Virus record (IMG/VR): IMGVR_UViG_3300042868_008486
Coordinates: 108,810 to 172,809 of that record
DNA: 64,000 nt
Source of the DNA: a virus
Taxonomy: Duplodnaviria; Heunggongvirae; Uroviricota; Caudoviricetes
Reading direction: 5' to 3' (one strand)
Position 1 is the first letter of the stretch, and every line of letters begins with the position of its first letter. A model generated the notes under the pieces. That model made no database searches. It saw nothing but the letters and a program-made list of their open reading frames with translations, and was not told the DNA's origin. The position numbers were made by a program, and so were the translations under genes. Below, piece by piece: positions 1 through 64,000 of this stretch.

Positions 1-258
1 AAATAAAGTGTCAAATATTGAATCAACAAGTGAATGTTCATTACCTTCACCCCAATAATCTGTTGTACCAAAATGAACTTCAGGTAAATACATTGGGTAC
101 TTATACCCTCGTTTACTTTTATATTTTTTACGTCTTAACCAACGGAATTCTGCCCAATATAAATCCTCAATTTTGAAATCCGTTAAAAACCCTTTCTTAT
201 ACAAAAGTTTAACAATCCGTTTCTCTTGTTTCTTCCAAAGTTTAACTTCCTTGTTCAT
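1..258 (-). CDS. hypothetical protein, truncated at window edge (MNKEVKLWKKQEKRIVKLLYKKGF...)
   Basis: Minus-strand ORF not in supplied track. ATG at 258..256 overlaps the TGA of the upstream gene (ATGA). Frame is open to position 1. Confidence 0.3.
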   Translation of the reverse strand, partial: MNKEVKLWKKQEKRIVKLLYKKGFLTDFKIEDLYWAEFRWLRRKKYKSKRGYKYPMYLPEVHFGTTDYWGEGNEHSLVDSIFDTLF

Positions 259-629
259 ATCGTAAAACTATTTGAATGAGCTTCTTTAGCTATATCAATT
301 AAATTTTCAATGTCTCTATTACAAGCAAATACCGGAACACCTTCTGATTCTAAAAACACCATAACCCTACGATTATCTAAATCACCACTACCACAAACTC
401 TGCGTATAGTATAACCTTCAGGTTCCCCGAAAGCACCGTGTCCTGTTGAAACATATTCAGTCTTAATGTACCCATTAGGTACTTCACCTAACTCAGTAAC
501 AACTTCCACCATAGTAGGATAGTCTATTAATTTCTCAGTGAGAAATTCAATGTCACGAAGATTAGTTTCTGAACAATATTTAATTAATTGTTTTCTTAAA
601 TTCAATATGTTTTCTCTAGTGTATCTCAT
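255..629 (-). CDS. hypothetical protein
   Basis: 124-aa ORF in minus-strand gene train. Start/stop overlap with neighbours. Confidence 0.5.
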   Translation of the reverse strand: MRYTRENILNLRKQLIKYCSETNLRDIEFLTEKLIDYPTMVEVVTELGEVPNGYIKTEYVSTGHGAFGEPEGYTIRRVCGSGDLDNRRVMVFLESEGVPVFACNRDIENLIDIAKEAHSNSFTI

Positions 630-808
630 AACTTAATATTTTTACCCGATTGTAACCAAGATTCAAATTGTTTCCTTTCAAACTCTCGAATGATTGGTGT
701 CATTTCTTTTTTAATACGTTTATTTGTTTCCGCAATGTCTTGGGGGTCAATAATAGTATACTTACCCACCAAATCCCTATCAAATGATATTTTGACACGT
801 TTACTCAT
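626..808 (-). CDS. hypothetical protein
   Basis: 60-aa ORF, ATGA overlap with next gene. Confidence 0.4.
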   Translation of the reverse strand: MSKRVKISFDRDLVGKYTIIDPQDIAETNKRIKKEMTPIIREFERKQFESWLQSGKNIKL

Positions 809-996
809 TAGTCAACTCTCGAAATTAAACTTACTGTTTTAATTTTACTCCCGTTCCAACGATTCCATTTCTTTACGGTTTTTGTTACCGATTCTATAAG
901 ATTTTCTCGTATCTTATCAGCAACTTCAATAGACCAATCAATGTCAGAACTTAGCATCTTATCAATTTCAACTTCAATTATTATTTTCTTCGCCAT
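808..996 (-). CDS. hypothetical protein
   Basis: 62-aa ORF, overlap-coupled. Confidence 0.4.
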   Translation of the reverse strand: MAKKIIIEVEIDKMLSSDIDWSIEVADKIRENLIESVTKTVKKWNRWNGSKIKTVSLISRVD

Positions 997-1134
997 TATT
1001 TTTCAAACGTTTTTCTTGTTCGTAAATCGCATCAAAATATTCTTCATCTGTCATTTCTATAGACCAAATGAATATACCGAAAGCCACCGCACCAATGCGT
1101 AACTTTAATTCTTTCCAAATACTTCTCTTTCCCA

Positions 1135-1920
1135 TTATAGTGATAATTCTTTAATTTTTACAATAACATTTTTAATTACTTCCCCATAGAATTCCGATTC
1201 AAATAATTCCAACCCTTCAAGTATTTTCTCAATTATCTCATCAGACAATGTTATCGGTTGAACCCCATTTTTAGGATATCTATCGTAAAATGAACCATAA
1301 GTCATAGTATTAATTCGAAAATCAATATAATACTCACCATCAATAGTTTGAATTTCAACAGTTCCACCATCACGATATTGTTCAAAACCAATAACATAGT
1401 TAATTTTATTTTCAACATATTCTTTTTTCAACATAATATCATTGTACTCATCATATGTTGGAATAAAGAAAGGACTAACAGTTTGAGTTAACTTAATTGT
1501 TGTTTCGTCTCTACTACCTTTAGAATCTTTCAAAATGAGTTCTCTGTAATTATGAGCATCTCTACAGAACTTTAAGACTTCCTCATTACCTGTTCTATGA
1601 ATATGATAAAATTCACAATCGAAAAATTCTGATAATTTATTAATTAATTCTTTAGGTTTTGCCTCATTATCAATGAACTTTTTATAACGACAAATCTTTT
1701 CTAATTCATCTTGTTCCTCATTAGATAATTTTTCTAATTCTGAGGTAATCCACCAATCAACATCACCAATACCACTAAAACTACCCATACAATGAATATA
1801 CTTATCTTCATTGATGTTTAAACTATCACAATATAATCCACCAATCCAATGTGGTGAATAACCTCTCCATTCTCGGATATATTCCCCCGTTTCAAATTTT
1901 TCAACCCAATCTCTTGACAT
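1135..1920 (-). CDS. hypothetical protein
   Basis: 261-aa ORF, no recognisable motif. Confidence 0.55.
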   Translation of the reverse strand: MSRDWVEKFETGEYIREWRGYSPHWIGGLYCDSLNINEDKYIHCMGSFSGIGDVDWWITSELEKLSNEEQDELEKICRYKKFIDNEAKPKELINKLSEFFDCEFYHIHRTGNEEVLKFCRDAHNYRELILKDSKGSRDETTIKLTQTVSPFFIPTYDEYNDIMLKKEYVENKINYVIGFEQYRDGGTVEIQTIDGEYYIDFRINTMTYGSFYDRYPKNGVQPITLSDEIIEKILEGLELFESEFYGEVIKNVIVKIKELSL

Positions 1921-1931
1921 AATATTATTTT

Positions 1932-2225
1932 TTAATCGTGACCTAATTCTGAATGAATAATTAAATAAAACCCAACAACTAACGCAACTCTATCACCAAT
2001 CAAACCAAGAATAGGGTTATAAAATGGGATTGGAAAACTTTCGGGTAATTTCCATAAAACAAATGTTCCAATAATTAAAAATAGGTAACACGCTCCATAA
2101 AATACAATCAAAGGTAATAATATTGTGAATATATAACCCCAAAATGTGGGCGTTGATAATATTTTCACCATATACTTAAATGGTAAATATAATGTGTCAA
2201 CCCAAGCTTTAAATATTTCAGTCAT
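1932..2225 (-). CDS. small membrane protein
   Basis: 97 aa with two or three hydrophobic helices (ILLPLIVFYGACYLFLIIGTFVLW). Confidence 0.45.
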   Translation of the reverse strand: MTEIFKAWVDTLYLPFKYMVKILSTPTFWGYIFTILLPLIVFYGACYLFLIIGTFVLWKLPESFPIPFYNPILGLIGDRVALVVGFYLIIHSELGHD

Positions 2226-2663
2226 TTATCTCCAAGAATCATTAAATTTTGAGGCCTTTTTACCTCTAACTCTGTACATTGCCAATGTTAATATATCCAA
2301 CGCTTCGTGTAGACCTGCTCTGTCATCAATAAAGATGTTAGCATAAATCTTAGCGTGATTACCAAAACCAACATCAATCGGTGTTTCATTTATCCTATCA
2401 ATCTCAAGACCTTTTGATTCACAATAAGTCGTAATTTCAGGATATCTCTCAGGTTTACAAGCGGTGAAGATAACGATATAAGCACCCGTTTCTTTTGCCG
2501 TCTTGAGGGTTTTAATAACGGTGTCGAAATCGAAATCATCCATTCTCCAAGGAGAGATTGTATCATCGAAATCAACCCCAATTATAATCTTCCCGTGTTG
2601 TTCCCATTCGGTTTCCAAACGGTCAACATATTTCATTACTTTTTCATTTAGCATAATCTTCAT
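2226..2663 (-). CDS. HAD-superfamily phosphatase-like protein
   Basis: HAD motif I hhhhDxDxT = IIGVDFDDTIS near N-terminus. 145 aa. Confidence 0.5.
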   Translation of the reverse strand: MKIMLNEKVMKYVDRLETEWEQHGKIIIGVDFDDTISPWRMDDFDFDTVIKTLKTAKETGAYIVIFTACKPERYPEITTYCESKGLEIDRINETPIDVGFGNHAKIYANIFIDDRAGLHEALDILTLAMYRVRGKKASKFNDSWR

Positions 2664-2666
2664 AAT

Positions 2667-2858
2667 TTAAAACCAACAAGTAATCATTGATACTCCAGGT
2701 ATTAAACCAACACCGTGGATTATTTCTTCTTTCCACACAGGACCTGCGAAATCACAGTTTAACAATTTTACAATGTTCACTATCCAAGCAACAATTGCGT
2801 ACCCATAAAATAAAAAGGGTATTAAGATTATTTTTTTCATATTTTTACCATTTATCAA
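2667..2858 (-). CDS. small membrane protein
   Basis: 63 aa, hydrophobic N-terminus. Confidence 0.35.
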   Translation of the reverse strand: MINGKNMKKIILIPFLFYGYAIVAWIVNIVKLLNCDFAGPVWKEEIIHGVGLIPGVSMITCWF

Positions 2859-3033
2859 ATTCCGTTAAATCTATTGAAGTCTTTGCGATATCACTAAACA
2901 CTTCAACACTTGTCCCAATACCCGTTGGTGAGAAACTATACGTGAATAACCCATACTCACCATAAACAATTTTAATAGCTTTCTTCCATTCATCCAATTT
3001 TTGGACTTGTTCTTCACTTAACTCAAAACTCAT
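2845..3033 (-). CDS. hypothetical protein
   Basis: 62-aa ORF overlapping neighbour. Confidence 0.35.
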   Translation of the reverse strand: MSFELSEEQVQKLDEWKKAIKIVYGEYGLFTYSFSPTGIGTSVEVFSDIAKTSIDLTEFDKW

Positions 3034-3038
3034 ATTTT

Positions 3039-3302
3039 CTATTTATGTTCGTGAATAAAAAATGTTCCTTGTACTACACCCCAAGATGATTCTTCTTTGA
3101 ATGTGTATGTTACCGCCTCATCTGTTGATGTCATCGGTCTTGTTAAATACCAAATTTGGTTTTCTTTCCAAGTGACATTAACTAATTTATTACCAGAAGG
3201 TAAATGTAAATCACCTTCACCGCCAAAATTTTTAACTCTTGAGTTTTCAGTACAAGAAAATAAGCCAAGACCTAAAACCAACCCTAATAATGTTTTTCTC
3301 AT
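3039..3302 (-). CDS. putative lipoprotein
   Basis: Signal peptide plus lipobox-like LGLGLFSC at N-terminus. 87 aa. Confidence 0.5.
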   Translation of the reverse strand: MRKTLLGLVLGLGLFSCTENSRVKNFGGEGDLHLPSGNKLVNVTWKENQIWYLTRPMTSTDEAVTYTFKEESSWGVVQGTFFIHEHK

Positions 3303-3520
3303 AATTTATCTATTTTTTTAACTAATACTTTAATCGCATCCAATTCACCTCTAGTGAATGATGTTATCTTATCATTGATAGTTATATCAAAACCATCACC
3401 ATTTGACCATTCAGTTACTTCAATAAATGAATCAGGTTTATTTAAATAACAAAAATCAGTTAGGTTAGCACTGATTGACTTACGGTCTTTTACTTTAAAT
3501 TCAAATTTCTTTGGTTTCAT
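3299..3520 (-). CDS. hypothetical protein
   Basis: 73-aa ORF. Confidence 0.4.
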   Translation of the reverse strand: MKPKKFEFKVKDRKSISANLTDFCYLNKPDSFIEVTEWSNGDGFDITINDKITSFTRGELDAIKVLVKKIDKL

Positions 3521-3524
3521 AGGT

Positions 3525-3794
3525 CTAATACTTTTTTACAATATTACGAATTATTTCCATATCTTCATTACTAATACGAAAATATAATCCACCTAATTTT
3601 GAAATTAACCTTAAATGTTCTTCTTGACCAATTGATGAGTCATTTGGAATTGTAATTGAAACCCCATCATTAACACCTGTAGGTTCATCAGTTAAGTAAC
3701 CATCCTCACGTAAATAATCCAACATAGTTCTCTTATCCCAAGAGTCCATTCCACCATAGAATTCGTCTAAATCAACATAAATCGCAACACTCAT
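3525..3794 (-). CDS. hypothetical protein
   Basis: 89-aa ORF. Confidence 0.4.
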   Translation of the reverse strand: MSVAIYVDLDEFYGGMDSWDKRTMLDYLREDGYLTDEPTGVNDGVSITIPNDSSIGQEEHLRLISKLGGLYFRISNEDMEIIRNIVKKY

Positions 3795-3991
3795 TTTCCG
3801 TATTTTGCTTTTAAAATTTTACCTTCACTTTCATAATCAGTCACCGTAATAATATACGTTTCAGTTAAATTAGTTGTTTGAGAACTATCAACTAATTGAT
3901 AACTTTCTGATAAACAATATGTTTTTGCATCATCAAACGTCATCCCGATTATTGAATCACAAATGTCGTGTTTAAATTTTTTTCTTACCAT
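3791..3991 (-). CDS. hypothetical protein
   Basis: 66-aa ORF. Confidence 0.4.
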   Translation of the reverse strand: MVRKKFKHDICDSIIGMTFDDAKTYCLSESYQLVDSSQTTNLTETYIITVTDYESEGKILKAKYGK

Positions 3992-3992
3992 A

Positions 3993-4310
3993 TTATTTAT
4001 TTAATTGTTCGTCTCTAAATTTGTGAAATTCTCTGTCATCAATATCAACAACACCATCTAAAAACATACTAGTAATATCGTGTATGAGGATTTTAATTTT
4101 ATACTTATCCGCCATATGTTTAACAAATTCTAATTGTTCTTCAGTACAAATCAAATAACTTACAATGAATCCGTCATCATCAATATCATCAGTGGACTCA
4201 ACGTCAACAAAACTGTTAGCTTCATCACGTTCATCTTGTGTCATTTGTTCTGTTATGATGTCATTTTCTTCAGGGGTAATACCAGTATCAATTCTATAGA
4301 CTCGTCTCAT
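3993..4310 (-). CDS. hypothetical acidic protein
   Basis: 105 aa, D/E-rich. Confidence 0.45.
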   Translation of the reverse strand: MRRVYRIDTGITPEENDIITEQMTQDERDEANSFVDVESTDDIDDDGFIVSYLICTEEQLEFVKHMADKYKIKILIHDITSMFLDGVVDIDDREFHKFRDEQLNK

Positions 4311-4363
4311 ATACTTTTTTTATTTAAAGATAACAATAATAAATTGATTTATCCAACAAAAAA

Positions 4364-4396
4364 CCCTCAATTTTACTTGAGGGTTTGATTTGTTAG
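4364..4396 (-). terminator. rho-independent terminator downstream of NAMPT-family gene
   Basis: Hairpin AAACCCTCAA-TTTTAC-TTGAGGGTTT, with a T-run on the minus strand. Confidence 0.6.
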
Positions 4397-4404
4397 GTGT
4401 TAGG

Positions 4405-5910
4405 TTAAACCGTTTGTGATGCCAATTGTGTTAGACGTTCACGGATATCAGTTAAAGTCGTTTCGTTGTAGAATTCACCATCTTTGTAGATAGTTTTCAA
4501 CTCACCACGTTTTTCTGTGTCCCAACTAACTTTATCAGTTAATTGATACTCACCGAATGCGTCAGTAACACATAATAATCCTGTTGCAGATTTCTTAGTT
4601 CCGTCGTCAGTGATTGGGTCCTTGAAGATTTCTCTTCCTTCACCATTAACCTCAACATAAGTTGCTTTCATCGCGAAACCAAATGTGTCTCTTGTATTGT
4701 ATTGGTATGTGAATGAACCGATACCTAATACTACGTTTGTTGATGCGAATCCTTTCGCCTCCAATCTTTCACAGATTTCATCCGCTCTGTCAATAGTGAT
4801 TGAGTCACCATAGATTGCTCCGATGTGGGGGTCAAGAACTTTGTAACCTTGTTCATTAACTGTTCCTCCGAATACATCCCAAAGTAATTCAATTACTCCT
4901 TTATATTTTGGATGTGTTAAATCTAATTGTGCGTTCTCAACAACATCTCTATAATCTCGAGATATAACTTGTTCTCCACATAAGATATCTACAGGGTTTC
5001 CTGAGTCAGGACGAATAACTAATTTACCATCACGACCTAAGATTTCATCTTTTAATGTTACTAAGTGTTCGGTACATACTTTCCATAAGTCCCAAGTATC
5101 AGATACTACTGATAAGATACCTTTTGGATATGTCTCCAACAATCTTCGGAATGTTTCAATTTCATCTTCTTTACCACCAGCACACATTACTGAGTGTTCT
5201 GTTGCCGGTACTGAACCTCCAACAAATCCTGTTTCATTGTAGAAACGTCTCGCTCCGTAGATTGCTGGTAATGAGTCAGTTCCATTGAATGATGTCAAGT
5301 GACCTAACCCTGATGTGATTGTTGCGTCAGGTGAATCCAAACCTCTCATTGAGAAGTCGTGACCTTGCCACAATACAAACCCAACATTATCTTTATCTGT
5401 TTTCTCAGCCCACTTCGTTAACACTTTTTTGTATGTGTAAGCGATTGTTGCCGATGTCATAGGTTTCCATAACAAGTTTGAGATAATAGTCTCTAAGAAG
5501 TTAGGTAACCAATAGAAGTCAGGTAATGTATTATACACTGTCAATACAGGAACTTTGATTGGAACTAATGTCCCTTCCGTGATTGCTTTAACTGTGATTG
5601 GTAGATAACCCAAGTCGTGTAATTTCTCAATGTGTGTTGTATCATACTCAGTTCCTAAGTACAACGTTAACTCATTTTTGATTTCACGACAAACCGTTTC
5701 TTTCGGTTGATTGAAGAATCCTTCTTGAAAGAAAGAGTGAATGTTTTTCACCATCATTTGTTGTCCAAATGAAACTAATTGGTCACACCCTTTAGGTGCG
5801 TATTTGTTACTTCTTGGTGTGAAGTTTGAATACACTAATGTTGTTCCTTTAGGGTATTGTTCGTGATGCGATGTTTTGTACCCATCCGTTAATAAAAACG
5901 CGTTAATCAT
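4405..5910 (-). CDS. nadV: nicotinamide phosphoribosyltransferase family protein (NadV or Namat-like)
   Basis: 501 aa, NAMPT-like length and motifs (LLTDGYKTSHH, FNGTDSLPAIYGARRFY). Adjacent to a Prs-family gene. Confidence 0.8.
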   Translation of the reverse strand: MINAFLLTDGYKTSHHEQYPKGTTLVYSNFTPRSNKYAPKGCDQLVSFGQQMMVKNIHSFFQEGFFNQPKETVCREIKNELTLYLGTEYDTTHIEKLHDLGYLPITVKAITEGTLVPIKVPVLTVYNTLPDFYWLPNFLETIISNLLWKPMTSATIAYTYKKVLTKWAEKTDKDNVGFVLWQGHDFSMRGLDSPDATITSGLGHLTSFNGTDSLPAIYGARRFYNETGFVGGSVPATEHSVMCAGGKEDEIETFRRLLETYPKGILSVVSDTWDLWKVCTEHLVTLKDEILGRDGKLVIRPDSGNPVDILCGEQVISRDYRDVVENAQLDLTHPKYKGVIELLWDVFGGTVNEQGYKVLDPHIGAIYGDSITIDRADEICERLEAKGFASTNVVLGIGSFTYQYNTRDTFGFAMKATYVEVNGEGREIFKDPITDDGTKKSATGLLCVTDAFGEYQLTDKVSWDTEKRGELKTIYKDGEFYNETTLTDIRERLTQLASQTV

Positions 5911-5929
5911 AAATTATTTATTTTTTGGT

Positions 5930-6085
5930 TTATTGTAATACTTCAATTGAATAGGTTGTTTTCTCATCCCCAATTTCAAGGGTGTGAATTGTAAGTCCAA
6001 AGGATTCTAACACTTCACTAATTTTGTTAACCGTAGAAGCTTTATCACTCCCGTGAACTAGCTCAAATGTTTTTACTTCTTTCAT
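5930..6085 (-). CDS. small hypothetical protein (51 codons, MKEVKTFELVHGSDK...)
   Basis: Fills the gap between the NAMPT-like and Prs-like genes. Below the 60-aa track cutoff. Confidence 0.25.
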   Translation of the reverse strand: MKEVKTFELVHGSDKASTVNKISEVLESFGLTIHTLEIGDEKTTYSIEVLQ

Positions 6086-6103
6086 AATACAATATTAATT
6101 AAA

Positions 6104-7003
6104 TTATTTGAATACATCAAATCTTGTTACAAAATTTTCTACTTCTTCATTACTAATTGAGTTAGTTGTGAATATGTGTTCGAATGAATTTTTCAAATCA
6201 TCAAACCCTCTTGAGAAAATCCCGTGACTAACAATTAAGTAAATTTTGCCTGTGAAGTTTTCATTTTCTTTTATCGCTTTCGCAATATTAAGGAATGTCC
6301 CTCCACCATCACAGATATCATCAACAATGAATAAATCTTTATCCAACACATCATCAGTTAATGGGACAAGTGTTTTAGATAGTTTACCATCAATGTCTCG
6401 GTATTTTGAACATACCAAAACATCCTGATTAGATTTGAATGAGTCGTTAACTGAATACACTTTCTTCAACGCTCCGGCATCAGGTGAAACATAAACAACC
6501 TTAGACATATCACTAATGATTTGACCTGTCATCATCCAATATTTTTGTAACGAACTCCTAACCAAGTCAATGTTACCTGATTTACTGAAGTTTTGAAGAC
6601 AAGCCTCCAACACATCTGAATGGGGGTCAACAACAGTTACCTTGTCAAACCCTTGTAGGTTAATGATTGGGGCAATTACATCTTTAATATAATTCACACT
6701 ACCAATCGAAAACTTACGGTCACTCCTTGCCCCTAAGAAATAGGGAACATAGAGTTCAATTTTTTTAACACCCAAGTTTTTCAATGCTTGATTAGCACAA
6801 ACAATTAACTCAACATCTTTGAAGGAATTCATTCGACTTCTAATCTCAACCCCATCTTTGAAAAACTTCGACACATCATAAAAATCAGTTGGGTCCTGTA
6901 CTATAATATCAATGGATTGTTGTCCGTCAGGGAACTGACTAACTTTATACCTTAATCTACCTGACAATTTGTCAGTGTCTTGTCTTAAATCTAATACTAG
7001 CAT
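6104..7003 (-). CDS. prs: ribose-phosphate pyrophosphokinase family protein (Prs or Adps-like)
   Basis: PRPP-binding loop LFIVDDICDGGGT and VSPDAGALKKV motif. 299 aa. Confidence 0.8.
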   Translation of the reverse strand: MLVLDLRQDTDKLSGRLRYKVSQFPDGQQSIDIIVQDPTDFYDVSKFFKDGVEIRSRMNSFKDVELIVCANQALKNLGVKKIELYVPYFLGARSDRKFSIGSVNYIKDVIAPIINLQGFDKVTVVDPHSDVLEACLQNFSKSGNIDLVRSSLQKYWMMTGQIISDMSKVVYVSPDAGALKKVYSVNDSFKSNQDVLVCSKYRDIDGKLSKTLVPLTDDVLDKDLFIVDDICDGGGTFLNIAKAIKENENFTGKIYLIVSHGIFSRGFDDLKNSFEHIFTTNSISNEEVENFVTRFDVFK

Positions 7004-7006
7004 TTT

Positions 7007-7264
7007 TTACTTATTTTCAATTAAACTTTTATCATAACACCATATTGGTGTTTTTTCTCCAACATATGAACCACTAACATTGAAATAGAAATGTTCTAAC
7101 GCATCTTCATATGACATATTGTCTTTCATTAGTATCTCAATTGATTTACTAACTGAGTATATTAACCTCATCGTACTTTCATCAACACCAATTATGGCAT
7201 CATCAAACCCATCGGCCTTTAAAAAGGTTTCACCCTCAAATGTATCAATAATTTTTTCAATCAT
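7007..7264 (-). CDS. hypothetical protein
   Basis: 85-aa ORF. Confidence 0.45.
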   Translation of the reverse strand: MIEKIIDTFEGETFLKADGFDDAIIGVDESTMRLIYSVSKSIEILMKDNMSYEDALEHFYFNVSGSYVGEKTPIWCYDKSLIENK

Positions 7265-7643
7265 TACAATCTTTTTTTAAAATTTTATCAATGTATTTAT
7301 ATTCCGTAAATGATGGTTGTAAATCCCATTCAACTAACGATTTAATAATACCCATAGTTTCATTTGTGACATACTTCTTTATGTTAGTTTTAAATATACT
7401 TAATAAAACCTCATTAGTTTGTTCACTATCAAACCCATATAATTGTATTGATGGTCTAAAATACCAATAATTAAACCCAACATACAATCTATCCAACCCT
7501 AAACAAAACAACCAATTGTTATCTTTTTTTTTAATGATGTATAATATATTGTCCCCATCTTTAATGACTTCACAATTATTAAGTAGGATTTCACCTCGTT
7601 TGATAAAATCCTCACTTAACTTTTTATACAATTTATCATTCAT
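7257..7643 (-). CDS. hypothetical protein
   Basis: 128-aa ORF. Confidence 0.5.
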   Translation of the reverse strand: MNDKLYKKLSEDFIKRGEILLNNCEVIKDGDNILYIIKKKDNNWLFCLGLDRLYVGFNYWYFRPSIQLYGFDSEQTNEVLLSIFKTNIKKYVTNETMGIIKSLVEWDLQPSFTEYKYIDKILKKDCND

Positions 7644-7825
7644 TAAAACTTTGATTTCGTATGTTCAATACTTTGAATTAATTTATCATTCTCATTGTTT
7701 AATGTAACGGTTACTTGACCTTCACCATTATACTCCCACCTAACAATGTATTCCCCCAAATCAACACTACCTGATTTAGGTCCTTTGGATACAGGTATTC
7801 CGTTTTTTATCTCCCAAAAATTCAT
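7643..7825 (-). CDS. hypothetical protein
   Basis: 60-aa ORF, ATGA overlap. Confidence 0.4.
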   Translation of the reverse strand: MNFWEIKNGIPVSKGPKSGSVDLGEYIVRWEYNGEGQVTVTLNNENDKLIQSIEHTKSKF

Positions 7826-8190
7826 TACTTACCTTTGTTAAAATATTTATCCACTTGATATATAATAAACCCAAAGATTGTTGAGAATCCCAACGACCCA
7901 ATTATCCATATCGGTGTGTTATTCATTGCTGATAATATACCCCCAATAACAATTGAACATAGGAATAATGATAAGATAATGACCGTAACCGTATTATCAT
8001 TCACTTTGTCAACTCTTTCGGTCCAAACTAATCTTTCCAAAGCATCTTCCATATCTTTTCCGTAAGCCGGAACTTTATGTTCTGACCCATCTTTTTCACG
8101 AATAGTGAATAGGTATTTGTAATAACCTGGACTTGTTTTACTCGCATCCACTAAATCACAATGTACCGCTCTTCTTCTTTCTTTTGCCAT
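7825..8190 (-). CDS. membrane protein
   Basis: 121 aa with two C-terminal TM helices. Confidence 0.5.
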   Translation of the reverse strand: MAKERRRAVHCDLVDASKTSPGYYKYLFTIREKDGSEHKVPAYGKDMEDALERLVWTERVDKVNDNTVTVIILSLFLCSIVIGGILSAMNNTPIWIIGSLGFSTIFGFIIYQVDKYFNKGK

Positions 8191-8193
8191 ATT

Positions 8194-8994
8194 TTATTTT
8201 TTTAACTCTTCTAAACAATTTCTTCTCCAATCTGAATGACCAACGTTCAACGGCATACAACCATCTTTTGATTCCATAATTGCCGTCAACTCATATAAGT
8301 CATCATCCAAATGGAATGTGAACCCCATACCTTTTAGGAACTCAATTTTATCAGCAAATTTAGTAAACTTTACTCTACTCTTTGGAATACCAATCCTTTC
8401 ACAACTTTCCCATAAATCCTTATTCCAATCAGGTGATTTCCAAATTTGATGTGGGGGGTCATCATCATCCCCAACTCGTGATGTTACAACCCAAACTTCA
8501 TATCCTTCGTCAACTAATTCTTTAGCGAATTCCTCAACTGAGGGTAACGCCAAAGTACCATCATAATCGAAACTAACTTTAGTTTTACTATTTTTAGTTA
8601 ATTTATGGTGAGTATCGCATAATGTGAAATACCACCCAATATCTTTTCGCATCTCACCAGGTTCACCACATTTTTCACAAACGGTATAACTTTCAGTTTC
8701 CGCCTGTAATATTCGTTGATGAATTTCAGGACTACCGGCATTAATATAAAATCTTAACCCACCAAATTTCTCTTTAACTTGAGTGGTTTCTTTATTCCAA
8801 CCTAATTCAACTAAATCAGTTATCAATGACTTAATCAAACCAAACCACCCATTACCAACACAGAAGAAACCTGGGTCAACTATAGGACCTTTATCGGTAA
8901 AATACCCATTATACAACCCACCAATTGAGTTTAAGTATTCCGACATTTGCTCATCCGATAAATAATAATTTTCCATAGAACAAATATAAAACAT
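8194..8994 (-). CDS. zinc-ribbon plus HAD-like phosphatase domain protein
   Basis: CEKCGEPGE...LCDTHH cysteine/histidine cluster. C-terminal HAD motif KVSFDYDGTLAL. 266 aa. Confidence 0.5.
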   Translation of the reverse strand: MFYICSMENYYLSDEQMSEYLNSIGGLYNGYFTDKGPIVDPGFFCVGNGWFGLIKSLITDLVELGWNKETTQVKEKFGGLRFYINAGSPEIHQRILQAETESYTVCEKCGEPGEMRKDIGWYFTLCDTHHKLTKNSKTKVSFDYDGTLALPSVEEFAKELVDEGYEVWVVTSRVGDDDDPPHQIWKSPDWNKDLWESCERIGIPKSRVKFTKFADKIEFLKGMGFTFHLDDDLYELTAIMESKDGCMPLNVGHSDWRRNCLEELKK

Positions 8995-9038
8995 TTGAGA
9001 TTATAAAACAATACGATATTTATATTTATATTTGATTT

Positions 9039-9527
9039 ATGAGCACAACTTCCGAGACTAAAGCTGAAAGAGACCCATTAACACCAAACCAAGTTAAAGG
9101 GATTAATATGGTTATTAAAGGTATTGGTAAAAAATACCCTTACGTTGTTGGGTGGGAAAAAAGTGAGGTATTCGATAAATACCAATCTCAAATGTTTATT
9201 AACTTAATAGTTGATATGACTAAATTTGCAAAATATTATAATTCACCAATTAAATCTTATTGGGTTGATGACTTAATTGAAGGTAGATATGATAGTATTG
9301 GTGGGGCTTTTTATCTTGTAAATTACGATGAAATACGTGATGATGCTTATGAAACAAAAAGAAAACTAGAAAATCGTATTAAAGACATTTATGTATTACT
9401 ACCTAAAGAATTTCAAGTTTTTGTTAAATGGTCAGGTGGTAGTTTTTTGTTACGTGACGATGAAGAATATTATAAATCCGTATCAAGTCTTGATATCCAC
9501 AGTTGTTTTGTTAAAATATTTAACTAA
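9039..9527 (+). CDS. hypothetical protein
   Basis: 162-aa plus-strand ORF diverging from the minus-strand train. AT-rich divergent intergenic region 8995-9038. Confidence 0.5.
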   Translation: MSTTSETKAERDPLTPNQVKGINMVIKGIGKKYPYVVGWEKSEVFDKYQSQMFINLIVDMTKFAKYYNSPIKSYWVDDLIEGRYDSIGGAFYLVNYDEIRDDAYETKRKLENRIKDIYVLLPKEFQVFVKWSGGSFLLRDDEEYYKSVSSLDIHSCFVKIFN

Positions 9528-9543
9528 CTTATTGTTTTAATTA

Positions 9544-9567
9544 GTTGCGGGATAGGATTCGAACCTA
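9544..9567 (-). ncRNA. tRNA-like 3' fragment (T-arm only, no partner acceptor strand found)
   Basis: ATAGG-ATTCGAA-CCTAC T-arm. No complementary 5' acceptor strand within 60-400 nt. Confidence 0.2.
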
Positions 9568-10002
9568 CATCATCGGATACTAACCTCCAATATGTTACCA
9601 CTTACACTACTCCGCTATACTACTGAATCCAATTCAGGTGGACTGAGAAATTGTATCTAAATCGTTTTCTTTTCTCACCTTACCACAGACCTCATATTGT
9701 CGACCATATGATTAATCCTGACTTTAAATAACATAGATAATGGTTCGGCCTTTTATGTCAGTCGCTCGACGTGTTATTACCCCAATATCCCAATTCCGTT
9801 CCCCCTAACTATATTGGGTTCCTTGCACCATACCCTCTAATATTGGAGTATGAGGCTGAACCCTCAAGGATTGGTAGCATCTATTGTTATGTTACTGTCT
9901 GCATTCAGTTCAGTAGTTAATTGTGATGAATCATTTACTCGGTCGCAGCCATACCATTCTTTCAGGTAGGTCCCCCTCGCTCTTATCATCATTGAGCCAC
10001 GT

Positions 10003-10078
10003 AGATAGGACAGGATTCGAACCTGTAACTCAACATCACCAGGACGGTTTCAGTTACCAATTACTATCACCTATCTAT
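10003..10078 (-). tRNA. tRNA-like gene, 76 nt, anticodon not assignable
   Basis: T-arm ACAGG-ATTCGAA-CCTGT. Perfect 7-bp acceptor (agatagg at 10003-10009 against cctatct at 10072-10078). D-loop contains TGG. Anticodon arm does not fold canonically by eye. Confidence 0.4.
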
Positions 10079-10193
10079 ATGTTGAGTTTCTTCATAACGG
10101 TACTCAACAAACCCTGCTTGCCAGTATTACATTTACTAACTACTATTATTCACATTCAATGTAACCCAAAGGTGGTCCGCCGTCATTGGTAGT

Positions 10194-10312
10194 AATCAGG
10201 GTGGGACTTGAACCCACAAGGTAACATTCGGCTTCAAGGCTCTCCTATATACCGTTCATAGGATGCAGTTACCACTTTACTCGTCTTATGCGTCTACCAA
10301 TTCCGCCACCTG
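10194..10312 (-). ncRNA. long tRNA-like RNA, family member a (119 nt)
   Basis: T-arm GTGGG-ACTTGAA-CCCAC. Acceptor AGTCAGG/CCTGATT with one G-U pair. 5' end AGTCAGGTGGCGGAATTGGTAGACGC matches the tRNA-Leu D-arm. Middle is about 35 nt too long for a type-II tRNA. Confidence 0.4.
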
Positions 10313-10444
10313 ACTATTTTTTATAATAACCCTTTATATAAAACGTAATATATAAAAAAACATACTCCAATTGTAATACATATAATAGTTGTTACTTGTG
10401 CTGCAGGATGTAAAGTTTCCATTTTATTTTATTTTAAAGTTAGT

Positions 10445-10519
10445 AGATAGGATTGGATTCGAACCAATGACGCATAATACAAATCAATGTACCCGCTCTG
10501 ACCTCTGAGCTACCCATCT
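10445..10519 (-). tRNA. tRNA-like gene, 75 nt
   Basis: Canonical UAGCUCAGAGGUCAGAGC D-arm. T-arm ATTGG-ATTCGAA-CCAAT. 7-bp acceptor with one G-U pair. Anticodon stem GUACA/UGUAU with a 6-nt loop, which is atypical. Confidence 0.45.
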
Positions 10520-10531
10520 ATATTTTTTTGT

Positions 10532-10640
10532 AGTCAAGACAGGAATCGAACCTGTGTATCATCAAAGTACTTTGATGGTATGTTTATACTTCATACCCTG
10601 CTTTTACCATAAAGGTGTGTGTCTACCATTCCACCACCTG
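10532..10640 (-). ncRNA. long tRNA-like RNA, family member b (109 nt)
   Basis: T-arm ACAGG-AATCGAA-CCTGT. Acceptor AGTCAGG/CTTGACT. Family 5' end AGTCAGGTGGTGGAATGGTAGAC. Confidence 0.4.
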
Positions 10641-10776
10641 ACTATATTTTTTGTTACTCAACCCCTCACGTCCTTTTACTCTTGGGGTTAAAGGTCTTGC
10701 GGACCACCATTACGGATTTATCATACTAGGAAGACGCTCAGTATATAAATCTTGCACCTCTCTGAAGTAACTTGTG

Positions 10777-10846
10777 GCTCAAGTGGGAATCGAACCCACA
10801 CCTTGATTTTTAGAGAATCCTATTCTAACCTTTTAACTATTGAACC
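10777..10846 (-). tRNA. tRNA-like gene, 70 nt
   Basis: T-arm GTGGG-AATCGAA-CCCAC. Acceptor GGTTCAA/TTGAGCC with one G-U pair. Possible anticodon loop UAGGAUU. Confidence 0.35.
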
Positions 10847-10961
10847 AAATTGTGACTGATGGTCGTCTAACACCTCGACTTTCGACTGATACAATTTTAC
10901 GTGTGCCCCACTCGGTCTATTTGTCACTGTCAGTTTTCAATCACAATTCAAATATAAGAAA

Positions 10962-11384
10962 TTATTTCTTTTCAGTCCAAACAATTTTATATTTTTCCCA
11001 ATTATTTTTTATTTCTTCTTGTAATGATTCGGTTAAACCTTTGTTTTCCAACACTTTACCATAGACAAAACTAATCACTCTATTAACACTCTTAAAGTGT
11101 TTAATACTTGTCCATTTCTTACCATAACCATCATAGAAGATACCTGTATAACTTTTAGTTATTAATTGAATGTAATTGTTATCAACTTCATACTTGAACA
11201 GTTCTTTTAATTTAACATCCAAATTATTTCCATCATCATCAATCTTAATGATTAAGATATATTCTTTATCTTCCAATGTTACAGGAATCGCATTCATTAT
11301 TGTTTTATCCTTCTTAAATAAGTGTAATTTTGTTTTATGAAGGTAATTCAATGTGTCTTGTTTAATTTGTTCTATTGTTTTCAT
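10962..11384 (-). CDS. hypothetical protein
   Basis: 140-aa ORF embedded in the tRNA-like array. Confidence 0.5.
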   Translation of the reverse strand: MKTIEQIKQDTLNYLHKTKLHLFKKDKTIMNAIPVTLEDKEYILIIKIDDDGNNLDVKLKELFKYEVDNNYIQLITKSYTGIFYDGYGKKWTSIKHFKSVNRVISFVYGKVLENKGLTESLQEEIKNNWEKYKIVWTEKK

Positions 11385-11385
11385 T

Positions 11386-11568
11386 TTAATTTATTTTAGC
11401 AATTATTTTATTATCCCCATCCGTTTCAATGGTTAACATACCCTTGAGTTTAATACTTCCCTTAGTATGGGGGTTATCGGGAGTTTCCTTAGTTGAAAAT
11501 CCAACACCTGTACTTACATCTACGTGATGAACATAATAAGTGTCTCCTCTACATTTGATTACCCACAT
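11386..11568 (-). CDS. hypothetical protein
   Basis: 60-aa ORF. Confidence 0.4.
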   Translation of the reverse strand: MWVIKCRGDTYYVHHVDVSTGVGFSTKETPDNPHTKGSIKLKGMLTIETDGDNKIIAKIN

Positions 11569-11655
11569 TGGAATTGTTGGGTCTTCAAGATGTTTCTTGT
11601 TAAAATGAAATACAATTTCACATTTTTTGTTAATCTACATCATAACTGTTTGTTT

Positions 11656-11970
11656 TTATTGTTTATTATAATTTTTTAATGCTAATGGTAACGACGCGGT
11701 TAATCGGTTTGTAATCTCATTGGATTCAAACGCAATTGATGTTAATTGATTATTTATGTCAGGTTCATAAAATGATGAAACACTAACATTCAAATCAGTT
11801 AATCGTTCTAATAAAATTTTAAGTTTGTTTTCGGTATCAATGGATAATGAAATAAGAAAATTGTTGTTCCATTGACGGGCTTTCTCAGGATGGTCTAACA
11901 TATACTGAGCAATCGAGTGTCCCGATTGAGCCATTTGATAACCCGGAGTTAAATCTCCTCTTGTTACCAC
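11656..11970 (-). CDS. peptidyl-tRNA hydrolase PTH2-like protein
   Basis: 104 aa. N-terminal VTRGDLTPGYQMAQSGHSIAQYM resembles the PTH2 R-x-DL...G...AQ..HA motif. Confidence 0.45.
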   Translation of the reverse strand: MVTRGDLTPGYQMAQSGHSIAQYMLDHPEKARQWNNNFLISLSIDTENKLKILLERLTDLNVSVSSFYEPDINNQLTSIAFESNEITNRLTASLPLALKNYNKQ

Positions 11971-12031
11971 ATAAAGTTTTTGTATCTAATTGTTTTTCAT
12001 AATAATATAAATATAATCAATAATTTTTTGT

Positions 12032-12229
12032 TGTCAAGAGAGGACTCGAACCTCTATGAATTATAATTGATGTTAGTTGGCACTCTCAGAGAGGATATCG
12101 CTTATTATTTTCATCAACCTTATTGGAATGTATTACGTAACGGCTATTTACCCAACTTGTGTACCGTAATCTTCTGCCCATTCCATTCTAACCGCAGCCG
12201 TTTAGCGTCACCCTTTCCGCCACTTGACT
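12032..12229 (-). ncRNA. long tRNA-like RNA, family member c (about 198 nt)
   Basis: T-arm AGAGG-ACTCGAA-CCTCT at 12039-12055. Family 5' end AGTCAAGTGGCGGAAAGGGTGACGC at 12205-12229. Acceptor 6 of 7. No other T-arm in between. Confidence 0.3.
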
Positions 12230-12384
12230 AAAAATGACTTTACCTTACAAAGTCTAAGTAGGTTTAGTTGAGGACTTTCAAATCTTAATCGTCTATATGA
12301 CTCCTTCCTCTCAGTGTATCGTTTATTTACTCGTCGGGCATAGTATCTGAGTTTTCTGTGTGCTGCCATCACACTTACAATCGT

Positions 12385-12500
12385 AGCCAGAACAAGATTC
12401 GAACTTGTAAGACACAGTAATACAGTACTGCGTCATCCCTGTATGGATATGTGCGTCTACCAACGAGCGAGGACACCCCACTCCATTCCGCCACCTGACT
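12385..12500 (-). ncRNA. long tRNA-like RNA, family member d (116 nt)
   Basis: T-arm ACAAG-ATTCGAA-CTTGT. Acceptor AGTCAGG/TCTGGCT with two G-U pairs. D-region carries an insertion (GGAATGGAGTGGGGTGTCCTCGCTCGTTGGTAGACGC). Confidence 0.35.
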
Positions 12501-12671
12501 AAAAATGTGTGTTTTTAAATTATCCCTAGAACACACAAACTATGCCGACATACGATTCGGAGAGCGTCCACGCCAACATATGTGTAAACCCGAAGGTCTT
12601 TTTATTTCAACCCATATCTGTAATCTCTATCTTCGTTCCTTAGCGGTGCACCACTAGAGGGCTAATTCAGT

Positions 12672-12785
12672 AGTCAGGACAGGACTCGAACCTGTTCGAT
12701 TTCACCGTAGGACGTAACGAGACTGCTACTTTCAGAGTGTTACTATATCCCCTCACCTCTGCGTCTACCCATCCGCCACCTGACT
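12672..12785 (-). ncRNA. long tRNA-like RNA, family member e (114 nt)
   Basis: T-arm ACAGG-ACTCGAA-CCTGT. Perfect 7-bp acceptor AGTCAGG/CCTGACT. 5' end AGTCAGGTGGCGGATGGGTAGACGC. Discriminator A, no encoded CCA. Confidence 0.45.
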
Positions 12786-12867
12786 CGGACTCGAACCGTT
12801 GAAAACACACACCTTTCAGTGCCAACAAAACCCTGACCCCAAAGTTTTATTGTCAGTCGCCAGGGTA

Positions 12868-12977
12868 GGACTCGAACCTACACCCTATGACTTGTACCTC
12901 ACCATAGGGACTTACGTTGTTTTTAAAAGAGTGGTATCACCCCACTGTAGCGTCTAACCAATTCCGCCACCTGACTT
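12868..12977 (-). ncRNA. long tRNA-like RNA, family member f (110 nt)
   Basis: T-arm GTAGG-ACTCGAA-CCTAC. Acceptor 6 of 7. 5' end AGTCAGGTGGCGGAATTGGTTAGACGC. Confidence 0.4.
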
Positions 12978-13062
12978 GTTACTTAGGCGAATATACTCAA
13001 ATGCGGTACACTTAGATTTCCAATTCAATACGCCACTTGTATAAAGAGCCTTATAACCAAAT

Positions 13063-13152
13063 TTGAGGTTGAGAACCTCTGTGTTGTAGTGCTTAAATCT
13101 GTCCACTCATATTCTTGTTTCCTTCTCAAGGGAACAACACAAATAATCAGTC
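13063..13152. repeat. direct repeat copy 1 (GAGGTTGAGAACCTCTGTGTTGTAG ... TTCTCAAGGGAACAACAC)
   Basis: Imperfectly repeated at 13236-13340. Each copy holds the hairpins GAGGTT-GAG-AACCTC and TTCC-TTCTCAAG-GGAA. Confidence 0.6.
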
Positions 13153-13235
13153 GCTCGCTTTAGAGTCAGTCGCCCATTGTATAGCAACGCATATACAAAG
13201 GACAACACAGGAATCTTTGTACCTGTACTGATTAT

Positions 13236-13340
13236 TGTTTGAGGTTGAGAACCTCTGTGTTGTAGGGTACTATTCTCCCTTAACCCTCTTTAGCATCATA
13301 CATTCCTTTCTCAAGGGAACAACACAATAATAAATCCCTG
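13236..13340. repeat. direct repeat copy 2
   Basis: Shares the 25-mer gaggttgagaacctctgtgttgtag and ctttctcaagggaacaacaca with copy 1. Confidence 0.6.
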
Positions 13341-13638
13341 TACTCTCAGTAAGTAATGTTATAGATAGGCCCAAACCCCTATCCTCCGTAGCTCAACTAT
13401 TTATTTCAACCACTCAAATTACCTTATGAGATTTATGTCTATTTCAAGTATATTGTTATAACATCTAACCCCTAAACAACTACACTCTGAATGTGTATAT
13501 CTCCCATACTTCGCTCCCATCCCTATTCTACGATAGGTGAGTCCCATAGCAAAATCTGTTTAGTCATTAGCAGGGGAATAATATTTAAAATGGTGACTAC
13601 TCCCTCAGAGCTACCAACCCGCACCAATGAATTGATAC

Positions 13639-13662
13639 GAGCTAGGGAGGACTCGAACCTCC
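13639..13662 (-). ncRNA. tRNA-like 3' fragment (T-arm GGAGG-ACTCGAA-CCTCC), partner strand not found
   Basis: Canonical T-arm, no complementary 5' acceptor. The 7-mer just before the T-stem (gagctag) recurs directly upstream as gagctac. Confidence 0.2.
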
Positions 13663-13675
13663 AAGTCACCATTTT

Positions 13676-13699
13676 AATCGACATAGGACTTGAACCTAT
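13676..13699 (-). ncRNA. tRNA-like 3' fragment (T-arm ATAGG-ACTTGAA-CCTAT), partner strand not found
   Basis: The 7-mer before the T-stem (aatcgac) is repeated directly at 13733-13739 rather than inverted. Confidence 0.2.
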
Positions 13700-13755
13700 A
13701 CGGGAGCACCTATAACCCTCCAATCGACTATTTAATATTTCAAAGAACTTTTAGA

Positions 13756-13831
13756 ATCTGAGGTGGGAATCGAACCCACACTAAGTCAACCTTTACAGGA
13801 TTTGGAACCACTCCTCATTACGCTCTCAGAT
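13756..13831 (-). tRNA. tRNA-like gene, 76 nt
   Basis: T-arm GTGGG-AATCGAA-CCCAC. Perfect 7-bp acceptor (atctgag / ctcagat). Internal arms not canonical by eye. Confidence 0.4.
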
Positions 13832-13854
13832 TTCCTTTCAACAAATATAGTAAT

Positions 13855-14271
13855 TTATTTTTGTTCTGACCTAATAATTTCAATTAATTTATCAATACAT
13901 TCAGATTCAGCTTCAGGATATGTTCTATATAATAAAGAATATTGTCCAATCGTATTTTCCCACCCCCATTCTTCTGAAGCTAAATCATTTGGATTACCAA
14001 AAAAACGTGTGTAGGTATAACAGAATTTAGGTTCTGTCGTACAATCAGTTAATATCTCAGGGAATATCTTATGTGTATCTCTAAACCATTGGAAAACCTG
14101 TGATTTAAGTGGTGCGATTGTATATGTTTCATCACCAACACCATTCATATAAAATGTATGTTTACCGTCTTTTTTATATAATGAACATTCACTCCCAAAC
14201 CAACTATACTTAATATACCCCAATTCTTTAAGTAATAAGGCTTGGTCATATGTGACAAATAAATCTACCAT
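13855..14271 (-). CDS. hypothetical protein
   Basis: 138-aa ORF. Confidence 0.5.
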   Translation of the reverse strand: MVDLFVTYDQALLLKELGYIKYSWFGSECSLYKKDGKHTFYMNGVGDETYTIAPLKSQVFQWFRDTHKIFPEILTDCTTEPKFCYTYTRFFGNPNDLASEEWGWENTIGQYSLLYRTYPEAESECIDKLIEIIRSEQK

Positions 14272-14309
14272 AGTTTTACTTTTTTAAAATATTTTTTATC
14301 TTAACTCAG

Positions 14310-14633
14310 ATGGGTTATGTGTATTTAATTGTTGAGTGGGGTTCAACACCTGAGCGATACAAATTGGGTATCACAAAGAACGACCCTAAACTACGATTAA
14401 AAACCCATCAAACTTCAAACCCCCACGAACTAGTCTTAATACGGACATATAAGTCGGAACATTACCACAAGATTGAATCTTGGATGAAACGTGAATATTT
14501 CATATATGGTCAAGAGGGTGGAACCGAATGGTTTGAATTACCCTCTGAGATTGCATCTAATTTCACCCAAGAATGTAAACGTATTGAGGACGTGTTTAAC
14601 GACCTAATAAAAAGTGGTAACCCTTTTATTTAG
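14310..14633 (+). CDS. T5orf172/GIY-YIG-like domain protein
   Basis: YVYLIVEWG...YKLGITKND...RLKTHQ...EWFELP pattern typical of the T5orf172 (MUG113) family. Confidence 0.5.
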   Translation: MGYVYLIVEWGSTPERYKLGITKNDPKLRLKTHQTSNPHELVLIRTYKSEHYHKIESWMKREYFIYGQEGGTEWFELPSEIASNFTQECKRIEDVFNDLIKSGNPFI

Positions 14634-14884
14634 AAATACCATTTCACACAATCAATACCACTTAACTTAGAATTAACTTTAGTCATTCTAATGAATGGAA
14701 TTTTCTTTACTAATGTTGCCGGCATCACCAAAGAAGTATATGACGTAAAATCTTTGTGTTTTAATACTCGACCATCACCAGCAATAAATTGATAACAAGA
14801 CCCATTATCTAAAATGTAATCACCACTTTTAACCTCATAGGTTACTCTCCCTATCTTTATTGTTTCCATCGTTATTGCCGCCAT
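14630..14884 (-). CDS. hypothetical protein
   Basis: 84-aa ORF, convergent with the plus-strand gene at 14310. Confidence 0.4.
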   Translation of the reverse strand: MAAITMETIKIGRVTYEVKSGDYILDNGSCYQFIAGDGRVLKHKDFTSYTSLVMPATLVKKIPFIRMTKVNSKLSGIDCVKWYF

Positions 14885-15161
14885 CCTTCTCGTCTTTAAT
14901 TGGTTGAAAAATAATTTGATATCCCTTGAATATTTCTTTGATACTCTTCAGGTCTTTAGTAAAACCCTCAATTATTATAATCTGTTTTTCCTTCGTGTTG
15001 ACTATGTACTTCATATTTGAGTAACCGACATTAGAACCATTTCGATTAACAATATTGTAAATAAAGTATTAATCATTTTCTTTCTACCCTCAGTATTAGG
15101 TAACTTAACCACCGTATGGATAAACAAACAATAAGTAATTGCCAGTATTATTACCCCAAAG

Positions 15162-15395
15162 TTAAACATTAAATCCTTCATCTGTGTCTTCTATTATTAA
15201 TTTTGTTAATTTTTCTGATATGTTTCTCATATCGGATAATAAATCATTATTATCAATACCATCCAATTGTTTGAATAAGTGAACGTAACCCATATTGATA
15301 TGGTCCAACGCAGCCTCAAACCCTGATGTGTAATTTTTAGCGTCTTCAATAAGACGGTCCATTATTAATTCTTCTTCAGATTTCTCCTTTTCCAT
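15162..15395 (-). CDS. hypothetical protein
   Basis: 77-aa ORF. Confidence 0.4.
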   Translation of the reverse strand: MEKEKSEEELIMDRLIEDAKNYTSGFEAALDHINMGYVHLFKQLDGIDNNDLLSDMRNISEKLTKLIIEDTDEGFNV

Positions 15396-15539
15396 TTTCT
15401 AACCACTCATTAAATTTTTTAGTGAAGACTTTTGAAAATTCTTTCTTCATCTTCTTTTTTTTCTTACGAGGCATATTCCCCAAGTCATACATTTCAGGAA
15501 ATATGGTTATCGCAGCCCCCAAAGGTATTTGTATCTTCC

Positions 15540-15935
15540 TCATTTTGATGGTATAATATAAATCTCATTAAAGTTATATTGGACCTCATCCTCACTAATA
15601 ACCAACACAGACAATTTATACCCTGTATAATCATCTGACATTGGTAATTCGTGCATACCAACAAACTTATTTTTGTCGTCAACATATTTTTTACGTTCCT
15701 TATCTTGAGCAACATCACCATTAAAGTTAATGTCTTTAATTGTTTTAGTGACTAAGTTCTCACCTTCATAAACCATAAATTTAGAACCTACCAATGTTCT
15801 AAACAACTGACCAAACTTGTGGTAAAAATTATCATTTAAAAATTCTTCAAATGTTTTAAGTTTGGTGTCGGAGATAATATTAATTGGTTTATTATCCCAA
15901 TTTTTCATCCAAGCTTCTTTATTTATCGAGGTCAT
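15540..15935 (-). CDS. hypothetical protein
   Basis: 131-aa ORF. Confidence 0.5.
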   Translation of the reverse strand: MTSINKEAWMKNWDNKPINIISDTKLKTFEEFLNDNFYHKFGQLFRTLVGSKFMVYEGENLVTKTIKDINFNGDVAQDKERKKYVDDKNKFVGMHELPMSDDYTGYKLSVLVISEDEVQYNFNEIYIIPSK

Positions 15936-16185
15936 CTTCTTCTTTAATTAATTCGTAATCACTATTCTTAGTCCTAAATTTAATATAATTTTCCGAACTT
16001 TCCAATAGTTCAGTAACCTCAGTTGTTTGCCAAGTGAAAAATACATTAAATGGGGACATTAATAACCCCCTACCAACTTCAGGAGTGTCAAACTTTTCTT
16101 TAAACGTCCCATCCTCATTAAACTCAATCCAAATGACATCACTTGAACGTTTTGTTAACCCATCACTTCTTTTTAACGTATACAT
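15919..16185 (-). CDS. hypothetical protein
   Basis: 88-aa ORF. Confidence 0.45.
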   Translation of the reverse strand: MYTLKRSDGLTKRSSDVIWIEFNEDGTFKEKFDTPEVGRGLLMSPFNVFFTWQTTEVTELLESSENYIKFRTKNSDYELIKEEDDLDK

Positions 16186-16490
16186 AACTTATGATTTTTT
16201 TCTAAGTATTGAAACAATTCTTCATATGATTGACAAATTAATTCACCCTCTTCATCATTCGCGTCCATTTTATTATCACCATAACCATTTTCAAATATGA
16301 ACCATTCCACCCAATCCAATCCTTCTTCACCATAAACAAAACGTATTGAGTTTTGTAATTGTTCAAATAATATATCAGATAATTGATATCTACCCTCCAT
16401 CAAATCAAACCCTAAATCGTGAAGGTCTGATATCATTTCAGACCCTCTCTTGTAACAATCTAATATATTAAAAAAATTCTCAAATGTCAT
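16173..16490 (-). CDS. hypothetical protein
   Basis: 105-aa ORF. Confidence 0.45.
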   Translation of the reverse strand: MTFENFFNILDCYKRGSEMISDLHDLGFDLMEGRYQLSDILFEQLQNSIRFVYGEEGLDWVEWFIFENGYGDNKMDANDEEGELICQSYEELFQYLEKNHKLCIR

Positions 16491-16491
16491 A

Positions 16492-17028
16492 TCACTTTCT
16501 TTTTACTTGAATTGTTATTCTATAATAACCCATCCAATTGTTTCTATCAATAATTGTTCTAAACTCTAATTCTACCTTGGGAATGAACCCATCAACAACC
16601 CTAACCCCCTCACTTTTTTCATTCATCAATTTGATTACTCTATCGAATAAACCGGTGTTAAGATTATGATTATAAAACTTCTCGACAAAGTTATTATAAT
16701 CTTCAACATTTATTTTATGTAAAAAATGTTTCGAGGCCATTTTAAAATATGGTTCAGAATATAATAACCAACCATTAAACGTGTCTTTATTATATTTCTT
16801 CACCTCACGGTATCTTTTTGTTTCGGGATGGTAGATATCATATTTATTAATATCTACCGTCTCGTCCAAGATAAAACGGGTTGGGTCGTAATCAACAGAC
16901 TTAATCTTGTCGAACACAGAACTACCTTTACCACTCCACTTCATTCTTGGTGATTTGGTTTTTTTTACCCAACCATCAACTTGAACTGAGTTCTCAAATT
17001 CAACACCCGTTTTAGCCCTGTTTTGCAT
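16492..17028 (-). CDS. hypothetical protein
   Basis: 178-aa ORF. Confidence 0.5.
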   Translation of the reverse strand: MQNRAKTGVEFENSVQVDGWVKKTKSPRMKWSGKGSSVFDKIKSVDYDPTRFILDETVDINKYDIYHPETKRYREVKKYNKDTFNGWLLYSEPYFKMASKHFLHKINVEDYNNFVEKFYNHNLNTGLFDRVIKLMNEKSEGVRVVDGFIPKVELEFRTIIDRNNWMGYYRITIQVKRK

Positions 17029-17031
17029 ATC

Positions 17032-17325
17032 TTATTTTGTGTATAAAGATTGTAAATATTCGATATTTTCTTCAGTGAATATTTCTTCACATTTATTACC
17101 AACTAATGAATCTAAGTTGATATCAATATTTTTCAAGGTTTCTCTTAACTTAGAAACGTTAATTTCTTTACCTAAGAATAAAACATTAGAATAATCGGCC
17201 AACTCAATATCAACGTGACTTTGACCAATGTATGCTTGATGTATTACTGTCATAGAAATTGACCCGTTCTCCAATGTGATATCGTTCTCAATATCAACCA
17301 TTACTGTTTTACCAACTATATTCAT
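17032..17325 (-). CDS. hypothetical protein
   Basis: 97-aa ORF. Confidence 0.45.
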   Translation of the reverse strand: MNIVGKTVMVDIENDITLENGSISMTVIHQAYIGQSHVDIELADYSNVLFLGKEINVSKLRETLKNIDINLDSLVGNKCEEIFTEENIEYLQSLYTK

Positions 17326-17333
17326 ATCTCTTA

Positions 17334-17489
17334 TTTTAAAACCATATATTTAACACCATCAACAATCTTAGTCACGTACTTACCACCTTTCTTTTCCGCA
17401 GTCTTTGTAGTCTTCGCAGTTTTAACGTTTTTTTCAGGTTCTCCGAATTTCTCTTTTAACACTTCTCTCATTGAAAATCTTTCCATAAC
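17334..17489 (-). CDS. small lysine-rich protein (51 aa, MERFSMREVLKEKFGEPEKNVKTAKTTKTAEKKGG...)
   Basis: Fills the 190-nt gap. Below the track cutoff. Confidence 0.25.
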
Positions 17490-17517
17490 TCTTATCGTTT
17501 TTACAAATATAATAAAA

Positions 17518-17823
17518 CTATTTTAATTTATTGAATAAAATTTTGGTAACATCTGAATTAACATCAACCAAGGTGTCAGCCAATACTTCTTTACCTTTAG
17601 ATTCTGTTAAGAATTTTTGGTTGTTTCTCTCGTTCTCAATATCAACAGAAGATACTGACTTGTCTACCGGACATAAGTGTGTTGTTATAACTCCGTAACC
17701 ATTCTCATTTTTGTAGTCTACGTTGTCCTGAGTGATGTACGCATACTTCATTAATACTTTATCTTCTTTTTTACAAGATACCATCCCCAAAACTAACAAC
17801 CCTAATAAAACTACTTTTCTCAT
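17518..17823 (-). CDS. putative lipoprotein
   Basis: MRKVVLLGLLVLGMVSC signal plus lipobox. Confidence 0.5.
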   Translation of the reverse strand: MRKVVLLGLLVLGMVSCKKEDKVLMKYAYITQDNVDYKNENGYGVITTHLCPVDKSVSSVDIENERNNQKFLTESKGKEVLADTLVDVNSDVTKILFNKLK

Positions 17824-17871
17824 ATCCGTTACATTTTTAACGAATATACTACAAATTCAAACAACCACCAA

Positions 17872-17900
17872 ATAAAAAACCCCCAATTTTACCTGGGGGT
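17872..17900 (-). terminator. rho-independent terminator
   Basis: AACCCCCA-ATTTTACC-TGGGGGTT with a T-run on the minus strand, after the stop of the 554-aa gene. Confidence 0.6.
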
Positions 17901-17905
17901 TTAAA

Positions 17906-19570
17906 TTATTTAATTCCGTAACTACGTCGAGCGTCATATAGATAGTCGGATAAGATTTCATTAAAGTACCCTTCATTAACATCAGGATACCATCTATCGT
18001 CAGGGTTCCATTTAGGTTTTTCAATATAATCCTCTAACACCATTTCATTAAATGCACATCGAATGTCATCATCACATTTTTCTAAAAATTCGTCAAATTC
18101 CACTTCACCAACTTCACTAATATATTTTGAAACATCAACTTTCAAGATAACCCCTTCATCGTTCATCTGTTCAACAGTTCCGTATTCTTCTAAACCATCT
18201 TTTAATAATCTATATAAATAATTACCATACTCATCGGCTTCAGCATTACTTTGAGCATTACCAATAGCGTGTCTGATGTCATAATTATCATCATATTCTT
18301 CAATTAATTCTTCAAGATTTTTTTCGTTAAAGTCTTCTTCAATGAATTCCTCTTCACGTTCAGCGAGAGCCCTTAACATAGTACGTATCTCAGTTTGATT
18401 CTTATCGTCAACATAATAATTTAAAGCCGAAGACCAATCAGAACCATCTTGGTCCCAAAATTCATAAGTTTCACCAGCCAATATTAATTCAAACATTGTT
18501 ACCTCAATCGTCTTATCATATTCATTACCCGCAGGTGTTGTTACTTTTTTCTTATATCTTCTATAGACATAATCGCCATCAACATATGTTCCAACATCAT
18601 CAGGGTCTAATTTAAGTGTTATGTTATAATCATAATTAGGTGCATCAATAATACCCATATCGGCTAATTTTCTCATCATTGCCCGACCTTCAAACAATTC
18701 AGGCCTATTTTCATATAAATCTCTAATAACATCTTCAGGTAAATCACTTAACTTGAAATCTTGTTGTGAAGCATATTCGGTTCCGAATCCTTGAACTAAG
18801 TAATCATCTTCTTCACCTTCACCACCTAACACATAGAATAACGGTAAAATATATTGGTGATATTCTTCTTTTGGTTTTGAGTTCTTAGGACCTTTTAACT
18901 GATACATAATACCGTCAGTACCAATTGCCGTAGTTAAATGACTTCTATTAATTGTGTATTTATTATTAATTGGTTTTGTCTCACGTAATGAATATATATA
19001 TCCATAACTTGAACGTCCACAGTGCCCCATTCTTTCCGACTCTTCTTTTGAATCCTTAGTATTTAAATCAGCCCAATAGAACCCATTACCATTTTCATCA
19101 CGGAAATCTTTTATAATTTCATTTTTCTCAACGTAATTGATATCACCCTCACCCAATCCTAATGAGTCGTGCCATTCCTTAGACTTTTTAGCTAATTCGT
19201 CTAACTGTAAGTTTTTAAATGGTTTTACATTACCATCCAAACCAACACGAATCCAATCCATAATTCCAATAATTGTCTGACGATATCTACTAATTACACT
19301 ACTATTATTAATTTCTTTAATTGTAATTGCATTAATATCAACACCTTCTTCCCAAGATTTAAAATGAGTGTCCTGTAAATATTTCTTAACACGACCTAAC
19401 ATCCACACTGATAATGAACCACACAATTCATCTAATAATTCAGCCTGGTCTTTGTCTAACCCTTCTTTATCGGTTAATATTTTTAACTTTGACGCTTCAA
19501 CTAATAATTCATCCTGAATACCCATCATAGATTGAATCTTACTAATATGTTCGGCTAATAAATTTCTCAT
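17906..19570 (-). CDS. hypothetical protein (554 aa)
   Basis: Long ORF, no recognisable motif. Confidence 0.6.
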   Translation of the reverse strand: MRNLLAEHISKIQSMMGIQDELLVEASKLKILTDKEGLDKDQAELLDELCGSLSVWMLGRVKKYLQDTHFKSWEEGVDINAITIKEINNSSVISRYRQTIIGIMDWIRVGLDGNVKPFKNLQLDELAKKSKEWHDSLGLGEGDINYVEKNEIIKDFRDENGNGFYWADLNTKDSKEESERMGHCGRSSYGYIYSLRETKPINNKYTINRSHLTTAIGTDGIMYQLKGPKNSKPKEEYHQYILPLFYVLGGEGEEDDYLVQGFGTEYASQQDFKLSDLPEDVIRDLYENRPELFEGRAMMRKLADMGIIDAPNYDYNITLKLDPDDVGTYVDGDYVYRRYKKKVTTPAGNEYDKTIEVTMFELILAGETYEFWDQDGSDWSSALNYYVDDKNQTEIRTMLRALAEREEEFIEEDFNEKNLEELIEEYDDNYDIRHAIGNAQSNAEADEYGNYLYRLLKDGLEEYGTVEQMNDEGVILKVDVSKYISEVGEVEFDEFLEKCDDDIRCAFNEMVLEDYIEKPKWNPDDRWYPDVNEGYFNEILSDYLYDARRSYGIK

Positions 19571-19580
19571 TCTAAAAGTT

Positions 19581-19592
19581 TATTTATAAATA
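19581..19592. promoter_or_regulatory. palindromic TATTTATAAATA element in divergent intergenic region
   Basis: Exact 12-mer palindrome containing the T4-late-like TATAAATA on both strands. 11 nt from the minus ATG at 19570 and 75 nt from the plus ATG at 19668. Confidence 0.4.
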
Positions 19593-19667
19593 TCAAGTAA
19601 ATCAATTGGTGAATTCAAATAATTTCATATCTTTGATAATATACAACAACCCATTAAAATAACAGAT

Positions 19668-20225
19668 ATGAAAACTTTAGCGACAATATTAGTAATCTTA
19701 ATGACATTCAACGTTAACTCTCAAAGTGGTTACAAACTATACTCTAAAGTATGGTTATTTGATTACAACAATAAAACTGCGGTAGTTCAACCAATTAACG
19801 GTTCAGTTAGTTTTAGATATGACTACTTAGACTCAGTTAATACCAAAATAGACACTAACAAAATAAAATCATATTTGTTAAAATCATTTAATGAATTCAG
19901 AAATGATTATGGAAAATGTTCTGTCGTTGAGAACCATCAATTAACTATAGAGTCTAAGAATTACTCTAAAAAATTGGTAAAAAAATACTGTCACGATAAA
20001 ATAACTAAAGGTTCGGAATGTATTTCTATGTTACCACTTATTACTTTCACATTAATCAAAAAAACTGATGGTGATTTTAATAAATTAGTTGCGGAATCTA
20101 TCTTCGACGTATTTGTTACCTCTAAGAACCATATGGATGTTTTACTTGACAACGAATACAAAGAATTTGGGTTTGGGTTTACCATTGAAAACTCAAACAT
20201 TTACATTGTTGTTCGTGGGATATAA
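19668..20225 (+). CDS. secreted hypothetical protein
   Basis: Signal peptide MKTLATILVILMTFNVNSQ. Confidence 0.55.
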   Translation: MKTLATILVILMTFNVNSQSGYKLYSKVWLFDYNNKTAVVQPINGSVSFRYDYLDSVNTKIDTNKIKSYLLKSFNEFRNDYGKCSVVENHQLTIESKNYSKKLVKKYCHDKITKGSECISMLPLITFTLIKKTDGDFNKLVAESIFDVFVTSKNHMDVLLDNEYKEFGFGFTIENSNIYIVVRGI

Positions 20226-20253
20226 AAAAAGGGAGTGTTAAACTCCCTTTTTA
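20224..20253. terminator. bidirectional terminator
   Basis: GGGAGT-GTTAAA-CTCCC hairpin with an A-run on one side and a T-run on the other. Lies between convergent genes. Confidence 0.6.
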
Positions 20254-20254
20254 A

Positions 20255-21451
20255 TTAATCTTCGGTTCCCCAATGAATAGTGCCTTTCATATTGGTTGAC
20301 CAATCTTTAGGCCCTTCACCCCAAGTTTCACATTGCATTTGAGAATTAGGTTCACCAACTTTACATTTAGATTGAGTTTTTGGATTCCAAATATATGCTA
20401 ATTTAATACCCGGAATTCTATATGGAATCTTAGGAACTTTAAACGCTACACCGTAATCATAATCAAAATCATAAGTAGGATATGTTTTTGATGGGTCTGT
20501 CTTTAACTTAGAATTACCCGAAATATTTAAATCTAAAGCAATTTTTAAATATTTATCGGATTCATAATCCGACTTATCTTTTGATGCTCCAGGTTGACCA
20601 TAAATATCACCACTGTTACTTGACGCTCCCAAATATTTACCCGTAAGATTACCTTCCCAATTAGGTGTATAAATTAATTTTGGTGATATTGTAACACCAA
20701 TTGATTTTAATTCAGCAATAACAAATTCTTTAGCCGACTCGTTTCTTAATTTTGATAATTCGGCAAAAGTATGAACTTTACCATCAGGTGATGTACCATT
20801 AGGTAATGTTGAACAAGATGTTTTGATTGTTAATCCATTTAATAATCCCTTACTATTAGGCGTATTAATTAAAGCGTCTTTAACCTTTTTTAGGGTTGTT
20901 TCTCTAAATTGAGCAACAAACTCAGGGTCCAATTTCCAACTATTATCAATAAAGTATTTTTTACTTACTAAATCATCGTCAACAGGAAATTCAAAATTAA
21001 TTGGTTGAGTTGTCCCTGGCGTTTCAATTGGTTTTGTGTTTGAAGCCTTTTTAGTTCTCGCATACATAATAGTAATATTACCTTCAGTACTTGCCTTTAA
21101 TTCTGAATACACTTTCAATATCATTGCTCGATATTTTGGGTTCTTTTTTAACATTGTAACTCTAAAGTGAGTATCATTTCGTTCACCCAATTTTTTTGAC
21201 ACTTCAGCAACAAGTTGTTTGTTTTCATTATATTTTTCAACTTCTTCATCACTAATAATTTTATTAACTTCTTCAGTGTTTGTTGATGGCGGTAAATCAA
21301 ATGTGTAACCATCTTGTTTATCCCCAATAATAGCACTCAACCACGCAGGTGCGACGTTTGATGTTTTCTGTAACGTAGGTGTCCATTGTTCATTAATATT
21401 TCTCATCAACACCCTATACTGAGATTCTGTAATTATTATTTTGTGTTTCAT
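20255..21451 (-). CDS. hypothetical protein (398 aa)
   Basis: Long ORF. Confidence 0.55.
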   Translation of the reverse strand: MKHKIIITESQYRVLMRNINEQWTPTLQKTSNVAPAWLSAIIGDKQDGYTFDLPPSTNTEEVNKIISDEEVEKYNENKQLVAEVSKKLGERNDTHFRVTMLKKNPKYRAMILKVYSELKASTEGNITIMYARTKKASNTKPIETPGTTQPINFEFPVDDDLVSKKYFIDNSWKLDPEFVAQFRETTLKKVKDALINTPNSKGLLNGLTIKTSCSTLPNGTSPDGKVHTFAELSKLRNESAKEFVIAELKSIGVTISPKLIYTPNWEGNLTGKYLGASSNSGDIYGQPGASKDKSDYESDKYLKIALDLNISGNSKLKTDPSKTYPTYDFDYDYGVAFKVPKIPYRIPGIKLAYIWNPKTQSKCKVGEPNSQMQCETWGEGPKDWSTNMKGTIHWGTED

Positions 21452-21488
21452 ATCAAGTTTTTATAAATAAATATATAATCCTTTCCTT

Positions 21489-21857
21489 TTGTCAATAATT
21501 CTTATATATTTATTAACTATGAAGACAATTTTAGTTTTATTATTAGGTCTTACATTTAGTTCATTTACATTTACTACAAGAAATGTAATTCCGAGTGTTC
21601 ATACCGCTACTTGGTATGACACATCAGGTCACCCTAGAGTCCATAGGGAACACTCGACCGCAGCGTACAACAACTTACCTTTACACACTAAATTAGTTGT
21701 TACCAATTTATCAAATAACAAGACAGATACTGTTGAAGTTACTGATAGAATGGGAAACAAATCTTCAAACCGAATTGATTTAAGTAAAAAATCATTTGGG
21801 AAGTTGGCTAATCACAAAGTGGGTAAAATTCAAGTTGTAGTTGTACCATTGAAATAA
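21489..21857 (+). CDS. RlpA-like double-psi beta-barrel protein (probable true start about 21519, MKTILVLLLGL signal)
   Basis: ATWYDTSGHPRVHREHSTAAYNNLPLHTKLVVTNL...NRIDLSKKSFGKLA matches the RlpA/expansin DPBB pattern. Confidence 0.55.
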   Translation: MSIILIYLLTMKTILVLLLGLTFSSFTFTTRNVIPSVHTATWYDTSGHPRVHREHSTAAYNNLPLHTKLVVTNLSNNKTDTVEVTDRMGNKSSNRIDLSKKSFGKLANHKVGKIQVVVVPLK

Positions 21858-21858
21858 A

Positions 21859-21888
21859 CAAAAGGGGTCGATTTAGACCCCTTTTCTT
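21859..21888. terminator. bidirectional terminator
   Basis: AGGGGTC-GATTTA-GACCCCT with a flanking A-run and T-run. Confidence 0.6.
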
Positions 21889-22250
21889 ATTACCCCCATA
21901 TTTTCAATTAGATGTGGTATTCTGAAACCACAGTAATCACCTTCAAATGTGTTCATTTCAAGATAACAATCACCATCGTCACCTAATATTTCCACAATAT
22001 CATTTTGACTAATCTTTCTATAATGTACTGATGAGAATTCGTGGTCATCATAAATATAACCAACCTCATCACCACGCATTACTATTTTCATTTGACGTTC
22101 AACATCAATATCATTGGGTGTATGAACCGTCATCGGTAACCAATCACCTGTCGTTAATAATTCACAGACCTCATCACCTAAAACTATTTCATCGTCAGAT
22201 ATGATAAACAATCTATTGTCTTCACTTTGAACTAATTTTACTTTTTTCAT
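21873..22250 (-). CDS. hypothetical protein
   Basis: 125-aa ORF. Confidence 0.45.
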   Translation of the reverse strand: MKKVKLVQSEDNRLFIISDDEIVLGDEVCELLTTGDWLPMTVHTPNDIDVERQMKIVMRGDEVGYIYDDHEFSSVHYRKISQNDIVEILGDDGDCYLEMNTFEGDYCGFRIPHLIENMGVIRKGV

Positions 22251-22633
22251 TTCTTAAACATCAACATTGATTTCACCTCATCACAGAATAATTGTTTCTC
22301 AATGATAGGTGACCATTTCCCTTTGTAAGTTATTCCCCTAATTGGAATGTTATCAATCCAAACATATTCTGACTTACCTTGAATTCTTGGTTTGTCTGTT
22401 ATTAACCCGTGGTATTTAAAACCATTATCGTTCAACCATTTTTCAGTTACCTCACGGTCTTTACTTTCTCTAGCAGTAAAGAATGTAATGATATTACCTT
22501 CATCGTATAACTTATTCAATTCTTCTAAAGCCCCATCGTAGACTTTAGCGTCGGAATATAAATGACTTTCCTCATTTTTTATATCATCACAAATGGTCCC
22601 ATCTATGTCGACCAAATAAACTCGTTTCTTCAT
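22247..22633 (-). CDS. HAD-superfamily phosphatase (nucleotidase-like)
   Basis: Motif I VYLVDIDGTIC at N-terminus. 128 aa. Confidence 0.55.
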   Translation of the reverse strand: MKKRVYLVDIDGTICDDIKNEESHLYSDAKVYDGALEELNKLYDEGNIITFFTARESKDREVTEKWLNDNGFKYHGLITDKPRIQGKSEYVWIDNIPIRGITYKGKWSPIIEKQLFCDEVKSMLMFKK

Positions 22634-22947
22634 AAATTAATTCTATTTTCTCTACACATATCAGAGATAAACCTTTTTAAGTTAATTAGACTTTCTTTAT
22701 AATCACCGATAGGGTCAACAACACTTGGGAATCTTTCGTGTAACTCATCTTGTTCCAATGTGTCTTTACAACTTGAGTAGATGTCTCTAATGATTCCTAA
22801 TAAGATGTCTTCTTTATCGTAATTATCTTCAATCTTTTTATCCATAACCAAACCTTCCAATTCTTGAGCATATTCAACAAGTTCCTGAACTTCAGGTTCA
22901 TCAAGTAAGTCCCTGTTATTTCGGAAAATTTGGCTAATAGATTTCAT
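22630..22947 (-). CDS. hypothetical protein
   Basis: 105-aa ORF. Confidence 0.45.
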   Translation of the reverse strand: MKSISQIFRNNRDLLDEPEVQELVEYAQELEGLVMDKKIEDNYDKEDILLGIIRDIYSSCKDTLEQDELHERFPSVVDPIGDYKESLINLKRFISDMCRENRINL

Positions 22948-23162
22948 TACTCTTTAATAAACATATTGGTGTTAGCGATTGGTAATCTTAATACCGGTAG
23001 TTGTTTTTCCATTGCGTCTCTTTGCATCACTTGGTAAAACCCGTCATCCATAACTTTCACAGTTGGAACGTCAGTGTAATGAACGATTAAATCGGATTTT
23101 TCCGCAATACCTTCATAAAGTTTCGCAGTCTTTGTTGTTGTGTTAAATACTAATGTTTGCAT
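22947..23162 (-). CDS. hypothetical protein
   Basis: 71-aa ORF. Confidence 0.4.
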   Translation of the reverse strand: MQTLVFNTTTKTAKLYEGIAEKSDLIVHYTDVPTVKVMDDGFYQVMQRDAMEKQLPVLRLPIANTNMFIKE

Positions 23163-23237
23163 AATAATTTTTTTATTAAAGGTAGTTATTTATTTTTTCT
23201 TAATCAACACTATTTATTATTTAAGAATTAAAACATT

Positions 23238-23720
23238 ATGGCTTCAGCATTTGAATCTCTACCGGATAAAGCGGTATTTAAAATATGTCAAAAACTAATC
23301 GGACAAGAAATTGATATTGATGACTATGAAGAGTTATTTGATGCGGTGTCCGAAGTCGCTTCTTTATTTAAAATACAAGCCGGATATGTAGATTATAGTT
23401 ACATCAAAACTTATTTAAAACTGAATTTTGAAAGTATTATTAATAATGACCAATCAAGTATTGAAAAACCATCTTTAAAAGTTTACAATGTTCCTTATTA
23501 TATTATTGAGACACTTGTTGAGAGACAGGAGTTAGTTCAAAATTTCTCAACATATGAAGATGATTCATCAAACATTTCAGATATCATCATTGAATTAGAA
23601 TCTGATGATAGATTTGATATTTGGAGTGGTAATGAAAATCCTTACCGTAGTAGAGATTACATTGATAGTGAGTTAAATAGTTGGGGTGTAAGAGCCGATG
23701 AGATTAGACAAGTCAAATAA
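23238..23720 (+). CDS. hypothetical protein
   Basis: 160-aa plus-strand ORF. Confidence 0.5.
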   Translation: MASAFESLPDKAVFKICQKLIGQEIDIDDYEELFDAVSEVASLFKIQAGYVDYSYIKTYLKLNFESIINNDQSSIEKPSLKVYNVPYYIIETLVERQELVQNFSTYEDDSSNISDIIIELESDDRFDIWSGNENPYRSRDYIDSELNSWGVRADEIRQVK

Positions 23721-23815
23721 TTACCCTTTAATTTTACTAATCACTAAGTGAGTGATAACTAATAATACTAATACTGATGATAGTGTTACTTGAACGATGG
23801 CTTCGATGTTATGAA

Positions 23816-23968
23816 TCATAATGTTTTTTCCAAAACACTATCAATAACCATACCACTATTTAATTGTTTCTTTAATTTTTTTAAATCTTTGATGATTTTA
23901 TCGTAATCAATCGGGTCCGAGTCCAATTGTTTGTCAACAATCTTTTTTACCATCTTACCGATTACCTC
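23816..23968 (-). CDS. small hypothetical protein (50 aa)
   Basis: ATG overlaps the stop of the upstream 316-aa gene. Below the track cutoff. Confidence 0.2.
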   Translation of the reverse strand, partial: EVIGKMVKKIVDKQLDSDPIDYDKIIKDLKKLKKQLNSGMVIDSVLEKTL

Positions 23969-23970
23969 AT

Positions 23971-24921
23971 TCATATATAATCACCAAATAACTCATTAAT
24001 ATGTTCTTTAACATTGTAAGGGTATTCAACAATATGAAATGACAAATACTTATACTCATCACTATTCCCCATTAATACCGTTAAAATTGAAAGGAAACTA
24101 CCATAATAATCAATTGGGTTAAATGGATACCCATCAATTGTTTCATTTAAATAATCTCTAATAATCTGTTCAAATTTAGGGATTCGAATTTTTAAATTCC
24201 AACCACCTTTACCGTCTTCAGTCCAAAGGTTATCCATATCAAAATATTCGGTTAAAGCATCAAAGACATATTTTTGTTGTTCACTTTCCCAAGCGTTGTT
24301 ATAGGATTGACTATAAATATTATAAAGTTCTTGTTCCAAGTTATCGTCCATTGAATATATCTCATCAAAATAACTTTGGTCATTAATTGCATCAATCACA
24401 TTATCGTCACCTAATATAGTCCCGTCATCGAATTCAAATCCACGATGATTTTCCAAAAGATATTGTTTTAATCGTTCTTGGTTTGCAATATTTAAGTTAT
24501 CTACAACATCAACAAAAGCATCAAAACTATCTATGGTAAACATTTCAAAATATTCATTAGATAAGATAGTGTCAGCAATCCTCTCACAGGAATAATCAGC
24601 AGTAAATAATTCTTTTAAATCAGATAATTCACCTTTATAATAATAGTTACCATTTTCCACAAGAATGTCATTGAAACTCTCATTAACAATATGTTTGATA
24701 ACATCACCTGTGGTATCATTATCCAACATTGCTAATAACACCTGACCTTGATAATCTTCGTTAAAATTTGAACTATGAGGATTTAACGTCATTAAAAGAC
24801 CTTCTTTATTAATAACCTTAATTAAATTATCGAAGTTATGAAATAACTTAATTTCATCAGTCATATCATCACCATCATTTAATCTTTCAATGTAATCTAT
24901 TAAACGTTCTCTTTTTGTCAT
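23971..24921 (-). CDS. hypothetical protein (316 aa)
   Basis: Long ORF. Confidence 0.55.
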   Translation of the reverse strand: MTKRERLIDYIERLNDGDDMTDEIKLFHNFDNLIKVINKEGLLMTLNPHSSNFNEDYQGQVLLAMLDNDTTGDVIKHIVNESFNDILVENGNYYYKGELSDLKELFTADYSCERIADTILSNEYFEMFTIDSFDAFVDVVDNLNIANQERLKQYLLENHRGFEFDDGTILGDDNVIDAINDQSYFDEIYSMDDNLEQELYNIYSQSYNNAWESEQQKYVFDALTEYFDMDNLWTEDGKGGWNLKIRIPKFEQIIRDYLNETIDGYPFNPIDYYGSFLSILTVLMGNSDEYKYLSFHIVEYPYNVKEHINELFGDYI

Positions 24922-25080
24922 ACTAATAAATATTCACAACTAACTAAAAACTAGTAGTACTGTGGTCACCGAAATCGTTGTCGTAATCTTCTATAATATC
25001 TTCCATTTGTTTGGGGGGTTAAAAACATAAATATCATACCTCACTATTTATATTAAAATAAACAATAAAAAATTTTAATT

Positions 25081-25689
25081 ATGTCTTACACAAGAGAACA
25101 GATTGAGTCAGCACTTAAATCAAAAGGGTATAAATGGTTTAATGATGACGCAAATAAATCTTACGATGTCAACATCGTTGGTGTTAGAAACAATTCACCA
25201 TCAGTTGCTAAAAAGGTGACTAATGTATTTGATGACCATATCACAATTTCATTTAAAGATGAGAAAGGTGTTTGGCAATTCTATTGTTGGAACGCAACAA
25301 CAGACCCAGGTAAAAAAGGTGTTATGGAATTTCATAACAACAAAGGAGTTGCTAGATTAGTTCCTAATCAATATCGTACAACTTGGGCGGTTGATAAACA
25401 TCAGGGAAAATATGACGCTCTTTGTCAAAGATTGGCAAAAGTTAAAGTTTATCGTGATGCAAATAAAAACTTACTTTTTGAAGAAACTGTTACTGATGAA
25501 GGTATGTTTGGTATTAACATTCACAAAGCAGGAACTGATTCTACTTGGGTTGAAAATTGGTCTGAGGGATGTCAAGTATTTAAAAGAGTTAAAGACTTTG
25601 ATGTCTTTATGTCTATCTGTAAAAAAGCTTCTAAAATTCACGGTAACAAATTCAGTTACACATTATTAGAATCAACAGATATTAAATAA
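25081..25689 (+). CDS. YkuD-like (L,D-transpeptidase fold) putative peptidoglycan-active protein
   Basis: GINIHKAGTDSTWVENWSEGCQVF resembles the His...Ser-x-Gly-Cys catalytic motif of L,D-transpeptidases. Confidence 0.4.
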   Translation: MSYTREQIESALKSKGYKWFNDDANKSYDVNIVGVRNNSPSVAKKVTNVFDDHITISFKDEKGVWQFYCWNATTDPGKKGVMEFHNNKGVARLVPNQYRTTWAVDKHQGKYDALCQRLAKVKVYRDANKNLLFEETVTDEGMFGINIHKAGTDSTWVENWSEGCQVFKRVKDFDVFMSICKKASKIHGNKFSYTLLESTDIK

Positions 25690-25691
25690 CT

Positions 25692-25722
25692 AAAAACCCC
25701 CAATATTAAGGGGGTTTTTTTA
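25692..25722. terminator. bidirectional terminator
   Basis: AACCCCC-AATATTAA-GGGGGTT with a T-run. Confidence 0.6.
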
Positions 25723-26268
25723 ATTCACAATATTCACTTCAATACTACCAATACCGGTAGTCTTCAGTAAATTAAATTCCGTATATAGATAATTAGAAAT
25801 ACATTCAATCACTTCACCACTCACTTCCCATCCAATTTCATCATTATTTAACGCGTCTTCTAATGACATTTCTTCACCATCAATTTCAACTCTACCTCGT
25901 GTTTTATCAACTTTACAATCAACTTCAATAACTAAATGAATGAATGTGTCATCCCCACCACGTCTACGGTTAGCTTCATTTTCATCATACAAGGTATAAT
26001 CAATAATATCAAATTCAAAGTCATAAGACCCACAATTATTAACACGTAAATTGTAACCACCAAAATTATCCTCTAATATTTTTTCAATTTTCTCATCACC
26101 AATAAATTCCGCGAACCATCCGATGGCTTTATCACGAGCTTGCCAATCATTCTTAATCCCAATACTTATTAAATAAGCATCATCCCAATACGGTCTTTTA
26201 CTCCATATCTTACGTAATAGTTTTTTTCTTACGTCATCTAATTGTTCTTCTTTAATTAATATCTTCAT
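25720..26268 (-). CDS. hypothetical protein
   Basis: 182-aa ORF. Confidence 0.5.
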   Translation of the reverse strand: MKILIKEEQLDDVRKKLLRKIWSKRPYWDDAYLISIGIKNDWQARDKAIGWFAEFIGDEKIEKILEDNFGGYNLRVNNCGSYDFEFDIIDYTLYDENEANRRRGGDDTFIHLVIEVDCKVDKTRGRVEIDGEEMSLEDALNNDEIGWEVSGEVIECISNYLYTEFNLLKTTGIGSIEVNIVN

Positions 26269-26278
26269 ACCTATTTTT

Positions 26279-26953
26279 TTATTGGAATATTGTTATGACG
26301 TATGGTGCTTGGAAGTCGGTGTCTATATAATTAGGAACATTACCTTCACTAAAAAAAGAGTCAAACTGAGGGTAATTAATTTCAGTTTCATCATAAATAT
26401 GATGATTTTGCCACCACTCATAACCACTAAGAGCATCTTCCAAAGGCATTTCACCAACTAATGAACCATCTTCAGCTCGATATTGATATGCCTTAATTGG
26501 GTCAACTTTATTATATATAGCAACAAAGTCTTCGTCCAAATGATATTCAACATCTTTATGGTTAACCAATATTATATCATACATTTTCTCATTAGTTTCC
26601 TCGTCCTCGTAAATATTGGTTTTTAATTTCTTAACATTCGAAAGTACCGATTTAACATAATCATTAACATCATTACTCGTATAAATGTCTTTAGCACCCT
26701 CAATTTTCACATTAAATCTTGAGTGTTGACCCATACCCGCAAGTCGATTGAAGAAATCAACTTGTTCACCTAATTGTGATTCAAGTCCAGGGTTAGTATA
26801 TGACAAATCATCAGGATTCTTCATTCTAAATTTTAGAATATCAGGGCCCATACTAGCCTCAAAAACCCCTAAAGGATAACATAAAATCCCATTAATGTTT
26901 GCAACACCTTTAAAGTATTTAGTCAACATCTTTACATAAATCTCGTCATTCAT
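26279..26953 (-). CDS. hypothetical protein
   Basis: 224-aa ORF. Confidence 0.5.
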   Translation of the reverse strand: MNDEIYVKMLTKYFKGVANINGILCYPLGVFEASMGPDILKFRMKNPDDLSYTNPGLESQLGEQVDFFNRLAGMGQHSRFNVKIEGAKDIYTSNDVNDYVKSVLSNVKKLKTNIYEDEETNEKMYDIILVNHKDVEYHLDEDFVAIYNKVDPIKAYQYRAEDGSLVGEMPLEDALSGYEWWQNHHIYDETEINYPQFDSFFSEGNVPNYIDTDFQAPYVITIFQ

Positions 26954-26955
26954 AG

Positions 26956-26967
26956 TATTTATAAATA
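26956..26967. promoter_or_regulatory. palindromic TATTTATAAATA element
   Basis: Exact 12-mer between divergent starts at 26953 (minus) and 26987 (plus). Confidence 0.4.
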
Positions 26968-26986
26968 TACTACTTAATTAAAAATT

Positions 26987-27490
26987 ATGGACAAAGAAAT
27001 ATTAAAAAAAGGTTTAGAGAAATATACCAAACACATATTAAAAATTATGGTTGATTACGATATCCGTATAGCAATCAGAAATGGTATGATAAAAAAACGA
27101 GAGTTTCTTATCACCTACATCTTTACGATTGACCATTCAAAATTTTGGAGAGGTAATAGAAACAACCCCAACCCTAACTTCAGTCAAGAATATAACGATG
27201 AAGTTAACAAAATATATATGGATGAATATACTGAAGAACTTGAGACCGCAGTTAAACTTTTTGGTGTTTCAGAACCTGATGTTAGAATAGAATATAAAAG
27301 TATTAACAAAGAAATCTACGACCCACTTATTAAAAGTTTAAACAACGATTATAATGGTGAATTTAGACCGGAATTTTTATATGCAAGCCCCGCATTAGGT
27401 TTAGAGTTTACCGAACACACAGACACAAGAGTTGTTCAAGAACAATTAGAAGATGAGGGGTTTGATATTGATGACATCGCCTTTTATTAA
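26987..27490 (+). CDS. hypothetical protein
   Basis: 167-aa ORF. Confidence 0.5.
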   Translation: MDKEILKKGLEKYTKHILKIMVDYDIRIAIRNGMIKKREFLITYIFTIDHSKFWRGNRNNPNPNFSQEYNDEVNKIYMDEYTEELETAVKLFGVSEPDVRIEYKSINKEIYDPLIKSLNNDYNGEFRPEFLYASPALGLEFTEHTDTRVVQEQLEDEGFDIDDIAFY

Positions 27491-27528
27491 AAAACCCCCC
27501 ACCTTTTCAGATGAGGGGTGAGATATAA
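27491..27528 (-). terminator. hairpin terminator (CCCCACYTTTTCAG-TGAGGG family)
   Basis: Paralogous to the terminator at 28511-28541. Bulged stem with a T-run on the minus strand. Confidence 0.4.
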
Positions 27529-27694
27529 TCTTATTGTGTCGAAAAACAAATACCAGGGTAGACGAGTTTTAATGTTTAAATGTTGAACCTTGAATATTTT
27601 TGATAGTTGAACTTTGAGTCGGCATCACATTCATAAACATCGAACATCACTGAATAAGTTCTAGTATATATTTGTTAGTCAACAACAAGTCCGA

Positions 27695-28126
27695 TTATAT
27701 TGATGTCGTTGCGTTGTGGTTATCCAACTCTTCTTGTAATCTCTCGATTTCTTCTTCGATTGATTTAACTCTCACGTCTCTCTCAACAATTGAGATTTCC
27801 GCAGTTTTAAGTGTAGGTTCCTGTCTTGAGTATCTATCAGATACTTTACCTTCACTACAATCAATTTGGTTAAGTTTCTTAGCCAAAGATTTCAATTCAG
27901 ACAATCTAAAGATTTTGTCGTAAACCCCAATGTTCGCTCTATGGATTTTTGTTTTAAGGTCGATTAAACCTTCTTCCAATGTCATTATGTTAGACAAAGA
28001 ATTTACCGTTGAGTAAGGTCTAACATTACCTTCATCAATTGAGTTGTACGAGTACACTTTTTTAAACTCATCGTCGATTGCTTTAATCAATCGGTTCTTT
28101 TCTTTTAACGCTTGTTTAATTGTCAT
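27695..28126 (-). CDS. hypothetical coiled-coil protein
   Basis: 143 aa. Confidence 0.5.
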   Translation of the reverse strand: MTIKQALKEKNRLIKAIDDEFKKVYSYNSIDEGNVRPYSTVNSLSNIMTLEEGLIDLKTKIHRANIGVYDKIFRLSELKSLAKKLNQIDCSEGKVSDRYSRQEPTLKTAEISIVERDVRVKSIEEEIERLQEELDNHNATTSI

Positions 28127-28170
28127 ATGTCTTTTTGTTTTTGTTATAGTTAAAGTATATAAGTTTTTTT

Positions 28171-28497
28171 TTAAGGTGTCAATAGAGTTTCTCTAAAATT
28201 TCTGATTCTTATTTCTAATTCATCAATAATTAGTTCACGAATCTCTTCTTTGGTCTTCTCATCTTTGATTTTGAATAGGGATTCTAAGTATACAAATAAG
28301 TTAAAACTCGCAGGAAAATCAATAGTCCAAGATTCTTTATCACTCAAGTTAAGTTTTAATTTATAATCTCCAAAACCATCACATTTAAATGGGTATTCAA
28401 TTTTGAACATAAGAAACCCAACACCTTCGTAATACAAATCCAACTTAGTTAGATTAACAATTGATTCCGCTAACTTATGTTTAACTTTCTCGTTCAT
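28171..28497 (-). CDS. hypothetical protein
   Basis: 108-aa ORF. Confidence 0.45.
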   Translation of the reverse strand: MNEKVKHKLAESIVNLTKLDLYYEGVGFLMFKIEYPFKCDGFGDYKLKLNLSDKESWTIDFPASFNLFVYLESLFKIKDEKTKEEIRELIIDELEIRIRNFRETLLTP

Positions 28498-28510
28498 AAA
28501 ACAAATATAA

Positions 28511-28541
28511 ACAAAAAACCCCCACTTTTCAGTGAGGGTTC
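28511..28541 (-). terminator. rho-independent terminator
   Basis: Minus-sense CCCUCAC-UGAAAA-GUGGGGG (7 bp including one G-U) followed by UUUUUU. Confidence 0.55.
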
Positions 28542-28546
28542 AGATT

Positions 28547-29017
28547 TTATTTTAAAAATCTTAGTTTATATAATGTGGAATTAATTAATTCCTGAATTGT
28601 GTCTATCTGATTTTGTAGGTAACTTTCTTTAACCGACTTTCTTAGTGTGTCGATATCACCATCCAATTTTTTCAAATAGTTAATTACTTGTTCACCACTT
28701 TTATAGTTCTCAAATCCATCACATTTATAATTTGATATGATTCCGTGTTTACCTTGGTAAGATTCAATTAACCCGTCAAATAAACCCAAAACACCATCAT
28801 AATAATCATTTAACGCAATATGTTCTGCGTATGATTTAGTTTGTAAATGAAAGATGTGAGTCTGATTTCTTGAGTGTAATAATTTTGAAACTAATTGTGA
28901 GAAATTACCATTCTCACCACTTTCAGTTTTTTCTTCACTTTTTTCATCAGTCTTATCCTCTTCTTGTTCCATTAACTTACGAGTTAACATATCTTTTTTA
29001 CTAAAACTTTTTTCCAT
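28547..29017 (-). CDS. hypothetical protein
   Basis: 156-aa ORF. Confidence 0.5.
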   Translation of the reverse strand: MEKSFSKKDMLTRKLMEQEEDKTDEKSEEKTESGENGNFSQLVSKLLHSRNQTHIFHLQTKSYAEHIALNDYYDGVLGLFDGLIESYQGKHGIISNYKCDGFENYKSGEQVINYLKKLDGDIDTLRKSVKESYLQNQIDTIQELINSTLYKLRFLK

Positions 29018-29019
29018 AT

Positions 29020-29250
29020 TTATACGTTTTTACTATAAATACCTTCATTTATAAAATAAGACCTAACTAATTTACCCAACTCCATATCGTTTTGGGTTTC
29101 TTTAATCATTCCCTTGAGCTTCTTACGCTCCCCAATTAATTCCGATAAGATATTTTTAAACTCATCATTCTTAATTGTTCCGAATACGTTATTCTCAAAT
29201 AACTCTTCTAATTGAATCTTTAATTTAGTTTCACTTATCATTTCTAACAA
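29020..29250 (-). CDS. hypothetical protein
   Basis: 76-aa ORF. Confidence 0.4.
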   Translation of the reverse strand: MLEMISETKLKIQLEELFENNVFGTIKNDEFKNILSELIGERKKLKGMIKETQNDMELGKLVRSYFINEGIYSKNV

Positions 29251-29755
29251 AATTTTTAGTTAAATAATCTTTATCTGACATTATGATAATGTCATCTGTT
29301 AATTCCTCAAATAGAACATATGAATTTAAAACATCATATAACCCATCAACCTCTTTCCAATAAATCGAACCCTCCGACTCAGGTGAATAATCATTGTCCA
29401 CCAAATACTGAACTATAGTGTTAAATGATGTTGTCATAAACCCGTGAGCAAAACCCCTCGGAACTAACAACTCATCGCCAGGTTTCATATCATAAGAATA
29501 TATTTTCATATACTCAGGAGAGTCCTCACGGATATCTACTATAAAATCAACTATAGACCCCGTAATTACCTTAATTACCTTAGCCTGAGATTTCTCCCCA
29601 ACTTGGAAGTGCAAACCTCTTAGAGTGTAAATTTGGGGGTTAAAACTGATATTACTCTGTAACCAATTCTTATCAAAAGAATTTAGAGATAGTGGAGCAA
29701 ATGTTCCTCGGTGGTCCACAAACACCGGATTACTTTTAAATTGAGGATATTCCAT
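29231..29755 (-). CDS. dTDP-4-dehydrorhamnose 3,5-epimerase-like cupin (RmlC family)
   Basis: LRGLHFQ...VIKVITGSIVDFIVDIREDSPEY...LLVPRGFAHGF...YSPESEGSIYW matches conserved RmlC blocks. Confidence 0.65.
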   Translation of the reverse strand: MEYPQFKSNPVFVDHRGTFAPLSLNSFDKNWLQSNISFNPQIYTLRGLHFQVGEKSQAKVIKVITGSIVDFIVDIREDSPEYMKIYSYDMKPGDELLVPRGFAHGFMTTSFNTIVQYLVDNDYSPESEGSIYWKEVDGLYDVLNSYVLFEELTDDIIIMSDKDYLTKNFVRNDK

Positions 29756-29798
29756 AAAAAAAACCTTTATCTAATTATAAGATAAAGGTTTCATAGTA

Positions 29799-30224
29799 TC
29801 AATCATTGTCCCCGTACAAATCTAAAATTTCATACCCTTCCCTATCATCAACCACTTTATTAACCGGTAATCCGTAGGTTTCTTCAAACCACCGTTTTAA
29901 TAACGTTTCAAACCAAGTACCAAATATTTTTTTTAATGACTTTAGTTTATAACTAGAGTACAATAACATAGGATAAATACCTATTTTATTTCCCGTGTAA
30001 GGTTCAACTTCGGCGTATTGAAATATCCAATCATCATCTTCCCACTCATCATCATTAATTTCTTTATAAAAATTAAATGGAGTGTAATCAACATAAGTGT
30101 TTCTAGTGTGAACCCAAAAATCATATGGTCGTTCAATCTTATGTAAATCAGAATTCACCTCCATTAATTTTTTAAACCCTTCGTAGATTTTATCTAACTT
30201 ATCTTCTGTAATTATAATTTTCAT
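29799..30224 (-). CDS. hypothetical protein
   Basis: 141-aa ORF. Confidence 0.45.
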   Translation of the reverse strand: MKIIITEDKLDKIYEGFKKLMEVNSDLHKIERPYDFWVHTRNTYVDYTPFNFYKEINDDEWEDDDWIFQYAEVEPYTGNKIGIYPMLLYSSYKLKSLKKIFGTWFETLLKRWFEETYGLPVNKVVDDREGYEILDLYGDND

Positions 30225-30241
30225 AAAAATTCAGATTTTTA

Positions 30242-30553
30242 TTATTGACCAATTACAATTTCATTAAAATCAATACTCTTTGTTCCGTCAAGACCACCAT
30301 CAACTTCTTTGTACATAAAATTGTTAACCACAGAAGTTATACTTTGTTCAGCCTGAGCAATTTTAGTTTCCATCCAATCTTCAAGTTGTTCACCTTCCTC
30401 CATTTTCTCCCACATTGTTTTAGCCAATGTAGCAATAGTATAAAGTTGTTGCTTAGCCATATAAGAACCTTCCTCCTGATTCTCATTAATTGACTTTTTG
30501 ATTTTCTTAGTAAGTCTTTCTAATTGTTTTTCAGTTATAATGATATTACCCAT
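30242..30553 (-). CDS. hypothetical protein
   Basis: 103-aa ORF. Confidence 0.45.
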   Translation of the reverse strand: MGNIIITEKQLERLTKKIKKSINENQEEGSYMAKQQLYTIATLAKTMWEKMEEGEQLEDWMETKIAQAEQSITSVVNNFMYKEVDGGLDGTKSIDFNEIVIGQ

Positions 30554-30563
30554 AATCGTTTTT

Positions 30564-30575
30564 ATTTATAAATAT
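30564..30575. promoter_or_regulatory. palindromic TATTTATAAATA element
   Basis: Exact 12-mer 11 nt upstream of the ATG at 30553. Sits immediately after the terminator at 30583-30610. Confidence 0.45.
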
Positions 30576-30582
30576 CCGAGAA

Positions 30583-30610
30583 TAAAAAAAGGGAGACCGA
30601 AATCTCCCTT
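30583..30610 (-). terminator. rho-independent terminator
   Basis: GGGAGA-CCGAAA-TCTCCC with a T-run on the minus strand. Confidence 0.55.
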
Positions 30611-30667
30611 TGGGGCCATAAAGGCACATCCACCACCTTGTTATACGATACAAGGAAACGACATATT

Positions 30668-30925
30668 TTAAAAGTTCGGTGTCGATTTCACAACCGTCTC
30701 CTGAACCACTTGTTCTATTTTTTGTTTACCCTCGTTAGAACCATCGAAATATTTTTTCAATGATAAGTATGTATACACCACACAAAAACATAGTAAACCT
30801 ATTAACATTTTTAATATAGTTTTCCAAAATTTGAAAATCATATACCCACCAAATCCTATGATTGCTAATGTTGCTAATGTCTGTGAATCCATATCCGTTT
30901 GTTTTATATATACAAATATAAACAA
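30668..30925 (-). CDS. small membrane protein
   Basis: 85 aa with two TM helices. Confidence 0.45.
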   Translation of the reverse strand: MFIFVYIKQTDMDSQTLATLAIIGFGGYMIFKFWKTILKMLIGLLCFCVVYTYLSLKKYFDGSNEGKQKIEQVVQETVVKSTPNF

Positions 30926-30933
30926 ATTTTCAA

Positions 30934-31449
30934 TTACTCAGCATCTTCATACTGAAAATAATTTCTTGGAGGTTCAAAATCCATCGGAAGGTTTTTAATA
31001 TCTTCCTTCAGTTCATCAACCATTTCCTGAGTGTAGGGTGTTCTAAAATGTGAACGTCGTTGATTAAACGGTCTCTCTTGGTCCTCCGCATCCTCACGTA
31101 AATCTTGTTCTATCCTTTGGAGGTGATTAGTTAATACCTCGTGTTTATTCCACTTCTCATAATCCTCAAGTGATTTTATAACTTTAGTATCACCATAGTT
31201 ATAAAAACCTTCACCTAAGTCAGTATTTGTCGTGTAAATGTCAACAATACCATTATCACCATCATAGTCATAACATAAGTCTCTTAATCTACTTATATTA
31301 GTAATACCCTTTTCTTCCCAATTACGACCATAAGACCTAACCTTACAGATGTAGATGTGTCCATCATTATATTCCCAAATCATTCCGTTGATTTTATCTC
31401 TAAGTTCAACTAATTCGTTTAATAATAAGTTTGACACATCTAATTTCAT
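30934..31449 (-). CDS. hypothetical protein
   Basis: 171-aa ORF. Confidence 0.5.
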   Translation of the reverse strand: MKLDVSNLLLNELVELRDKINGMIWEYNDGHIYICKVRSYGRNWEEKGITNISRLRDLCYDYDGDNGIVDIYTTNTDLGEGFYNYGDTKVIKSLEDYEKWNKHEVLTNHLQRIEQDLREDAEDQERPFNQRRSHFRTPYTQEMVDELKEDIKNLPMDFEPPRNYFQYEDAE

Positions 31450-31532
31450 ATCTATAAGTTTTTATTGTTAGTTACTTTTTTGTTTTATGGTAACGACATT
31501 GTTGTCGTTACCATAGTGTTGTGAGATTTCTA

Positions 31533-32435
31533 TTACTTAATGTTCAAGAAAGTTCCTTGTCCACCCGCCATAGTTGTCGGTAATTGTCCATCCCATTTCT
31601 CAATTTTCTTGTATTCAACATACAAAGGTGTTAACTTTTGTTGTGTTAAATCCATCGCTCTTGCCTTAGCGGATGCGTTGATGACAGTCTCAGCGGAGTC
31701 AGCTTTTGCGACCGCAACTTTACGTTGACCATCAGCCTGTGCAGCAATTGCCTGTTGTTTAGACGCTTCAGCTTGTTGGATAGCTCTTGTTTTTGCGATA
31801 ATAGATTCTTGTAATGCCTCAGGAGGTGTAATGTTAGTTCTCAACTGAGATACGTCAAACCATTTAATCAATCGTTTATTACATTCGACAACGATGTTAG
31901 ACTCAAAGTTTTCACGGTGGTTAAAGATACTATCGACAGACCAAGTATTCGCCACGTCATTCACCGCTCCAACGATTGCGTTTTTCAACCATCCTTGTTC
32001 CACCTCTTTAATTGGTAATCTCAAGTTTTGGAACATATCCCCAACTGTACTAGATTTCAGTTTGTAGTTAAATGTAGGGTTAATAGTTGTGGTAAATCCA
32101 CCTTTAGTAATAACCATTTGGTCACCATACTCAATGTGTTGTTGGAACACAGGAAACTCATACATTGTTTCAGTCCAAGAGTTATAAACCACCCAACCTG
32201 TTTTGTATTCATACTTCGATACACCACGAGCATCACCTGTTAAATTAACTTTGATACCTACGTTACCTGTATCAACTCTTTCTGTTGAGAATGGTTGGAT
32301 TAATGAGATAACAATCCCCAAGACACCAACGACAATCCCGTTTCTTAAACTTACAGTATCATCATTTGAGATACCTTTAAAAATCATTACACCTGCAATA
32401 ATCAATGACAATACTAATAAAATAATTGTAATCAT
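31533..32435 (-). CDS. SPFH/band-7 (prohibitin/stomatin-like) membrane protein
   Basis: N-terminal TM, SPFH-like core, and a C-terminal Ala/Gln-rich coiled coil (AIQQAEASKQQAIAAQADGQRKVAVAKA). Confidence 0.65.
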   Translation of the reverse strand: MITIILLVLSLIIAGVMIFKGISNDDTVSLRNGIVVGVLGIVISLIQPFSTERVDTGNVGIKVNLTGDARGVSKYEYKTGWVVYNSWTETMYEFPVFQQHIEYGDQMVITKGGFTTTINPTFNYKLKSSTVGDMFQNLRLPIKEVEQGWLKNAIVGAVNDVANTWSVDSIFNHRENFESNIVVECNKRLIKWFDVSQLRTNITPPEALQESIIAKTRAIQQAEASKQQAIAAQADGQRKVAVAKADSAETVINASAKARAMDLTQQKLTPLYVEYKKIEKWDGQLPTTMAGGQGTFLNIK

Positions 32436-32662
32436 AATTTTTCTTCTTCTTTTTTTGTTAATAAATTAATAAAATAATGTGCTATTGTTTTCAATTGGAA
32501 CACGGTGTAGAATAACACAAAAAACACCGTAATCATTTGTAAGAACACCGGACACTCTCGACTGATAACATATTCAAATACCATTGTGAGGACACTGATG
32601 TAGATAATTGTAGAAGCCAGAACCAACCAACCATTACTACTTAAATTTAACCACCCTTTCAT
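32432..32662 (-). CDS. small membrane protein
   Basis: 76 aa with two TM helices. Overlap-coupled. Confidence 0.45.
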   Translation of the reverse strand: MKGWLNLSSNGWLVLASTIIYISVLTMVFEYVISRECPVFLQMITVFFVLFYTVFQLKTIAHYFINLLTKKEEEKL

Positions 32663-32722
32663 TTCATAATTTAATAAATTTTAATTGTTAATAATAGTAC
32701 TCTTTATAATTCATAAAGTCAA

Positions 32723-33169
32723 TTAGACTTTGGTCATCCAAATATAGTAATTTGTTTTGTTACTTGTACCAGGTGTGATGTCAATAAATTTCAATCCCTG
32801 AATATTTCCACTAACCAAATTGTATTGATATATCGTCCCACTCAAATATCCCCAAGGTGTACCGTTCATTGATAGGTTAAACCCACCTCCCGTGTAGTAT
32901 AAAGAATAGTTAGATGTGTAACCATTAAATTTATACACGGTATTGGTGACGAATTTTAACGTATCATAGGTTGTAGTAGGATTTCCTATCCCCCCAATCC
33001 TTATCCCCGTTATAACCCAGGTTTGACCTACCAAAGTCGGTATTGAGTCTTGTATGGTATCATTGTTATGTGGATACGTAATCACCGGTGGCGGTCCTGA
33101 CGGTTGGGGGTTCTCTTTGATACAAGATGTTACCCCCAAGATTAATAATAAACCGATTAATATCCTCAT
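32723..33169 (-). CDS. putative lipoprotein
   Basis: MRILIGLLLILGVTSC signal plus lipobox. Confidence 0.5.
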   Translation of the reverse strand: MRILIGLLLILGVTSCIKENPQPSGPPPVITYPHNNDTIQDSIPTLVGQTWVITGIRIGGIGNPTTTYDTLKFVTNTVYKFNGYTSNYSLYYTGGGFNLSMNGTPWGYLSGTIYQYNLVSGNIQGLKFIDITPGTSNKTNYYIWMTKV

Positions 33170-33170
33170 C

Positions 33171-33446
33171 TTACTTAGTGACTAATGCTTCGATTTTACT
33201 TTTCATATGGTCCGCCAAATCATATTCATTTGTTTTAGTGATGACGATTGACTCACACAAATATTTGTATGGAACGTGGATTAAGAAGTCAGTCCCGTTG
33301 AAGAATAACAAATCGTTCTTCAATTCCAAACACCCTTGAACCATTTTAAGAAATAATTTGTATTGTACTCCGTCAACAAATGACTCATTCAATAATGACC
33401 CGAACTTCTCGTTCTCAATTCTAATGTTATATGTTACTGTCGTCAT
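33171..33446 (-). CDS. hypothetical protein
   Basis: 91-aa ORF. Confidence 0.4.
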   Translation of the reverse strand: MTTVTYNIRIENEKFGSLLNESFVDGVQYKLFLKMVQGCLELKNDLLFFNGTDFLIHVPYKYLCESIVITKTNEYDLADHMKSKIEALVTK

Positions 33447-33483
33447 AATTTTTTCGTTTCAACAAATATAGTAATAATTTTGA

Positions 33484-33783
33484 TTAACATTCAACTATTT
33501 CCGCAAAATAAAATGAACCCCCGTTATCAATGTACAATTCTTTCCTGAATGTCACCTCATCCCCATCTTTATATTTGGAGTTATCGGTGAATGGGTCCAA
33601 TATTAATTCTTGGTAAAAAGTTCTTACAACTTTTTCACCACCACAATTTGCGTGTATGTTTTTTGGGGTATGTTCAACATAGAACCCCTTCTCGTCATTA
33701 AATCTAATAGTTCCTTTTAACATATCAGTAATTTGTTTTATGTTTATCCTTACGTGTGTATTTTTTTCTATTGCGATAAACAT
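33484..33783 (-). CDS. hypothetical protein
   Basis: 99-aa ORF. Confidence 0.45.
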   Translation of the reverse strand: MFIAIEKNTHVRINIKQITDMLKGTIRFNDEKGFYVEHTPKNIHANCGGEKVVRTFYQELILDPFTDNSKYKDGDEVTFRKELYIDNGGSFYFAEIVEC

Positions 33784-33868
33784 TAGGTCTTGTCGCCATC
33801 AAAATCTCCGTTTGCGTAATCTCAATTGTTTTCATAATTCTTATTTTTATCAAAGTTATTAATTAAAT

Positions 33869-34303
33869 TCAAATACCACGCATCATTTCACGATTAATAT
33901 CTCTCTCTTTGATTGAATTTCGTTTATCGTATAAGTTTTTACCTTTAGCCAAAACAATTTCCATTTTGATTAACCCACGTTCATTTCGAAAAAGACGATA
34001 TGGGACAATCGTTAAACCATTAATTAATTCTTTTTCTAATTTCCTTAACTCCTTTTTCTTCATTAAGAGTTTACGTTCCCGGTTAGACTCGTGACTATAT
34101 GCAACATTATTACTCGTAACATTCATTCCTTTAACAAATAACTCACCTTTATTAAAATAACAATAGGTATCCACCATTGAAACTAAGTTGTTGGTAATTG
34201 CTTTAACTTCAGACCCTTGGAGTTTTAACCCAACGATAAATGTCTCAACAAAGTGATATTCAAACTTAACCTTTCGGTTTACTATGTTAACGGAATTTTT
34301 CAT
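33869..34303 (-). CDS. smpB: SsrA-binding protein SmpB
   Basis: NRKVKFEYHFVETFIVGLKLQGSEVKAI ... ERKLLMKKKELRKLE...IVLAKGKNLYDKR align block-for-block with bacterial SmpB. Likely start is the internal ATG at 34303. The track ORF extends to 34366 through a hairpin. Confidence 0.75.
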   Translation of the reverse strand: MKNSVNIVNRKVKFEYHFVETFIVGLKLQGSEVKAITNNLVSMVDTYCYFNKGELFVKGMNVTSNNVAYSHESNRERKLLMKKKELRKLEKELINGLTIVPYRLFRNERGLIKMEIVLAKGKNLYDKRNSIKERDINREMMRGI

Positions 34304-34325
34304 ATGAACAAATATAATAAAAAAA

Positions 34326-34358
34326 CCCCAATAAAGATTTACTCTATTGGGATTTTTT
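34326..34358. terminator. hairpin plus T-run, terminator or attenuator
   Basis: CCCAATA-11 nt-TATTGGG, then TTTTTTT on plus and an A-run before it. Upstream of SmpB on minus. Confidence 0.4.
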
Positions 34359-34444
34359 TCAACCATAGTAAGAAAGGGGTTAATGGTATTTTGTGTAAAA
34401 TATAAATATTACTAAATTTTAAAAAGTTTTAGATATTTATCATT

Positions 34445-34786
34445 ATGGTAATTAAAATCAACGATAATAAGTTTAAAGTCAAAGTAATGATGACACCAGG
34501 TCAGACTCAAAAAGGTATGATGGGTAAAAAATTTGACAAAACTTTCAATGGAATGTTATTCTTAATGAATGAAGGTATTCATTGTTTTTGGATGAAGGAT
34601 TGTATTATCCCATTGGATATTATCTTCATCAAAGATGGTAAGATTTTCAACATCCACCACAATTGTAACCCTTGTAAATCAGATGATTGTGGAAACTATT
34701 GTGGTGAAGGTGATATGATATTAGAGGTTAAAGGTGGAACGTGCAAACGTTTAGATATTAAACTTGACGATACCATTATATTTTAA
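34445..34786 (+). CDS. DUF192 (COG1430)-like protein
   Basis: GMLFLM...FWMKDCIIPLDIIFI..DGKI pattern. Confidence 0.5.
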   Translation: MVIKINDNKFKVKVMMTPGQTQKGMMGKKFDKTFNGMLFLMNEGIHCFWMKDCIIPLDIIFIKDGKIFNIHHNCNPCKSDDCGNYCGEGDMILEVKGGTCKRLDIKLDDTIIF

Positions 34787-36189
34787 CCTTCGTTTATTTT
34801 ACTTTGTAGAACTCTTACGAATTCATTTTGAATCATTTTAGTGAACTTAACTGCCGGTGAATCTTCTTCACTTCGTTGGTAACCTCCACCACCTCCCGAT
34901 GATTTTTGACTAGGTTTTCCTAAATAATTAAGTCCTGATATATTAGTGATACATTTATGTCCCCCACTATTCGCCTGAATCAAATCCCAAGCAGTGATAG
35001 ATATCTTTTCCATAATCGCCTTTTGTTTTTCACTCAACGATTTATATGGTTTTGACATTATGTCCCCAACGATAGTCAATAGTTCTTTACCATTACCCAT
35101 TGACTTAAATTTATCACCATATAGTGCAACAAAGTCTTTGAATGTAAACCCAACTGACTCCTCACCAACTGATGATTCTGAAACCCATTTAATTGTTGAT
35201 AAAGGTATTTGTCTATCTTTTAATTGCGATTCCCATTTAGCTAAAACCTCATCTTTAATCTCCCCTAAGTTCACACCTTTCAATGCTCTATCTTTTTTGT
35301 ATGGATTACAAGACGCTTGTACCAATCCTAATGGCCAAGCAATAACTATGAAGTCAGCTTCAGGATTATTTTTGAATGGGGTATATCTATCGTAAGACCC
35401 CGGTTTCATCATATTACCACCACCATATTGAACAATAACATTATCCAATACTTTTACGTTTGGATGATTTTTCATCGACTCAATATAGTTCTCTTGGTTT
35501 TTCTTTAATTGTTCAACAGGAGCAAAACCTTTTTCAACCATAATACGTTTGATATTATGTAAGATATTCAATAATGAAGGTGTTGATTTCATAACCAACT
35601 CTTCTAAGAAACCTGGTTTGTTTTTGAACGCCAATAGTAATTTGTTACACACAAATCCCATCGCCATTTTATTTTTTTGTAATGACTTATCTTTATCTAT
35701 TTTAAATAAATAATTGATAACCTCATCAACACTAATATCTTGTGGTGCAAAGTTTGCTGAGTCAACTGTTGAAATCAATAAAAGGTCATCACTTGGGAAT
35801 AACTCTTTAGTTGATATTGTTTGTGATACAGTTTCCACATTTGAACGTGACGCTTTAAAGTTAGTCGATGTTTTATCATCAACACCCGCTTGAGTATCGT
35901 GGTGGTCAGTATGTATAACAAACATTGGTTTTCCGTGAGCAAAATCCACTAACACCGGCATAACGTCACCACTACCTTCAGGTTTCTTTATAGACCATTC
36001 TTTATCACCATATTGGATTACTTCACAATCAACAGTTTTGATTCCGTATTGTGCCAAGTATTCTTTCATAGCAATTGCGGTTGTAACACCATCTAAATCT
36101 TGGTGAAAATATATTTTAGCCTTTTGATATCTATCCGCAATCGCGTTAATATCTCTAAGACCTGATTCTAATATTACTCTTTTTTTCAT
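34783..36189 (-). CDS. DHH-family phosphoesterase
   Basis: HQDLDGVTTAIAM (motifs I-II) and VIHTDHHDT (DHH motif). 468 aa. Confidence 0.55.
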   Translation of the reverse strand: MKKRVILESGLRDINAIADRYQKAKIYFHQDLDGVTTAIAMKEYLAQYGIKTVDCEVIQYGDKEWSIKKPEGSGDVMPVLVDFAHGKPMFVIHTDHHDTQAGVDDKTSTNFKASRSNVETVSQTISTKELFPSDDLLLISTVDSANFAPQDISVDEVINYLFKIDKDKSLQKNKMAMGFVCNKLLLAFKNKPGFLEELVMKSTPSLLNILHNIKRIMVEKGFAPVEQLKKNQENYIESMKNHPNVKVLDNVIVQYGGGNMMKPGSYDRYTPFKNNPEADFIVIAWPLGLVQASCNPYKKDRALKGVNLGEIKDEVLAKWESQLKDRQIPLSTIKWVSESSVGEESVGFTFKDFVALYGDKFKSMGNGKELLTIVGDIMSKPYKSLSEKQKAIMEKISITAWDLIQANSGGHKCITNISGLNYLGKPSQKSSGGGGGYQRSEEDSPAVKFTKMIQNEFVRVLQSKINEG

Positions 36190-36192
36190 AGA

Positions 36193-37257
36193 TTATTTAA
36201 ATAAAGACCCTAATAATGAACTAAATGGGTCCACTTTATTTGTATTTGATGGTGATTTAGGTGCTTCAATATTTGGTGTTTCACCAACATTCCCATCACC
36301 AAAATCTTCTTCCCAATTTTTTTGACCCTCTTCACTTTGATTATATTTCTCAATTTCTTCAGGATATTGTTTTAAAACTTCATCAGGTGTTGTTTTTGAA
36401 TCAACAATTCCTAAAGTATCTAATAAACCAAGATACCATTTAGTTCTCCTCATTAAAGCTCTTGTTGCCGGATTACCACCTAATAAACGAGGAACTCCTG
36501 CGGCAAATTTATTCCATAAAGAAACATTTTTAGATGTGATAAATTTAGTATAATTATAATTAACGTTACCAAATTCTCTAAACCCTTTAAATGTCGTTTT
36601 AAGAGTTTCTTTTTCAGCCGCACCAAGACCTTTAGCCAATTTAGAACCAACCTTCATTTCTTTACTAGCGGTAGTGAATAACTTAATATAGTCCTCAACC
36701 AAACTAACAATATTTTTAAGAAATGGTATTTTACCAACTGATGAACGTAAAAGTGCAACTAATTTAGTTCCCCAACTTGGTGATTTCTCAACAAATTTAG
36801 CAACAGGACCACCAGCCGCTTTAGCCGCCTCAGCCAATTTAAATGCGTCTTTACCCGCAGCGGCATATCTAAAACCTTTAACGGCATCACCACCTAATTT
36901 TAAAAGACCAACAACAGGTTTTGCAATAACATCACCCAATAATGGGATTACCGATACCCAAGATAAAATTGCAAATAATTTATCATCTTGTTTCCAATAA
37001 CTAATACCATTTGCTAAATCAATAACACCCGTTGGGTCAAAAATACCGGCAATATCACCAACGGTGTTATACCATTTAGATTCGTTAATCAATTTTGAGT
37101 TCTCAGGGTGGATGGCTTTATAAAATTCAACAACAAATTTTCTCTCGTTTTTACTTAAAGTTTTCCATTTTTCTGATAAAACTTTATATTGTTCTTCACG
37201 ATATATTTCTTTGACTCTGTTGTTAAATTCAGATTCTTGTAGTACAATACCTTTCAT
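36193..37257 (-). CDS. hypothetical protein (354 aa)
   Basis: Long ORF preceded by a conserved upstream motif. Confidence 0.55.
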   Translation of the reverse strand: MKGIVLQESEFNNRVKEIYREEQYKVLSEKWKTLSKNERKFVVEFYKAIHPENSKLINESKWYNTVGDIAGIFDPTGVIDLANGISYWKQDDKLFAILSWVSVIPLLGDVIAKPVVGLLKLGGDAVKGFRYAAAGKDAFKLAEAAKAAGGPVAKFVEKSPSWGTKLVALLRSSVGKIPFLKNIVSLVEDYIKLFTTASKEMKVGSKLAKGLGAAEKETLKTTFKGFREFGNVNYNYTKFITSKNVSLWNKFAAGVPRLLGGNPATRALMRRTKWYLGLLDTLGIVDSKTTPDEVLKQYPEEIEKYNQSEEGQKNWEEDFGDGNVGETPNIEAPKSPSNTNKVDPFSSLLGSLFK

Positions 37258-37285
37258 ATTATTTTTTATTAATAAATATTATGAA
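37258..37285 (-). promoter_or_regulatory. conserved upstream element AATATTTATTAATAAAAA (sense orientation)
   Basis: 18-mer identical to the one at 51744-51762 and near-identical to the one at 57797-57815. Lies between the terminator hairpin and the ATG. Confidence 0.45.
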
Positions 37286-37287
37286 AA

Positions 37288-37314
37288 ACAAAAAAAAGGG
37301 ACTTATTTAGTCCC
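37288..37314 (-). terminator. rho-independent terminator at the methyltransferase stop
   Basis: GGGACT-TATTT-AGTCCC with a T-run on the minus strand. Confidence 0.55.
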
Positions 37315-38169
37315 TTCTTCAAATTCCATTACAGATTGTTTCTTTTGGTCAACAAACCCTTGAACTCGATTTCTTGCTATCTCAGCATAATTTGGGGATA
37401 ATTCTATCCCTACCCATCTTCTATCCAAGGTTTCTGCGGCAACTAAACTTGTTCCTGAACCTGCGAAGGGGTCTAATATAACATCGTTTTTATATGATAA
37501 TATTTTAATGGCTTTCGTTGGGATGTCCATTGAGAATGTCGCTTTAGTTAATGACCTTGTGTCCGCAAAATATTTCCACTGACCAAAAACCAATTCCATA
37601 AATTCTTTCTTATCCGTCTCTTCATAGACAACTTTTTTCTTAACGGAACCATCTTCTTGTTCTATCTCAGTTGGAACACCTTTCCATTGTGGTTCACCTT
37701 TAACTATTTTAATATGTTTGTGTTTGTAAGCTAATATTACACATTCCTTTGGATTGTAAATATAAGGACTTGAAGGAGACATCCAACTACCCCAAGCAGT
37801 CGTTTTACTTCGATGAGGTGAATCTTCTTCCAAGTCAACAATACCAAAGAACTTATATCCAATTCTTTTCATAACCTGATAAATCTCAGAACAAAAGAAA
37901 ATTCTACCCCCTTTATCTTGTCTATTTATTTCGTATGGTATGTTGATGGCGATTCTACCATCATCCTTTAATATTTGATAGGCTTGTGTTAACCATTCAG
38001 TTGTAAACTTTAAGTATTCTTCAATGTACATATCATCATCGTGTACGTCATAAGCAATTCCAACTCCATATGGGGGTGATGTAACAATTAGGTCAATTGA
38101 ATTGATTGGCATATCCGCCATTACATCAATACAACTACCATTTATAATTTTTCCAATATAATTTTCCAT
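37303..38169 (-). CDS. DNA methyltransferase, N4/N6 beta-class
   Basis: Motif IV LIVTSPPYGV precedes motif I ILDPFAGSGTS. Confidence 0.75.
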   Translation of the reverse strand: MENYIGKIINGSCIDVMADMPINSIDLIVTSPPYGVGIAYDVHDDDMYIEEYLKFTTEWLTQAYQILKDDGRIAINIPYEINRQDKGGRIFFCSEIYQVMKRIGYKFFGIVDLEEDSPHRSKTTAWGSWMSPSSPYIYNPKECVILAYKHKHIKIVKGEPQWKGVPTEIEQEDGSVKKKVVYEETDKKEFMELVFGQWKYFADTRSLTKATFSMDIPTKAIKILSYKNDVILDPFAGSGTSLVAAETLDRRWVGIELSPNYAEIARNRVQGFVDQKKQSVMEFEEGTK

Positions 38170-38203
38170 ACTTAATAATAGATTTTTTGAGTTGAAATGT
38201 CAA

Positions 38204-39163
38204 CTACCAACAAGTAATAATGACTAATCCGTGACCACCGTCACCACCCGCACCACCGGCTGCGTTTTGTGCGGAACCACCTCCACCACCACCACAACCG
38301 TGACCACCATCACCTCCAAATCCACCAACTCTACCCGCAGTACTTGATGACCCACCACCAGCACCACCTGTGTAAAATAATGGCGTATCAGTATTACCAC
38401 CTGAACCATCAACTTGGTCTCCCATTCCGTGACCACCATCAATAACAGTTGCTGAATTTGCGGTTCCACCACTAAGTGTTGGTATAATACCTGTACCTGT
38501 AATGTTACCACCATTCGCAGTTGCACCACCCGCAGAGTTCCCACCACCACTAGCACCCGCAGAAACAGGTGATATTAATGTAATTGAGTTACCCGTACCA
38601 CCACCACTTGAACCACCAACAACTCCGATTTGGCCAGCAACAGGATTTATTTGACCTAACTGAGGAAATATAAATGAAGTTGAGTAAGTCCATATTGTTC
38701 CCGCAGCCCCTGCAGTACCATTAACTGATGTTGTTCCACCACCACCACCTGTTGGGGCGACATTACCATTTTTCATTAATACCGCAGTAGTTCCCGTTGA
38801 GGGGATTACAGAAACATAAGAATGTTCTCCACTACCACCTATTCCACCATTACCATTAACGATACCACCTGTTCCACCGACACCACCTCTACCTACTTGA
38901 ACGAACAATGTGTCAGGTAATAATGACGCAGGAAAAAGTCCTGCCGCGAATGCTGAAGAACCACCTCCACCACCTCCTGTTCCTGAGTTGTTAGTATTTC
39001 CACGACCTCCACCACCGCCAGCACCACCACCTATACATAAAATATAAACGAAAGATGCGTTATTTGGTTTTGACCAAGTTTGCCAAGCAGTTGCTCCTGA
39101 TGAATTAACCCTAAAAACTTGATTACTATTTTCTTTACCGGGTAAGTTAAATATATCTATCAT
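38204..39163 (-). CDS. glycine-rich repeat protein, paralogue 1 (putative fibre/adhesin)
   Basis: Conserved N-terminus MIDIFN...NQVF...WQTW.KP and conserved C-terminus GG.GGDG.VIIT.W. The middle is a G-rich low-complexity region. Confidence 0.6.
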   Translation of the reverse strand: MIDIFNLPGKENSNQVFRVNSSGATAWQTWSKPNNASFVYILCIGGGAGGGGGRGNTNNSGTGGGGGGSSAFAAGLFPASLLPDTLFVQVGRGGVGGTGGIVNGNGGIGGSGEHSYVSVIPSTGTTAVLMKNGNVAPTGGGGGTTSVNGTAGAAGTIWTYSTSFIFPQLGQINPVAGQIGVVGGSSGGGTGNSITLISPVSAGASGGGNSAGGATANGGNITGTGIIPTLSGGTANSATVIDGGHGMGDQVDGSGGNTDTPLFYTGGAGGGSSSTAGRVGGFGGDGGHGCGGGGGGSAQNAAGGAGGDGGHGLVIITCW

Positions 39164-39169
39164 TATTAT

Positions 39170-40114
39170 TTACCAATATGTTATTATGACTAATCCGTCA
39201 CCACCTCTACCACCATTACCACCTTGGTTAGTTATTCCGGCTCCACCGCCACCTCCACCACTACCATAGGCTCCGTGACCTCCTTGTCCACCAGGTCCAC
39301 CATCTGATGAACCACCACCCGCACCTCCTAAGAAAACTAAAGGTTCTGTGGAGTATCCATTAGTGTTCGGGTTAAATGACATATAACCACCACTACCACT
39401 ACCACCCGGTGTTGTGTTAGTAGCTGAACCACCCGCAGGTCCACCTGTCATTGTGGGGATATTACCACCCGCATTTACATTACCTCCCGCTTGAGCAGTC
39501 CCACCATTCATTCCCGCACCCGCAGCACCCGGTGTTGTTATACCACTAATAGTGATTGAATTTGGTATTGGGGTTGTTTGACCTAAAACACCTGGCAAAC
39601 CATCAAATGCGGGTACTAAACTAAATTCTGAGAATATACCTGTAGTTTCACTCCAAAGAGTTCCCGCAGTTCCCGCAGTTCCACCATTTAATCCTGAAGC
39701 ACCACCACCCGCAGCCGCAGTTCCACTTTGATATAAAACATTTGATGCGGTTTTTCCTGTATCAGAAGCTACCAAAACATATGATAATGTTCCTGCCCCA
39801 CCGTTACTGTTAGTTGTCCCACCAATTCCCGCAGAACCACCACCACCAACTTGGATGTGTAGGATTTCAGGTAAGTAACTAGCGGGTACTAAGGCGTTCA
39901 TTCCTGCGGATGAACCACCACTACCACCACCACGTCTAGCGGTCGCAGTTCCAGCACCTTGACCACCACCACCTCCACCTCCACCACCAATTAAGAAGAA
40001 ATGAACGAATTGACAATTTTGAGGTTTAATCCAACTATAGAATGAATTTATTCCATTGGCATAAAAAACTTGTCTGTTTTGACTACCGTCAACTATATTA
40101 AAAATATCTATCAT
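39170..40114 (-). CDS. glycine-rich repeat protein, paralogue 2
   Basis: Same architecture as paralogue 1. Confidence 0.6.
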   Translation of the reverse strand: MIDIFNIVDGSQNRQVFYANGINSFYSWIKPQNCQFVHFFLIGGGGGGGGGQGAGTATARRGGGSGGSSAGMNALVPASYLPEILHIQVGGGGSAGIGGTTNSNGGAGTLSYVLVASDTGKTASNVLYQSGTAAAGGGASGLNGGTAGTAGTLWSETTGIFSEFSLVPAFDGLPGVLGQTTPIPNSITISGITTPGAAGAGMNGGTAQAGGNVNAGGNIPTMTGGPAGGSATNTTPGGSGSGGYMSFNPNTNGYSTEPLVFLGGAGGGSSDGGPGGQGGHGAYGSGGGGGGAGITNQGGNGGRGGDGLVIITYW

Positions 40115-40117
40115 AAT

Positions 40118-41041
40118 TTAAGTAACTGTTACAATAACGAATCCGTCACCACCACGACCACCGATTCCTGCGGTTGAGTTACCTCCGGCTCCTCCACCAC
40201 CTCCACCACAACCGAATGAACCATCACCACCTTTACCTCCAACACCTAATGTTTGTGAAGCCGCACCACCACCAGCACCACCACTAAAGAACATTGGTGT
40301 TTTAAAGTTTGGTCCGATGAAGTTTTCTCTTGTCGCATAACCATTATTACCCGGATTGGCGGTTGCACTCTGAACTGCGGTGTTAGTACCACCTGAAATC
40401 GTTGGGAAATCTAAAATACCCACAATACTTGCAGATGCCCCTAAAGTTCCAACCGAACTACAACCCGCACCACCCGCACCACCTGTGAACGGAATACCTG
40501 ATGGTGTTACGTTAGTTGCGGGAGTACTTGATGACCCACCTATACCACCGGCTTGACCTGCATACGCCGAAACCAAACCAACTTGACCTAATATGATATC
40601 CGCTTGGACAATTATTGTTCCAGCATTTTGAGTTAATGTTGTTCCCGCACCCAATGTTCCACTTTTCATTAATATATTATAACGTGTTGAAATATCAGGA
40701 ATTGAACAAACATAACTTAAACCTCCAACACCACCAGCACCATTACCTGACGCTCCACCAATACCACCACCACCAACTTGAATATATAACATATCGGGTA
40801 AAGTAAAAGCGGGAACGGTTATGTAAGCATACGCGGCAGAACCACCTCCGTTACCGCCACTTCGTGTTGATGCCGCACCTGTCGCCCCACCACGTCCACC
40901 CGCACCACCTCCTACTAAGAAGAAGTTAACGAATTTACAATTAGGTGGTTTAATCCAAGTTTGCCAAGCATCAGTTCCTGCAAAATAAAAAACTTGGTTT
41001 TTTAAACTATTATCATTTATATGATTATAATCTATACCCAT
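40118..41041 (-). CDS. glycine-rich repeat protein, paralogue 3
   Basis: Same architecture, ends GGRGGDGFVIVTVT. Confidence 0.6.
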   Translation of the reverse strand: MGIDYNHINDNSLKNQVFYFAGTDAWQTWIKPPNCKFVNFFLVGGGAGGRGGATGAASTRSGGNGGGSAAYAYITVPAFTLPDMLYIQVGGGGIGGASGNGAGGVGGLSYVCSIPDISTRYNILMKSGTLGAGTTLTQNAGTIIVQADIILGQVGLVSAYAGQAGGIGGSSSTPATNVTPSGIPFTGGAGGAGCSSVGTLGASASIVGILDFPTISGGTNTAVQSATANPGNNGYATRENFIGPNFKTPMFFSGGAGGGAASQTLGVGGKGGDGSFGCGGGGGGAGGNSTAGIGGRGGDGFVIVTVT

Positions 41042-41043
41042 AA

Positions 41044-41241
41044 TTAATTAGCCCAAACGGGTCTTTCAGGTGTGGAGTTTATTACTCTATAACCATAACT
41101 CCCTTCAAGAGTTAAAGTATTACCGTCTAAGTCAGTAAATCTAATAACTGAACCATTACTAATTTCTTGGTACAATTGACCTTCATACCCATATTCAAAT
41201 TCACATAAAATATATTCCATAACCTTAATATTTACCACCAA
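41044..41241 (-). CDS. hypothetical protein
   Basis: 65-aa ORF. Confidence 0.4.
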   Translation of the reverse strand: MVVNIKVMEYILCEFEYGYEGQLYQEISNGSVIRFTDLDGNTLTLEGSYGYRVINSTPERPVWAN

Positions 41242-41650
41242 TTACTGTCACATCATATCCCGCAGCAACCGCAGTTCCTACTGTAACAAAAAGTTTATAA
41301 CCCGGAGGTAATGCAAAATTTAATGGTAATTCATATGTAGGTAAAGCCGCAGTTTCTGAAAGTGTTACTGCAGGTAATGATATTTCATCCCACAATGTAT
41401 TATTTTCTGTTGTTCCTGTAACATCCCCATTATTAATGAATACTCTTGCAACTGTCGCCACATTAGTCCCTAACGCTCTGAACCTCATCCTTTGAACATA
41501 ACCACCATTTGTCGTTGATGCGTGAAATGCCATATAAGCGGTTCCTGATGTTAAATCTTTAGTTGTGTTAGCCGTCAATACAGAACCTACCCATTGTGTG
41601 TCAGCGGATGCCGTATAAATTGGTTGTGTATTTAATGATGTATTTGCCAT
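41225..41650 (-). CDS. hypothetical protein (possible structural)
   Basis: 141 aa, Thr/Ala/Val-rich. Confidence 0.45.
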   Translation of the reverse strand: MANTSLNTQPIYTASADTQWVGSVLTANTTKDLTSGTAYMAFHASTTNGGYVQRMRFRALGTNVATVARVFINNGDVTGTTENNTLWDEISLPAVTLSETAALPTYELPLNFALPPGYKLFVTVGTAVAAGYDVTVIGGKY

Positions 41651-41674
41651 TTTATATTATTTTTTTATTTATTT

Positions 41675-42508
41675 TTATGTTAAAAAGTTTCCTGTCATAA
41701 TTGCATTAGCCAATCCGTAATTAAATAAACTTGGTGATTGTGACGGTGTGTTAACCCATACGGGTGACCCATTATATGTTGAACGGACTAAAACATCCCC
41801 CTCCGTAGGATTAGTAATTCTAACGTCGTGTAGTTCGTCTAATTCCCAACCATTTGAAATATTAATAAATATGGAACCCACTGTTGCAGATTGTCTAATA
41901 ACATAACCAATTAATACTGTGTGATAGGGTGCTTGTGGTTTTGTTGATGTATAACCACCAGCAACTGTTGGTGATAACCATAATGCAGTTCCACCACTAA
42001 AACCATTAGTATTTAAATTACTTATAATACCAAATGTTGTTACATAACCTTCCCCGGCTGATGTAATGTCTGAGGTAACCATACCTAATGTAGTTACTGA
42101 ATAACCATCACCTGTCGCTATCGCTCTTTTAACTGAGGGTCTATTACCTTGAGAACCAAAAACATAAACTATTTCACCCTTAACTAAAGTAGTAGCCTCC
42201 TCATTATAAACTCTAACAAGTTCTTCTTGACCTACTTGTAAGTCAATTAATGTCCCACCTGGAACACCAACACCAACATTCAATGTACCTGTGCCAGCAT
42301 CCCAAGTTAAACTACCTATTTGGGATGTTGTAGTTGCGGTAACATCAAACTCAATCTGATTGACATTCGTTAATATATCGTCTCGTGTAATTTGTTTCGA
42401 ACTACCGGTGGGGTCATCCGTTGTATCACTAACGTCAACAACATAGAATAAATCTTCACCCGTCACTGCGGATAATACCGGTAATTGAGGTACTTTTTGA
42501 TTAGCCAT
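41675..42508 (-). CDS. putative tail fibre/structural protein
   Basis: 277 aa, Thr/Gly/Val-rich beta-type composition. Sits next to the glycine-rich paralogues. Confidence 0.35.
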   Translation of the reverse strand: MANQKVPQLPVLSAVTGEDLFYVVDVSDTTDDPTGSSKQITRDDILTNVNQIEFDVTATTTSQIGSLTWDAGTGTLNVGVGVPGGTLIDLQVGQEELVRVYNEEATTLVKGEIVYVFGSQGNRPSVKRAIATGDGYSVTTLGMVTSDITSAGEGYVTTFGIISNLNTNGFSGGTALWLSPTVAGGYTSTKPQAPYHTVLIGYVIRQSATVGSIFINISNGWELDELHDVRITNPTEGDVLVRSTYNGSPVWVNTPSQSPSLFNYGLANAIMTGNFLT

Positions 42509-42573
42509 TTAAAAATAGTCTATAAACTTTTATTTAAATATAAATATAGGTTCAGACTATTTTATTTTGTAGA

Positions 42574-42804
42574 CTATGTAGTTTGTTTTTTTTCTAAATT
42601 GTCGATATGATGTTGAAGATACCATAACGCTTTCTTCAAATCTTGTAACTCAGCGTCACTATCTTTTTTTCCCGCTCTTGAGATATACTTAACCGTATTA
42701 CCCAATGAAAATCCTAATTCCCAAGCATCAATAACTTTGATTGCTTCATACGGGTTACTTTTTCCCCCATAATGAACGGGATTATTAACCATTTCTTTTT
42801 CCAT
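42574..42804 (-). CDS. hypothetical protein
   Basis: 76-aa ORF. Confidence 0.4.
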   Translation of the reverse strand: MEKEMVNNPVHYGGKSNPYEAIKVIDAWELGFSLGNTVKYISRAGKKDSDAELQDLKKALWYLQHHIDNLEKKQTT

Positions 42805-42810
42805 AAATTA

Positions 42811-43029
42811 TCACTTTACCCTATAATAATCTTTTGAAGTTTCACTTTCAACTATAAACCCGTCAGAAATCAAATTATTTATGATTATTCGAGTTTCTTC
42901 CAAATCTTTTTTCAGGATATGTTCTGAAATATAATTAATATGGATTGGTAATCTTAATTTTGCTTCAAGTAGTTTTAAAGTTTTTTCCATAATATTAGGT
43001 TTAGTTAACAAATTCGGTTTTGGTGTCAA
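42811..43029 (-). CDS. hypothetical protein
   Basis: 72-aa ORF. Confidence 0.4.
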   Translation of the reverse strand: MTPKPNLLTKPNIMEKTLKLLEAKLRLPIHINYISEHILKKDLEETRIIINNLISDGFIVESETSKDYYRVK

Positions 43030-43768
43030 TTATATCTTTTTGATTAATATACGACAAAATCTTTCTTTTAAAGATAGGTAACAATGTTTCTTCCAATGGG
43101 AATTCATTACTACAGGTTACTTCAAAGATAGGCGATTCTGACTCATTATTCTTTTCATATGTTTTAGAAAATTTAGGGATAACGTCGTAGATGGTCAAAT
43201 CTTTTAAGTCATTTTTAAAAATTAATGTTAGTTCGGTTCTTTCTTGATTTTTTACCTTATAAACCTTTTTGGTAACATATCTCCATACATAAGTAATACT
43301 CCCATCATTATAATAAAAGAACCCAATTTTGTTATGTAAGTTGGATTTATTCAATTTTGGTTTAACTTTAATTGAATCAAATACTACAGACCATAATGAT
43401 TTCGCAAAATTAAAATAGTCGTGGATTTGTGGTTGACAATATTCAACAATTTTTTTGTATTCAGTCAATTCTTCATCAGTCAATACCGGTATGTCTTTGA
43501 GTTTTAAATCCGATAACAATAATTCATCATCAGGTGTTTTAAAAGTCTTCTCGGTATATAATATCTTATTCTGTGTCGATAATGTTTGCATATTACCCAA
43601 ATGTAATGACAATTCAATAAACATTGGGTAAACTTTTAGTTCCTCAAAATATTTGTTTAATTTTTGAAAGTAGTCTAGTAATACGTATTGTTTTTGTTCA
43701 GCATCTATGATTCCTTGGAATAACCAATCGGTTTCCATTATAAAGTTGTATTTTTTGCTTTTAGCCAT
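43001..43768 (-). CDS. hypothetical protein
   Basis: 255-aa ORF. Confidence 0.5.
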   Translation of the reverse strand: MAKSKKYNFIMETDWLFQGIIDAEQKQYVLLDYFQKLNKYFEELKVYPMFIELSLHLGNMQTLSTQNKILYTEKTFKTPDDELLLSDLKLKDIPVLTDEELTEYKKIVEYCQPQIHDYFNFAKSLWSVVFDSIKVKPKLNKSNLHNKIGFFYYNDGSITYVWRYVTKKVYKVKNQERTELTLIFKNDLKDLTIYDVIPKFSKTYEKNNESESPIFEVTCSNEFPLEETLLPIFKRKILSYINQKDIIDTKTEFVN

Positions 43769-43811
43769 TTGTTAATCTTTTAACTGAAATATAATTGAAA
43801 ACTATTAAACA

Positions 43812-45293
43812 TCAATTAGTTCTCATAACAACATAGTAAGTACCGTCGACATTAATCTCATCATAACTACCATCATAACTATTCAAATCACCATAATCAC
43901 CATTACTTATTAATTCTTCTTTAAGTGATTTTTCATCAACATATCTAAATATGGTTTTACTATCATAACCCATATCTTGCAAAAACCCTAAAGGGTCTCG
44001 TCTAATTTCAGCTAATTTATCTTCAACCTCAGACTCAATCATATCTTCACTAACTTCAGGTTCAATCTCATCAATTTTTTCTTGAGTTTCGTCTTTCTTT
44101 TCTTCAGCTCTTTCAATTAAATTTTGAATCTCATCATAAGCCGGTGAATACTCGTCACTATCAATAGGAATCTCATCCTCTAATGATGATTGTTTTTCTT
44201 CCAACTCAGATATGTACACATCTAACTCATCAATATACGCTTGTAAAGTCGCGATTTCACGTTCTTGGTCATCGGTATAATCTAAGTTATTTAAATCAAA
44301 ATATGCTTGAGGTTCACTACTAATATCATCATAATAATAATCTTTAAAATCATCAGCAACATCATCACCATCAATATGACGTTCAAGTGTGTCCTTACTA
44401 AAATTTTCATACCCTACATCATCAATGTAATTATCCCAATAATCATCTAACGCTTTATCAGCTTCATCAGTTGTCATAACAGAATATTCGTTAGGATTAC
44501 GGAAACCACCTAAATCACGAACAATAAATGAGTTATATCCATAATCAACAATATCATAAACGTCATAATATTCGGATTCAATTTCTTCAATTCTAGATTC
44601 TACCTCATCAATTTCATCTTGTAATGAATCAACAGTTTCGTCATCATCAGTTTCATTGTATCGGTCTTGTAATAGTTCTAATCGTCGTTTTAACTCATCG
44701 TATTCTTCTTTGACCTCATCGGTCTTAATCATTACAGAACTATCGTTATTTGAAAGATATTCTAATAATGCCCATCGTTTTGCCGCCTCTTCACTACTAT
44801 TAAGGTCATCAAATGTCCCTTCTTCTCTATCGGCTTGCATTTCGGCAAATTTTGCGTTATATTCCTGACGTATTTTTTTATTTTCTAACTCAGAATCGTA
44901 TGCTGATATTGACCCAAATTCAACACCATCTACTGATGATACCCTTGAATATGATATGTCCAACTTACCCTCAACATATTTTAATTTACCCAAATCTTTA
45001 AGATTTTTACAACTCGCCAATTTTAAATCACCCGAAACACCGGCAAGATTACCTAAAGTTGTGATAGGTTTTGATGACAAATCCAAATCACCATCAATCC
45101 ACACAAGTTTCCCTTGGAATCGTTTTAATTTAGTTACTATATCCATTCGGTTAACACCGGCAGTTAACATCGTTAAAAATTGGCCAGGTTCCATATGGTA
45201 ATATTCACCTTCAACTTGTTCAACAATCGCACGAACAAACCCTTTCAAACCACTTTCAGTTAATCTAATTTTTTTCATATCAATAAATATCAA
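43812..45293 (-). CDS. hypothetical acidic coiled-coil protein (493 aa)
   Basis: N-terminal LRR-like block, D/E-rich C-terminal half. Confidence 0.55.
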   Translation of the reverse strand: MIFIDMKKIRLTESGLKGFVRAIVEQVEGEYYHMEPGQFLTMLTAGVNRMDIVTKLKRFQGKLVWIDGDLDLSSKPITTLGNLAGVSGDLKLASCKNLKDLGKLKYVEGKLDISYSRVSSVDGVEFGSISAYDSELENKKIRQEYNAKFAEMQADREEGTFDDLNSSEEAAKRWALLEYLSNNDSSVMIKTDEVKEEYDELKRRLELLQDRYNETDDDETVDSLQDEIDEVESRIEEIESEYYDVYDIVDYGYNSFIVRDLGGFRNPNEYSVMTTDEADKALDDYWDNYIDDVGYENFSKDTLERHIDGDDVADDFKDYYYDDISSEPQAYFDLNNLDYTDDQEREIATLQAYIDELDVYISELEEKQSSLEDEIPIDSDEYSPAYDEIQNLIERAEEKKDETQEKIDEIEPEVSEDMIESEVEDKLAEIRRDPLGFLQDMGYDSKTIFRYVDEKSLKEELISNGDYGDLNSYDGSYDEINVDGTYYVVMRTN

Positions 45294-45381
45294 TTATTAC
45301 AATAAATAGTCCATTAAACTTTACAATTAAACCTTTTCGTTGATATTTATCTATGTATAAACTTTAATAAAAAACATTAAT

Positions 45382-45537
45382 ATGGGATGTGGATGTAAAA
45401 ACAAAGGAAACCAAGCACAACAACCTACAACTCAACAAGGTCAACAACCTTCACAACCTGAAGGTCAAAAAACCAATAATCAATCTATTCAAGAGTCGAT
45501 TAAAAAAGTAGTTGAGAAGTATTACACAAAAAGGTAA
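45382..45537 (+). CDS. small Q/P-rich protein (MGCGCKNKGNQAQQPTTQQGQQPSQPEGQK...)
   Basis: 51-codon plus-strand ORF followed by the terminator at 45559-45586. Not in the track. Confidence 0.35.
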   Translation: MGCGCKNKGNQAQQPTTQQGQQPSQPEGQKTNNQSIQESIKKVVEKYYTKR

Positions 45538-45558
45538 TGGGCTAAAACTTATTGTATA

Positions 45559-45586
45559 AAGGGGGTTGTTAACTCCCTTTTTTTGT
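45559..45586 (+). terminator. rho-independent terminator
   Basis: GGGGG-TTGTTAA-CTCCC followed by TTTTTTT. Confidence 0.55.
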
Positions 45587-45640
45587 TTAAACTATTTAAA
45601 GTGTTACTAAATTTCGATATTAATTATAAAAACAATTAAT

Positions 45641-46447
45641 ATGAAATACATAAATCCAAATTTAAATCGAGGTGTTGTCAACCTATTAGCCGACTATATT
45701 TTAAAAGAGATTAACAAAAAAGGTGATTACGATTCTGTCATTGAAGTTACCGATTGTGGTAAATTTGTTTTAGTTAATGGGATGACATCATTAGAAACCT
45801 TATTAGAACTAAACACCATTAAAACATCATTCATCAGTGAATACAAAGAAACCCTTGAAGACTTAGGGTATGGGGAATTTAACCTTATTGATTTACTTGT
45901 CTACGATGTTGACCTAAATAAGAAAGACACATTTTGGTTTGACTTCTATAACACATCAAGACCAACCTACACTAACTTTATTATTCAACACGCAGGTTTA
46001 GATAATTCTCTTTCAATCACAAATGATTTACTATATGAGGTAAATTTCTCCAATGACGATATTGACGAATTAACCAATTTCGTTTACCCCCCATTAAGTA
46101 TTAGTTCAGAATTTCCACACGGTTATAGTTTGAATATGGGTCGTTCACATTATTACTATTCCGAGTATATCGCTCACAACATAATGAACCCAATTGTATC
46201 ACAAAAACTTTCTTTTAAAATTTCCACGAGACTTGACGAGGATGAAGATTTTATGATAGACATTAAATCCAATTCAATGTATAACGACGGTTTCGTTAAA
46301 TCAATGGTTTTAGACGTATTTGACTTCGATTTAACGACTTTTAATGAGAGGTTGGAGGGTTATGACTTTTTAGATGATATTCTTCTCCCATTCGATAATA
46401 AACCTTGGTTAGTTAAAGACCGAACCAATGATTGTGTTATATTTTAA
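45641..46447 (+). CDS. hypothetical protein
   Basis: 268-aa ORF. Confidence 0.5.
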   Translation: MKYINPNLNRGVVNLLADYILKEINKKGDYDSVIEVTDCGKFVLVNGMTSLETLLELNTIKTSFISEYKETLEDLGYGEFNLIDLLVYDVDLNKKDTFWFDFYNTSRPTYTNFIIQHAGLDNSLSITNDLLYEVNFSNDDIDELTNFVYPPLSISSEFPHGYSLNMGRSHYYYSEYIAHNIMNPIVSQKLSFKISTRLDEDEDFMIDIKSNSMYNDGFVKSMVLDVFDFDLTTFNERLEGYDFLDDILLPFDNKPWLVKDRTNDCVIF

Positions 46448-46449
46448 CC

Positions 46450-46485
46450 AAAAAACCCCATTCGTTAAAAATGGGGTTTTTTTTA
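46450..46485. terminator. bidirectional terminator
   Basis: AACCCCA-TTCGTTAAAAA-TGGGGTT with a T-run. Between convergent genes. Confidence 0.6.
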
Positions 46486-46767
46486 TACCAATAAATGTTT
46501 TTTAATTATATCAATACCTTCCGATATCTCATTGAAATCTCTTTCAGGTGCGAAGAGTAATGATTTGGGTTCTTCACCAGGTGATTCGACAATCATAAAT
46601 GCCGGAACATAATCATTTTCAGTAATCTCAACAAACATATCATATTCATCTTTATGTTCGTCAATATCTCTTTCATAGAATTCGATATTTGATTCTTTAA
46701 GTTGTTCTTTCATCATTTCACAGAATGGACAACCGTTCATCGTATAAACAATCACTAATTTATCCAT
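46483..46767 (-). CDS. glutaredoxin-like protein (NrdH/Grx)
   Basis: CPFC active site. 94 aa. Confidence 0.7.
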   Translation of the reverse strand: MDKLVIVYTMNGCPFCEMMKEQLKESNIEFYERDIDEHKDEYDMFVEITENDYVPAFMIVESPGEEPKSLLFAPERDFNEISEGIDIIKKHLLV

Positions 46768-47083
46768 TGATTAATATATTTTCTAAGTTTCTCAATTGAG
46801 TTTCTTGTAACAACCCTGTTTGTGTTGTGATTTCACGACCTTCTGAGAATGATTTAACAGTTGGAATACTTCTAATTCCTAATGATGCTGCAAATTCCTT
46901 ATCAGATTCAACATTAAATGTGTAATAAGAAACTAACGAGTTATTACTAATCGCATCCGCTCCAACTCTTTCAAAGATAGGTTTCATCATCTTACACGGA
47001 CCACACCATTCTGCAAAGAAATCAACAACAAGTTTATCACCTTTTTTAATCTTCTCTTGTAATTCAATACTATTTATTTCCAT
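46760..47083 (-). CDS. trx: thioredoxin
   Basis: WCGPCK active site. 107 aa. Confidence 0.8.
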   Translation of the reverse strand: MEINSIELQEKIKKGDKLVVDFFAEWCGPCKMMKPIFERVGADAISNNSLVSYYTFNVESDKEFAASLGIRSIPTVKSFSEGREITTQTGLLQETQLRNLENILING

Positions 47084-47402
47084 TTTTCTTTTGTTTTATT
47101 ATTTGGTTTATTGTAAAATCTGCAATATGTTTTTTATCTGCCTGATACATAAAGTACACAACATTCTCATAAATCGAACCCTGAAGTTCAGTGTCCAAGT
47201 AAATATAAATACCTGACTCGTGAAAAGAATGTAATGACGCTAACACATTATCCTCATTATCTCTAATCGAATGACTACACCAAAGTAATTCACTTCGGTT
47301 TACTAATTTTTTAAACATATTAGAATCCATTAATACTTTGGTATATGATGGATATGATTCATATTTAGCTTTAAATAATTCTATACAATGTTTTGGTATC
47401 AT
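47070..47402 (-). CDS. hypothetical protein
   Basis: 110-aa ORF. Confidence 0.45.
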   Translation of the reverse strand: MIPKHCIELFKAKYESYPSYTKVLMDSNMFKKLVNRSELLWCSHSIRDNEDNVLASLHSFHESGIYIYLDTELQGSIYENVVYFMYQADKKHIADFTINQIIKQKKNGNK

Positions 47403-47412
47403 AGTTTAATCT

Positions 47413-49119
47413 TTATAGTGGTAAATCATCAAAATCGTGTTCGGGAAAAAATGTAAATTTATTTAATTCCATTTCTTCTAATTTTTCATCCCATATAATG
47501 GTAGAATAATCCCCATTATTGTAAACAATAGCTTCAGAGTGAGTTCCCATACCCAACTTAAATTCCACGTCTTTTTGAGGTAATGTGAATAGTTTTTGTG
47601 TGTGTAAATAAGCAACTCGCTCATCTAACACCTCTAAAACCCCTGACCAACTAATATCAGGTTGACTATTTCTTTTCGCTTTAGTCTGAACTCTTTTAAT
47701 TTTTAATTCATCTTTAACAACCGTTAATGCGAATTCATTTGTTAATCGTTCATCACTATCAAACCCACCCTTTCTAAGAGATATGATGAAACAATCAGGT
47801 CGATTAATATAAGTTCTAACACAGTTGGTTTGAACTGACGACTCATTGTTATAATCATCTGTTGTTGACAATAACACAGGGTAATAAACATCACCATTAA
47901 ATGATATTGGTCTTTCCACTGAACCTTGGAATTCTCGACTATATCGTCTTGTTGTTACCCCATTAGTATAACTTGAAATAAGTTTGGACCACTCATCGTG
48001 TTCATCAATAAACCCATTTAGTGTTTTTGATTTCCATTTAACCGGTTGTAATTTTTCCAATCTCGCTCTGAAATTAATGTGGTCAACGATTGTACTATAA
48101 TCAAGAACTCCCGAACACACCAAAAGAAATATTTGATATATGTTATTCAGTTCACTTTTTGTGAACGGGACATTCATACTATCATCAGCAAAATACGCAC
48201 CACTTTCAATTATCATCTTCAACTCACTATCAGGTTTTGACACAAGAAAATCAGTACCGAAGAACTTTGCACCCCATCTATATGCCGTCACATTAAATCT
48301 TTCAATTGTATGTAATACACGTTTTAGTTTATCACCTTTCATATCTTGAAGGTTCATAAACGCATCGACATACTTGTACCCCACCTTTTTATAATCAGGT
48401 TTTTTTGGTTGTGGGTAGACCTCAATGAGTGGTTTCCAATTGTTAGGTAGTTTGACCCCACTCGTAATTAAAAAGTGTTTATACAACGAGTATTTAGGTT
48501 CCTCGTCATACTCTTTAATACCAGGTATCGAATTAATAAATTCAATAATCGGCTTGTCAATATCAAAATTAGGTACTTCAGTCATTGTATCCCAAAAAGA
48601 CAGGTTAGTGAAAAAATTCTTAATCTTTTCCGTAATTGTCTCAATAGGGTCTTCCCACAATCCTGACCTTCTGAGTGTCTTTTTACACTTTCGTTTTAAA
48701 TGGTAATTAATTAACGACCCATTATATAATGAATTTGTTTTATAATTGTAGGTTACGAAATATAACCCCGTTGATTTAATAAAATATGGTTTACCAGGTT
48801 TTCTTATCCTTTCATATAGAAACAACTTAATGGAAACTTTAGTATCAGTCCTTTCCACGGATATAATTCGTCTTGCGTGTCGGACCCCACATAATGGGTT
48901 GGCATAATTCTCTTCAAACGTTTTTTCATCCTTAGATGATTTTTTAGTTTCATCATATTCAAAATGGGGATGTTTCGCAGTACCAATACTCTTAGCCGTA
49001 TACTCCCAATCCTCACCAAAAAGACTTTCGTTTTTTACTTTTTTTGGTTCCAATGAGTTGAAGTTACAATAGAAATCCGTATTGTAGTTACCAACAATAT
49101 ATTCATATATTTTTTCCAT
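47413..49119 (-). CDS. hypothetical protein (568 aa)
   Basis: Long ORF. Confidence 0.6.
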   Translation of the reverse strand: MEKIYEYIVGNYNTDFYCNFNSLEPKKVKNESLFGEDWEYTAKSIGTAKHPHFEYDETKKSSKDEKTFEENYANPLCGVRHARRIISVERTDTKVSIKLFLYERIRKPGKPYFIKSTGLYFVTYNYKTNSLYNGSLINYHLKRKCKKTLRRSGLWEDPIETITEKIKNFFTNLSFWDTMTEVPNFDIDKPIIEFINSIPGIKEYDEEPKYSLYKHFLITSGVKLPNNWKPLIEVYPQPKKPDYKKVGYKYVDAFMNLQDMKGDKLKRVLHTIERFNVTAYRWGAKFFGTDFLVSKPDSELKMIIESGAYFADDSMNVPFTKSELNNIYQIFLLVCSGVLDYSTIVDHINFRARLEKLQPVKWKSKTLNGFIDEHDEWSKLISSYTNGVTTRRYSREFQGSVERPISFNGDVYYPVLLSTTDDYNNESSVQTNCVRTYINRPDCFIISLRKGGFDSDERLTNEFALTVVKDELKIKRVQTKAKRNSQPDISWSGVLEVLDERVAYLHTQKLFTLPQKDVEFKLGMGTHSEAIVYNNGDYSTIIWDEKLEEMELNKFTFFPEHDFDDLPL

Positions 49120-49134
49120 AGTGTAAAGATATAA

Positions 49135-49160
49135 AAAAAAGGGGGATTTTCACCCCCGTC
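49135..49160 (-). terminator. rho-independent terminator
   Basis: GGGGG-ATTTTCA-CCCCC with a T-run on the minus strand. Confidence 0.6.
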
Positions 49161-49163
49161 GTA

Positions 49164-49952
49164 TTAAAACATTTCCTCAGCCAAGTCCCAAAGTTTGGTG
49201 TTGATTCGGTTAGTATTTAAGATGTCGTTCAACGTTCTAAGTTTAGTTTTACGACCACTGTTAGATTTGTATTGAATACCACCTCTAACCCACTTCTCCT
49301 GAACCACGTTGAATACTTGCCAAAGTGAGTCTCCTTTATCCTCGTCCCTCAATGGATTCAAGATTTCTTCGTAGTCTAAAGTTGCCGGTACTGAACCTGT
49401 TTTCCAACGAACCTCCGCAGATTTTCTAACGAAGTCAATCTTCTCGTCAGTCGTCAACTCTCTCCCCATCATTCGGTTAACTGAACCTTCGATGATTGGT
49501 AGTCTTTTTGAGAAGTCCTCAGTCAATCGTTTAACATCTTCTAACTCGAAACCTGTATGTCTTACTCTGAAAGCCTCAGATAACGCCGTAGGTACTGTTA
49601 ATCCGTTAGCACATACTAATCGGTGTAAACCCGCCTTAATGTTTAACGTCGCCATACCATTGTGTGAGTTAGACACTATCGCTTCAATCAATGTGTCACC
49701 AACGTTTGGTAATTCACCATTACGGAACTTGATTTCGTGTAATCCGTGGACACCTTTCCCTGTTTGTTTTACACTCGCAATCTCCCACCCCTCTCTTTGG
49801 AAGTTCTCTACGATATCCACTGTTGGAACGAATGTGTATCTGTTAGATACTTTTGGTGATGGACTTGTAGCGAATACAGATGGTGCTACTTCTTTAACTT
49901 GGTCTAAGGTCATAATCGCGTTTCTCATATCTTTATCGTTTTGGTTTAACAA
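49164..49952 (-). CDS. DUF932-like phage/plasmid protein
   Basis: 262 aa. FVPTVDIVENF...EI pattern resembles DUF932. Weak. Confidence 0.35.
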   Translation of the reverse strand: MLNQNDKDMRNAIMTLDQVKEVAPSVFATSPSPKVSNRYTFVPTVDIVENFQREGWEIASVKQTGKGVHGLHEIKFRNGELPNVGDTLIEAIVSNSHNGMATLNIKAGLHRLVCANGLTVPTALSEAFRVRHTGFELEDVKRLTEDFSKRLPIIEGSVNRMMGRELTTDEKIDFVRKSAEVRWKTGSVPATLDYEEILNPLRDEDKGDSLWQVFNVVQEKWVRGGIQYKSNSGRKTKLRTLNDILNTNRINTKLWDLAEEMF

Positions 49953-49986
49953 AGATACACACTTTTTTGAATTGGCACCATAACTT

Positions 49987-50020
49987 CAAAAAAAAAATCC
50001 CCCAATTTTTTTGGGGGATT
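49987..50020 (-). terminator. rho-independent terminator
   Basis: ATCCCCCA-ATTTTTT-TGGGGGAT with a T-run on the minus strand. Confidence 0.6.
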
Positions 50021-50023
50021 ATT

Positions 50024-50317
50024 TTAGTTCAAACAAAATGAACCGTATTTTGTTTTTTGGAATAGTTTGTTGATTCGTTTAACTTCTTCAGGTGGTATTT
50101 CCCCACTTTTAAGTTCAACTACGATTTCAATCAATTGTTGTCGTGTCACTGAAATATCTTCACCTTTCTCAAGATTCTTATAACATTGCTCTTCAACTTT
50201 GTTATAGAAATCGTTTACCAACACATCACCAAGTAACTCGGTTAAATCATTAGGGTTTTTATCAAAAAACGTTTTAAAATGATTTAAATAAATATCAACA
50301 TCAACATTCTTCATCAT
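50024..50317 (-). CDS. hypothetical protein
   Basis: 97-aa ORF. Confidence 0.45.
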   Translation of the reverse strand: MMKNVDVDIYLNHFKTFFDKNPNDLTELLGDVLVNDFYNKVEEQCYKNLEKGEDISVTRQQLIEIVVELKSGEIPPEEVKRINKLFQKTKYGSFCLN

Positions 50318-50337
50318 ATATTTTGTTTTAATTATAA

Positions 50338-51729
50338 TTACATTACAGTGAAGAACATAGGAGCATCTTCTTCAAGTTTCTCTCTAAGTCTTTCAGGTAT
50401 CTTAACACTTGGATTTGAATCTACCAATACTAAGAAATTCAACATATCAGCATCTGCAACACTTTCAGGAATTGCTTCCAATTGTTTGTTTTCAGTTAAT
50501 GATAAGAAATACAAGTTTGGCATTCTATCGAATACATCAGGTAATGTTTTCACTAAGTTAGTGAACATTATTGATTGTAAATCGGTAAACTTACCTAAAC
50601 TTTCAGGAACATCAAGTGCGATGTTTTCTTTTGAAGTATTGTTTATATGTAATTTATCAATATCAGATGGTAAACTTTCGAATAACTCATTAAACCCGTA
50701 TAACGCTACGAATTTACCCGCTGAACTGTTAGGGTAATTAATATCAACTGTTTTTGAGTTATTTGACACTAAACCTTTTGCGAATTCTTGTTTAAACTCA
50801 TCTTTAAATTCAGACAATGGTCCATTTAACAATTCAACCAAATTTACTCTATGGTCCATTCTGTCCATAAATTGGTCAGATGGAAAGTGGAATTGGAACC
50901 TTTCTTGAGGTAATCCTGTTCTTTTACCAACCAAACCTTTATCATCATTTGCCAAGATAACATATAATGGACCTTGTTTAGCGTAAGTCATAAAGTAGTT
51001 TGAACCCGGAGGTGAAGTACACCAATGTGACTCACCATTTTGGTAATCATAATAACCACCATACCAAGATGCCGCCTCACGTTGTAAGTCACCTGTTCCT
51101 TCAATTTTAATTAAAGTATAGTCACTACCAACTTTCATAACCTCAGCACCTGGATGTGAATAACCTTCACGTTCTTTTCGAATGTCTTTCTTTAAACTTT
51201 CTTTATTTTTCTTAGCAACAACATCTTCAGGAATTGATGTGATAACTCTAGTTAACGACATTGGTGTTAACTTATTAATGTCACGACTTTCCTGTGGGAT
51301 ATGTGCTTTATATGATTCAAACTTTTTAAGTAAGTCATTTAGTTTAAATAAATCCTCAAGGTATCGTCTACGGAATTCTTTAACAATCGCCTTATATTCA
51401 GGTGATTTTGGGTCAAGACCTTCAATATCACCAATTTCCGCTAGTTCTTCGTTGGAAGGTTTAACCAAACTTTTAAGTAACCATTGAGTAAATTTACCAA
51501 CCTTTACTTTCTCCATATCCTCAACAGACGCACCTTCAACATCAAAGTTCTCAGGCATTTGGACTGTAGGGTCAGCAAAAATCACTTGTTTTAATATCTC
51601 GAAAGGTAGGGCTCCTTTGGCTTTTTTAGTAGGGTCGTTACTTGGTACTGGTTTTACCAATTTATCGTATAATACTTGAAATCTTGATTGTTCAACAATT
51701 AAGTTTGAAAGTAATGAAGTTATTCTCAT
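50338..51729 (-). CDS. hypothetical protein with C-terminal leucine-rich repeats
   Basis: Probable ATG start at 51729 (MRITSLL). The track ORF is extended to 51765 by a TTG start through the conserved upstream motif. Confidence 0.55.
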   Translation of the reverse strand: MRITSLLSNLIVEQSRFQVLYDKLVKPVPSNDPTKKAKGALPFEILKQVIFADPTVQMPENFDVEGASVEDMEKVKVGKFTQWLLKSLVKPSNEELAEIGDIEGLDPKSPEYKAIVKEFRRRYLEDLFKLNDLLKKFESYKAHIPQESRDINKLTPMSLTRVITSIPEDVVAKKNKESLKKDIRKEREGYSHPGAEVMKVGSDYTLIKIEGTGDLQREAASWYGGYYDYQNGESHWCTSPPGSNYFMTYAKQGPLYVILANDDKGLVGKRTGLPQERFQFHFPSDQFMDRMDHRVNLVELLNGPLSEFKDEFKQEFAKGLVSNNSKTVDINYPNSSAGKFVALYGFNELFESLPSDIDKLHINNTSKENIALDVPESLGKFTDLQSIMFTNLVKTLPDVFDRMPNLYFLSLTENKQLEAIPESVADADMLNFLVLVDSNPSVKIPERLREKLEEDAPMFFTVM

Positions 51730-51762
51730 AATTTTATTTTTATTAATAAATATTTCAGTTTT
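51730..51762 (-). promoter_or_regulatory. conserved upstream element AATATTTATTAATAAAAA
   Basis: Shares the 18-mer tttttattaataaatatt with 37258-37277. Confidence 0.45.
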
Positions 51763-51792
51763 CAAAAATAGTCATAATTTTTAAAATAACTA

Positions 51793-52638
51793 TTAAATAC
51801 TATAATTCATCACTAACAATTCTTCCCCCATACTTTGAGTTTTACCTTTCTTAGCCGCGGCTGCTTTAGCGAATAACTTACTTTCCCAAACGTATTCATC
51901 CTTTGGGAACCACTCAGATAATAATGGGAAATCATAATAAGATAATGAAAATTTACCCTTCATATCTTTTAAAACATTCGCTAACCTTTCGTGGTCTTCT
52001 CTATCAAAATCGTGATTAGAGTAATAGTTCTCAGTCTTCCAATATGGTGGGTCAGTATAGAAGTACGTTTTAGGTCCATCATATTTAGTAATAACATCAG
52101 CAAAATCCATATTCTCAACCTCAGTAATTTTTAAGAAGTGCTCCAACCAATCAGGTTTAGATAACTTATCACGGAATGTTAAGTATTTTGATTTGTACTT
52201 ACCTTTAAGGTCGATATACGAACTCTTTTCAGGTTTTGACCCTGAAAATACTTGAGTTATAACATATACATATTTTGCCGCAGTCTGATAATCACCAGGG
52301 GTTACGCTGAAATTCTCCGCAAATATTTCAGCCTGAAACCTGTTAAATAATTCTTTTAGATGAGGTGGAGTAACTTCAACCCCCACTTGCTGGCATTCAA
52401 ATGAATTAATCGCATTCAACAATTCTGTTGGGTTCTGTAAACATTTAAACAGATTATAATTCAATGGATTAAAATCATTGTAAACAACCTTGGTTAAGTT
52501 GGGGTATTTTTTTAGGTCCATATTGTAGAATACCCAAAACATACCACTAAATGGTTCGACATATGTTTCAATGTCATTTGGGATAAATGGAACAATCCAT
52601 TTCCCTATCTTACTTTTCCCTCCGATGTAACTTAGCAT
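51793..52638 (-). CDS. dam: Dam-like N6-adenine DNA methyltransferase (alpha class, D12)
   Basis: SYIGGKSK...YVEPFSGMFWVF (motif I) followed by YTDPPYW (motif IV). Confidence 0.7.
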   Translation of the reverse strand: MLSYIGGKSKIGKWIVPFIPNDIETYVEPFSGMFWVFYNMDLKKYPNLTKVVYNDFNPLNYNLFKCLQNPTELLNAINSFECQQVGVEVTPPHLKELFNRFQAEIFAENFSVTPGDYQTAAKYVYVITQVFSGSKPEKSSYIDLKGKYKSKYLTFRDKLSKPDWLEHFLKITEVENMDFADVITKYDGPKTYFYTDPPYWKTENYYSNHDFDREDHERLANVLKDMKGKFSLSYYDFPLLSEWFPKDEYVWESKLFAKAAAAKKGKTQSMGEELLVMNYSI

Positions 52639-52732
52639 ACTTTTTTTATGTAAGAATAGTTATTATAATTCCCCAAATCAACCTTGAAATTAGTTTATTT
52701 GTATTTATATTTATAAAAAAAAATTAATAATT

Positions 52733-52948
52733 ATGGAAGAATTTGAAGGTAATGTTGTTGAGGCGGATGTGTTAAACAGAATCACTGAAGTTGGTGATAA
52801 AGATGGGAAGTCTTGTAAATCTTGTGGTAATAAAGGTATCGGTAAAAATAACGTATCAATTTTAGTTGTTGGGTTTTCGGTAGTATTTACGTCTTGTTAT
52901 GGTATTGTTAAAATAGTTCAAGACATTTATCATTTGTTTGCTCGTTAA
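52733..52948 (+). CDS. small protein with C-terminal TM helix
   Basis: 71 aa, CKSCGNKG then VSILVVGFSVVFTSCYGIV. Confidence 0.35.
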   Translation: MEEFEGNVVEADVLNRITEVGDKDGKSCKSCGNKGIGKNNVSILVVGFSVVFTSCYGIVKIVQDIYHLFAR

Positions 52949-53860
52949 TTAACGAGCAAACTTTACAAATAACTTAACAAATAAATCACCCCCATTGAAC
53001 CCCTTGGATTTAACTCTTAGGGGTTTTGACGTATCAAACGTTGGTGGCATTTTTATTGACAATGCACCTTGTGGGTGTGGAACCTCAAATGATTCACTTT
53101 TTAACCCATTCAAATCAAAATATTTATTGTAAATTAAATCATTATTAAACTTCTCAAAATCGTTTTCAGGATTTAATCTAACTCGAACAACTAAATTACC
53201 ATAAATACCTTTATAGTAATCACCCTTACCTTGTAATTTCAAAAACTGACCATCATCAATTCCGTGGGGTAATTTAATACTAACTGTTTCGATTTTCTCC
53301 TGAGTTGTCGAACCTTGACAAGTATGACAGACTCTAGTGTAGGAAAATCCTTGACCATTACAGGCATTACAATGTGATTGTACCATTTGTACAAACATCC
53401 CCGTTCCTATTCTTTGAGTTACAAATCCATTACCGTGACAATGTTGACAAGTGTGTCTATCACCACCTTGCCCACCACAATCATTACACATATGTTTCCT
53501 TTGGAATGTTATGTGTTTATCAGAACCATTAAACGACTCTAACGCACCTACTAAAATATCAATTACTTTATCAGGAGCTCCTTGTCGTTGTTGTCTTTGC
53601 TGATTGAACATTTGTTCAAATGGATTGAATCCACCACCACCCATACCACTGAATGGGTTATTTCGTTGACTATCATATTGAGCTCGTTTATTGTCGTCCC
53701 CCAATACGTCATACGCTTCAGATATTCTTTTAAATAAGTTTTCATCCCCACCTTTATCAGGGTGATGTTCTTTGGCTAATTTTCTATATTTTTTTTTAAT
53801 CGTGTCTTGATTGTCCTTTTCATCAACACCTAGTATTTCGTAATAATTCTCACGACTCAT
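52949..53860 (-). CDS. dnaJ: DnaJ-like co-chaperone
   Basis: J-domain with HPD (KEHHPDKGGD). Four CxxCxGxG repeats. C-terminal domain present. Confidence 0.8.
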   Translation of the reverse strand: MSRENYYEILGVDEKDNQDTIKKKYRKLAKEHHPDKGGDENLFKRISEAYDVLGDDNKRAQYDSQRNNPFSGMGGGGFNPFEQMFNQQRQQRQGAPDKVIDILVGALESFNGSDKHITFQRKHMCNDCGGQGGDRHTCQHCHGNGFVTQRIGTGMFVQMVQSHCNACNGQGFSYTRVCHTCQGSTTQEKIETVSIKLPHGIDDGQFLKLQGKGDYYKGIYGNLVVRVRLNPENDFEKFNNDLIYNKYFDLNGLKSESFEVPHPQGALSIKMPPTFDTSKPLRVKSKGFNGGDLFVKLFVKFAR

Positions 53861-53893
53861 TTACTTATCCGTATTTAATTTTACTTATTATTT

Positions 53894-54541
53894 ATGGAGC
53901 ATCATTACCTCATAGTATTATTCAAAAATAAAGTAAAAAAGAAAATAATCAAGAAATTTATAACACTTAAAAACGCCGATGAGTTTTATAAAAAACTTGT
54001 CGAGGAGAGTGATGAGGTTATTTTTGATAAAAAATACGAGAATGGTTTTAAATCTGACTATGAGATTGCGTTATTAGGTAAAAAGGGGACGAATAAGGAA
54101 GTTATTTACATTAAAGATGATTTCGGTAGGCAAAGTAAAGTTGACTTACAGGATGATGAGTTTTCAATTATAAAAGTCTTACCATATAAAATTGATGAAC
54201 AATTTTTGGATTACACAACAAAAAAGAAAATTAACACTAAACAATTCACTAAGCAATATTTATCGGGTGTTGGGTTGAAGATGGTTTCAAAACTTAATAA
54301 CAAAATAATTGTTCAAAATGATGATGTGATTAATCTATTCACATTTAAAAATGATGAGGACTCTTTAAGGTTTATTGATAACCTATCTAAAGTTTTTATC
54401 GGGCAAAAAAAAATTGACTGTATGTTTGTAAAAGATTCATCGTCATCACAACGAAAATACTTATACAATATACTAGTCAATTACGGGTTTCCTAAATCTT
54501 ATCTTTTTCGTCAGTCAACGACGTTTCCTGTAAAAAAATAA
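53894..54541 (+). CDS. hypothetical protein
   Basis: 215-aa ORF. Confidence 0.5.
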   Translation: MEHHYLIVLFKNKVKKKIIKKFITLKNADEFYKKLVEESDEVIFDKKYENGFKSDYEIALLGKKGTNKEVIYIKDDFGRQSKVDLQDDEFSIIKVLPYKIDEQFLDYTTKKKINTKQFTKQYLSGVGLKMVSKLNNKIIVQNDDVINLFTFKNDEDSLRFIDNLSKVFIGQKKIDCMFVKDSSSSQRKYLYNILVNYGFPKSYLFRQSTTFPVKK

Positions 54542-54743
54542 ATTCTGTTCCTGAAATATCAATTTTAAATTGCTTATGTCCTCTGTCAACTTCTCTAAAG
54601 TTGTCCTGTACTCTCTTAAAATCTTTCTCATTTAATTGGAACACAACCGCCATCTTCCCTTCAGGAAATAATGAATCAGTCGCCTCCACAATTAAAGCTA
54701 GTCTTTCAACTATCCCATCAATACTTTTATTATTCTCTTCCAT
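54492..54743 (-). CDS. hypothetical protein
   Basis: 83-aa ORF. Overlaps the 3' end of the plus gene at 53894. Confidence 0.35.
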   Translation of the reverse strand: MEENNKSIDGIVERLALIVEATDSLFPEGKMAVVFQLNEKDFKRVQDNFREVDRGHKQFKIDISGTEFIFLQETSLTDEKDKI

Positions 54744-54901
54744 AATGACAACTTTTCAGGTTTTTTAGGTAATATTTCTTCTTTTTGAACTTGTTTAATT
54801 TGATTGATAAATTGTCTCTTCTCACGTTCTAATTCAAGGTGTATCTTACTCCTCTCCTTCTCTAACAAGCTCGCCTGTAATTCCAACTGACTCTTCTTCA
54901 T
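54710..54901 (-). CDS. hypothetical protein
   Basis: 63-aa ORF. Confidence 0.35.
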   Translation of the reverse strand: MKKSQLELQASLLEKERSKIHLELEREKRQFINQIKQVQKEEILPKKPEKLSLWKRIIKVLMG

Positions 54902-55316
54902 CTTCTAATTCAATTTTTTCGGTTCTAATTTCAAATGATAGATTTTTTAACTTACCTAAACTTTGTTTTTCAAAAATTGTTTTTAATTCCGAAACTTTCA
55001 CTTGGAATAATCTATCTTTTTCTTCTCGGTCTAAATTGTACTTAATAATATTTTGAATATTCTCCGTATTTTTTTCAACCGCATCTTCGCTAATTTCAGT
55101 AACAAATGATATTAACCTATGTCCTTCAATTTTTGATTCCTGTTCCATAATCTTTTCTTCATCAACATACTTTTTAGGTAGTTTCCAAGAATTGGGAATA
55201 CTAAGGTCGAAACTTAGATAATTCTTTAACTTCCTAACCGATTGTAAGTATGGAAATAATGTTGAAAATTCTTTGTATAAACTCATAATTAATTTTTTAT
55301 AATGTATGTTAAACAA
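54846..55316 (-). CDS. hypothetical protein
   Basis: 156-aa ORF. Confidence 0.45.
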   Translation of the reverse strand: MFNIHYKKLIMSLYKEFSTLFPYLQSVRKLKNYLSFDLSIPNSWKLPKKYVDEEKIMEQESKIEGHRLISFVTEISEDAVEKNTENIQNIIKYNLDREEKDRLFQVKVSELKTIFEKQSLGKLKNLSFEIRTEKIELEDEEESVGITGELVREGEE

Positions 55317-55476
55317 TATGTTATTGTTAATCCTAGGGAAAGTAGTTCCCTATTACTTAATACCAATTTCTGTGGTGTTGATTGTAATAGGGACACTATA
55401 AACCTAAACACTGTTCTTAACACAGTGATTACTGAAAAAATAAATACAAATAGAAATATTGTATTAATATCGTTCA

Positions 55477-55653
55477 TTATTTCTCAGTTTTTCTTTCAGC
55501 TAAAATTTCTTTTCTTAACTCGTCCAATTGTTTTTTCAATTTTTGAGCGGTTTGTCTAGCTCTTGTTCCCGCGCTTTTATTACCACCAAAAAACTTAGTT
55601 GTATCCACTGATAATTCTTCAGCCAACGCTTTGATTTGTTCTAATGTTTCCAT
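55477..55653 (-). CDS. histone H1-like nucleoid protein (58 aa)
   Basis: METLEQIKALAEELSVDTTKFFGGNKSAGTRARQTAQKLKKQLDELRKEI resembles Bacteroidetes histone H1/Hc1-like proteins. Not in the track (below 60 aa). TATTTATA lies about 25 nt upstream. Confidence 0.45.
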   Translation of the reverse strand: METLEQIKALAEELSVDTTKFFGGNKSAGTRARQTAQKLKKQLDELRKEILAERKTEK

Positions 55654-55734
55654 TTTAAATGTTGTTTTGTTTTATTTTTATTTATACTAAAAGTTAATTT
55701 TATTACTCCTAATGTAAATAGTGGGGGGAAATTT

Positions 55735-56202
55735 TTATTTATCAATATTTTTATCCAAGACTTTATACAAAGAGGATATCATATCCAAATCGGATTTAGT
55801 AAATGGTTTTTTAGTATCGAATAAATCGGTGAAAAAATCATTAATAGCGTTTCGAATTTCCTCATTTTTTTGATTATAAAATGTATCATCGAAAAATGAT
55901 TTAAAATAGTCTAAATGTTCACCTTCGGGATAAAAGTTAATACTTTCTTTTTTGAAGTTCTCTAATGTTCGGTTCCAACACCAAATAAAGTGATTCCCAT
56001 TATCTTCATCTGATAATGTGATTTTGGTCTCTATGGTATTATCGGTCTCACCAAGATATGTTTTTACTATTAACATATTTAATGAACGTGTAAAGTCGTA
56101 ATATAATACCAATTTTTCGGGTATAATATTATTACTTCGAAACCAAACGTCAACGTCTTCAGGTGTCAATGGCTTTGTTATATAGTTAAAAAAATTCTCC
56201 AT
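55735..56202 (-). CDS. hypothetical protein
   Basis: 155-aa ORF. Confidence 0.5.
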   Translation of the reverse strand: MENFFNYITKPLTPEDVDVWFRSNNIIPEKLVLYYDFTRSLNMLIVKTYLGETDNTIETKITLSDEDNGNHFIWCWNRTLENFKKESINFYPEGEHLDYFKSFFDDTFYNQKNEEIRNAINDFFTDLFDTKKPFTKSDLDMISSLYKVLDKNIDK

Positions 56203-56250
56203 AGATAAATGTCTATGGAGAAATTATAATTCTTATTATGTTAAAGTAAA

Positions 56251-57789
56251 TTATTGAGTTTTTCTACTATAACCCATCAAATGTTGGATTTTAGTGAATT
56301 CTTCATTTAATACTTTAGTTGTCTTTTCAGTAGACTCAAGTTTAATGTTAAGACCATTTCCTGATTCATTATCCGGTCTGTCTGTTATAGGTTGTGTTGC
56401 TTTGTTATATGACTTATTACGAAGTTTAGCGAACTTGTTATCTTTACGTTTTTTATTAAGTTTTTTACCTAAGTCAGTTTCTTCAGCATTTGCCCATTTT
56501 GGGTTATTTCCTGTTTTAGATGAACCTTCGATATTACCTTCCATCCAATCTTCATTTGGTTGAATTTCATCATAATCTAAGTTCTCCATACCAGGTCTCA
56601 TATAATCATCCAAAAACTCATCACCGTCTTTAGACATTGTATAACCTTTTTTAGTCATTTTAGATAATTGTCCGTTATTTTTAGGAAAATGGTTAGGGTT
56701 TTCAGTGTATTCACCTTTAGAACCATCTTTTAAATAATCTTTCATTTTTTTAGTTACAGATTTGATGTAATCATCATTTTCTTTACCCGAACCTTTATGA
56801 GCTTTCTCATATTCAGATAACCCTCTAACTTTACCTCCTGTTGTTTTTAAATCTTCTTTAACGATTGATTCAATTAAATCAATTAATTCAGACTCAGATA
56901 ACTTCAAAGATTCTTTTTTACCCCCTTTATTTTTAGCTTCTTTCGCAGCTTTTTTCATAGGTTCTTTTTTATCGCCATTCTTATTTAAATCTAAGAAATC
57001 AGGTTTACTTTCTTTTGTTTCAGTTTTTTTACCCCTTAACAATTTGAAGTCCTCAGCATCAATCTTATTATTTTTATTCTTGTCTAATTTCTTTTGACCA
57101 CCTTTTAATGACTCATTCAATGATTTACAATTATATCTTTTAATTAAGTCCAAATCAAGTTCATCAGCTTCACCACCTTTACTTTCAATAGTATCTTTAA
57201 CGGCTTTACAACCACCAACATTTTCTTCAGAGTCAAAACCTTCTTCTTCATCCATCATACCATATGAACCACCACACTCGTTACATTCATTCTCATAAAG
57301 ACCACTACCACATTCACATAATCCTGAACCACTTTCATCTAATTCATTTTCAAAATCATCATCTTCGTATTCGAAATCAGAATCATTATCAGAATATTCA
57401 TCAACCCCATCTTCAAAATCAGAATCATCATTACCATAATGTTTCAATAAATCTTCAATATCGTCAGCCGACATCTTTGAAAAGTTTTTACGTCCGAATC
57501 TTGGGTGTCCGTCGTCCATACCACCAAGTTCATTAATTTCCTCATCAAATTCAGAATCGACATCAGAATCATCATCATTATAATTTTTTAATAAGTCAGC
57601 TATCTCATCAGAAGACATTTCTGAAAAGTTTTTACTTCCGAATTTTGGATGACCATCGTCCATACCACCAAGTTCATTAACTTCATTATGTTTTAATCTT
57701 GATACTAAGTTATCCGCTCTTTCCTCCAACGTTTCAGATAAAATTTTACTAACTAAACTATCTATGTTTTTTTGATTATTTTTTCTCAT
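56251..57789 (-). CDS. acidic protein with internal 48-aa duplication and Cys-rich segment
   Basis: NELGGMDDGHP[KR]FG.KNFS.MS.D.I.DLLK.Y..DDSD repeated twice. CECGSGLYENECNECGG. Confidence 0.55.
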   Translation of the reverse strand: MRKNNQKNIDSLVSKILSETLEERADNLVSRLKHNEVNELGGMDDGHPKFGSKNFSEMSSDEIADLLKNYNDDDSDVDSEFDEEINELGGMDDGHPRFGRKNFSKMSADDIEDLLKHYGNDDSDFEDGVDEYSDNDSDFEYEDDDFENELDESGSGLCECGSGLYENECNECGGSYGMMDEEEGFDSEENVGGCKAVKDTIESKGGEADELDLDLIKRYNCKSLNESLKGGQKKLDKNKNNKIDAEDFKLLRGKKTETKESKPDFLDLNKNGDKKEPMKKAAKEAKNKGGKKESLKLSESELIDLIESIVKEDLKTTGGKVRGLSEYEKAHKGSGKENDDYIKSVTKKMKDYLKDGSKGEYTENPNHFPKNNGQLSKMTKKGYTMSKDGDEFLDDYMRPGMENLDYDEIQPNEDWMEGNIEGSSKTGNNPKWANAEETDLGKKLNKKRKDNKFAKLRNKSYNKATQPITDRPDNESGNGLNIKLESTEKTTKVLNEEFTKIQHLMGYSRKTQ

Positions 57790-57796
57790 TGTTTTG

Positions 57797-57815
57797 TTTT
57801 TATAATAAATATTAT
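57797..57815 (-). promoter_or_regulatory. conserved upstream element AATATTTATTATAAAAA
   Basis: 8 nt upstream of the ATG at 57789. Variant of the 37258 and 51744 motif. Confidence 0.4.
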
Positions 57816-57830
57816 GGAATATTCGTTTAT

Positions 57831-58376
57831 TTATTTAGATTTTCTATTTTCATATTCATAAGCAATAATGTTTTTAATTACCGACTCACTTATATTCATT
57901 TTTTTACTAACATTTTTAATCGCGTCCTGCATTTTTTTATCCTCAAATATTTTTAAGGCTTTCATATCACCTTGGTTACAATATGGGAATTTTTTACATT
58001 TAGCTTTAACCTCAACAAATTTACCACCAGGTATTTGTGTTTTCTTATAAGACCTACCTGAACCACGAGTATGATTACCTTTCATTTTAACATCTTCAAA
58101 CCCAGGTGCGTCATACATTCCAACAGATGAGGAACTTGTTGTTTCGTTAGCTTCAACTTTACTAAACAATGGTGCCGAATATCCTCCCGCACTTCCCGAA
58201 CCTGTGGTTTCTTTAGTTTCTGTTTTATCACAAGTCTCACAATCTTCTTCTTCAGTCATATCTGTTGATGATAACTTTCTATTAATCTCACCTGATACCA
58301 TAGCACCTTCAATACCACCTAATTGACCGGCTGAGATTTCATTAAATTTACTTTTTATTTGGTCAGCTATATTCAT
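57831..58376 (-). CDS. hypothetical protein
   Basis: 181-aa ORF. Confidence 0.5.
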   Translation of the reverse strand: MNIADQIKSKFNEISAGQLGGIEGAMVSGEINRKLSSTDMTEEEDCETCDKTETKETTGSGSAGGYSAPLFSKVEANETTSSSSVGMYDAPGFEDVKMKGNHTRGSGRSYKKTQIPGGKFVEVKAKCKKFPYCNQGDMKALKIFEDKKMQDAIKNVSKKMNISESVIKNIIAYEYENRKSK

Positions 58377-58377
58377 A

Positions 58378-58623
58378 TTATGCGTTTCTTAATCTTGGTT
58401 CCCAAGAACTTCTTTGAGTCCACATATAATTGTAAAACTCTCTAAAAACTCTCAACACAACCTCTTTAACATTTCCGTGGATTTTTCCACGATTTATTTC
58501 ATTAGCAATTAGAGTCAATAATTTGTCCTCAAATTGTTTCATTGTGGTACTCCCCACAAAATCCTTGATTTCTTTTCGAATTATTACTTCGATTTCTTTC
58601 TTATCACTCGCCGTTAATGCCAT
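58378..58623 (-). CDS. hypothetical protein
   Basis: 81-aa ORF. Confidence 0.45.
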   Translation of the reverse strand: MALTASDKKEIEVIIRKEIKDFVGSTTMKQFEDKLLTLIANEINRGKIHGNVKEVVLRVFREFYNYMWTQRSSWEPRLRNA

Positions 58624-58624
58624 A

Positions 58625-59236
58625 CTACCATAGTTTAATATAAATACCCCCTTGATATTGAATTGTCTTATTAGGACCTAAACCAACACCAACTGAGAAT
58701 ACTTTATCTTTCTTAGTTTTCATCAATACTGATGGTCCTATTGAAGTAAATCCCGTTTGATTATTCAATCCTAATTGTCCTCCCAAATAAAATTGATTCT
58801 TAGGTAGTTCTTTAACAATTAAAACATCATTAATCTTCATTTTATTAATATGTGAATCCCATACTCGACCCAATATATTATTTCGGAATATCGTATCTGT
58901 TAAAGCTATATAACCTAAACTATCTTTTAATTTTAAAGTGTCTTTATACACCACTTTACTATAATAATCACGGATTACCTCAACGGTGTCGATACGACCC
59001 GGTAATTCAACATAAATCGGAATCTCCTTATATATGGTCTCACCTTTCTTATAAACGGTTTGGATTGTTGGTACATAAACAGTATCCACAGTGTGTTTAA
59101 TTACTTCGTAAGGTTTACCACCAACATAAGTGATTTTGCCAGTATTTACCTCACAAGACCTTAAACACAAAATGGTAATAATAAGACCTATTATTACCAC
59201 CACTTTTAAATCAATATATTTTAAGATTGTTTTCAT
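58625..59236 (-). CDS. N-terminally anchored membrane protein (spanin-like candidate)
   Basis: TM helix VVIIGLIITILCL, then a periplasmic domain. Two genes downstream of the amidase. Confidence 0.4.
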   Translation of the reverse strand: MKTILKYIDLKVVVIIGLIITILCLRSCEVNTGKITYVGGKPYEVIKHTVDTVYVPTIQTVYKKGETIYKEIPIYVELPGRIDTVEVIRDYYSKVVYKDTLKLKDSLGYIALTDTIFRNNILGRVWDSHINKMKINDVLIVKELPKNQFYLGGQLGLNNQTGFTSIGPSVLMKTKKDKVFSVGVGLGPNKTIQYQGGIYIKLW

Positions 59237-59865
59237 TCTTCAGTTTTAATTGTTTTCTTTCTTGAGCCCATTACTTTAGACCATTTAGATTTAAATTTTT
59301 CATAATAAACTTTCAATTTATTTAAGAACACCAAAAATTCATCATCACATTTCATCATATCACCTTCGATATAAACTCCGTTCTCTTCACCGATTGAATA
59401 ATAGAATTCAACCCCGTAATCAATAATTTTTCCTGACCATTCAACATTTTTCGAATAGACATTTAATTTATTGAAGTCAACTAAGTCAGATACCTCAGCA
59501 ATAAATTCATCCATAGTTTCTTGGAACGCAATTTTTTCATCAGTAGTTAATTCTAACTCTGTTTGGTCTTTTCCGTGTAAAACCAGCACACCCCCCGAAA
59601 TTCTGTAAGCTTGTTTTTTATCGTCTTTACTTTCCTCTTTTTCTCCATCTTCTTCATCTGAAGTTTCAGCAGTTTCGTACTCATCATCTTCAATATCATC
59701 CTCAATTGATTTACCAAGATTAAATTTTGAAGTAATATTTTCTTGTTCGGATATTAATCCATATTGGGTTCTGATATTATTAATATCTTCATTTAGTTTT
59801 GTAGTTGTTAATAATGACCTTGAAGCCTTTAACAATCTTTTAATTTCATCGTGTGAATTACCCAT
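59233..59865 (-). CDS. hypothetical acidic protein
   Basis: 210-aa ORF. Confidence 0.45.
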   Translation of the reverse strand: MGNSHDEIKRLLKASRSLLTTTKLNEDINNIRTQYGLISEQENITSKFNLGKSIEDDIEDDEYETAETSDEEDGEKEESKDDKKQAYRISGGVLVLHGKDQTELELTTDEKIAFQETMDEFIAEVSDLVDFNKLNVYSKNVEWSGKIIDYGVEFYYSIGEENGVYIEGDMMKCDDEFLVFLNKLKVYYEKFKSKWSKVMGSRKKTIKTEE

Positions 59866-60460
59866 TTTCTATTTTTTTTGTAAAACTATCAAAACTGAAA
59901 GCCGGACTAACATCAGTAAAATCAACATCGTAATTACTTCTGGTTATCACACCCCCCTGTTTTTGAAAATCCTTTATTTTAGTATTATGACCGATAATTT
60001 GAGAATCGACTGAGGTTTCATCGAATAATTGTTTACATAATTGAACCAACTTTTCTATTTGTGTCTCAGTGTATGGTTGCCAAAAATAATAGTCACGCCA
60101 TTTTCTCTCAAATACCACTCCTTTATAAATATCACCAATCCAGTTAACGTAATAATCTTTTAAGGGTTCTTTTTGAATCCAACCTAAATTTTCTAAACAA
60201 ATTATGATTGACCCCTGATTTATTTTAGTTTCAGGGAAATAATTACTATACTCAGAATTGGTTAGTAATTGTAAAATAACCCCCTCTCGTGTTACCACAT
60301 AATGGGGGATTTTATCGTATTCACCGTTGTAACGGTATTTTAATGATTGTAGATAATCATTTATATTTCTTGAGGTATGGGTAAGAATAATTTGATGTTT
60401 TTTCTTTTGTTTTCCCGTACCTTTAAATTTTCCATATTTTTGAACATCAACCATTGACAC
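59858..60460 (-). CDS. N-acetylmuramoyl-L-alanine amidase (Amidase_2/PGRP-type endolysin)
   Basis: HQIILTHTS...HYVVTREGVILQLL...SIIICLENLG...YTETQIEKLVQL...IIGHN pattern of T7-lysozyme-like amidases. Confidence 0.55.
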   Translation of the reverse strand: MSMVDVQKYGKFKGTGKQKKKHQIILTHTSRNINDYLQSLKYRYNGEYDKIPHYVVTREGVILQLLTNSEYSNYFPETKINQGSIIICLENLGWIQKEPLKDYYVNWIGDIYKGVVFERKWRDYYFWQPYTETQIEKLVQLCKQLFDETSVDSQIIGHNTKIKDFQKQGGVITRSNYDVDFTDVSPAFSFDSFTKKIENG

Positions 60461-60485
60461 ATATATTAAACTTTTATCCTATGTG

Positions 60486-61634
60486 TTAAGATTGTTTCAC
60501 ATAACTAAGTCTTTTAACGTATTCGTCATAAAGAGTTGTTGTGGTTGTAGTATAAACTTCATCACCAATTTCCTCTAATATTTCTCTAACATCATCACTA
60601 ATAGTTTCAGTAGTTTCAATTATTGGTTCTTCATAAACTTCATCCATTGATGATAAAATACTCGTACCGTCAGGAAATTCCATAGGTTGTACTTCAATAA
60701 TTTCATTTACACCCTCATTTACACCCTCATTTACTCCCTCATTTACTCCCTCATTTACTCCCTCATTTACTCCCTCAGTTATTCCCTCAGTTATTCCCTC
60801 AGTTGCTCCCTCAGTTACAGTATCATTTACAGTATCATTTACAGTATCATTTACAGGTTCATTTACAGGTTCATTTACAGGTGAATGACTTTCCTGTAAA
60901 TCAAGATATTCTTCTTCACTCGCAAATGTTTCAATAATAGGTAATGTTGTTGTTTCAGTTATATAAACTTCAGTTTCTATTGGTAATTCTTCTTCAGGTA
61001 ATTCAACCTCACCTGTTTCCTCATCAAAAACAACTTGTTTCTCATTAGATTCATAAACTTCTTTAGTAATCTCATAAGTAGGGTTTATCACAGAATCAGA
61101 CATTAACCCACCATCTTCATCTTCCGTAGGACCTTCAATTTTAGGTTCTTCGATAGTTTCAACTTTAGGTTTATTATCGTCAAATTTAACGAAAAAGTGT
61201 AACGATGTTAATGAAATAATCGGTAATAACCCACCCTCTAAAAATGCTAACCAACGTTTCATCGCCGTTAAATCTGCCGGGTCTGAACCTAATACTTCCC
61301 AAACAGGGGCCGTTAACTCAATCCAAGATTTGAATAACGCTCCGTCAGTATCAACTTCTTTAAATGAGAAAAAGATATTACCTACCATTTGAATAAATGT
61401 TACCAATCCGAACATAAACCAAACCCCACCTTTAATCTTATTTGTGGCAGCAACTAATGCAACCATCGCACCTACCTCAATCGCAATTGATAAGTAAACC
61501 GCCCAACTCAATGGGTTTGCCAAATCATACCAAGACACAACGTGTGATATTGATATAACCGCAACCAATAAAATAGGGATTAAGAACATAAACCTAATAG
61601 GGTTGTCCTTAATCCAATTCCAAATATTTTTCAT
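60486..61634 (-). CDS. membrane protein with acidic tandem-repeat region
   Basis: Four N-terminal TM helices. Repeat block NEPVNEPVNDTVNDTVNDTVTEGATEGITEGITEGVNEGVNEG... Confidence 0.55.
   Translation of the reverse strand: MKNIWNWIKDNPIRFMFLIPILLVAVISISHVVSWYDLANPLSWAVYLSIAIEVGAMVALVAATNKIKGGVWFMFGLVTFIQMVGNIFFSFKEVDTDGALFKSWIELTAPVWEVLGSDPADLTAMKRWLAFLEGGLLPIISLTSLHFFVKFDDNKPKVETIEEPKIEGPTEDEDGGLMSDSVINPTYEITKEVYESNEKQVVFDEETGEVELPEEELPIETEVYITETTTLPIIETFASEEEYLDLQESHSPVNEPVNEPVNDTVNDTVNDTVTEGATEGITEGITEGVNEGVNEGVNEGVNEGVNEGVNEIIEVQPMEFPDGTSILSSMDEVYEEPIIETTETISDDVREILEEIGDEVYTTTTTTLYDEYVKRLSYVKQS
60703..60895. repeat. 15-nt (and 12-nt) in-frame tandem repeats inside a CDS
   Basis: CCCTCATTTAC[AT]C x6, CCCTCAGTTAYT x4, AGTATCATTTAC x3, AGGTTCATTTAC x3. 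All contiguous. Confidence 0.8.
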
Positions 61635-61942
61635 TATTTTGTTAAAGTTTCAATCTCTTTATCAATCTCAGTTTGTCTCGTAACATCCAACATCTTTCTA
61701 TCAGTTGATTGAATCATTCTTTTTTCAGATTTCAACCCTTCGATAGTTAAATCAGTTTTAGTCACCGTAATCACCTCTAAAGAGTCAATTTTTTCAGATA
61801 AAACATCAATACGTTTATTCACGGATTTTGTGGGGTTACCACAAGTGTTTAAGAAAATAGCAAACAATAAGATGAATACTATTTTTTGATAATGTTTTGT
61901 AATAAAGTCATTAATTTTTCCCATAATTTTAATTTTAGTCAT
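61634..61942 (-). CDS. putative lipoprotein
   Basis: VFILLFAIFLNTCGN signal plus lipobox. Confidence 0.45.
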   Translation of the reverse strand: MTKIKIMGKINDFITKHYQKIVFILLFAIFLNTCGNPTKSVNKRIDVLSEKIDSLEVITVTKTDLTIEGLKSEKRMIQSTDRKMLDVTRQTEIDKEIETLTK

Positions 61943-61951
61943 TATAAATGT

Positions 61952-61994
61952 AAAAAACCTTCTATCATAATAAATAGAAGGTTTCTTTTTTTTT
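61952..61994. terminator. bidirectional terminator after sigma factor gene
   Basis: AACCTTCTA-10 nt-TAGAAGGTT with a flanking A-run and T-run. Confidence 0.6.
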
Positions 61995-62796
61995 ACATAT
62001 AGTCAAATAAGACCGAGCTTTCATTTCTGAGTTTCCTCAACGCTTTTTCTTTTATTTGTCTAACACGTTCTTTAGTTAGGTTAAAATCAGTACCAATATC
62101 TTCTAACGTTCGACACGTACCTGTCAATCCAAAATAATCTTCGATGATGACTTTTTCACGTTCATCTAAGATATCTAACAAACCAATTAACTTTGTTTTT
62201 AGAATATCTTGACCATTGAAAACCTCGTCAGGCATCTCAGCTCCCTCGTTTTTAATGATGTCGATTAATGTATCACCCTCATCGTTGATATTCATATCTA
62301 AATCAATTATTGATGGTAGATTTTGGAATTTATCACTTAAATTACCACCTGACGTTTCAATTTCTTTCTTCGCCTTATACAAGTCCTGAACAACATTAAC
62401 AGGTAGTCGGATAGTTCTTGCGTTATCATTTAGTGATTGTAATATAGATTGTCTAACCCACCACACCGCATATGATATAAATCTTAAATTCTTTGACCAA
62501 TCAAAGTTACGGATAGCCTTTAGTAACCCAAAGTTACCCTCATTAATCAAATCAGGTAATGGTAATCCTTGGTTTTGATATTGTTTAGCGACCGTGATAA
62601 CAAAACGTAAGTTACCTTCAACAAGTTCTTGTTCGATGTTACGAATTTGTTTATCAGACAAACCACCTTTCGATATCATTTCAGAGAGTTCTTTTTCTCT
62701 ATCAGGTGTCATTACTTTAATCTTACGGATATCTTTCAAGTAAACTTGAATCTCGTCTTGGTTGATTGGAATTGCCGAATTTTTGTCCTTCATCAT
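61993..62796 (-). CDS. sigma-70 family RNA polymerase sigma factor
   Basis: Region 2 (ISYAVWWVRQSILQSL), region 3 (RTIRLPVNVV), and region 4.2 HTH (TLEDIGTDFNLTKERVRQIKEKALRKLR). Confidence 0.75.
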   Translation of the reverse strand: MMKDKNSAIPINQDEIQVYLKDIRKIKVMTPDREKELSEMISKGGLSDKQIRNIEQELVEGNLRFVITVAKQYQNQGLPLPDLINEGNFGLLKAIRNFDWSKNLRFISYAVWWVRQSILQSLNDNARTIRLPVNVVQDLYKAKKEIETSGGNLSDKFQNLPSIIDLDMNINDEGDTLIDIIKNEGAEMPDEVFNGQDILKTKLIGLLDILDEREKVIIEDYFGLTGTCRTLEDIGTDFNLTKERVRQIKEKALRKLRNESSVLFDYM

Positions 62797-62797
62797 A

Positions 62798-63412
62798 TTA
62801 TTTAATTTGGTTTGAATACTTGTTTAACAAAGATACTTCTTTTTCTGTTAATGACGCTCTACCTTGAGTACTTATTTTATCCAAAATTGAATTAAATACA
62901 TCTTCACTCACAACATCACTAACTTTAATCTCCTTAGTTTTTCTAATTAGTTTAGAGATTTCATCATCATCTTCATCATCACTATATAAACTCATAATGT
63001 CGTCAAACATTTCTTCGCTTATAGAGTTAAAGTCACTCAATTTTCGTTCCGTAAAATTAAAGTCTGACTTTTTGTCAGGGGTTGTGTCACCAAATAAGTG
63101 TGATGATATATCACTTGGTAACCCAAATGACAAGTTGTCAGGTTCATATGGTAATAAAAAGTAAACAGGTTTATCTTCACTTAATATTATATCCATAAAT
63201 TCTTGAACTGATTTCAATGTTTCATCTGTTGAAAACGTAAACACCGAAGCCTCAGGCCCATAATAGAATCTAATGTTAGAACTCTTTGTTAAAATAGCAA
63301 TTTCTTCCGCTATTTCAGTAACGTAATTATCTTGATTTTTACTCTTAACAAACAAAAATAAGATAAACTTAAATTTCATATTCTTAGGTTTCATAACTAC
63401 TATTTTTAACAA
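62798..63412 (-). CDS. hypothetical acidic protein
   Basis: 204-aa ORF. The N-terminal 20 aa may be an over-extension. Confidence 0.45.
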   Translation of the reverse strand: MLKIVVMKPKNMKFKFILFLFVKSKNQDNYVTEIAEEIAILTKSSNIRFYYGPEASVFTFSTDETLKSVQEFMDIILSEDKPVYFLLPYEPDNLSFGLPSDISSHLFGDTTPDKKSDFNFTERKLSDFNSISEEMFDDIMSLYSDDEDDDEISKLIRKTKEIKVSDVVSEDVFNSILDKISTQGRASLTEKEVSLLNKYSNQIK

Positions 63413-63440
63413 AGATAACTAAAAAATCGAATCCAACAAA

Positions 63441-64000
63441 TTATTGGGTAACATAACTAATATTTTCTTCTTTCCTAACTTTAACAACATTATCCGCCCA
63501 ATTTGTAACCATTGGATTGTGCGTAATAACAAATATCTTCTCAAAGTATTCTTTAATCTTAGTAAAGAACTCTGAAACCATATCTAAGTTATCGTTAGAT
63601 ATTTTACCAAACACCTCATCAAAGACAATAATATTTGGTTTAGGTAGTGAACAAATTTTACTCAACACCGCTCTCAACGCTAAGGATGCAATAGTACGTT
63701 CATAACCTGAACCTGACGCGATATTCTTCTCAACCTGAGTATTATTATCAACCATAATAAATTCAACCTCATTCTTATCGTTAATCCTAACTTCTAATCT
63801 GAAATGAGAACTATCTTCAAGTAATCGTTGTAACTCCGAGTTAATCAACGGCATCATAGTTTTCATAATGTGTTTTGAAATCCCATTCTTACCATAAATT
63901 TCCAAGTACAATTTATAAATCTTTTCTTTCTCGGATTCCTCAAGAATTTTTTCAATCTTTTTAAGATTATCAGTAATCTTACCTTCAAGTGTTTCTATTT
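63441..64000 (-). CDS. SbcC/Rad50-like recombination ATPase, C-terminal part (gene continues beyond window)
   Basis: Signature-like SGSGYERTIASLAL, Walker B/D-loop IIVFDEVFGKISNDN, H-loop VITHN. The frame stays open from 63912 to 64000. The track start at 63911 is a TTG. Confidence 0.6.
   Translation of the reverse strand, partial: IETLEGKITDNLKKIEKILEESEKEKIYKLYLEIYGKNGISKHIMKTMMPLINSELQRLLEDSSHFRLEVRINDKNEVEFIMVDNNTQVEKNIASGSGYERTIASLALRAVLSKICSLPKPNIIVFDEVFGKISNDNLDMVSEFFTKIKEYFEKIFVITHNPMVTNWADNVVKVRKEENISYVTQ

Follow-up and report, generated by a model that had tools for sequence, protein, structure and literature searches.

The question raised by this locus is whether a NAMPT-like and a Prs-like gene carried close together by a phage encode the two-enzyme NARP1 pathway of NAD+ reconstitution or a Prs-plus-NadV salvage pathway. 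The genes lie in a 64-kb stretch of DNA, hereafter the window, from an uncultivated, large phage (~31% G+C) from freshwater metagenomes, whose host is probably a member of the Bacteroidota, the sole basis for this being a CHU_C-domain gene in a relative. A previous, sequence-only reading favoured NARP1 and held that the two pathways cannot be told apart by eye. We find that published discriminators (clamp motif, scores and trees) do separate them and group both proteins with NARP1, and that the gene pair is, with a probability of roughly 0.85, a NARP1 operon encoding Adps and Namat.

The ORF listing returned three minus-strand ORFs, each with a TAA stop and with limits as previously given, confirming a same-strand pair of 501 and 299 residues with a 51-codon ORF between them. 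In the direction of transcription, the Prs-like gene is followed by the small ORF, the NAMPT-like gene and a terminator-like hairpin:

7003..6104, minus strand: adps, Prs-family gene, 299 aa (ORF with profile, motif and tree evidence)
6085..5930, minus strand: small gene, 51 aa, located between adps and namat (ORF)
5910..4405, minus strand: namat, Nampt-family gene, 501 aa (ORF with structure-sequence match, clamp motifs and tree)
4386..4361, minus strand: intrinsic-terminator-like hairpin, 3' of namat

The hairpin, which corresponds to the terminator noticed earlier behind the pair, starts 18 nt beyond the NAMPT-like stop codon and has a 10-bp stem with a 6-nt loop, plus a T run (sequence AAACCCTCAAGTAAAATTGAGGGTTT, then TTTGTTGG). 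The strand of the gene pair had been left out of the sequence-only reading.

Profile matches far beyond chance bear out the NAMPT and Prs family memberships originally assigned by eye. The NAMPT-like protein matched PF04095 (E=1e-41), NCBIfam PRK09198 (E=1.5e-168) and also, in Pfam, PF18127. Against sequences of solved structures it scored 548 bits (E=1e-163) with the SPbetaL1 Namat crystal sequence (9W5X/9W5W) vs about 220-239 bits with Nampt structures of human, bacterial and other origin, and its identity to SPbetaL1 Namat was 53% vs 32% to KVP40-type NadV. When Namat was used as tblastn query, the scores in the rows sampled from 2,046 phage records appeared bimodal, with NARP1-type rows at 36-55% identity and 318-535 bits and Nampt-type rows (e.g. 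KVP40-like NadV) at no more than 33% identity and 220 bits. A neighbour-joining (NJ) tree of 15 sequences (100 bootstraps) grouped the window protein with the validated SPbetaL1 and FADO Namats at 100% bootstrap. Tree and bimodal BLAST and PDB scores place it outside the Nampt/NARP2 clade and within the Adps-associated clade.

Three elements of the Namat active site could be located:

4687..4719, minus strand: selectivity-clamp helix (SCH) GSFTYQYNTRD, aa 398-408, an exact consensus match
5800..5817, minus strand: selectivity-clamp loop (SCL) PRSNKY, aa 32-37, located by alignment
5194..5196, minus strand: His239, within ATEHS, aligned with the catalytic (autophosphorylated) Nampt histidine

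The Namat-specific SCH consensus is GSX-phi-X-phi-X-phi-TRD with an aromatic residue at motif positions 3 and 7 (PMC12774641), which are F400 and Y404 in the window protein. The helix motif is missing from all four Nampt-type phage enzymes compared, most of which have GMGG(G/A)LLQ at this place and one of which, from CcrBL9, has AAGGGMAT. The SCL supplies the residue that stacks on adenine: its third residue is R, K or Y and, if it is K or Y, the next residue stacks. In the window protein S34-N35-K36-Y37 aligns with T-S-R40-V of SPbetaL1, where R40 is the stacking residue, and K36 followed by Y37 reproduces the Lys-then-aromatic arrangement known from Bas63-type Namats. The loop is identical in sequence to that of FADO Namat and 3-5 residues longer than in the compared Nampt-type enzymes; judged at the level of sequence, it is predicted to provide the stacking residue. 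Of the 20 residues through which SPbetaL1 Namat contacts NAD+, 18 are identical, and the two conservative replacements (R40->K36 and A362->S370) are both present in FADO, a phage with a validated NARP1. The catalytic core is likewise kept: F186, D212 and R300 match SPbetaL1 F189, D215 and R306, and H239 matches the catalytic His, whose role in Nampt-fold enzymes is stated in PMC12774641. Relative to the SPbetaL1 and FADO enzymes, the window Namat has about 14 extra residues inserted behind aa 310.

The Prs-like protein matched TIGR01251 (E=3e-29) and phrog_619 (E=1e-56). Its TIGR01251 score of 101.9 bits lies under the cut-off of 113 and close to those of the validated Adps proteins of SPbetaL1 (106) and FADO (96.5), while E. 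coli Prs reaches 423 bits; for Av-05 and phi 3, whose Adps homologues are uncharacterised, the scores are 147 and 115 bits. Eleven curated Prs models were matched, each with a score under its cut-off, the ten further models giving 47-84 bits against cut-offs of 296-536; E. coli Prs scores 423-533 bits on its two best models. The following motifs were located in the protein:

6611..6628, minus strand: DPHSDV motif of Adps, aa 126-131 (DLHAxQ in canonical Prs)
6404..6406, minus strand: Lys200 of Adps, aligned with active-site K162 of SPbetaL1 Adps
6296..6322, minus strand: ribose-phosphate (PRPP-type) binding loop DDICDGGGT, aa 228-236, located by alignment

In an alignment of 23 sequences, comprising 21 phage Adps-like proteins and two gammaproteobacterial Prs proteins as outgroup, PHS occurs in 20 of the 21 phage proteins (P0029, a member of the window family, has HHS) and PHSDV in 18, and the E. 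coli and Acinetobacter Prs proteins have LHAEQ/LHADQ. Lys200 occupies a position invariant in 23/23 sequences, and its counterpart is essential in SPbetaL1 Adps, where K162A abolished NARP1 activity (Osterman et al.). The binding loop, which the sequence-only reading had described as intact and whose loss would have spoken against NARP1, is intact on alignment; DDICDGGxT is common to 17/21 phage proteins, with variants in SPbetaL1, FADO, ICP1 and cr85_1, unlike the DDM(I/V)DT(G/A)GT of Prs. A flexible loop K-x-R-D-x-(x)-G-K-L is likewise common to the window and phage Adps proteins and not to Prs. Pairwise BLAST scores with SPbetaL1 Adps (60 bits) and E. coli Prs (64 bits) were almost equal, and phrog_619 scores E. 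coli Prs and the window Adps at 193 bits each and hence does not discriminate. Given this divergence, the window Adps is placed by its motifs, its profile-score patterns, synteny and the NJ tree of the same 23 sequences, in which the window family (100% bootstrap) is nested among phage Adps; no Adps structure exists that would pinpoint the ADPR-binding residues. Taken as sequence evidence, these features assign the protein to the phage Adps clade and not to cellular Prs. The comparison with Adps/Namat and Prs/NadV proposed together with the original reading (profiles, PDB sequences and NJ trees) thus leaves both proteins outside the Prs and NadV groups.

Genomic context points the same way. 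The genes adps and namat stand in the usual order and are one small gene apart; Namat is found within 10 genes of 97% of Adps-clade genes (Osterman et al.), and a Namat-type gene lies near every examined relative of the window Adps. Relatives L009, L011, L016, L031 and L032 retain the pairing. The pair is variably present in otherwise syntenic phages, L033 and L035 lacking both genes, and this is the pattern expected of accessory counter-defence genes.

[quoted passage not shown] The adenine clamp would make Namat prefer ADPR-PP over PRPP. Together, the two enzymes would convert ADPR and nicotinamide, which NAD+-depleting defences of the SIR2, TIR and SEFIR types release, back to NAD+, and the phage could thereby continue replication in hosts with such abortive-infection systems.

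The same chemistry might mainly serve housekeeping, recycling ADPR and nicotinamide from the phage's own NAD+-consuming enzymes. At 6-10 kb past the window start, near-identical contigs encode a SIR2-family protein (237 aa, PF02146 E=5e-38), a Nudix protein and a nucleoside 2-deoxyribosyltransferase-like protein, and in more distant relatives a NADAR gene sits between adps and namat. The SIR2 gene, however, lies beyond the window and its activity is only predicted; NARP1 acted as counter-defence in every experimentally tested case, its intermediates being produced only under an active defence system (Osterman et al.), and adps and namat are missing from syntenic L033 and L035. We regard a primarily housekeeping role as unlikely.

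Less probable still is a classical, NARP2-like salvage, in which the Prs-like protein would supply PRPP, the NAMPT-like protein would form NMN, and a host or unseen phage NMN adenylyltransferase (NMNAT) would complete NAD+. Both proteins do belong to the Prs and Nampt superfamilies, the near-equal BLAST scores given above cannot separate the Prs-like protein from E. coli Prs, and the window covers 64 kb with the remainder of the genome outside view. Moreover, Namat enzymes keep measurable PRPP-dependent NMN synthesis (PMC12774641; Osterman et al.), so the window Namat may produce NMN as well. Against this stand the exact clamp motif that the compared Nampt-type phage enzymes lack, the gap in structure-sequence scores, and the sub-threshold Prs scores of a protein without DLHAxQ and DTGGT; in addition, SPbetaL1 Adps gave no product in a control assay for Prs-type activity (Osterman et al.). 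The claim that the window holds no NMNAT or Nudix gene also stands for these 64 kb by both Pfam and tblastn. Pfam searches of 87 further window ORFs, mostly at least 80 aa long, returned no CTP_transf_like (PF01467), NUDIX (PF00293), Macro, RyR or SIR2 domain, and PF01467 and PF00293 were missing from both enzyme genes in a separate Pfam scan that covered these and the 51-aa ORF. When the window was searched by tblastn with phage NMNAT-type queries (the CcrBL9 NadM-Nudix protein and a BcepSauron protein annotated only as adenylyltransferase) and with Nudix, Macro and SIR2 queries, nothing better than E=0.06 was obtained, and no NMNAT was found within ~10 kb past the window start in near-identical contigs. 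A 75%-identical relative encodes a cytidylyltransferase-like protein of 136 aa about 4.6 kb downstream of namat, which matches the heptose-1-phosphate adenylyltransferase family (E=9e-37) vs the NMNAT family at E=0.0015. NARP1 and NARP2 are not known to occur together in the same genome.

That adps and namat are left over from a transferred cassette and are decaying or no longer active, as the variable presence of the cassette among relatives and the divergence of Adps might suggest, is very improbable, since both frames are full length, every checked catalytic and ligand-contact residue is intact, Namat is 93-99% and Adps 75-100% identical to its counterparts in relatives, and the Adps family is large (5,421 matches at E<=1e-5).

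The 51-codon ORF, whose position between the enzyme genes agrees with the sequence-only reading, is not a spacer but a real gene under purifying selection. A search with its product returned 24 protein clusters, most of which are 76-94% identical and 19 of which have a length of exactly 51 aa, and dN/dS was 0.07-0.21. The gene is kept in the syntenic contigs L033, L034 and L035, all of which lack adps and namat (an absence double-checked by tblastn/blastn for L033 and L035), and for this reason we assign it to the phage backbone; it is probably not a NARP1 component. The ORF had no Pfam match, and a fold search with its AF2 model (beta-alpha-beta-beta, pLDDT 82.6) gave no significant match.

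A further gene of the window deserves mention:

2226..2663, minus strand: cap-less HAD-type phosphatase, 145 aa, with DFDDTI at aa 31-36 (phrog_1238, E=4e-22)

The family phrog_1238 is usually mis-annotated as 'phosphoheptose isomerase'. In five unrelated lineages a homologue adjoins adps and/or namat or lies one or two genes away; these are Bacillus Bastillevirinae (Megatron), crAss-like phages (cr111_1, cr126_1, DAC15/17), the T5-like Vibrio phage VPT02, the freshwater contig L011 and Lak megaphages. In VPT02 the HAD gene lies between adps and namat, the position held in Vibrio phage phi 3 by the presumed Macro-type phosphatase gene. Two features of the window gene speak against such an association here: it lies outside the operon, 1.7 kb downstream of namat and beyond a terminator, and it is kept in relatives without NARP1. 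We offer as a tentative suggestion that the HAD protein is a candidate second, undescribed class of NARP1-associated phosphatase, which may act analogously to the Macro-domain Adpp of NARP1-AP in converting a phosphorylated ADP-ribose derivative to ADPR for Adps. Candidate substrates would be ADPR-1''-phosphate, from aRES-type defences, and the ring-opened product of ADPR-cyclic phosphate.

With this operon NARP1 extends to a lineage of large, uncultivated freshwater phages of low G+C content, whose Adps has thousands of metagenomic relatives, and this suggests a role for NAD+-depleting defences, and for the pathway that counters them, in such environmental phage-host systems too. It also illustrates that sequence alone, through the published Namat clamp motif, is enough to tell NARP1 and NadV-type salvage apart. 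Close relatives with and without adps and namat form a natural contrast for gain and loss of such genes, and the HAD-phosphatase gene that recurs nearby gives a concrete starting point for extending the pathway.

Among known systems, E. coli Prs (class I) shares with the window Adps the fold family (PF14572/PF00156), the motifs R-x-D-R, SPD-x-G and DD-x-x-D-x-G-x-T and the flexible-loop Lys. It is 26% identical, and the window protein has DPHSDV for DLHAEQ and DGGGT for DTGGT, its flexible loop differs, and at the C-terminus it ends about 35-40 residues earlier. With DPHSDVLEAC instead of DLHAxQ(I/V)QGFF, DDICDGGGT instead of DD(M/I)xDT(G/A)GT and scores under the cut-offs, canonical Prs was rejected. 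NARP2 (KVP40 NadV plus NatV) likewise uses a Nampt-superfamily enzyme to restore NAD+ during phage infection, but KVP40-type NadV gives only 210 bits against the window Namat and has no adenine clamp, and its partner is an NMNAT-Nudix gene, whereas that of the window Namat is a Prs-family gene. NARP2 was rejected because the clamp is present, the protein lies outside the Nampt clade and no NMNAT occurs in the window. NARP1-AP of the Vibrio phages Gary and phi 3 (Adps, Macro-domain phosphatase Adpp, Namat) also has a third gene in the middle. The middle-gene protein of phi 3, presumed to be a Macro-type Adpp, matched solely phrog_335 'phosphatase' and gave E=6 in tblastn of the window. The window middle gene, in contrast, encodes 51 aa without a Macro domain and is kept in relatives without NARP1; since no Macro gene was found in the window by Pfam or tblastn either, the operon is not NARP1-AP.

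The closest cultured-phage relative of the window Adps is that of Leptolyngbya phage Lbo-JY46 (44% identity, same subfamily, 100% bootstrap), whose Namat is 47% identical and has the same SCH motif; in that phage the order is the opposite one, namat preceding adps with two genes in between. The uncharacterised Lbo-JY46 pair is mis-annotated as PrsA and PncB. The Bacillus phages SPbetaL1 and FADO (Osterman et al. 2024; PMC12774641) likewise carry two genes, adps then namat, with a one-base overlap or a 37-nt gap, unlike the window pair with its unrelated 51-aa gene in between. Their Namats are 52-53% identical to the window Namat with identical SCH motif residues (GIGSFTYQYNTRDTFGFA), and their Adps proteins share the catalytic Lys and the PHSDV motif, although identity between the SPbetaL1 and window Adps proteins is low, about 33% in a local alignment that is partial. 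The window operon leaves the known working of NARP1 unchanged and is a further example of this known system, not a new system.

The locus lies in an extended series of minus-strand genes with a G+C content of about 31%. An ORF scan and a hairpin search bore out, at exact coordinates, the arrangement that the sequence-only reading had described, namely a Prs-like gene, a 51-codon ORF and a NAMPT-like gene followed by a terminator:

Features of the locus (window positions)
7003..6104, minus strand: Prs-like gene, adps, 299 aa (ORF scan)
6085..5930, minus strand: small ORF, 51 aa (ORF scan)
5910..4405, minus strand: NAMPT-like gene, namat, 501 aa (ORF scan)
4386..4361, minus strand: terminator-like hairpin (stem 10 bp, loop 6 nt) plus a T run, 18 nt past the namat stop codon

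All three genes end in TAA, and the intact loop DDICDGGGT previously noticed in the Prs-like protein is present at residues 228–236. The transcription unit probably starts past the divergent gene at 9039–9527, with a 266-aa gene (8194–8994, minus strand) as its first member; no convincing promoter was found for the NARP1 unit, and a sigma-70-type scan gave no enrichment. The 266-aa protein, which leads the co-directional block holding NARP1, has no Pfam match. Its C-terminal half carries a HAD-like FDYDGT motif with weak matches to phrog_4919 and phrog_1238, and is 47% identical to the product of a stand-alone 133-aa gene of the freshwater contig L011.

NARP1 is defined by a Prs-family enzyme, Adps, that pyrophosphorylates ADPR and a Nampt-family enzyme, Namat, that joins ADPR-PP and nicotinamide; the Adps clade is almost confined to phages, and for 97% of Adps genes a Namat gene lies no more than 10 genes away (Osterman et al., bioRxiv 10.1101/2024.02.11.579819). 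Nampt-type enzymes belong to a clade of their own, 94% of whose phages also encode Nmnat (the NARP2 pathway), and no case of both pathways in one phage was found (Osterman et al., bioRxiv 10.1101/2024.02.11.579819). We interpret the locus, as was originally proposed, as a NARP1 operon, with a probability of roughly 85% on the sequence evidence. In it an intact adps precedes an intact namat, with the terminator at the end; the products have the clade and motif membership of NARP1 enzymes, and their catalytic and specificity residues are conserved. This reading is supported by the Namat clamp motifs, structure scores, Adps profile scores and motifs, and neighbour-joining trees. In HMM and clade comparison both proteins fall on the Adps/Namat side, the Adps somewhat less certainly, and the remaining doubt about the NARP1 reading comes in part from this divergent Adps.

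The NAMPT-like protein scores far above chance with PF04095 (E=1e-41), PF18127 (E=2e-8) and NCBIfam PRK09198 (E=1.5e-168). Its top matches among solved structures are the entries of Namat from the Bacillus phage SPbetaL1 (E=1e-163, 548 bits), followed by a third chain, which bears the name Nampt, at 464 bits, and by human and other Nampt structures at about 220–239 bits. Among the phage-genome matches sampled, the scores fell into two groups: one of 36–55% identity and 318–535 bits, with proteins of SPbetaL1, FADO, Felixounavirus, ICP1, Staphylococcus phages and mycobacteriophages, and one not exceeding 33% identity or 220 bits, which includes the KVP40-like NadV.

The SPbetaL1 Namat structure (9W5X/9W5W) was solved by Lan et al. 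(PMC12774641), who attribute the specificity of Namat for ADPR-PP to a two-part 'selectivity clamp' made up of a helix motif, GSX-phi-X-phi-X-phi-TRD, in which the X residues are aromatic, and a variable beta1–beta2 loop giving an extra stacking residue. The window protein matches the helix motif exactly (GSFTYQYNTRD, residues 398–408), and its clamp loop, PRSNKY (residues 32–37), shows no differences from that of the Namat of FADO, a phage whose NARP1 was validated by deletion. Within this loop the counterpart of the stacking R40 of SPbetaL1 is K36, and with Y37 as the next residue the loop shows the Lys-then-aromatic pattern reported for Bas63-type Namats. Further, of the 20 NAD+-contacting residues of the SPbetaL1 crystal structure, all are identical except for R40→K and A362→S, both of which also occur in FADO Namat, and the catalytic histidine is kept as H239. 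In contrast, of the four Nampt-type phage enzymes compared (KVP40-like, Klebsiella, BcepSauron and CcrBL9), three have GMGG(G/A)LLQ at the site of the helix motif and CcrBL9 has AAGGGMAT, and in all four the clamp loop is 3–5 residues shorter. The KVP40-like representative was nadV of phage phi-pp2; the 380-aa gene upstream of it, which had no PHROG match, was not accepted as NatV. Neighbour-joining analysis places the window protein together with the Namats of SPbetaL1 and FADO, with 100% bootstrap support. As judged from these sequence comparisons, the NAMPT-like protein is a Namat.

The Prs-like protein is, somewhat less certainly, a predicted Adps. It exceeds the cut-offs of PF14572 and PF00156 only slightly and lies under the curated cut-off of every NCBIfam Prs model, the best being TIGR01251 (E=3e-29; 101.9 bits vs. 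a cut-off of 113). With the same model the validated Adps proteins of SPbetaL1 and FADO score 106 and 96.5 bits, the uncharacterised Adps homologues of Av-05 and Vibrio phage phi 3 score 147 and 115 bits, and E. coli Prs scores 423 bits. In a 23-sequence alignment the window protein has traits of most or all phage Adps that Prs lacks: DPHSDV where Prs has DLHAEQ, a flexible loop of the form K-x-R-D-x-(x)-G-K-L instead of KRRP-x-AN, DDICDGGxT instead of DDM(I/V)DT(G/A)GT at the phosphate-binding loop, and a shorter C-terminus. K200 corresponds to the catalytic residue K162 of SPbetaL1 Adps, a lysine.

In a neighbour-joining tree with a narrow outgroup of two Prs, from E. coli and Acinetobacter, the window family forms a group at 100% bootstrap and is nested within phage Adps, the SPbetaL1/FADO and mycobacteriophage proteins diverging deeper. 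The second outgroup member is the one near-canonical Prs (69% identity) among the sampled phage matches of a tblastn search with E. coli Prs; its contig, named 'Acinetobacter phage MD-2021a', looks bacterial, as this Prs adjoins tRNA-Gln genes and rplY. A genome-contig scan with E. coli Prs for a wider outgroup did not improve the tree, as all the Prs that it yielded were gammaproteobacterial and at least 80% identical. Two other measures were set aside for placing the Adps: pairwise BLAST, uninformative at near-equal scores (60 bits to SPbetaL1 Adps vs. 64 bits to E. coli Prs), and phrog_619 membership, for which E. coli Prs and the window protein each score 193 bits. This PHROG family of phage Adps carries the annotation 'ribose-phosphate pyrophosphokinase', and phage Adps and Namat appear in public annotations almost always under misleading Prs, NadV or PncB names. 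No Adps structure was found for comparison with the window protein.

The absence of an NMNAT/Nudix gene from the window, noted in the sequence-only reading, held up: no CTP_transf_like, NUDIX, Macro, RyR or SIR2 domain turned up in a Pfam scan of 87 further window ORFs, and the best E was 0.06 when the window was searched by tblastn with Nudix, Macro and SIR2 proteins and with NMNAT-type proteins, one of which is annotated NMNAT-Nudix. No NMNAT was present either in the approximately 10 kb past the window start, as seen in near-identical contigs. A 136-aa cytidylyltransferase-like gene of the 75%-identical relative L009 was ruled out as a hidden NMNAT by its better match to phrog_7878, a heptose-1-phosphate adenylyltransferase family (E=9e-37 vs. 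E=0.0015 for an NMNAT family), and has no counterpart in the window. Beyond window position 1, a few kb downstream of NARP1, the near-identical contigs carry an NAD+/ADPR-related cluster (L016:11450–15560, L017:5353–10769, L018:2005–7235) of nucleoside 2-deoxyribosyltransferase-like, Nudix (or DUF2452), SIR2-family and DUF3307 genes, and the phage itself may consume or sense NAD+. The SIR2-family gene encodes 237 aa (PF02146, E=5e-38).

By analogy with characterised homologues, the Adps would catalyse ATP-dependent pyrophosphorylation of ADPR and the Namat would convert ADPR-PP and nicotinamide to NAD+, so that the pair would refill NAD+ after its cleavage by SIR2-, TIR- or SEFIR-type defences.

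By its conservation, the 51-aa ORF (5930–6085, minus strand) is a real gene. It returned 24 protein clusters, mostly of 76–94% identity; the length is exactly 51 aa in 19 of these clusters, and dN/dS is 0.07–0.21. Its predicted beta-alpha-beta-beta fold (pLDDT 82.6) had no significant structural match (best Foldseek E=0.06), and the only sequence match, to ACT_6, was weak and not significant (E=0.07). A role as NARP1 component or regulator was rejected, and the gene is not NARP1-specific, because it is retained in syntenic relatives that lack NARP1. In three such contigs (L033, L034 and L035) the window gene order is preserved, the 51-aa gene comes straight after an 85-aa gene, and adps and namat are absent; flanking genes in L033 and L035 reach 95% protein identity to the window. 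The DNA alignment with L035 stops at window position 7004, immediately ahead of the first adps base, and restarts at 6097, 12 nt upstream of the 51-aa ORF; a second gap runs from 5936, where the alignment ends, to 4371, where it restarts. From these breakpoints, adps and namat therefore behave as two gene-precise insertions or deletions flanking a backbone gene. L033–L035 carry glycosyltransferase and metallophosphatase genes at the place of namat in the window, and L016 has such genes after namat in addition to adps and namat. Cumulatively, the region 4371–7004 is a hot spot of gene-sized variable accessory modules. Variable accessory regions are common for counter-defence genes.

Since NARP1 already occurs in about 4% of sequenced phages, the locus is a further example of a known system, and the main points of note are its uncultivated freshwater lineage, the variable presence of adps and namat around a conserved small gene and the HAD-phosphatase lead. 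Megablast of the locus against phage genomes gave no match, and no close sequenced relative of the phage is apparent; the nearest cultured-phage relative is Leptolyngbya phage Lbo-JY46 (44% identity for Adps, 47% for Namat). The window Adps has 5,421 matches at E≤1e-5 among predicted proteins of public genomes and metagenomes, and a Namat-type gene lies near adps in every relative whose neighbourhood was inspected. The two genes are adjacent, or separated by the same 51-aa gene, in five contigs (L009, L010, L013, L016 and L032), separated by DUF3307 and HAD genes in L011, and separated by 8–14 small genes, including a NADAR gene, in L031 and a 345-kb ENA contig. The NADAR gene of L031 (14273–14752) encodes an ADP-ribose-related domain, PF08719.

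Other products encoded in the window (41–64 kb) are SmpB, DnaJ, a sigma-70 factor, two DNA methylases, thioredoxin/glutaredoxin-like proteins and an SbcC-like protein; SmpB, DnaJ, the sigma-70 factor, the methylases, the thioredoxins and a tRNA cluster fit a large phage. A PHROG search with the ten largest window ORFs found almost nothing recognisable; the lineage is one of poorly charted large phages, and the host may belong to the Bacteroidota, to judge from a CHU_C-domain gene that one relative carries. In the tRNA cluster (9544–13831, minus strand) ARAGORN identified a tRNA-Tyr, an anticodon-CTA tRNA that would read amber UAG, and two odd tRNA-like genes with anticodon loops of 4 nt and 2 nt. 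A suppressor tRNA or stop-codon recoding is possible; TAG ends 2 of 55 minus-strand ORFs, TAA 42 and TGA 11. The sole G+C-rich stretch (0.39–0.45 vs. about 0.31) holds three tandem ORFs of 319, 314 and 307 aa (38204–41041, minus strand), whose products are probably the three with matches to Pfam Gly_rich_2.

The most novel side observation concerns a 145-aa protein (2226–2663, minus strand), a minimal cap-less HAD-type phosphatase with DFDDTI and DDR motifs that matches phrog_1238 (E=4e-22), a family usually annotated 'phosphoheptose isomerase'. In five phage lineages that are unrelated to one another, its homologues adjoin adps and/or namat or stand 1–2 genes away; loci of the family on comparison contigs are L011:9317–9751, L038:4481–4912, L039:3462–3911, L040:3504–3896 and L041:6001–6408.

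Gene order at loci with HAD homologues
Bacillus phage Megatron: Adps–Namat–HAD
Seven further Bacillus phages: HAD adjoins Namat (coordinate cross-match)
crAss-like cr111_1: Namat–HAD–Adps
crAss-like cr126_1, DAC15 and DAC17: HAD adjoins Namat
Vibrio phage VPT02: Adps–HAD–Namat
Freshwater contig L011: Adps–DUF3307–HAD–Namat
Lak megaphages: HAD, then an Adps-like gene

In the Prevotella Lak megaphages the HAD-like gene lies directly upstream of the Adps-like gene (L041:6001–7256, L042:6001–7226), whose product shares 25% identity with the window Adps (E about 1e-19), and the 6 kb on each side showed no Namat. In the window's own lineage the link is loose, the HAD gene lying 1.7 kb downstream of namat, beyond the terminator, and being kept in relatives that lack NARP1. 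We found no mention of a HAD phosphatase linked to NARP1 in the literature searched; the NARP1 literature examined describes only a Macro-type phosphatase. The slot that the HAD gene occupies between adps and namat in VPT02 is the one held in Vibrio phage phi 3 by what is presumably a Macro-type phosphatase, a middle-gene product that matched only phrog_335 'phosphatase', and the HAD family may represent a second type of NARP1-associated phosphatase.

What the first reader, a model, noticed from the sequence alone, without database searches (positions are those of the whole stretch)
9540..13850. tRNA-like array containing a PTH2-like peptidyl-tRNA hydrolase gene
- A roughly 4.3-kb stretch is elevated in GC and carries at least ten T-arm-bearing tRNA-like genes on the minus strand.
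- Inside it lie three small CDSs. One (11656-11970) has the R-x-DL...G...AQ..HA signature of PTH2-type peptidyl-tRNA hydrolases.
- SmpB is encoded 20 kb away. Together these point to a phage investment in translation rescue.
- Several of the 70-76-nt genes have perfect acceptor and T-arms but non-canonical D and anticodon arms. One has a 6-nt anticodon loop. tRNA identities could not be assigned by eye and need software.
Basis: partly seen in the sequence, partly recalled or inferred. Interest (0 to 1): 0.6.

Follow-up and report, generated by a model that had tools for sequence, protein, structure and literature searches.

The report
Amber-gated Pth2 gene amid anticodon-less tRNA mimics
This phage region holds only one true tRNA, an amber suppressor; beside it sit a peptidyl-tRNA-hydrolase-like gene that can only be translated by reading through a conserved UAG just after its start codon, and a dozen tRNA-shaped RNAs that have no anticodon arm and so cannot decode.

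Summary
There are 13 exact T-arm motifs on the minus strand of 9540-13850 (0.26 expected), GC is raised, three small CDSs are present, and SmpB lies 20 kb away.

(1) Only one element is a canonical tRNA: tRNA(CUA), an amber suppressor (10775-10846). The other twelve keep an acceptor stem and T arm but lack a normal anticodon arm. Six belong to a tRNA-Leu-derived family found in at least 119 uncultured-phage contigs. Its ends are near-constant and it carries a hypervariable 26-150-nt insert. It is absent from cultured phages, and in the genome collection it occurs only on five short MAG contigs. It retains what bacterial LeuRS and tRNA-processing enzymes need. Its function is unknown.

(2) The 104-aa ORF has a PTH2 fold (Foldseek top 13 hits, TM about 0.7). 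Its real start is ATG at 12000, followed by an in-frame TAG at codon 5. That start-proximal TAG is present in 76 of 77 informative metagenomic homologues. It is always followed by a purine. A tRNA(CUA) lies nearby in 58 of 80 loci, against 0 of 119 control loci. The next gene and a third gene at 15162-15410 also begin M-x-TAG.

The local sequence shows no general TAG recoding. The best reading is a suppressor-tRNA-gated set of genes led by a Pth2-like hydrolase, lying next to a cassette-like array of non-decoding tRNA-like RNAs.

The parts
10775..10846 (-). tRNA(CUA), amber suppressor; the only canonical tRNA in the window
   Evidence: ARAGORN anticodon cta. Rfam tRNA 57.1 bits, full canonical alignment. 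Related suppressors lie next to PTH2-like genes in L120 and L122.
11656..12000 (-). PTH2-fold (peptidyl-tRNA hydrolase 2-like) gene, 114 codons, ATG at 12000-11998, in-frame TAG at 11988-11986 (codon 5): MKNN[TAG]IQKLYVVTRGDL...
   Evidence: Translation. Profile against PDB Pth2, E=8.5e-4. AF2 model and Foldseek. The same TAG is present in L149 at DNA level and in 76 of 77 metagenomic homologues.
11386..11643 (-). 85-codon partner gene, MM[TAG]INKKCEIVFHFNKKH...; second amber-start gene; function unknown
   Evidence: The same M-x-[TAG] start occurs in L120, L122, L123, L124 and L149, and in 10 of the metagenomic loci. No PHROG or Pfam hit.
10962..11384 (-). 140-aa ORF, third gene of the cassette, no in-frame TAG, function unknown
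   Evidence: Syntenic 139-aa gene in L149. No family hit.
12031..12229 (-). E8: 199-nt tRNA(Leu)-like RNA with a roughly 150-nt insert, immediately upstream of the PTH2-like gene
   Evidence: Acceptor AGTCAAG/CTTGACA, Leu-type D arm, T arm. The orthologue in L149 shows compensatory changes in the T stem and in insert helices.
12384..12500 (-). E7: tRNA(Leu)-like family member with a 22-nt hairpin inserted in the D loop and no anticodon arm
   Evidence: Covariance model R1, 51.5 bits, E=1e-10. 96.6% identical copy in L131.
12671..12785 (-). E6: tRNA(Leu)-like family member, 115 nt
   Evidence: R1 57.4 bits, E=3.6e-12. Fold.
12776..12860 (-). E5: spacer element with a degenerate T arm and pseudoknot-like complementarity (CTGAC..AAAAC..GTCAG..GTTTT)
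   Evidence: Conserved in L131.
12857..12976 (-). E4: tRNA(Leu)-like family member, 120 nt
   Evidence: R1 49 bits, E=4.3e-10. Insert is identical in L131 and L134.
10531..10643 (-). E10: tRNA(Leu)-like family member, 113 nt
   Evidence: R1 57.2 bits. The Rfam tRNA model matches only by skipping 54 nt.
10193..10315 (-). E12: tRNA(Leu)-like family member, 123 nt
   Evidence: R1 57.1 bits. Fold.
10002..10076 (-). E13: 75-nt tRNA-like RNA with the family T arm, acceptor AGATAGG/CCTATCT, and no canonical anticodon arm
   Evidence: R1 36.2 bits. Rfam tRNA 33.5 bits with the anticodon region skipped.
10444..10519 (-). E11: 76-nt tRNA-like RNA with normal acceptor, D and T arms but a 6-nt anticodon loop
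   Evidence: ARAGORN 2-nt anticodon. Fold. Rfam 45.7 bits.
9544..9617 (-). E14: tRNA-like RNA with an 8-nt anticodon loop (4-nt 'anticodon' ttag) and an imperfect acceptor stem
   Evidence: The L134 orthologue has a loop 3 nt shorter, so the loop is not under canonical constraint.
13755..13831 (-). E1: 77-nt tRNA-like RNA without a D arm. Conserved core GAGCGTAATGAGG..GGTTCCAAATCC..AAAGGTTG, found with other acceptor stems in other phages
   Evidence: Rfam tRNA only 22 bits, below gathering. Alignment A4.
13636..13722 (-). E3: element with two T-arm-like hairpins; unclear
   Evidence: The L134 orthologue is called tRNA-Leu(caa) of 93 nt by ARAGORN.
13059..13329 (-). Two copies (13240-13329 and 13059-13141) of a roughly 90-nt conserved motif in which two hairpin loops are complementary to each other
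   Evidence: Homologues in six other viral loci. No Rfam match.
15162..15410 (-). Third amber-start gene in the window: MSG[TAG]KMEKEKSEEEL..., 82 codons
   Evidence: The same TAG is present in the orthologues in L131 and L134.
33869..34366 (-). SmpB (tmRNA-binding ribosome-rescue factor). No tmRNA gene was found in the window
   Evidence: Pfam SmpB E=2.9e-41. ARAGORN and Rfam find no tmRNA.

Best explanation
The stretch is an RNA and translation-control island of an uncultured large phage, read on the minus strand. It has two separable parts.

(A) A suppressor-gated cassette. The order is tRNA-like E8, then a Pth2-like gene, then an 85-codon partner, then a 140-aa ORF, then tRNA(CUA). The first two genes begin ATG-x(1-3)-UAG. 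Release factor 1 would therefore end them after a two- to five-residue peptide, unless the neighbouring amber-suppressor tRNA reads the UAG. So the Pth2-like hydrolase and its partner are made only once the phage suppressor is active. The hydrolase then most likely recycles peptidyl-tRNAs that arise when suppression and read-through disturb translation. SmpB fits the same rescue theme.

(B) Around the cassette lies a cassette-like array of twelve tRNA-shaped RNAs that cannot decode because they lack an anticodon arm. Six are members of a phage-specific family derived from tRNA-Leu. They keep the acceptor stem, A73, the D/T elbow, U at -1 and C74. These are the features RNase P, CCA addition and bacterial LeuRS need. 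The anticodon and variable arms are replaced by a hypervariable structured insert. They are probably processed, stabilised and possibly leucylated like tRNAs. The insert would then be the working part, with an unknown target.

Shown: the anatomy, the fold, conservation of the UAG, its linkage to tRNA(CUA), and the absence of anticodon arms.
Inferred: read-through as a gate, the hydrolase activity and its substrates, and processing, charging and function of the tRNA-like RNAs.
For: (A) Suppressor-gated cassette
- The in-frame TAG is seen at DNA level in the window and in L149, L152-155, L120-L126, L128, L156, L158, L159 and a Lak megaphage.
- In 80 metagenomic loci, 76 of 77 informative genes have a TAG within 14 codons upstream of the T-R-x-D strand, and 75 also have an in-frame ATG upstream. 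The nearest ATG is 1-4 codons before the TAG in 67 of 75. There are 53 distinct N-termini. The next base is a purine in 75 of 75.
- All other Gln codons in these genes are CAA or CAG, 5-9 per gene.
- tRNA(CUA) occurs in 58 of 80 such loci, and in 32 of 37 loci of at least 4 kb. It occurs in 0 of 119 control viral loci, which hold 273 tRNAs.
- ATG-proximal TAG followed by at least 60 codons: 86 cases, against 19 for TAA and 16 for TGA, although TAG is the rarest of the three trinucleotides.
- The partner gene and the gene at 15162-15410 have the same start, conserved in relatives.
- There is no general TAG recoding locally. TAG ends 6 ORFs of at least 100 aa. Treating TAG as sense lengthens ORFs by 8.6%, against 24% for the TGA control.
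- PTH2 fold. Mycobacteriophage homologues are annotated as peptidyl-tRNA hydrolase.

(B) Non-decoding tRNA-like array
- T-arm statistics.
- ARAGORN and Rfam results.
- The family occurs in at least 119 IMG/VR loci.
- 96 unique members are 77-170 nt long, and only 16 are called by ARAGORN.
- A canonical anticodon arm is found in 9 of 102 members, against 5.2 +/- 2.1 in shuffles, and at the canonical position in only 1.
- A model built only from other phages finds five window members at 49-57 bits.
- Flanks: U(-1) in 76 of 95, A73 in 80 of 96, C74 in 89 of 95. U48 in 102 of 107.
- Deleting the whole anticodon stem-loop lowers tRNA affinity for bacterial LeuRS only 2.5-fold and is dispensable for charging, while A73 and the elbow are critical (PMC2377443).
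- Orthologous inserts carry compensatory changes.
Against: - No experiment. Read-through, the inserted amino acid, hydrolase activity and expression of the RNAs are all untested.
- The catalytic Lys of the archaeal Pth2 GKGK motif aligns with Tyr (PGYQ) in this family, so the chemistry or substrate may differ.
- The window protein alone misses the Pfam PTH2 threshold, at 13 bits against 23.
- The rest of the genome is unseen. The phage could use TAG=Gln widely in late genes, which would make the gate less special.
- The 5' half of the RNA family is invariant partly because it was the search pattern.
- Insert folding energies are only mildly below shuffles (mean z -1.07).
- No target, antisense match or constant protein partner was found for the inserts.
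Confidence: 0.6

Rival explanations
1. This is an ordinary phage tRNA array. The elements are decoding tRNAs, some with introns or unusual loops, that supplement codons rare in the host. The PTH2-like gene is a passenger.
For: T arms, acceptor stems and often D arms are perfect. Five reach the Rfam tRNA gathering score. Related phages carry 13-29 canonical tRNAs in the same neighbourhood. ARAGORN in intron mode can force tRNA calls.
Against: Only one element has a canonical anticodon arm. Across 102 family members, anticodon arms are no more frequent than in shuffles. Inserts are 26-150 nt and sit at varied places, including the D loop. That is too short for group I introns, and Rfam finds none. 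Bacteria have no tRNA splicing endonuclease (established knowledge). The intron-mode calls give arbitrary anticodons and intron positions from 30 to 39.
Confidence: 0.07
2. The tRNA-like elements are decaying pseudogenes of a formerly functional tRNA array, with no function.
For: Anticodon regions are aberrant. Degenerate fragments of the 5' half occur in spacers (D8). The array's content differs between close relatives.
Against: Decay would hit all arms equally. Instead, acceptor and T stems pair perfectly, and elbow nucleotides, U(-1), A73 and C74 are kept. The same architecture recurs in at least 119 contigs. The orthologue of E4 is 98.5% identical in L131 and its insert is identical in L131 and L134, where flanking proteins are 69-90% identical. 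Compensatory changes occur in stems of orthologues.
Confidence: 0.08
3. The constant tRNA top half is the active part. The RNAs would be baits or sponges for host factors that recognise the acceptor/T-arm/elbow, such as tRNA-targeting defence nucleases or acetyltransferase toxins, LeuRS, EF-Tu or RNase P. Alternatively they would be non-decoding Leu acceptors that work with SmpB and the Pth2-like hydrolase. The inserts would matter little.
For: The top half is conserved while the middle is hypervariable. Of 107 inserts, 78 have no relative in the set. LeuRS determinants are retained. SmpB and a Pth2-like gene lie in the same phage. Content turns over quickly between relatives, as is typical of conflict loci.
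Against: Inserts are longer than a normal anticodon plus variable arm, not minimised. Orthologous inserts are conserved with compensatory changes. PTH2-like genes occur in only 2 of the 119 family loci. There is no G3:U70 or tmRNA-like D region that would suggest SmpB binding.
Confidence: 0.2
4. The in-frame TAG is not a regulatory gate. These phages simply use genetic code 15 (TAG=Gln), and the N-terminal TAG is an inherited Gln codon of no special meaning.
For: Source pipelines translated these genes with TAG=Q. Lak megaphages, which carry a homologue with the TAG, are reported to use recoded TAG. The suppressor tRNA is present.
Against: In the genes tabulated at DNA level (6, 9) there is exactly one in-frame TAG per gene, except in L126. 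It always lies at the same place, 1-3 codons before strand 1, across 53 distinct N-termini down to about 40% identity. All other Gln codons are CAA or CAG. The TAG was never replaced by CAA or CAG in 76 of 77 genes. Start-proximal TAG is more than 10-fold enriched over TAA and TGA after normalising. The local sequence shows no general recoding.
Confidence: 0.15

Closest known systems
Pth2 / PF01981 peptidyl-tRNA hydrolase 2 (archaeal MJ0051, SSO Pth2; human Bit1/PTRH2)
   Same: Same alpha/beta fold over the whole length, TM about 0.7. The profile matches 2zv3. The N-terminal V-V-x-R-x-D-L strand and the A-Q-x-x-H helix motif are shared. An acidic residue in the E-P-D motif aligns with the DAG region.
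   Different: About 20% identity. The GKGK loop is replaced by P-G-Y-Q, so Lys becomes Tyr at the position aligned with the catalytic Lys. The H-T-Q segment is deleted. The gene is phage-borne and starts with an in-frame UAG. Activity is untested.
Stop-codon-recoded phages and their 'code-change modules' (suppressor tRNA, tRNA synthetase, release factor) used to time late and lysis genes (bioRxiv 10.1101/2021.08.26.457843; PMC9523058; PMC10879173)
   Same: A phage-encoded amber suppressor tRNA. In-frame TAG makes expression depend on the suppressor. The idea that recoding times gene expression is shared.
   Different: Here there is a single TAG placed 1-4 codons after the start of a few small genes, in an otherwise standard-code neighbourhood. 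The genes are not lysis or structural genes. The lead gene is a Pth2-like hydrolase. That paper mentions no peptidyl-tRNA hydrolase, tmRNA or SmpB.
Lambda bar minigenes and Pth (two-codon ORFs whose translation releases peptidyl-tRNA and is toxic when Pth is limiting); recalled from the literature, not tested here
   Same: AUG-NNN-stop mini-ORFs in a phage, functionally tied to peptidyl-tRNA hydrolase. The commonest leader here is AUG-AAA-UAG.
   Different: Here the mini-ORF is fused in frame to the hydrolase gene itself, and a cognate suppressor tRNA is encoded next to it. No evidence for drop-off was obtained.
Phage T4 species 1 and 2 RNAs (rnaC, rnaD): stable RNAs of unknown function inside the T4 tRNA cluster
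   Same: Non-decoding stable RNAs of 119-139 nt in a phage tRNA cluster next to a homing endonuclease. rnaC ends with a T arm (CCGGGUUCGAAUCCCGG) plus a partial acceptor pairing, around an insert of about 100 nt. R1 gives it a weak hit of 25 bits.
   Different: No sequence relationship beyond generic tRNA features. T4 has one of each. Here there is a multi-copy family with a constant tRNA-Leu top half and hypervariable inserts across more than 100 phages.
tmRNA tRNA-like domain with SmpB
   Same: Acceptor stem and T arm without an anticodon arm, with a large structured insert. SmpB is encoded by the same phage.
   Different: No G3:U70, a normal D stem is present, and there is no tag reading frame. 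ARAGORN and Rfam tmRNA models find nothing.
Minimal tRNA-Leu substrates of bacterial LeuRS, and engineered 'tRNA scaffolds' for expressing foreign RNAs (the latter from memory)
   Same: Exactly the parts dispensable for leucylation (anticodon arm and variable-arm sequence) are the ones replaced. A73, U8-A14, G18G19-U55C56 and U48 are kept. The architecture equals an RNA insert displayed on a tRNA body.
   Different: This is a natural, phage-encoded family. Charging and processing have not been shown.

Membership tests
Pth2 (PF01981) | Pth2 alpha/beta fold | tested here: met
   AF2 model of the 95%-identical P0001 (pLDDT 83, pTM 0.77). The Foldseek PDB top 13 hits are all Pth2 family, with probability 1.0 and TM 0.6-0.75. 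The next hit has E=0.4.
Pth2 (PF01981) | Sequence match above the curated Pfam threshold | tested here: inconclusive
   The window protein scores 13.1 bits against a cut-off of 23, E=0.12, though PTH2 is its best Pfam hit. Homologues P0002 and P0003 carry precomputed PF01981 hits marked weak. The family profile against 2zv3 gives E=8.5e-4 over the full length.
Pth2 (PF01981) | Catalytic residues (Lys of the GKGK loop, Asp/Thr of the DAGxT segment; recalled from S. solfataricus Pth2 studies) | tested here: inconclusive
   In the HMM alignment the Lys position aligns with Tyr (P-G-Y-Q). The invariant E-P-D aligns with the D-A-G region. The H-T-Q segment is deleted.
Pth2 (PF01981) | Hydrolysis of peptidyl-tRNA | not testable with these tools
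   Needs an enzyme assay or complementation of pth(ts).
Canonical tRNA (RF00005) | Cloverleaf with a 5-bp anticodon stem and a 7-nt loop (U33, R37) | tested here: not met
   Met only by 10775-10846. The other twelve elements have 6- or 8-nt loops or no anticodon arm at all. Family-wide the figure is 9 of 102 against 5.2 expected, with 1 at the right position.
Canonical tRNA (RF00005) | Acceptor stem, T arm, D/T elbow nucleotides | tested here: met
tRNA with group I intron | Group I intron core (over 200 nt, P3-P9) in the anticodon loop | tested here: not met
   No Rfam match even at E<=10. Inserts are 26-150 nt and one lies in the D loop.
tmRNA | tRNA-Ala-like domain (G3:U70), tag ORF, pseudoknots | tested here: not met
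   ARAGORN, including relaxed -m mode, and Rfam find none in the window. The acceptor has U3-A70.
Theta / HDV-like ribozymes next to phage tRNAs | Nested double pseudoknot P1-P2-P3-P1.1-P4 with a catalytic C in J4/2, cleavage site at a tRNA end | tested here: not met
   No HDV-clan Rfam hit. The 90-nt motif has a P1-like pairing and a P4-like hairpin. By inspection of alignment A2 it has no P2 partner and no C after the hairpin.
Code-15 (TAG=Gln) recoded phage | Amber suppressor tRNA encoded | tested here: met
Code-15 (TAG=Gln) recoded phage | TAG abandoned as a stop and frequent in frame within many genes | tested here: not met
   In this 64-kb window TAG ends 6 ORFs of at least 100 aa. Treating TAG as sense adds 8.6% ORF length, against 24% for the TGA control. 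Relatives behave likewise. The rest of the genome was not available.
Phage tRNA(Leu)-like scaffold RNA family (defined here) | 5' AGTCAGG-TG-GCGGAAnnGGTAGACGC, a variable insert, then 3' ACAGGTTCGAATCCTGT-CCTGACT-A | tested here: met
   Six window elements fit the descriptor. Five score 49-57 bits with a model built only from other phages.

The most novel reading that the evidence does not exclude
Two linked novelties may be present.

(1) A single UAG placed right after the start codon marks a small regulon whose translation is switched on by a phage amber-suppressor tRNA. Its members are a Pth2-like hydrolase, its 85-aa partner and a few other genes. This would be a checkpoint form of genetic-code switching. 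It would be distinct from genome-wide recoding, with the hydrolase either buffering the suppression or feeding back on it.

(2) The surrounding AGTCAGG...CCTGACTA elements would be a new class of phage small RNAs. They would be natural tRNA scaffolds that are processed and perhaps leucylated like tRNA-Leu, while displaying a hypervariable library of structured inserts. The inserts would be exchanged among phages as cassettes, for example to bind or disarm host factors.
Probability: 0.35. Interest if true: 0.9.

Novelty: new variant of a known kind. Interest (0 to 1): 0.78.

Why it matters
If the start-proximal UAG is a gate, this is a compact natural device in which a suppressor tRNA acts as a translational activator of chosen genes. 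It would tie code switching in phages to peptidyl-tRNA recycling and ribosome rescue. The main recoding survey consulted here does not mention that connection.

It also exposes an annotation trap. With the standard code these genes are truncated or started at GTG. With code 15 the UAG is silently shown as Q.

The tRNA-Leu-like family shows that many 'pseudo' or 'undetermined' tRNAs in phage arrays may be a distinct class of stable non-decoding RNAs. It offers more than 100 natural examples of RNA inserts carried on a tRNA body. That bears on the 50-year-old question of what T4 species 1 and 2 RNAs are for, and it is of practical interest for RNA scaffold design.

Tried and rejected
- **Known RNA families.** Rfam found nothing but tRNA, at gathering score on the whole window and at E<=10 on 9300-14100, and in 12 family loci.
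- **tmRNA.** None found with ARAGORN default or relaxed mode.
- **Introns.** ARAGORN intron mode gives arbitrary calls, so this was rejected.
- **HDV/theta ribozyme reading of the 90-nt motif.** Rejected by inspection of alignment A2.
- **Antisense or guide function of the inserts.** No match to the window beyond shuffles. No spacer-like matches in 1.6 Mb of phage loci.
- **A constant protein partner of the RNA family.** The best protein cluster occurs in only 10 of 119 loci. PTH2-like genes occur in only 2 of 119.
- **Mimicry of a host tRNA-Leu.** The pattern occurs in only 5 short MAG contigs among 185,579 species genomes, and in no cultured phage.
- **General TAG recoding of the region.** Not supported.
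- **Large structured RNA at 13330-13640.** Folding z is only -1. Its high identity to L134 may just reflect recent shared ancestry.
- **Bacteroidota promoter motif TAnnTTTG.** Not significantly enriched, 52 against 43 +/- 7, although copies lie just upstream of E1 and of the suppressor tRNA.
- **Similar cultured phages.** No DNA match for the region, and none for a 568-aa protein.
- **Literature.** Searches found no description of the RNA family or of amber-start Pth2 genes. The library is incomplete.

Full report
**Context.** The window is part of a large, uncultured phage with 33% GC. Genes are densely packed on the minus strand and read well in the standard code. They include NAMPT and PRPP synthetase, DnaJ, a sigma-70 factor, methylases and SmpB. 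Nothing similar exists among 50,697 cultured or deposited phage records, either for the DNA of the region or for a 568-aa protein.

- The T-arm consensus GGTTCRANTCC occurs 13 times in 64 kb. All copies are on the minus strand between 9555 and 13776, against 0.26 expected.
- A 14th T arm with a variant sequence lies at 12384-12500.
- GC is 0.376 in the stretch, and 0.404 without its coding block, against 0.325 elsewhere.
- SmpB is at 33869-34366.
- The element with a 6-nt anticodon loop is 10444-10519.

**What the tRNA-like elements are.**
- ARAGORN calls only four genes. One has a 4-nt anticodon, one a 2-nt anticodon, one is tRNA(CUA), and one is a doubtful Tyr.
- The Rfam tRNA model reaches its threshold five times. 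Only tRNA(CUA), 10775-10846, aligns canonically, at 57 bits. The others match by skipping the anticodon region, in one case 54 nt of it.
- No other Rfam family matches even at E<=10.
- Pairing analysis and folding show perfect 7-bp acceptor stems and 5-bp T stems, and mostly good D arms. The central parts are aberrant.

**Six elements share one design.** E4, E6, E7, E8, E10 and E12 share the 5' end AGTCAGG-TG-GCGGAAnnGGTAGACGC. This is a tRNA-Leu-type acceptor and D arm. They close with a T arm plus CCTGACT-A and are 113-199 nt long.

**This is a large phage family.**
- A scan of IMG/VR with the 25-nt 5' pattern hit at least 119 contigs before reaching its cap.
- Ninety-six unique members close with ACAGGTTCGAATCCTGT-CCTGACT-A. 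The 3' half was not part of the search pattern, so its near-invariance is real. The invariance of the 5' half is partly by construction.
- Total length is 77-170 nt, and the middle is 26-119 nt and unalignable.
- ARAGORN recognises only 16 of the 96, with scattered anticodons.
- A canonical anticodon arm occurs in 9 of 102 members, against 5.2 +/- 2.1 in shuffles. It sits at the canonical position in one only, and that one is a genuine tRNA-Leu(GAG).
- A covariance model built from 33 members of other phages finds the window's E6, E10, E12, E7 and E4 at 49-57 bits (E 4e-12 to 4e-10), E13 at 36 bits and E11 at 24 bits.
- The pattern is absent from cultured phages.
- Among 185,579 species genomes it occurs only on five short MAG contigs, from Flavobacterium (twice), Chitinophagaceae, Peregrinibacteria and Neisseriaceae. 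It is therefore phage-specific and not a copy of a host tRNA.

**What the family conserves.**
- U at -1 in 76 of 95, A73 in 80 of 96, C74 in 89 of 95.
- U48 in 102 of 107.
- The U8, A14, G18G19 and T-loop elbow nucleotides.
- The last helix of the insert usually ends 2 nt before the T stem, like a class II variable arm.
- For bacterial LeuRS, A73 and the elbow are critical. Deleting the whole anticodon stem-loop lowers tRNA affinity only 2.5-fold and is dispensable for charging (PMC2377443).
- So the family keeps what processing enzymes and LeuRS need, and replaces what they do not need.

**The inserts look functional, but their role is unknown.**
- Most have no relative among the 107 examined (78 singletons).
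- Orthologous inserts are conserved. E4's orthologue is 98.5% identical in L131, and its insert is identical in L131 and L134, phages whose flanking proteins are 69-90% identical to the window's.
- They carry compensatory changes. Examples are L100/L107/L131c and E8 against L149, in both the T stem and insert helices.
- They are not antisense to the window.
- They have no spacer-like matches in 1.6 Mb of phage DNA.
- They have no constant protein neighbour.
- Array content turns over between close relatives. The interval is 1.2 kb in L131 and 4.3 kb here.
- The closest classical analogue is T4 species 1 RNA (rnaC). It is a 139-nt stable RNA of unknown function in the T4 tRNA cluster and ends in a T arm.

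**The PTH2-like gene.**
- Alone, the 104-aa ORF gives PTH2 as its best Pfam hit, but below threshold (E=0.12). It gives nothing in the PDB.
- A profile of 14 homologues hits M. jannaschii Pth2 over its full length (E=8.5e-4).
- An AlphaFold model (pLDDT 83) has Pth2-family structures as its top 13 Foldseek hits, followed by a clean gap.
- Homologues in cluster C mycobacteriophages are annotated as peptidyl-tRNA hydrolase, and Lak megaphages have one too.
- The fold claim is therefore supported.
- The catalytic Lys of the GKGK loop aligns with Tyr, so activity is an inference.

**The unexpected feature: a conserved start-proximal UAG.**
- The database homologues show Q at that place. At DNA level every one of them has TAG. 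Their source pipelines had used code 15.
- In 80 further metagenomic loci, 76 of 77 informative genes have a TAG 1-3 codons before the first strand. Seventy-five also have an in-frame ATG, usually 1-4 codons upstream. The commonest leader is MK[TAG]VKLVTVTR.
- There are 53 distinct N-termini, and a purine follows the TAG in 75 of 75.
- In the genes tabulated at DNA level, this TAG is the only in-frame one, except in L126, which has a second.
- All other Gln codons in these genes are CAA or CAG.
- A tRNA(CUA) lies on the same fragment in 58 of 80 loci, and in 32 of 37 loci of at least 4 kb. It makes up half of all tRNAs called there. None of 273 tRNAs in 119 control phage loci is a CUA tRNA.

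**Other genes share the same start.**
- The gene downstream of the PTH2-like gene starts the same way. In the window it is MM[TAG]INKKCEIVFHFNKKH, and L120, L122, L123, L124 and L149 do likewise.
- So does a third window gene at 15162-15410, which is conserved in L131 and L134.
- Across the 80 loci, ATG-proximal TAG followed by at least 60 codons occurs 86 times on the gene strand. TAA does so 19 times and TGA 16 times, although TAG is the rarest of the three.
- The neighbourhood itself is not recoded. TAG ends six ORFs of at least 100 aa in the window. Treating TAG as sense gains less than the TGA control, both here and in relatives.

**Mechanism proposed.** The suppressor tRNA acts as a translational switch for a few genes marked by a UAG just after the start. 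Placing it there means that without suppression only a two- to five-residue peptide is made.

The lead gene is a Pth2-like hydrolase. That fits a need created by suppression itself, since read-through and drop-off produce peptidyl-tRNAs. The phage SmpB points the same way.

The AUG-NNN-UAG leader also resembles lambda bar minigenes, whose effect depends on Pth. That comparison is recalled from the literature and not tested, so feedback is conceivable.

Shown: the codon, its conservation, its linkage to tRNA(CUA), and the fold. Inferred: read-through, its timing, and the enzyme's activity and substrates.

The main survey of phage recoding describes code-change modules made of a suppressor tRNA, a synthetase and a release factor. 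It mentions no peptidyl-tRNA hydrolase, tmRNA or SmpB. I found no description of either feature, in a library that is incomplete.

**Verdict.** The finding is real and more interesting than stated, but it is not a codon-supplementing tRNA array. It consists of one amber suppressor tRNA, a suppressor-gated Pth2-like cassette, and a set of non-decoding tRNA-like RNAs. Six of these belong to a widespread, undescribed, phage-specific tRNA-Leu-derived family. Both features are new variants of known kinds, namely stop-codon recoding as regulation and tRNA-like stable RNAs. Both are directly testable.

Noticed in passing
window 13240-13329 and 13059-13141 (-); also L134 6725-6810, L070, L087, L022, L053, L042: A roughly 90-nt conserved RNA-like motif: GTGTTGTTCCCTTGAGAAAGGAA, a variable hairpin, then CTACAACACAGAGG-TTCTCAA-CCTCAA. 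GTGTTG pairs with CAACAC, and the loops of two hairpins (TTGAGAA and TTCTCAA) are complementary. It is not in Rfam. In L022 it ends 4 nt before a tRNA(Leu)-like element.
   Followed up: partly
window 15162-15410 (-); L131 6856-7104; L134 4945-5193: A third small gene starts with a conserved in-frame amber codon (MSG[TAG]KMEKEKSEEEL...). It lies 1.3 kb beyond the array. Its function is unknown.
   Followed up: partly
proteins P0001-P0007 and P0011: Public protein collections show Q where the DNA has TAG, because source pipelines applied code 15 to these short contigs. Other pipelines truncate the same gene at an internal Met (P0008-P0010). Either way the amber codon is invisible at protein level.
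   Followed up: yes
window 9540-13850 versus L131 8430-9660 and L134 6100-7460: Close relatives carry different subsets of the tRNA-like elements between the same flanking genes. L131 lacks the PTH2 cassette and the 750-nt segment 12976-13726, and has two other family members instead. The array behaves like a cassette hot spot.
   Followed up: partly
window 13330-13640 and 9620-10000 (-): These are non-coding stretches 84-95% identical to L134, with no Rfam match. For the one stretch that was folded (13330-13640), the folding energy is unremarkable (z about -1). They may be further RNAs or just recently shared DNA.
   Followed up: partly
window 14310-14633 (+): A T5orf172/MUG113 (GIY-YIG-like) endonuclease gene lies right next to the array on the opposite strand. 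This recalls SegB in the T4 tRNA cluster. Relatives have HNH and GIY-YIG genes in their arrays.
   Followed up: no
window 12861, 13174, 9766 (-) and 12776-12860: The motif GCGACTGAC occurs three times after tRNA-like 3' ends. The spacer element E5 has crossing complementarities (CTGAC..AAAAC..GTCAG..GTTTT), and a similar sequence is found in L131 after another family member.
   Followed up: no
window 13849-13842 and 10981-10949 (-): Bacteroidota-type promoter boxes occur here. TATATTTG lies 11-18 nt upstream of E1, and TTTG-N-TAnnTTTG lies upstream of tRNA(CUA). Together with the MAG bins that hold the RNA family (Flavobacterium, Chitinophagaceae), this hints at a Bacteroidota host. The motif is not significantly enriched in the window.
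   Followed up: partly
L122 16036-16455; L123 2927-3365: Related phages with the same PTH2-like/tRNA(CUA) module encode their own tmRNA and up to 28 tRNAs. This window has SmpB but no tmRNA gene.
   Followed up: no
window 4405-7003 (-): NAD salvage genes lie a few kb from the array: nicotinamide phosphoribosyltransferase (PHROG E=1e-197) and ribose-phosphate pyrophosphokinase.
   Followed up: no
L218 (metagenome contig BS_KBA_SWE02_21mDRAFT_10013321): This is the one homologue with TAA instead of TAG at the conserved position (MK[TAA]VKLVTVTR), and no tRNA(CUA) lies on the fragment. It could be an ochre variant or an inactivated gene.
   Followed up: no
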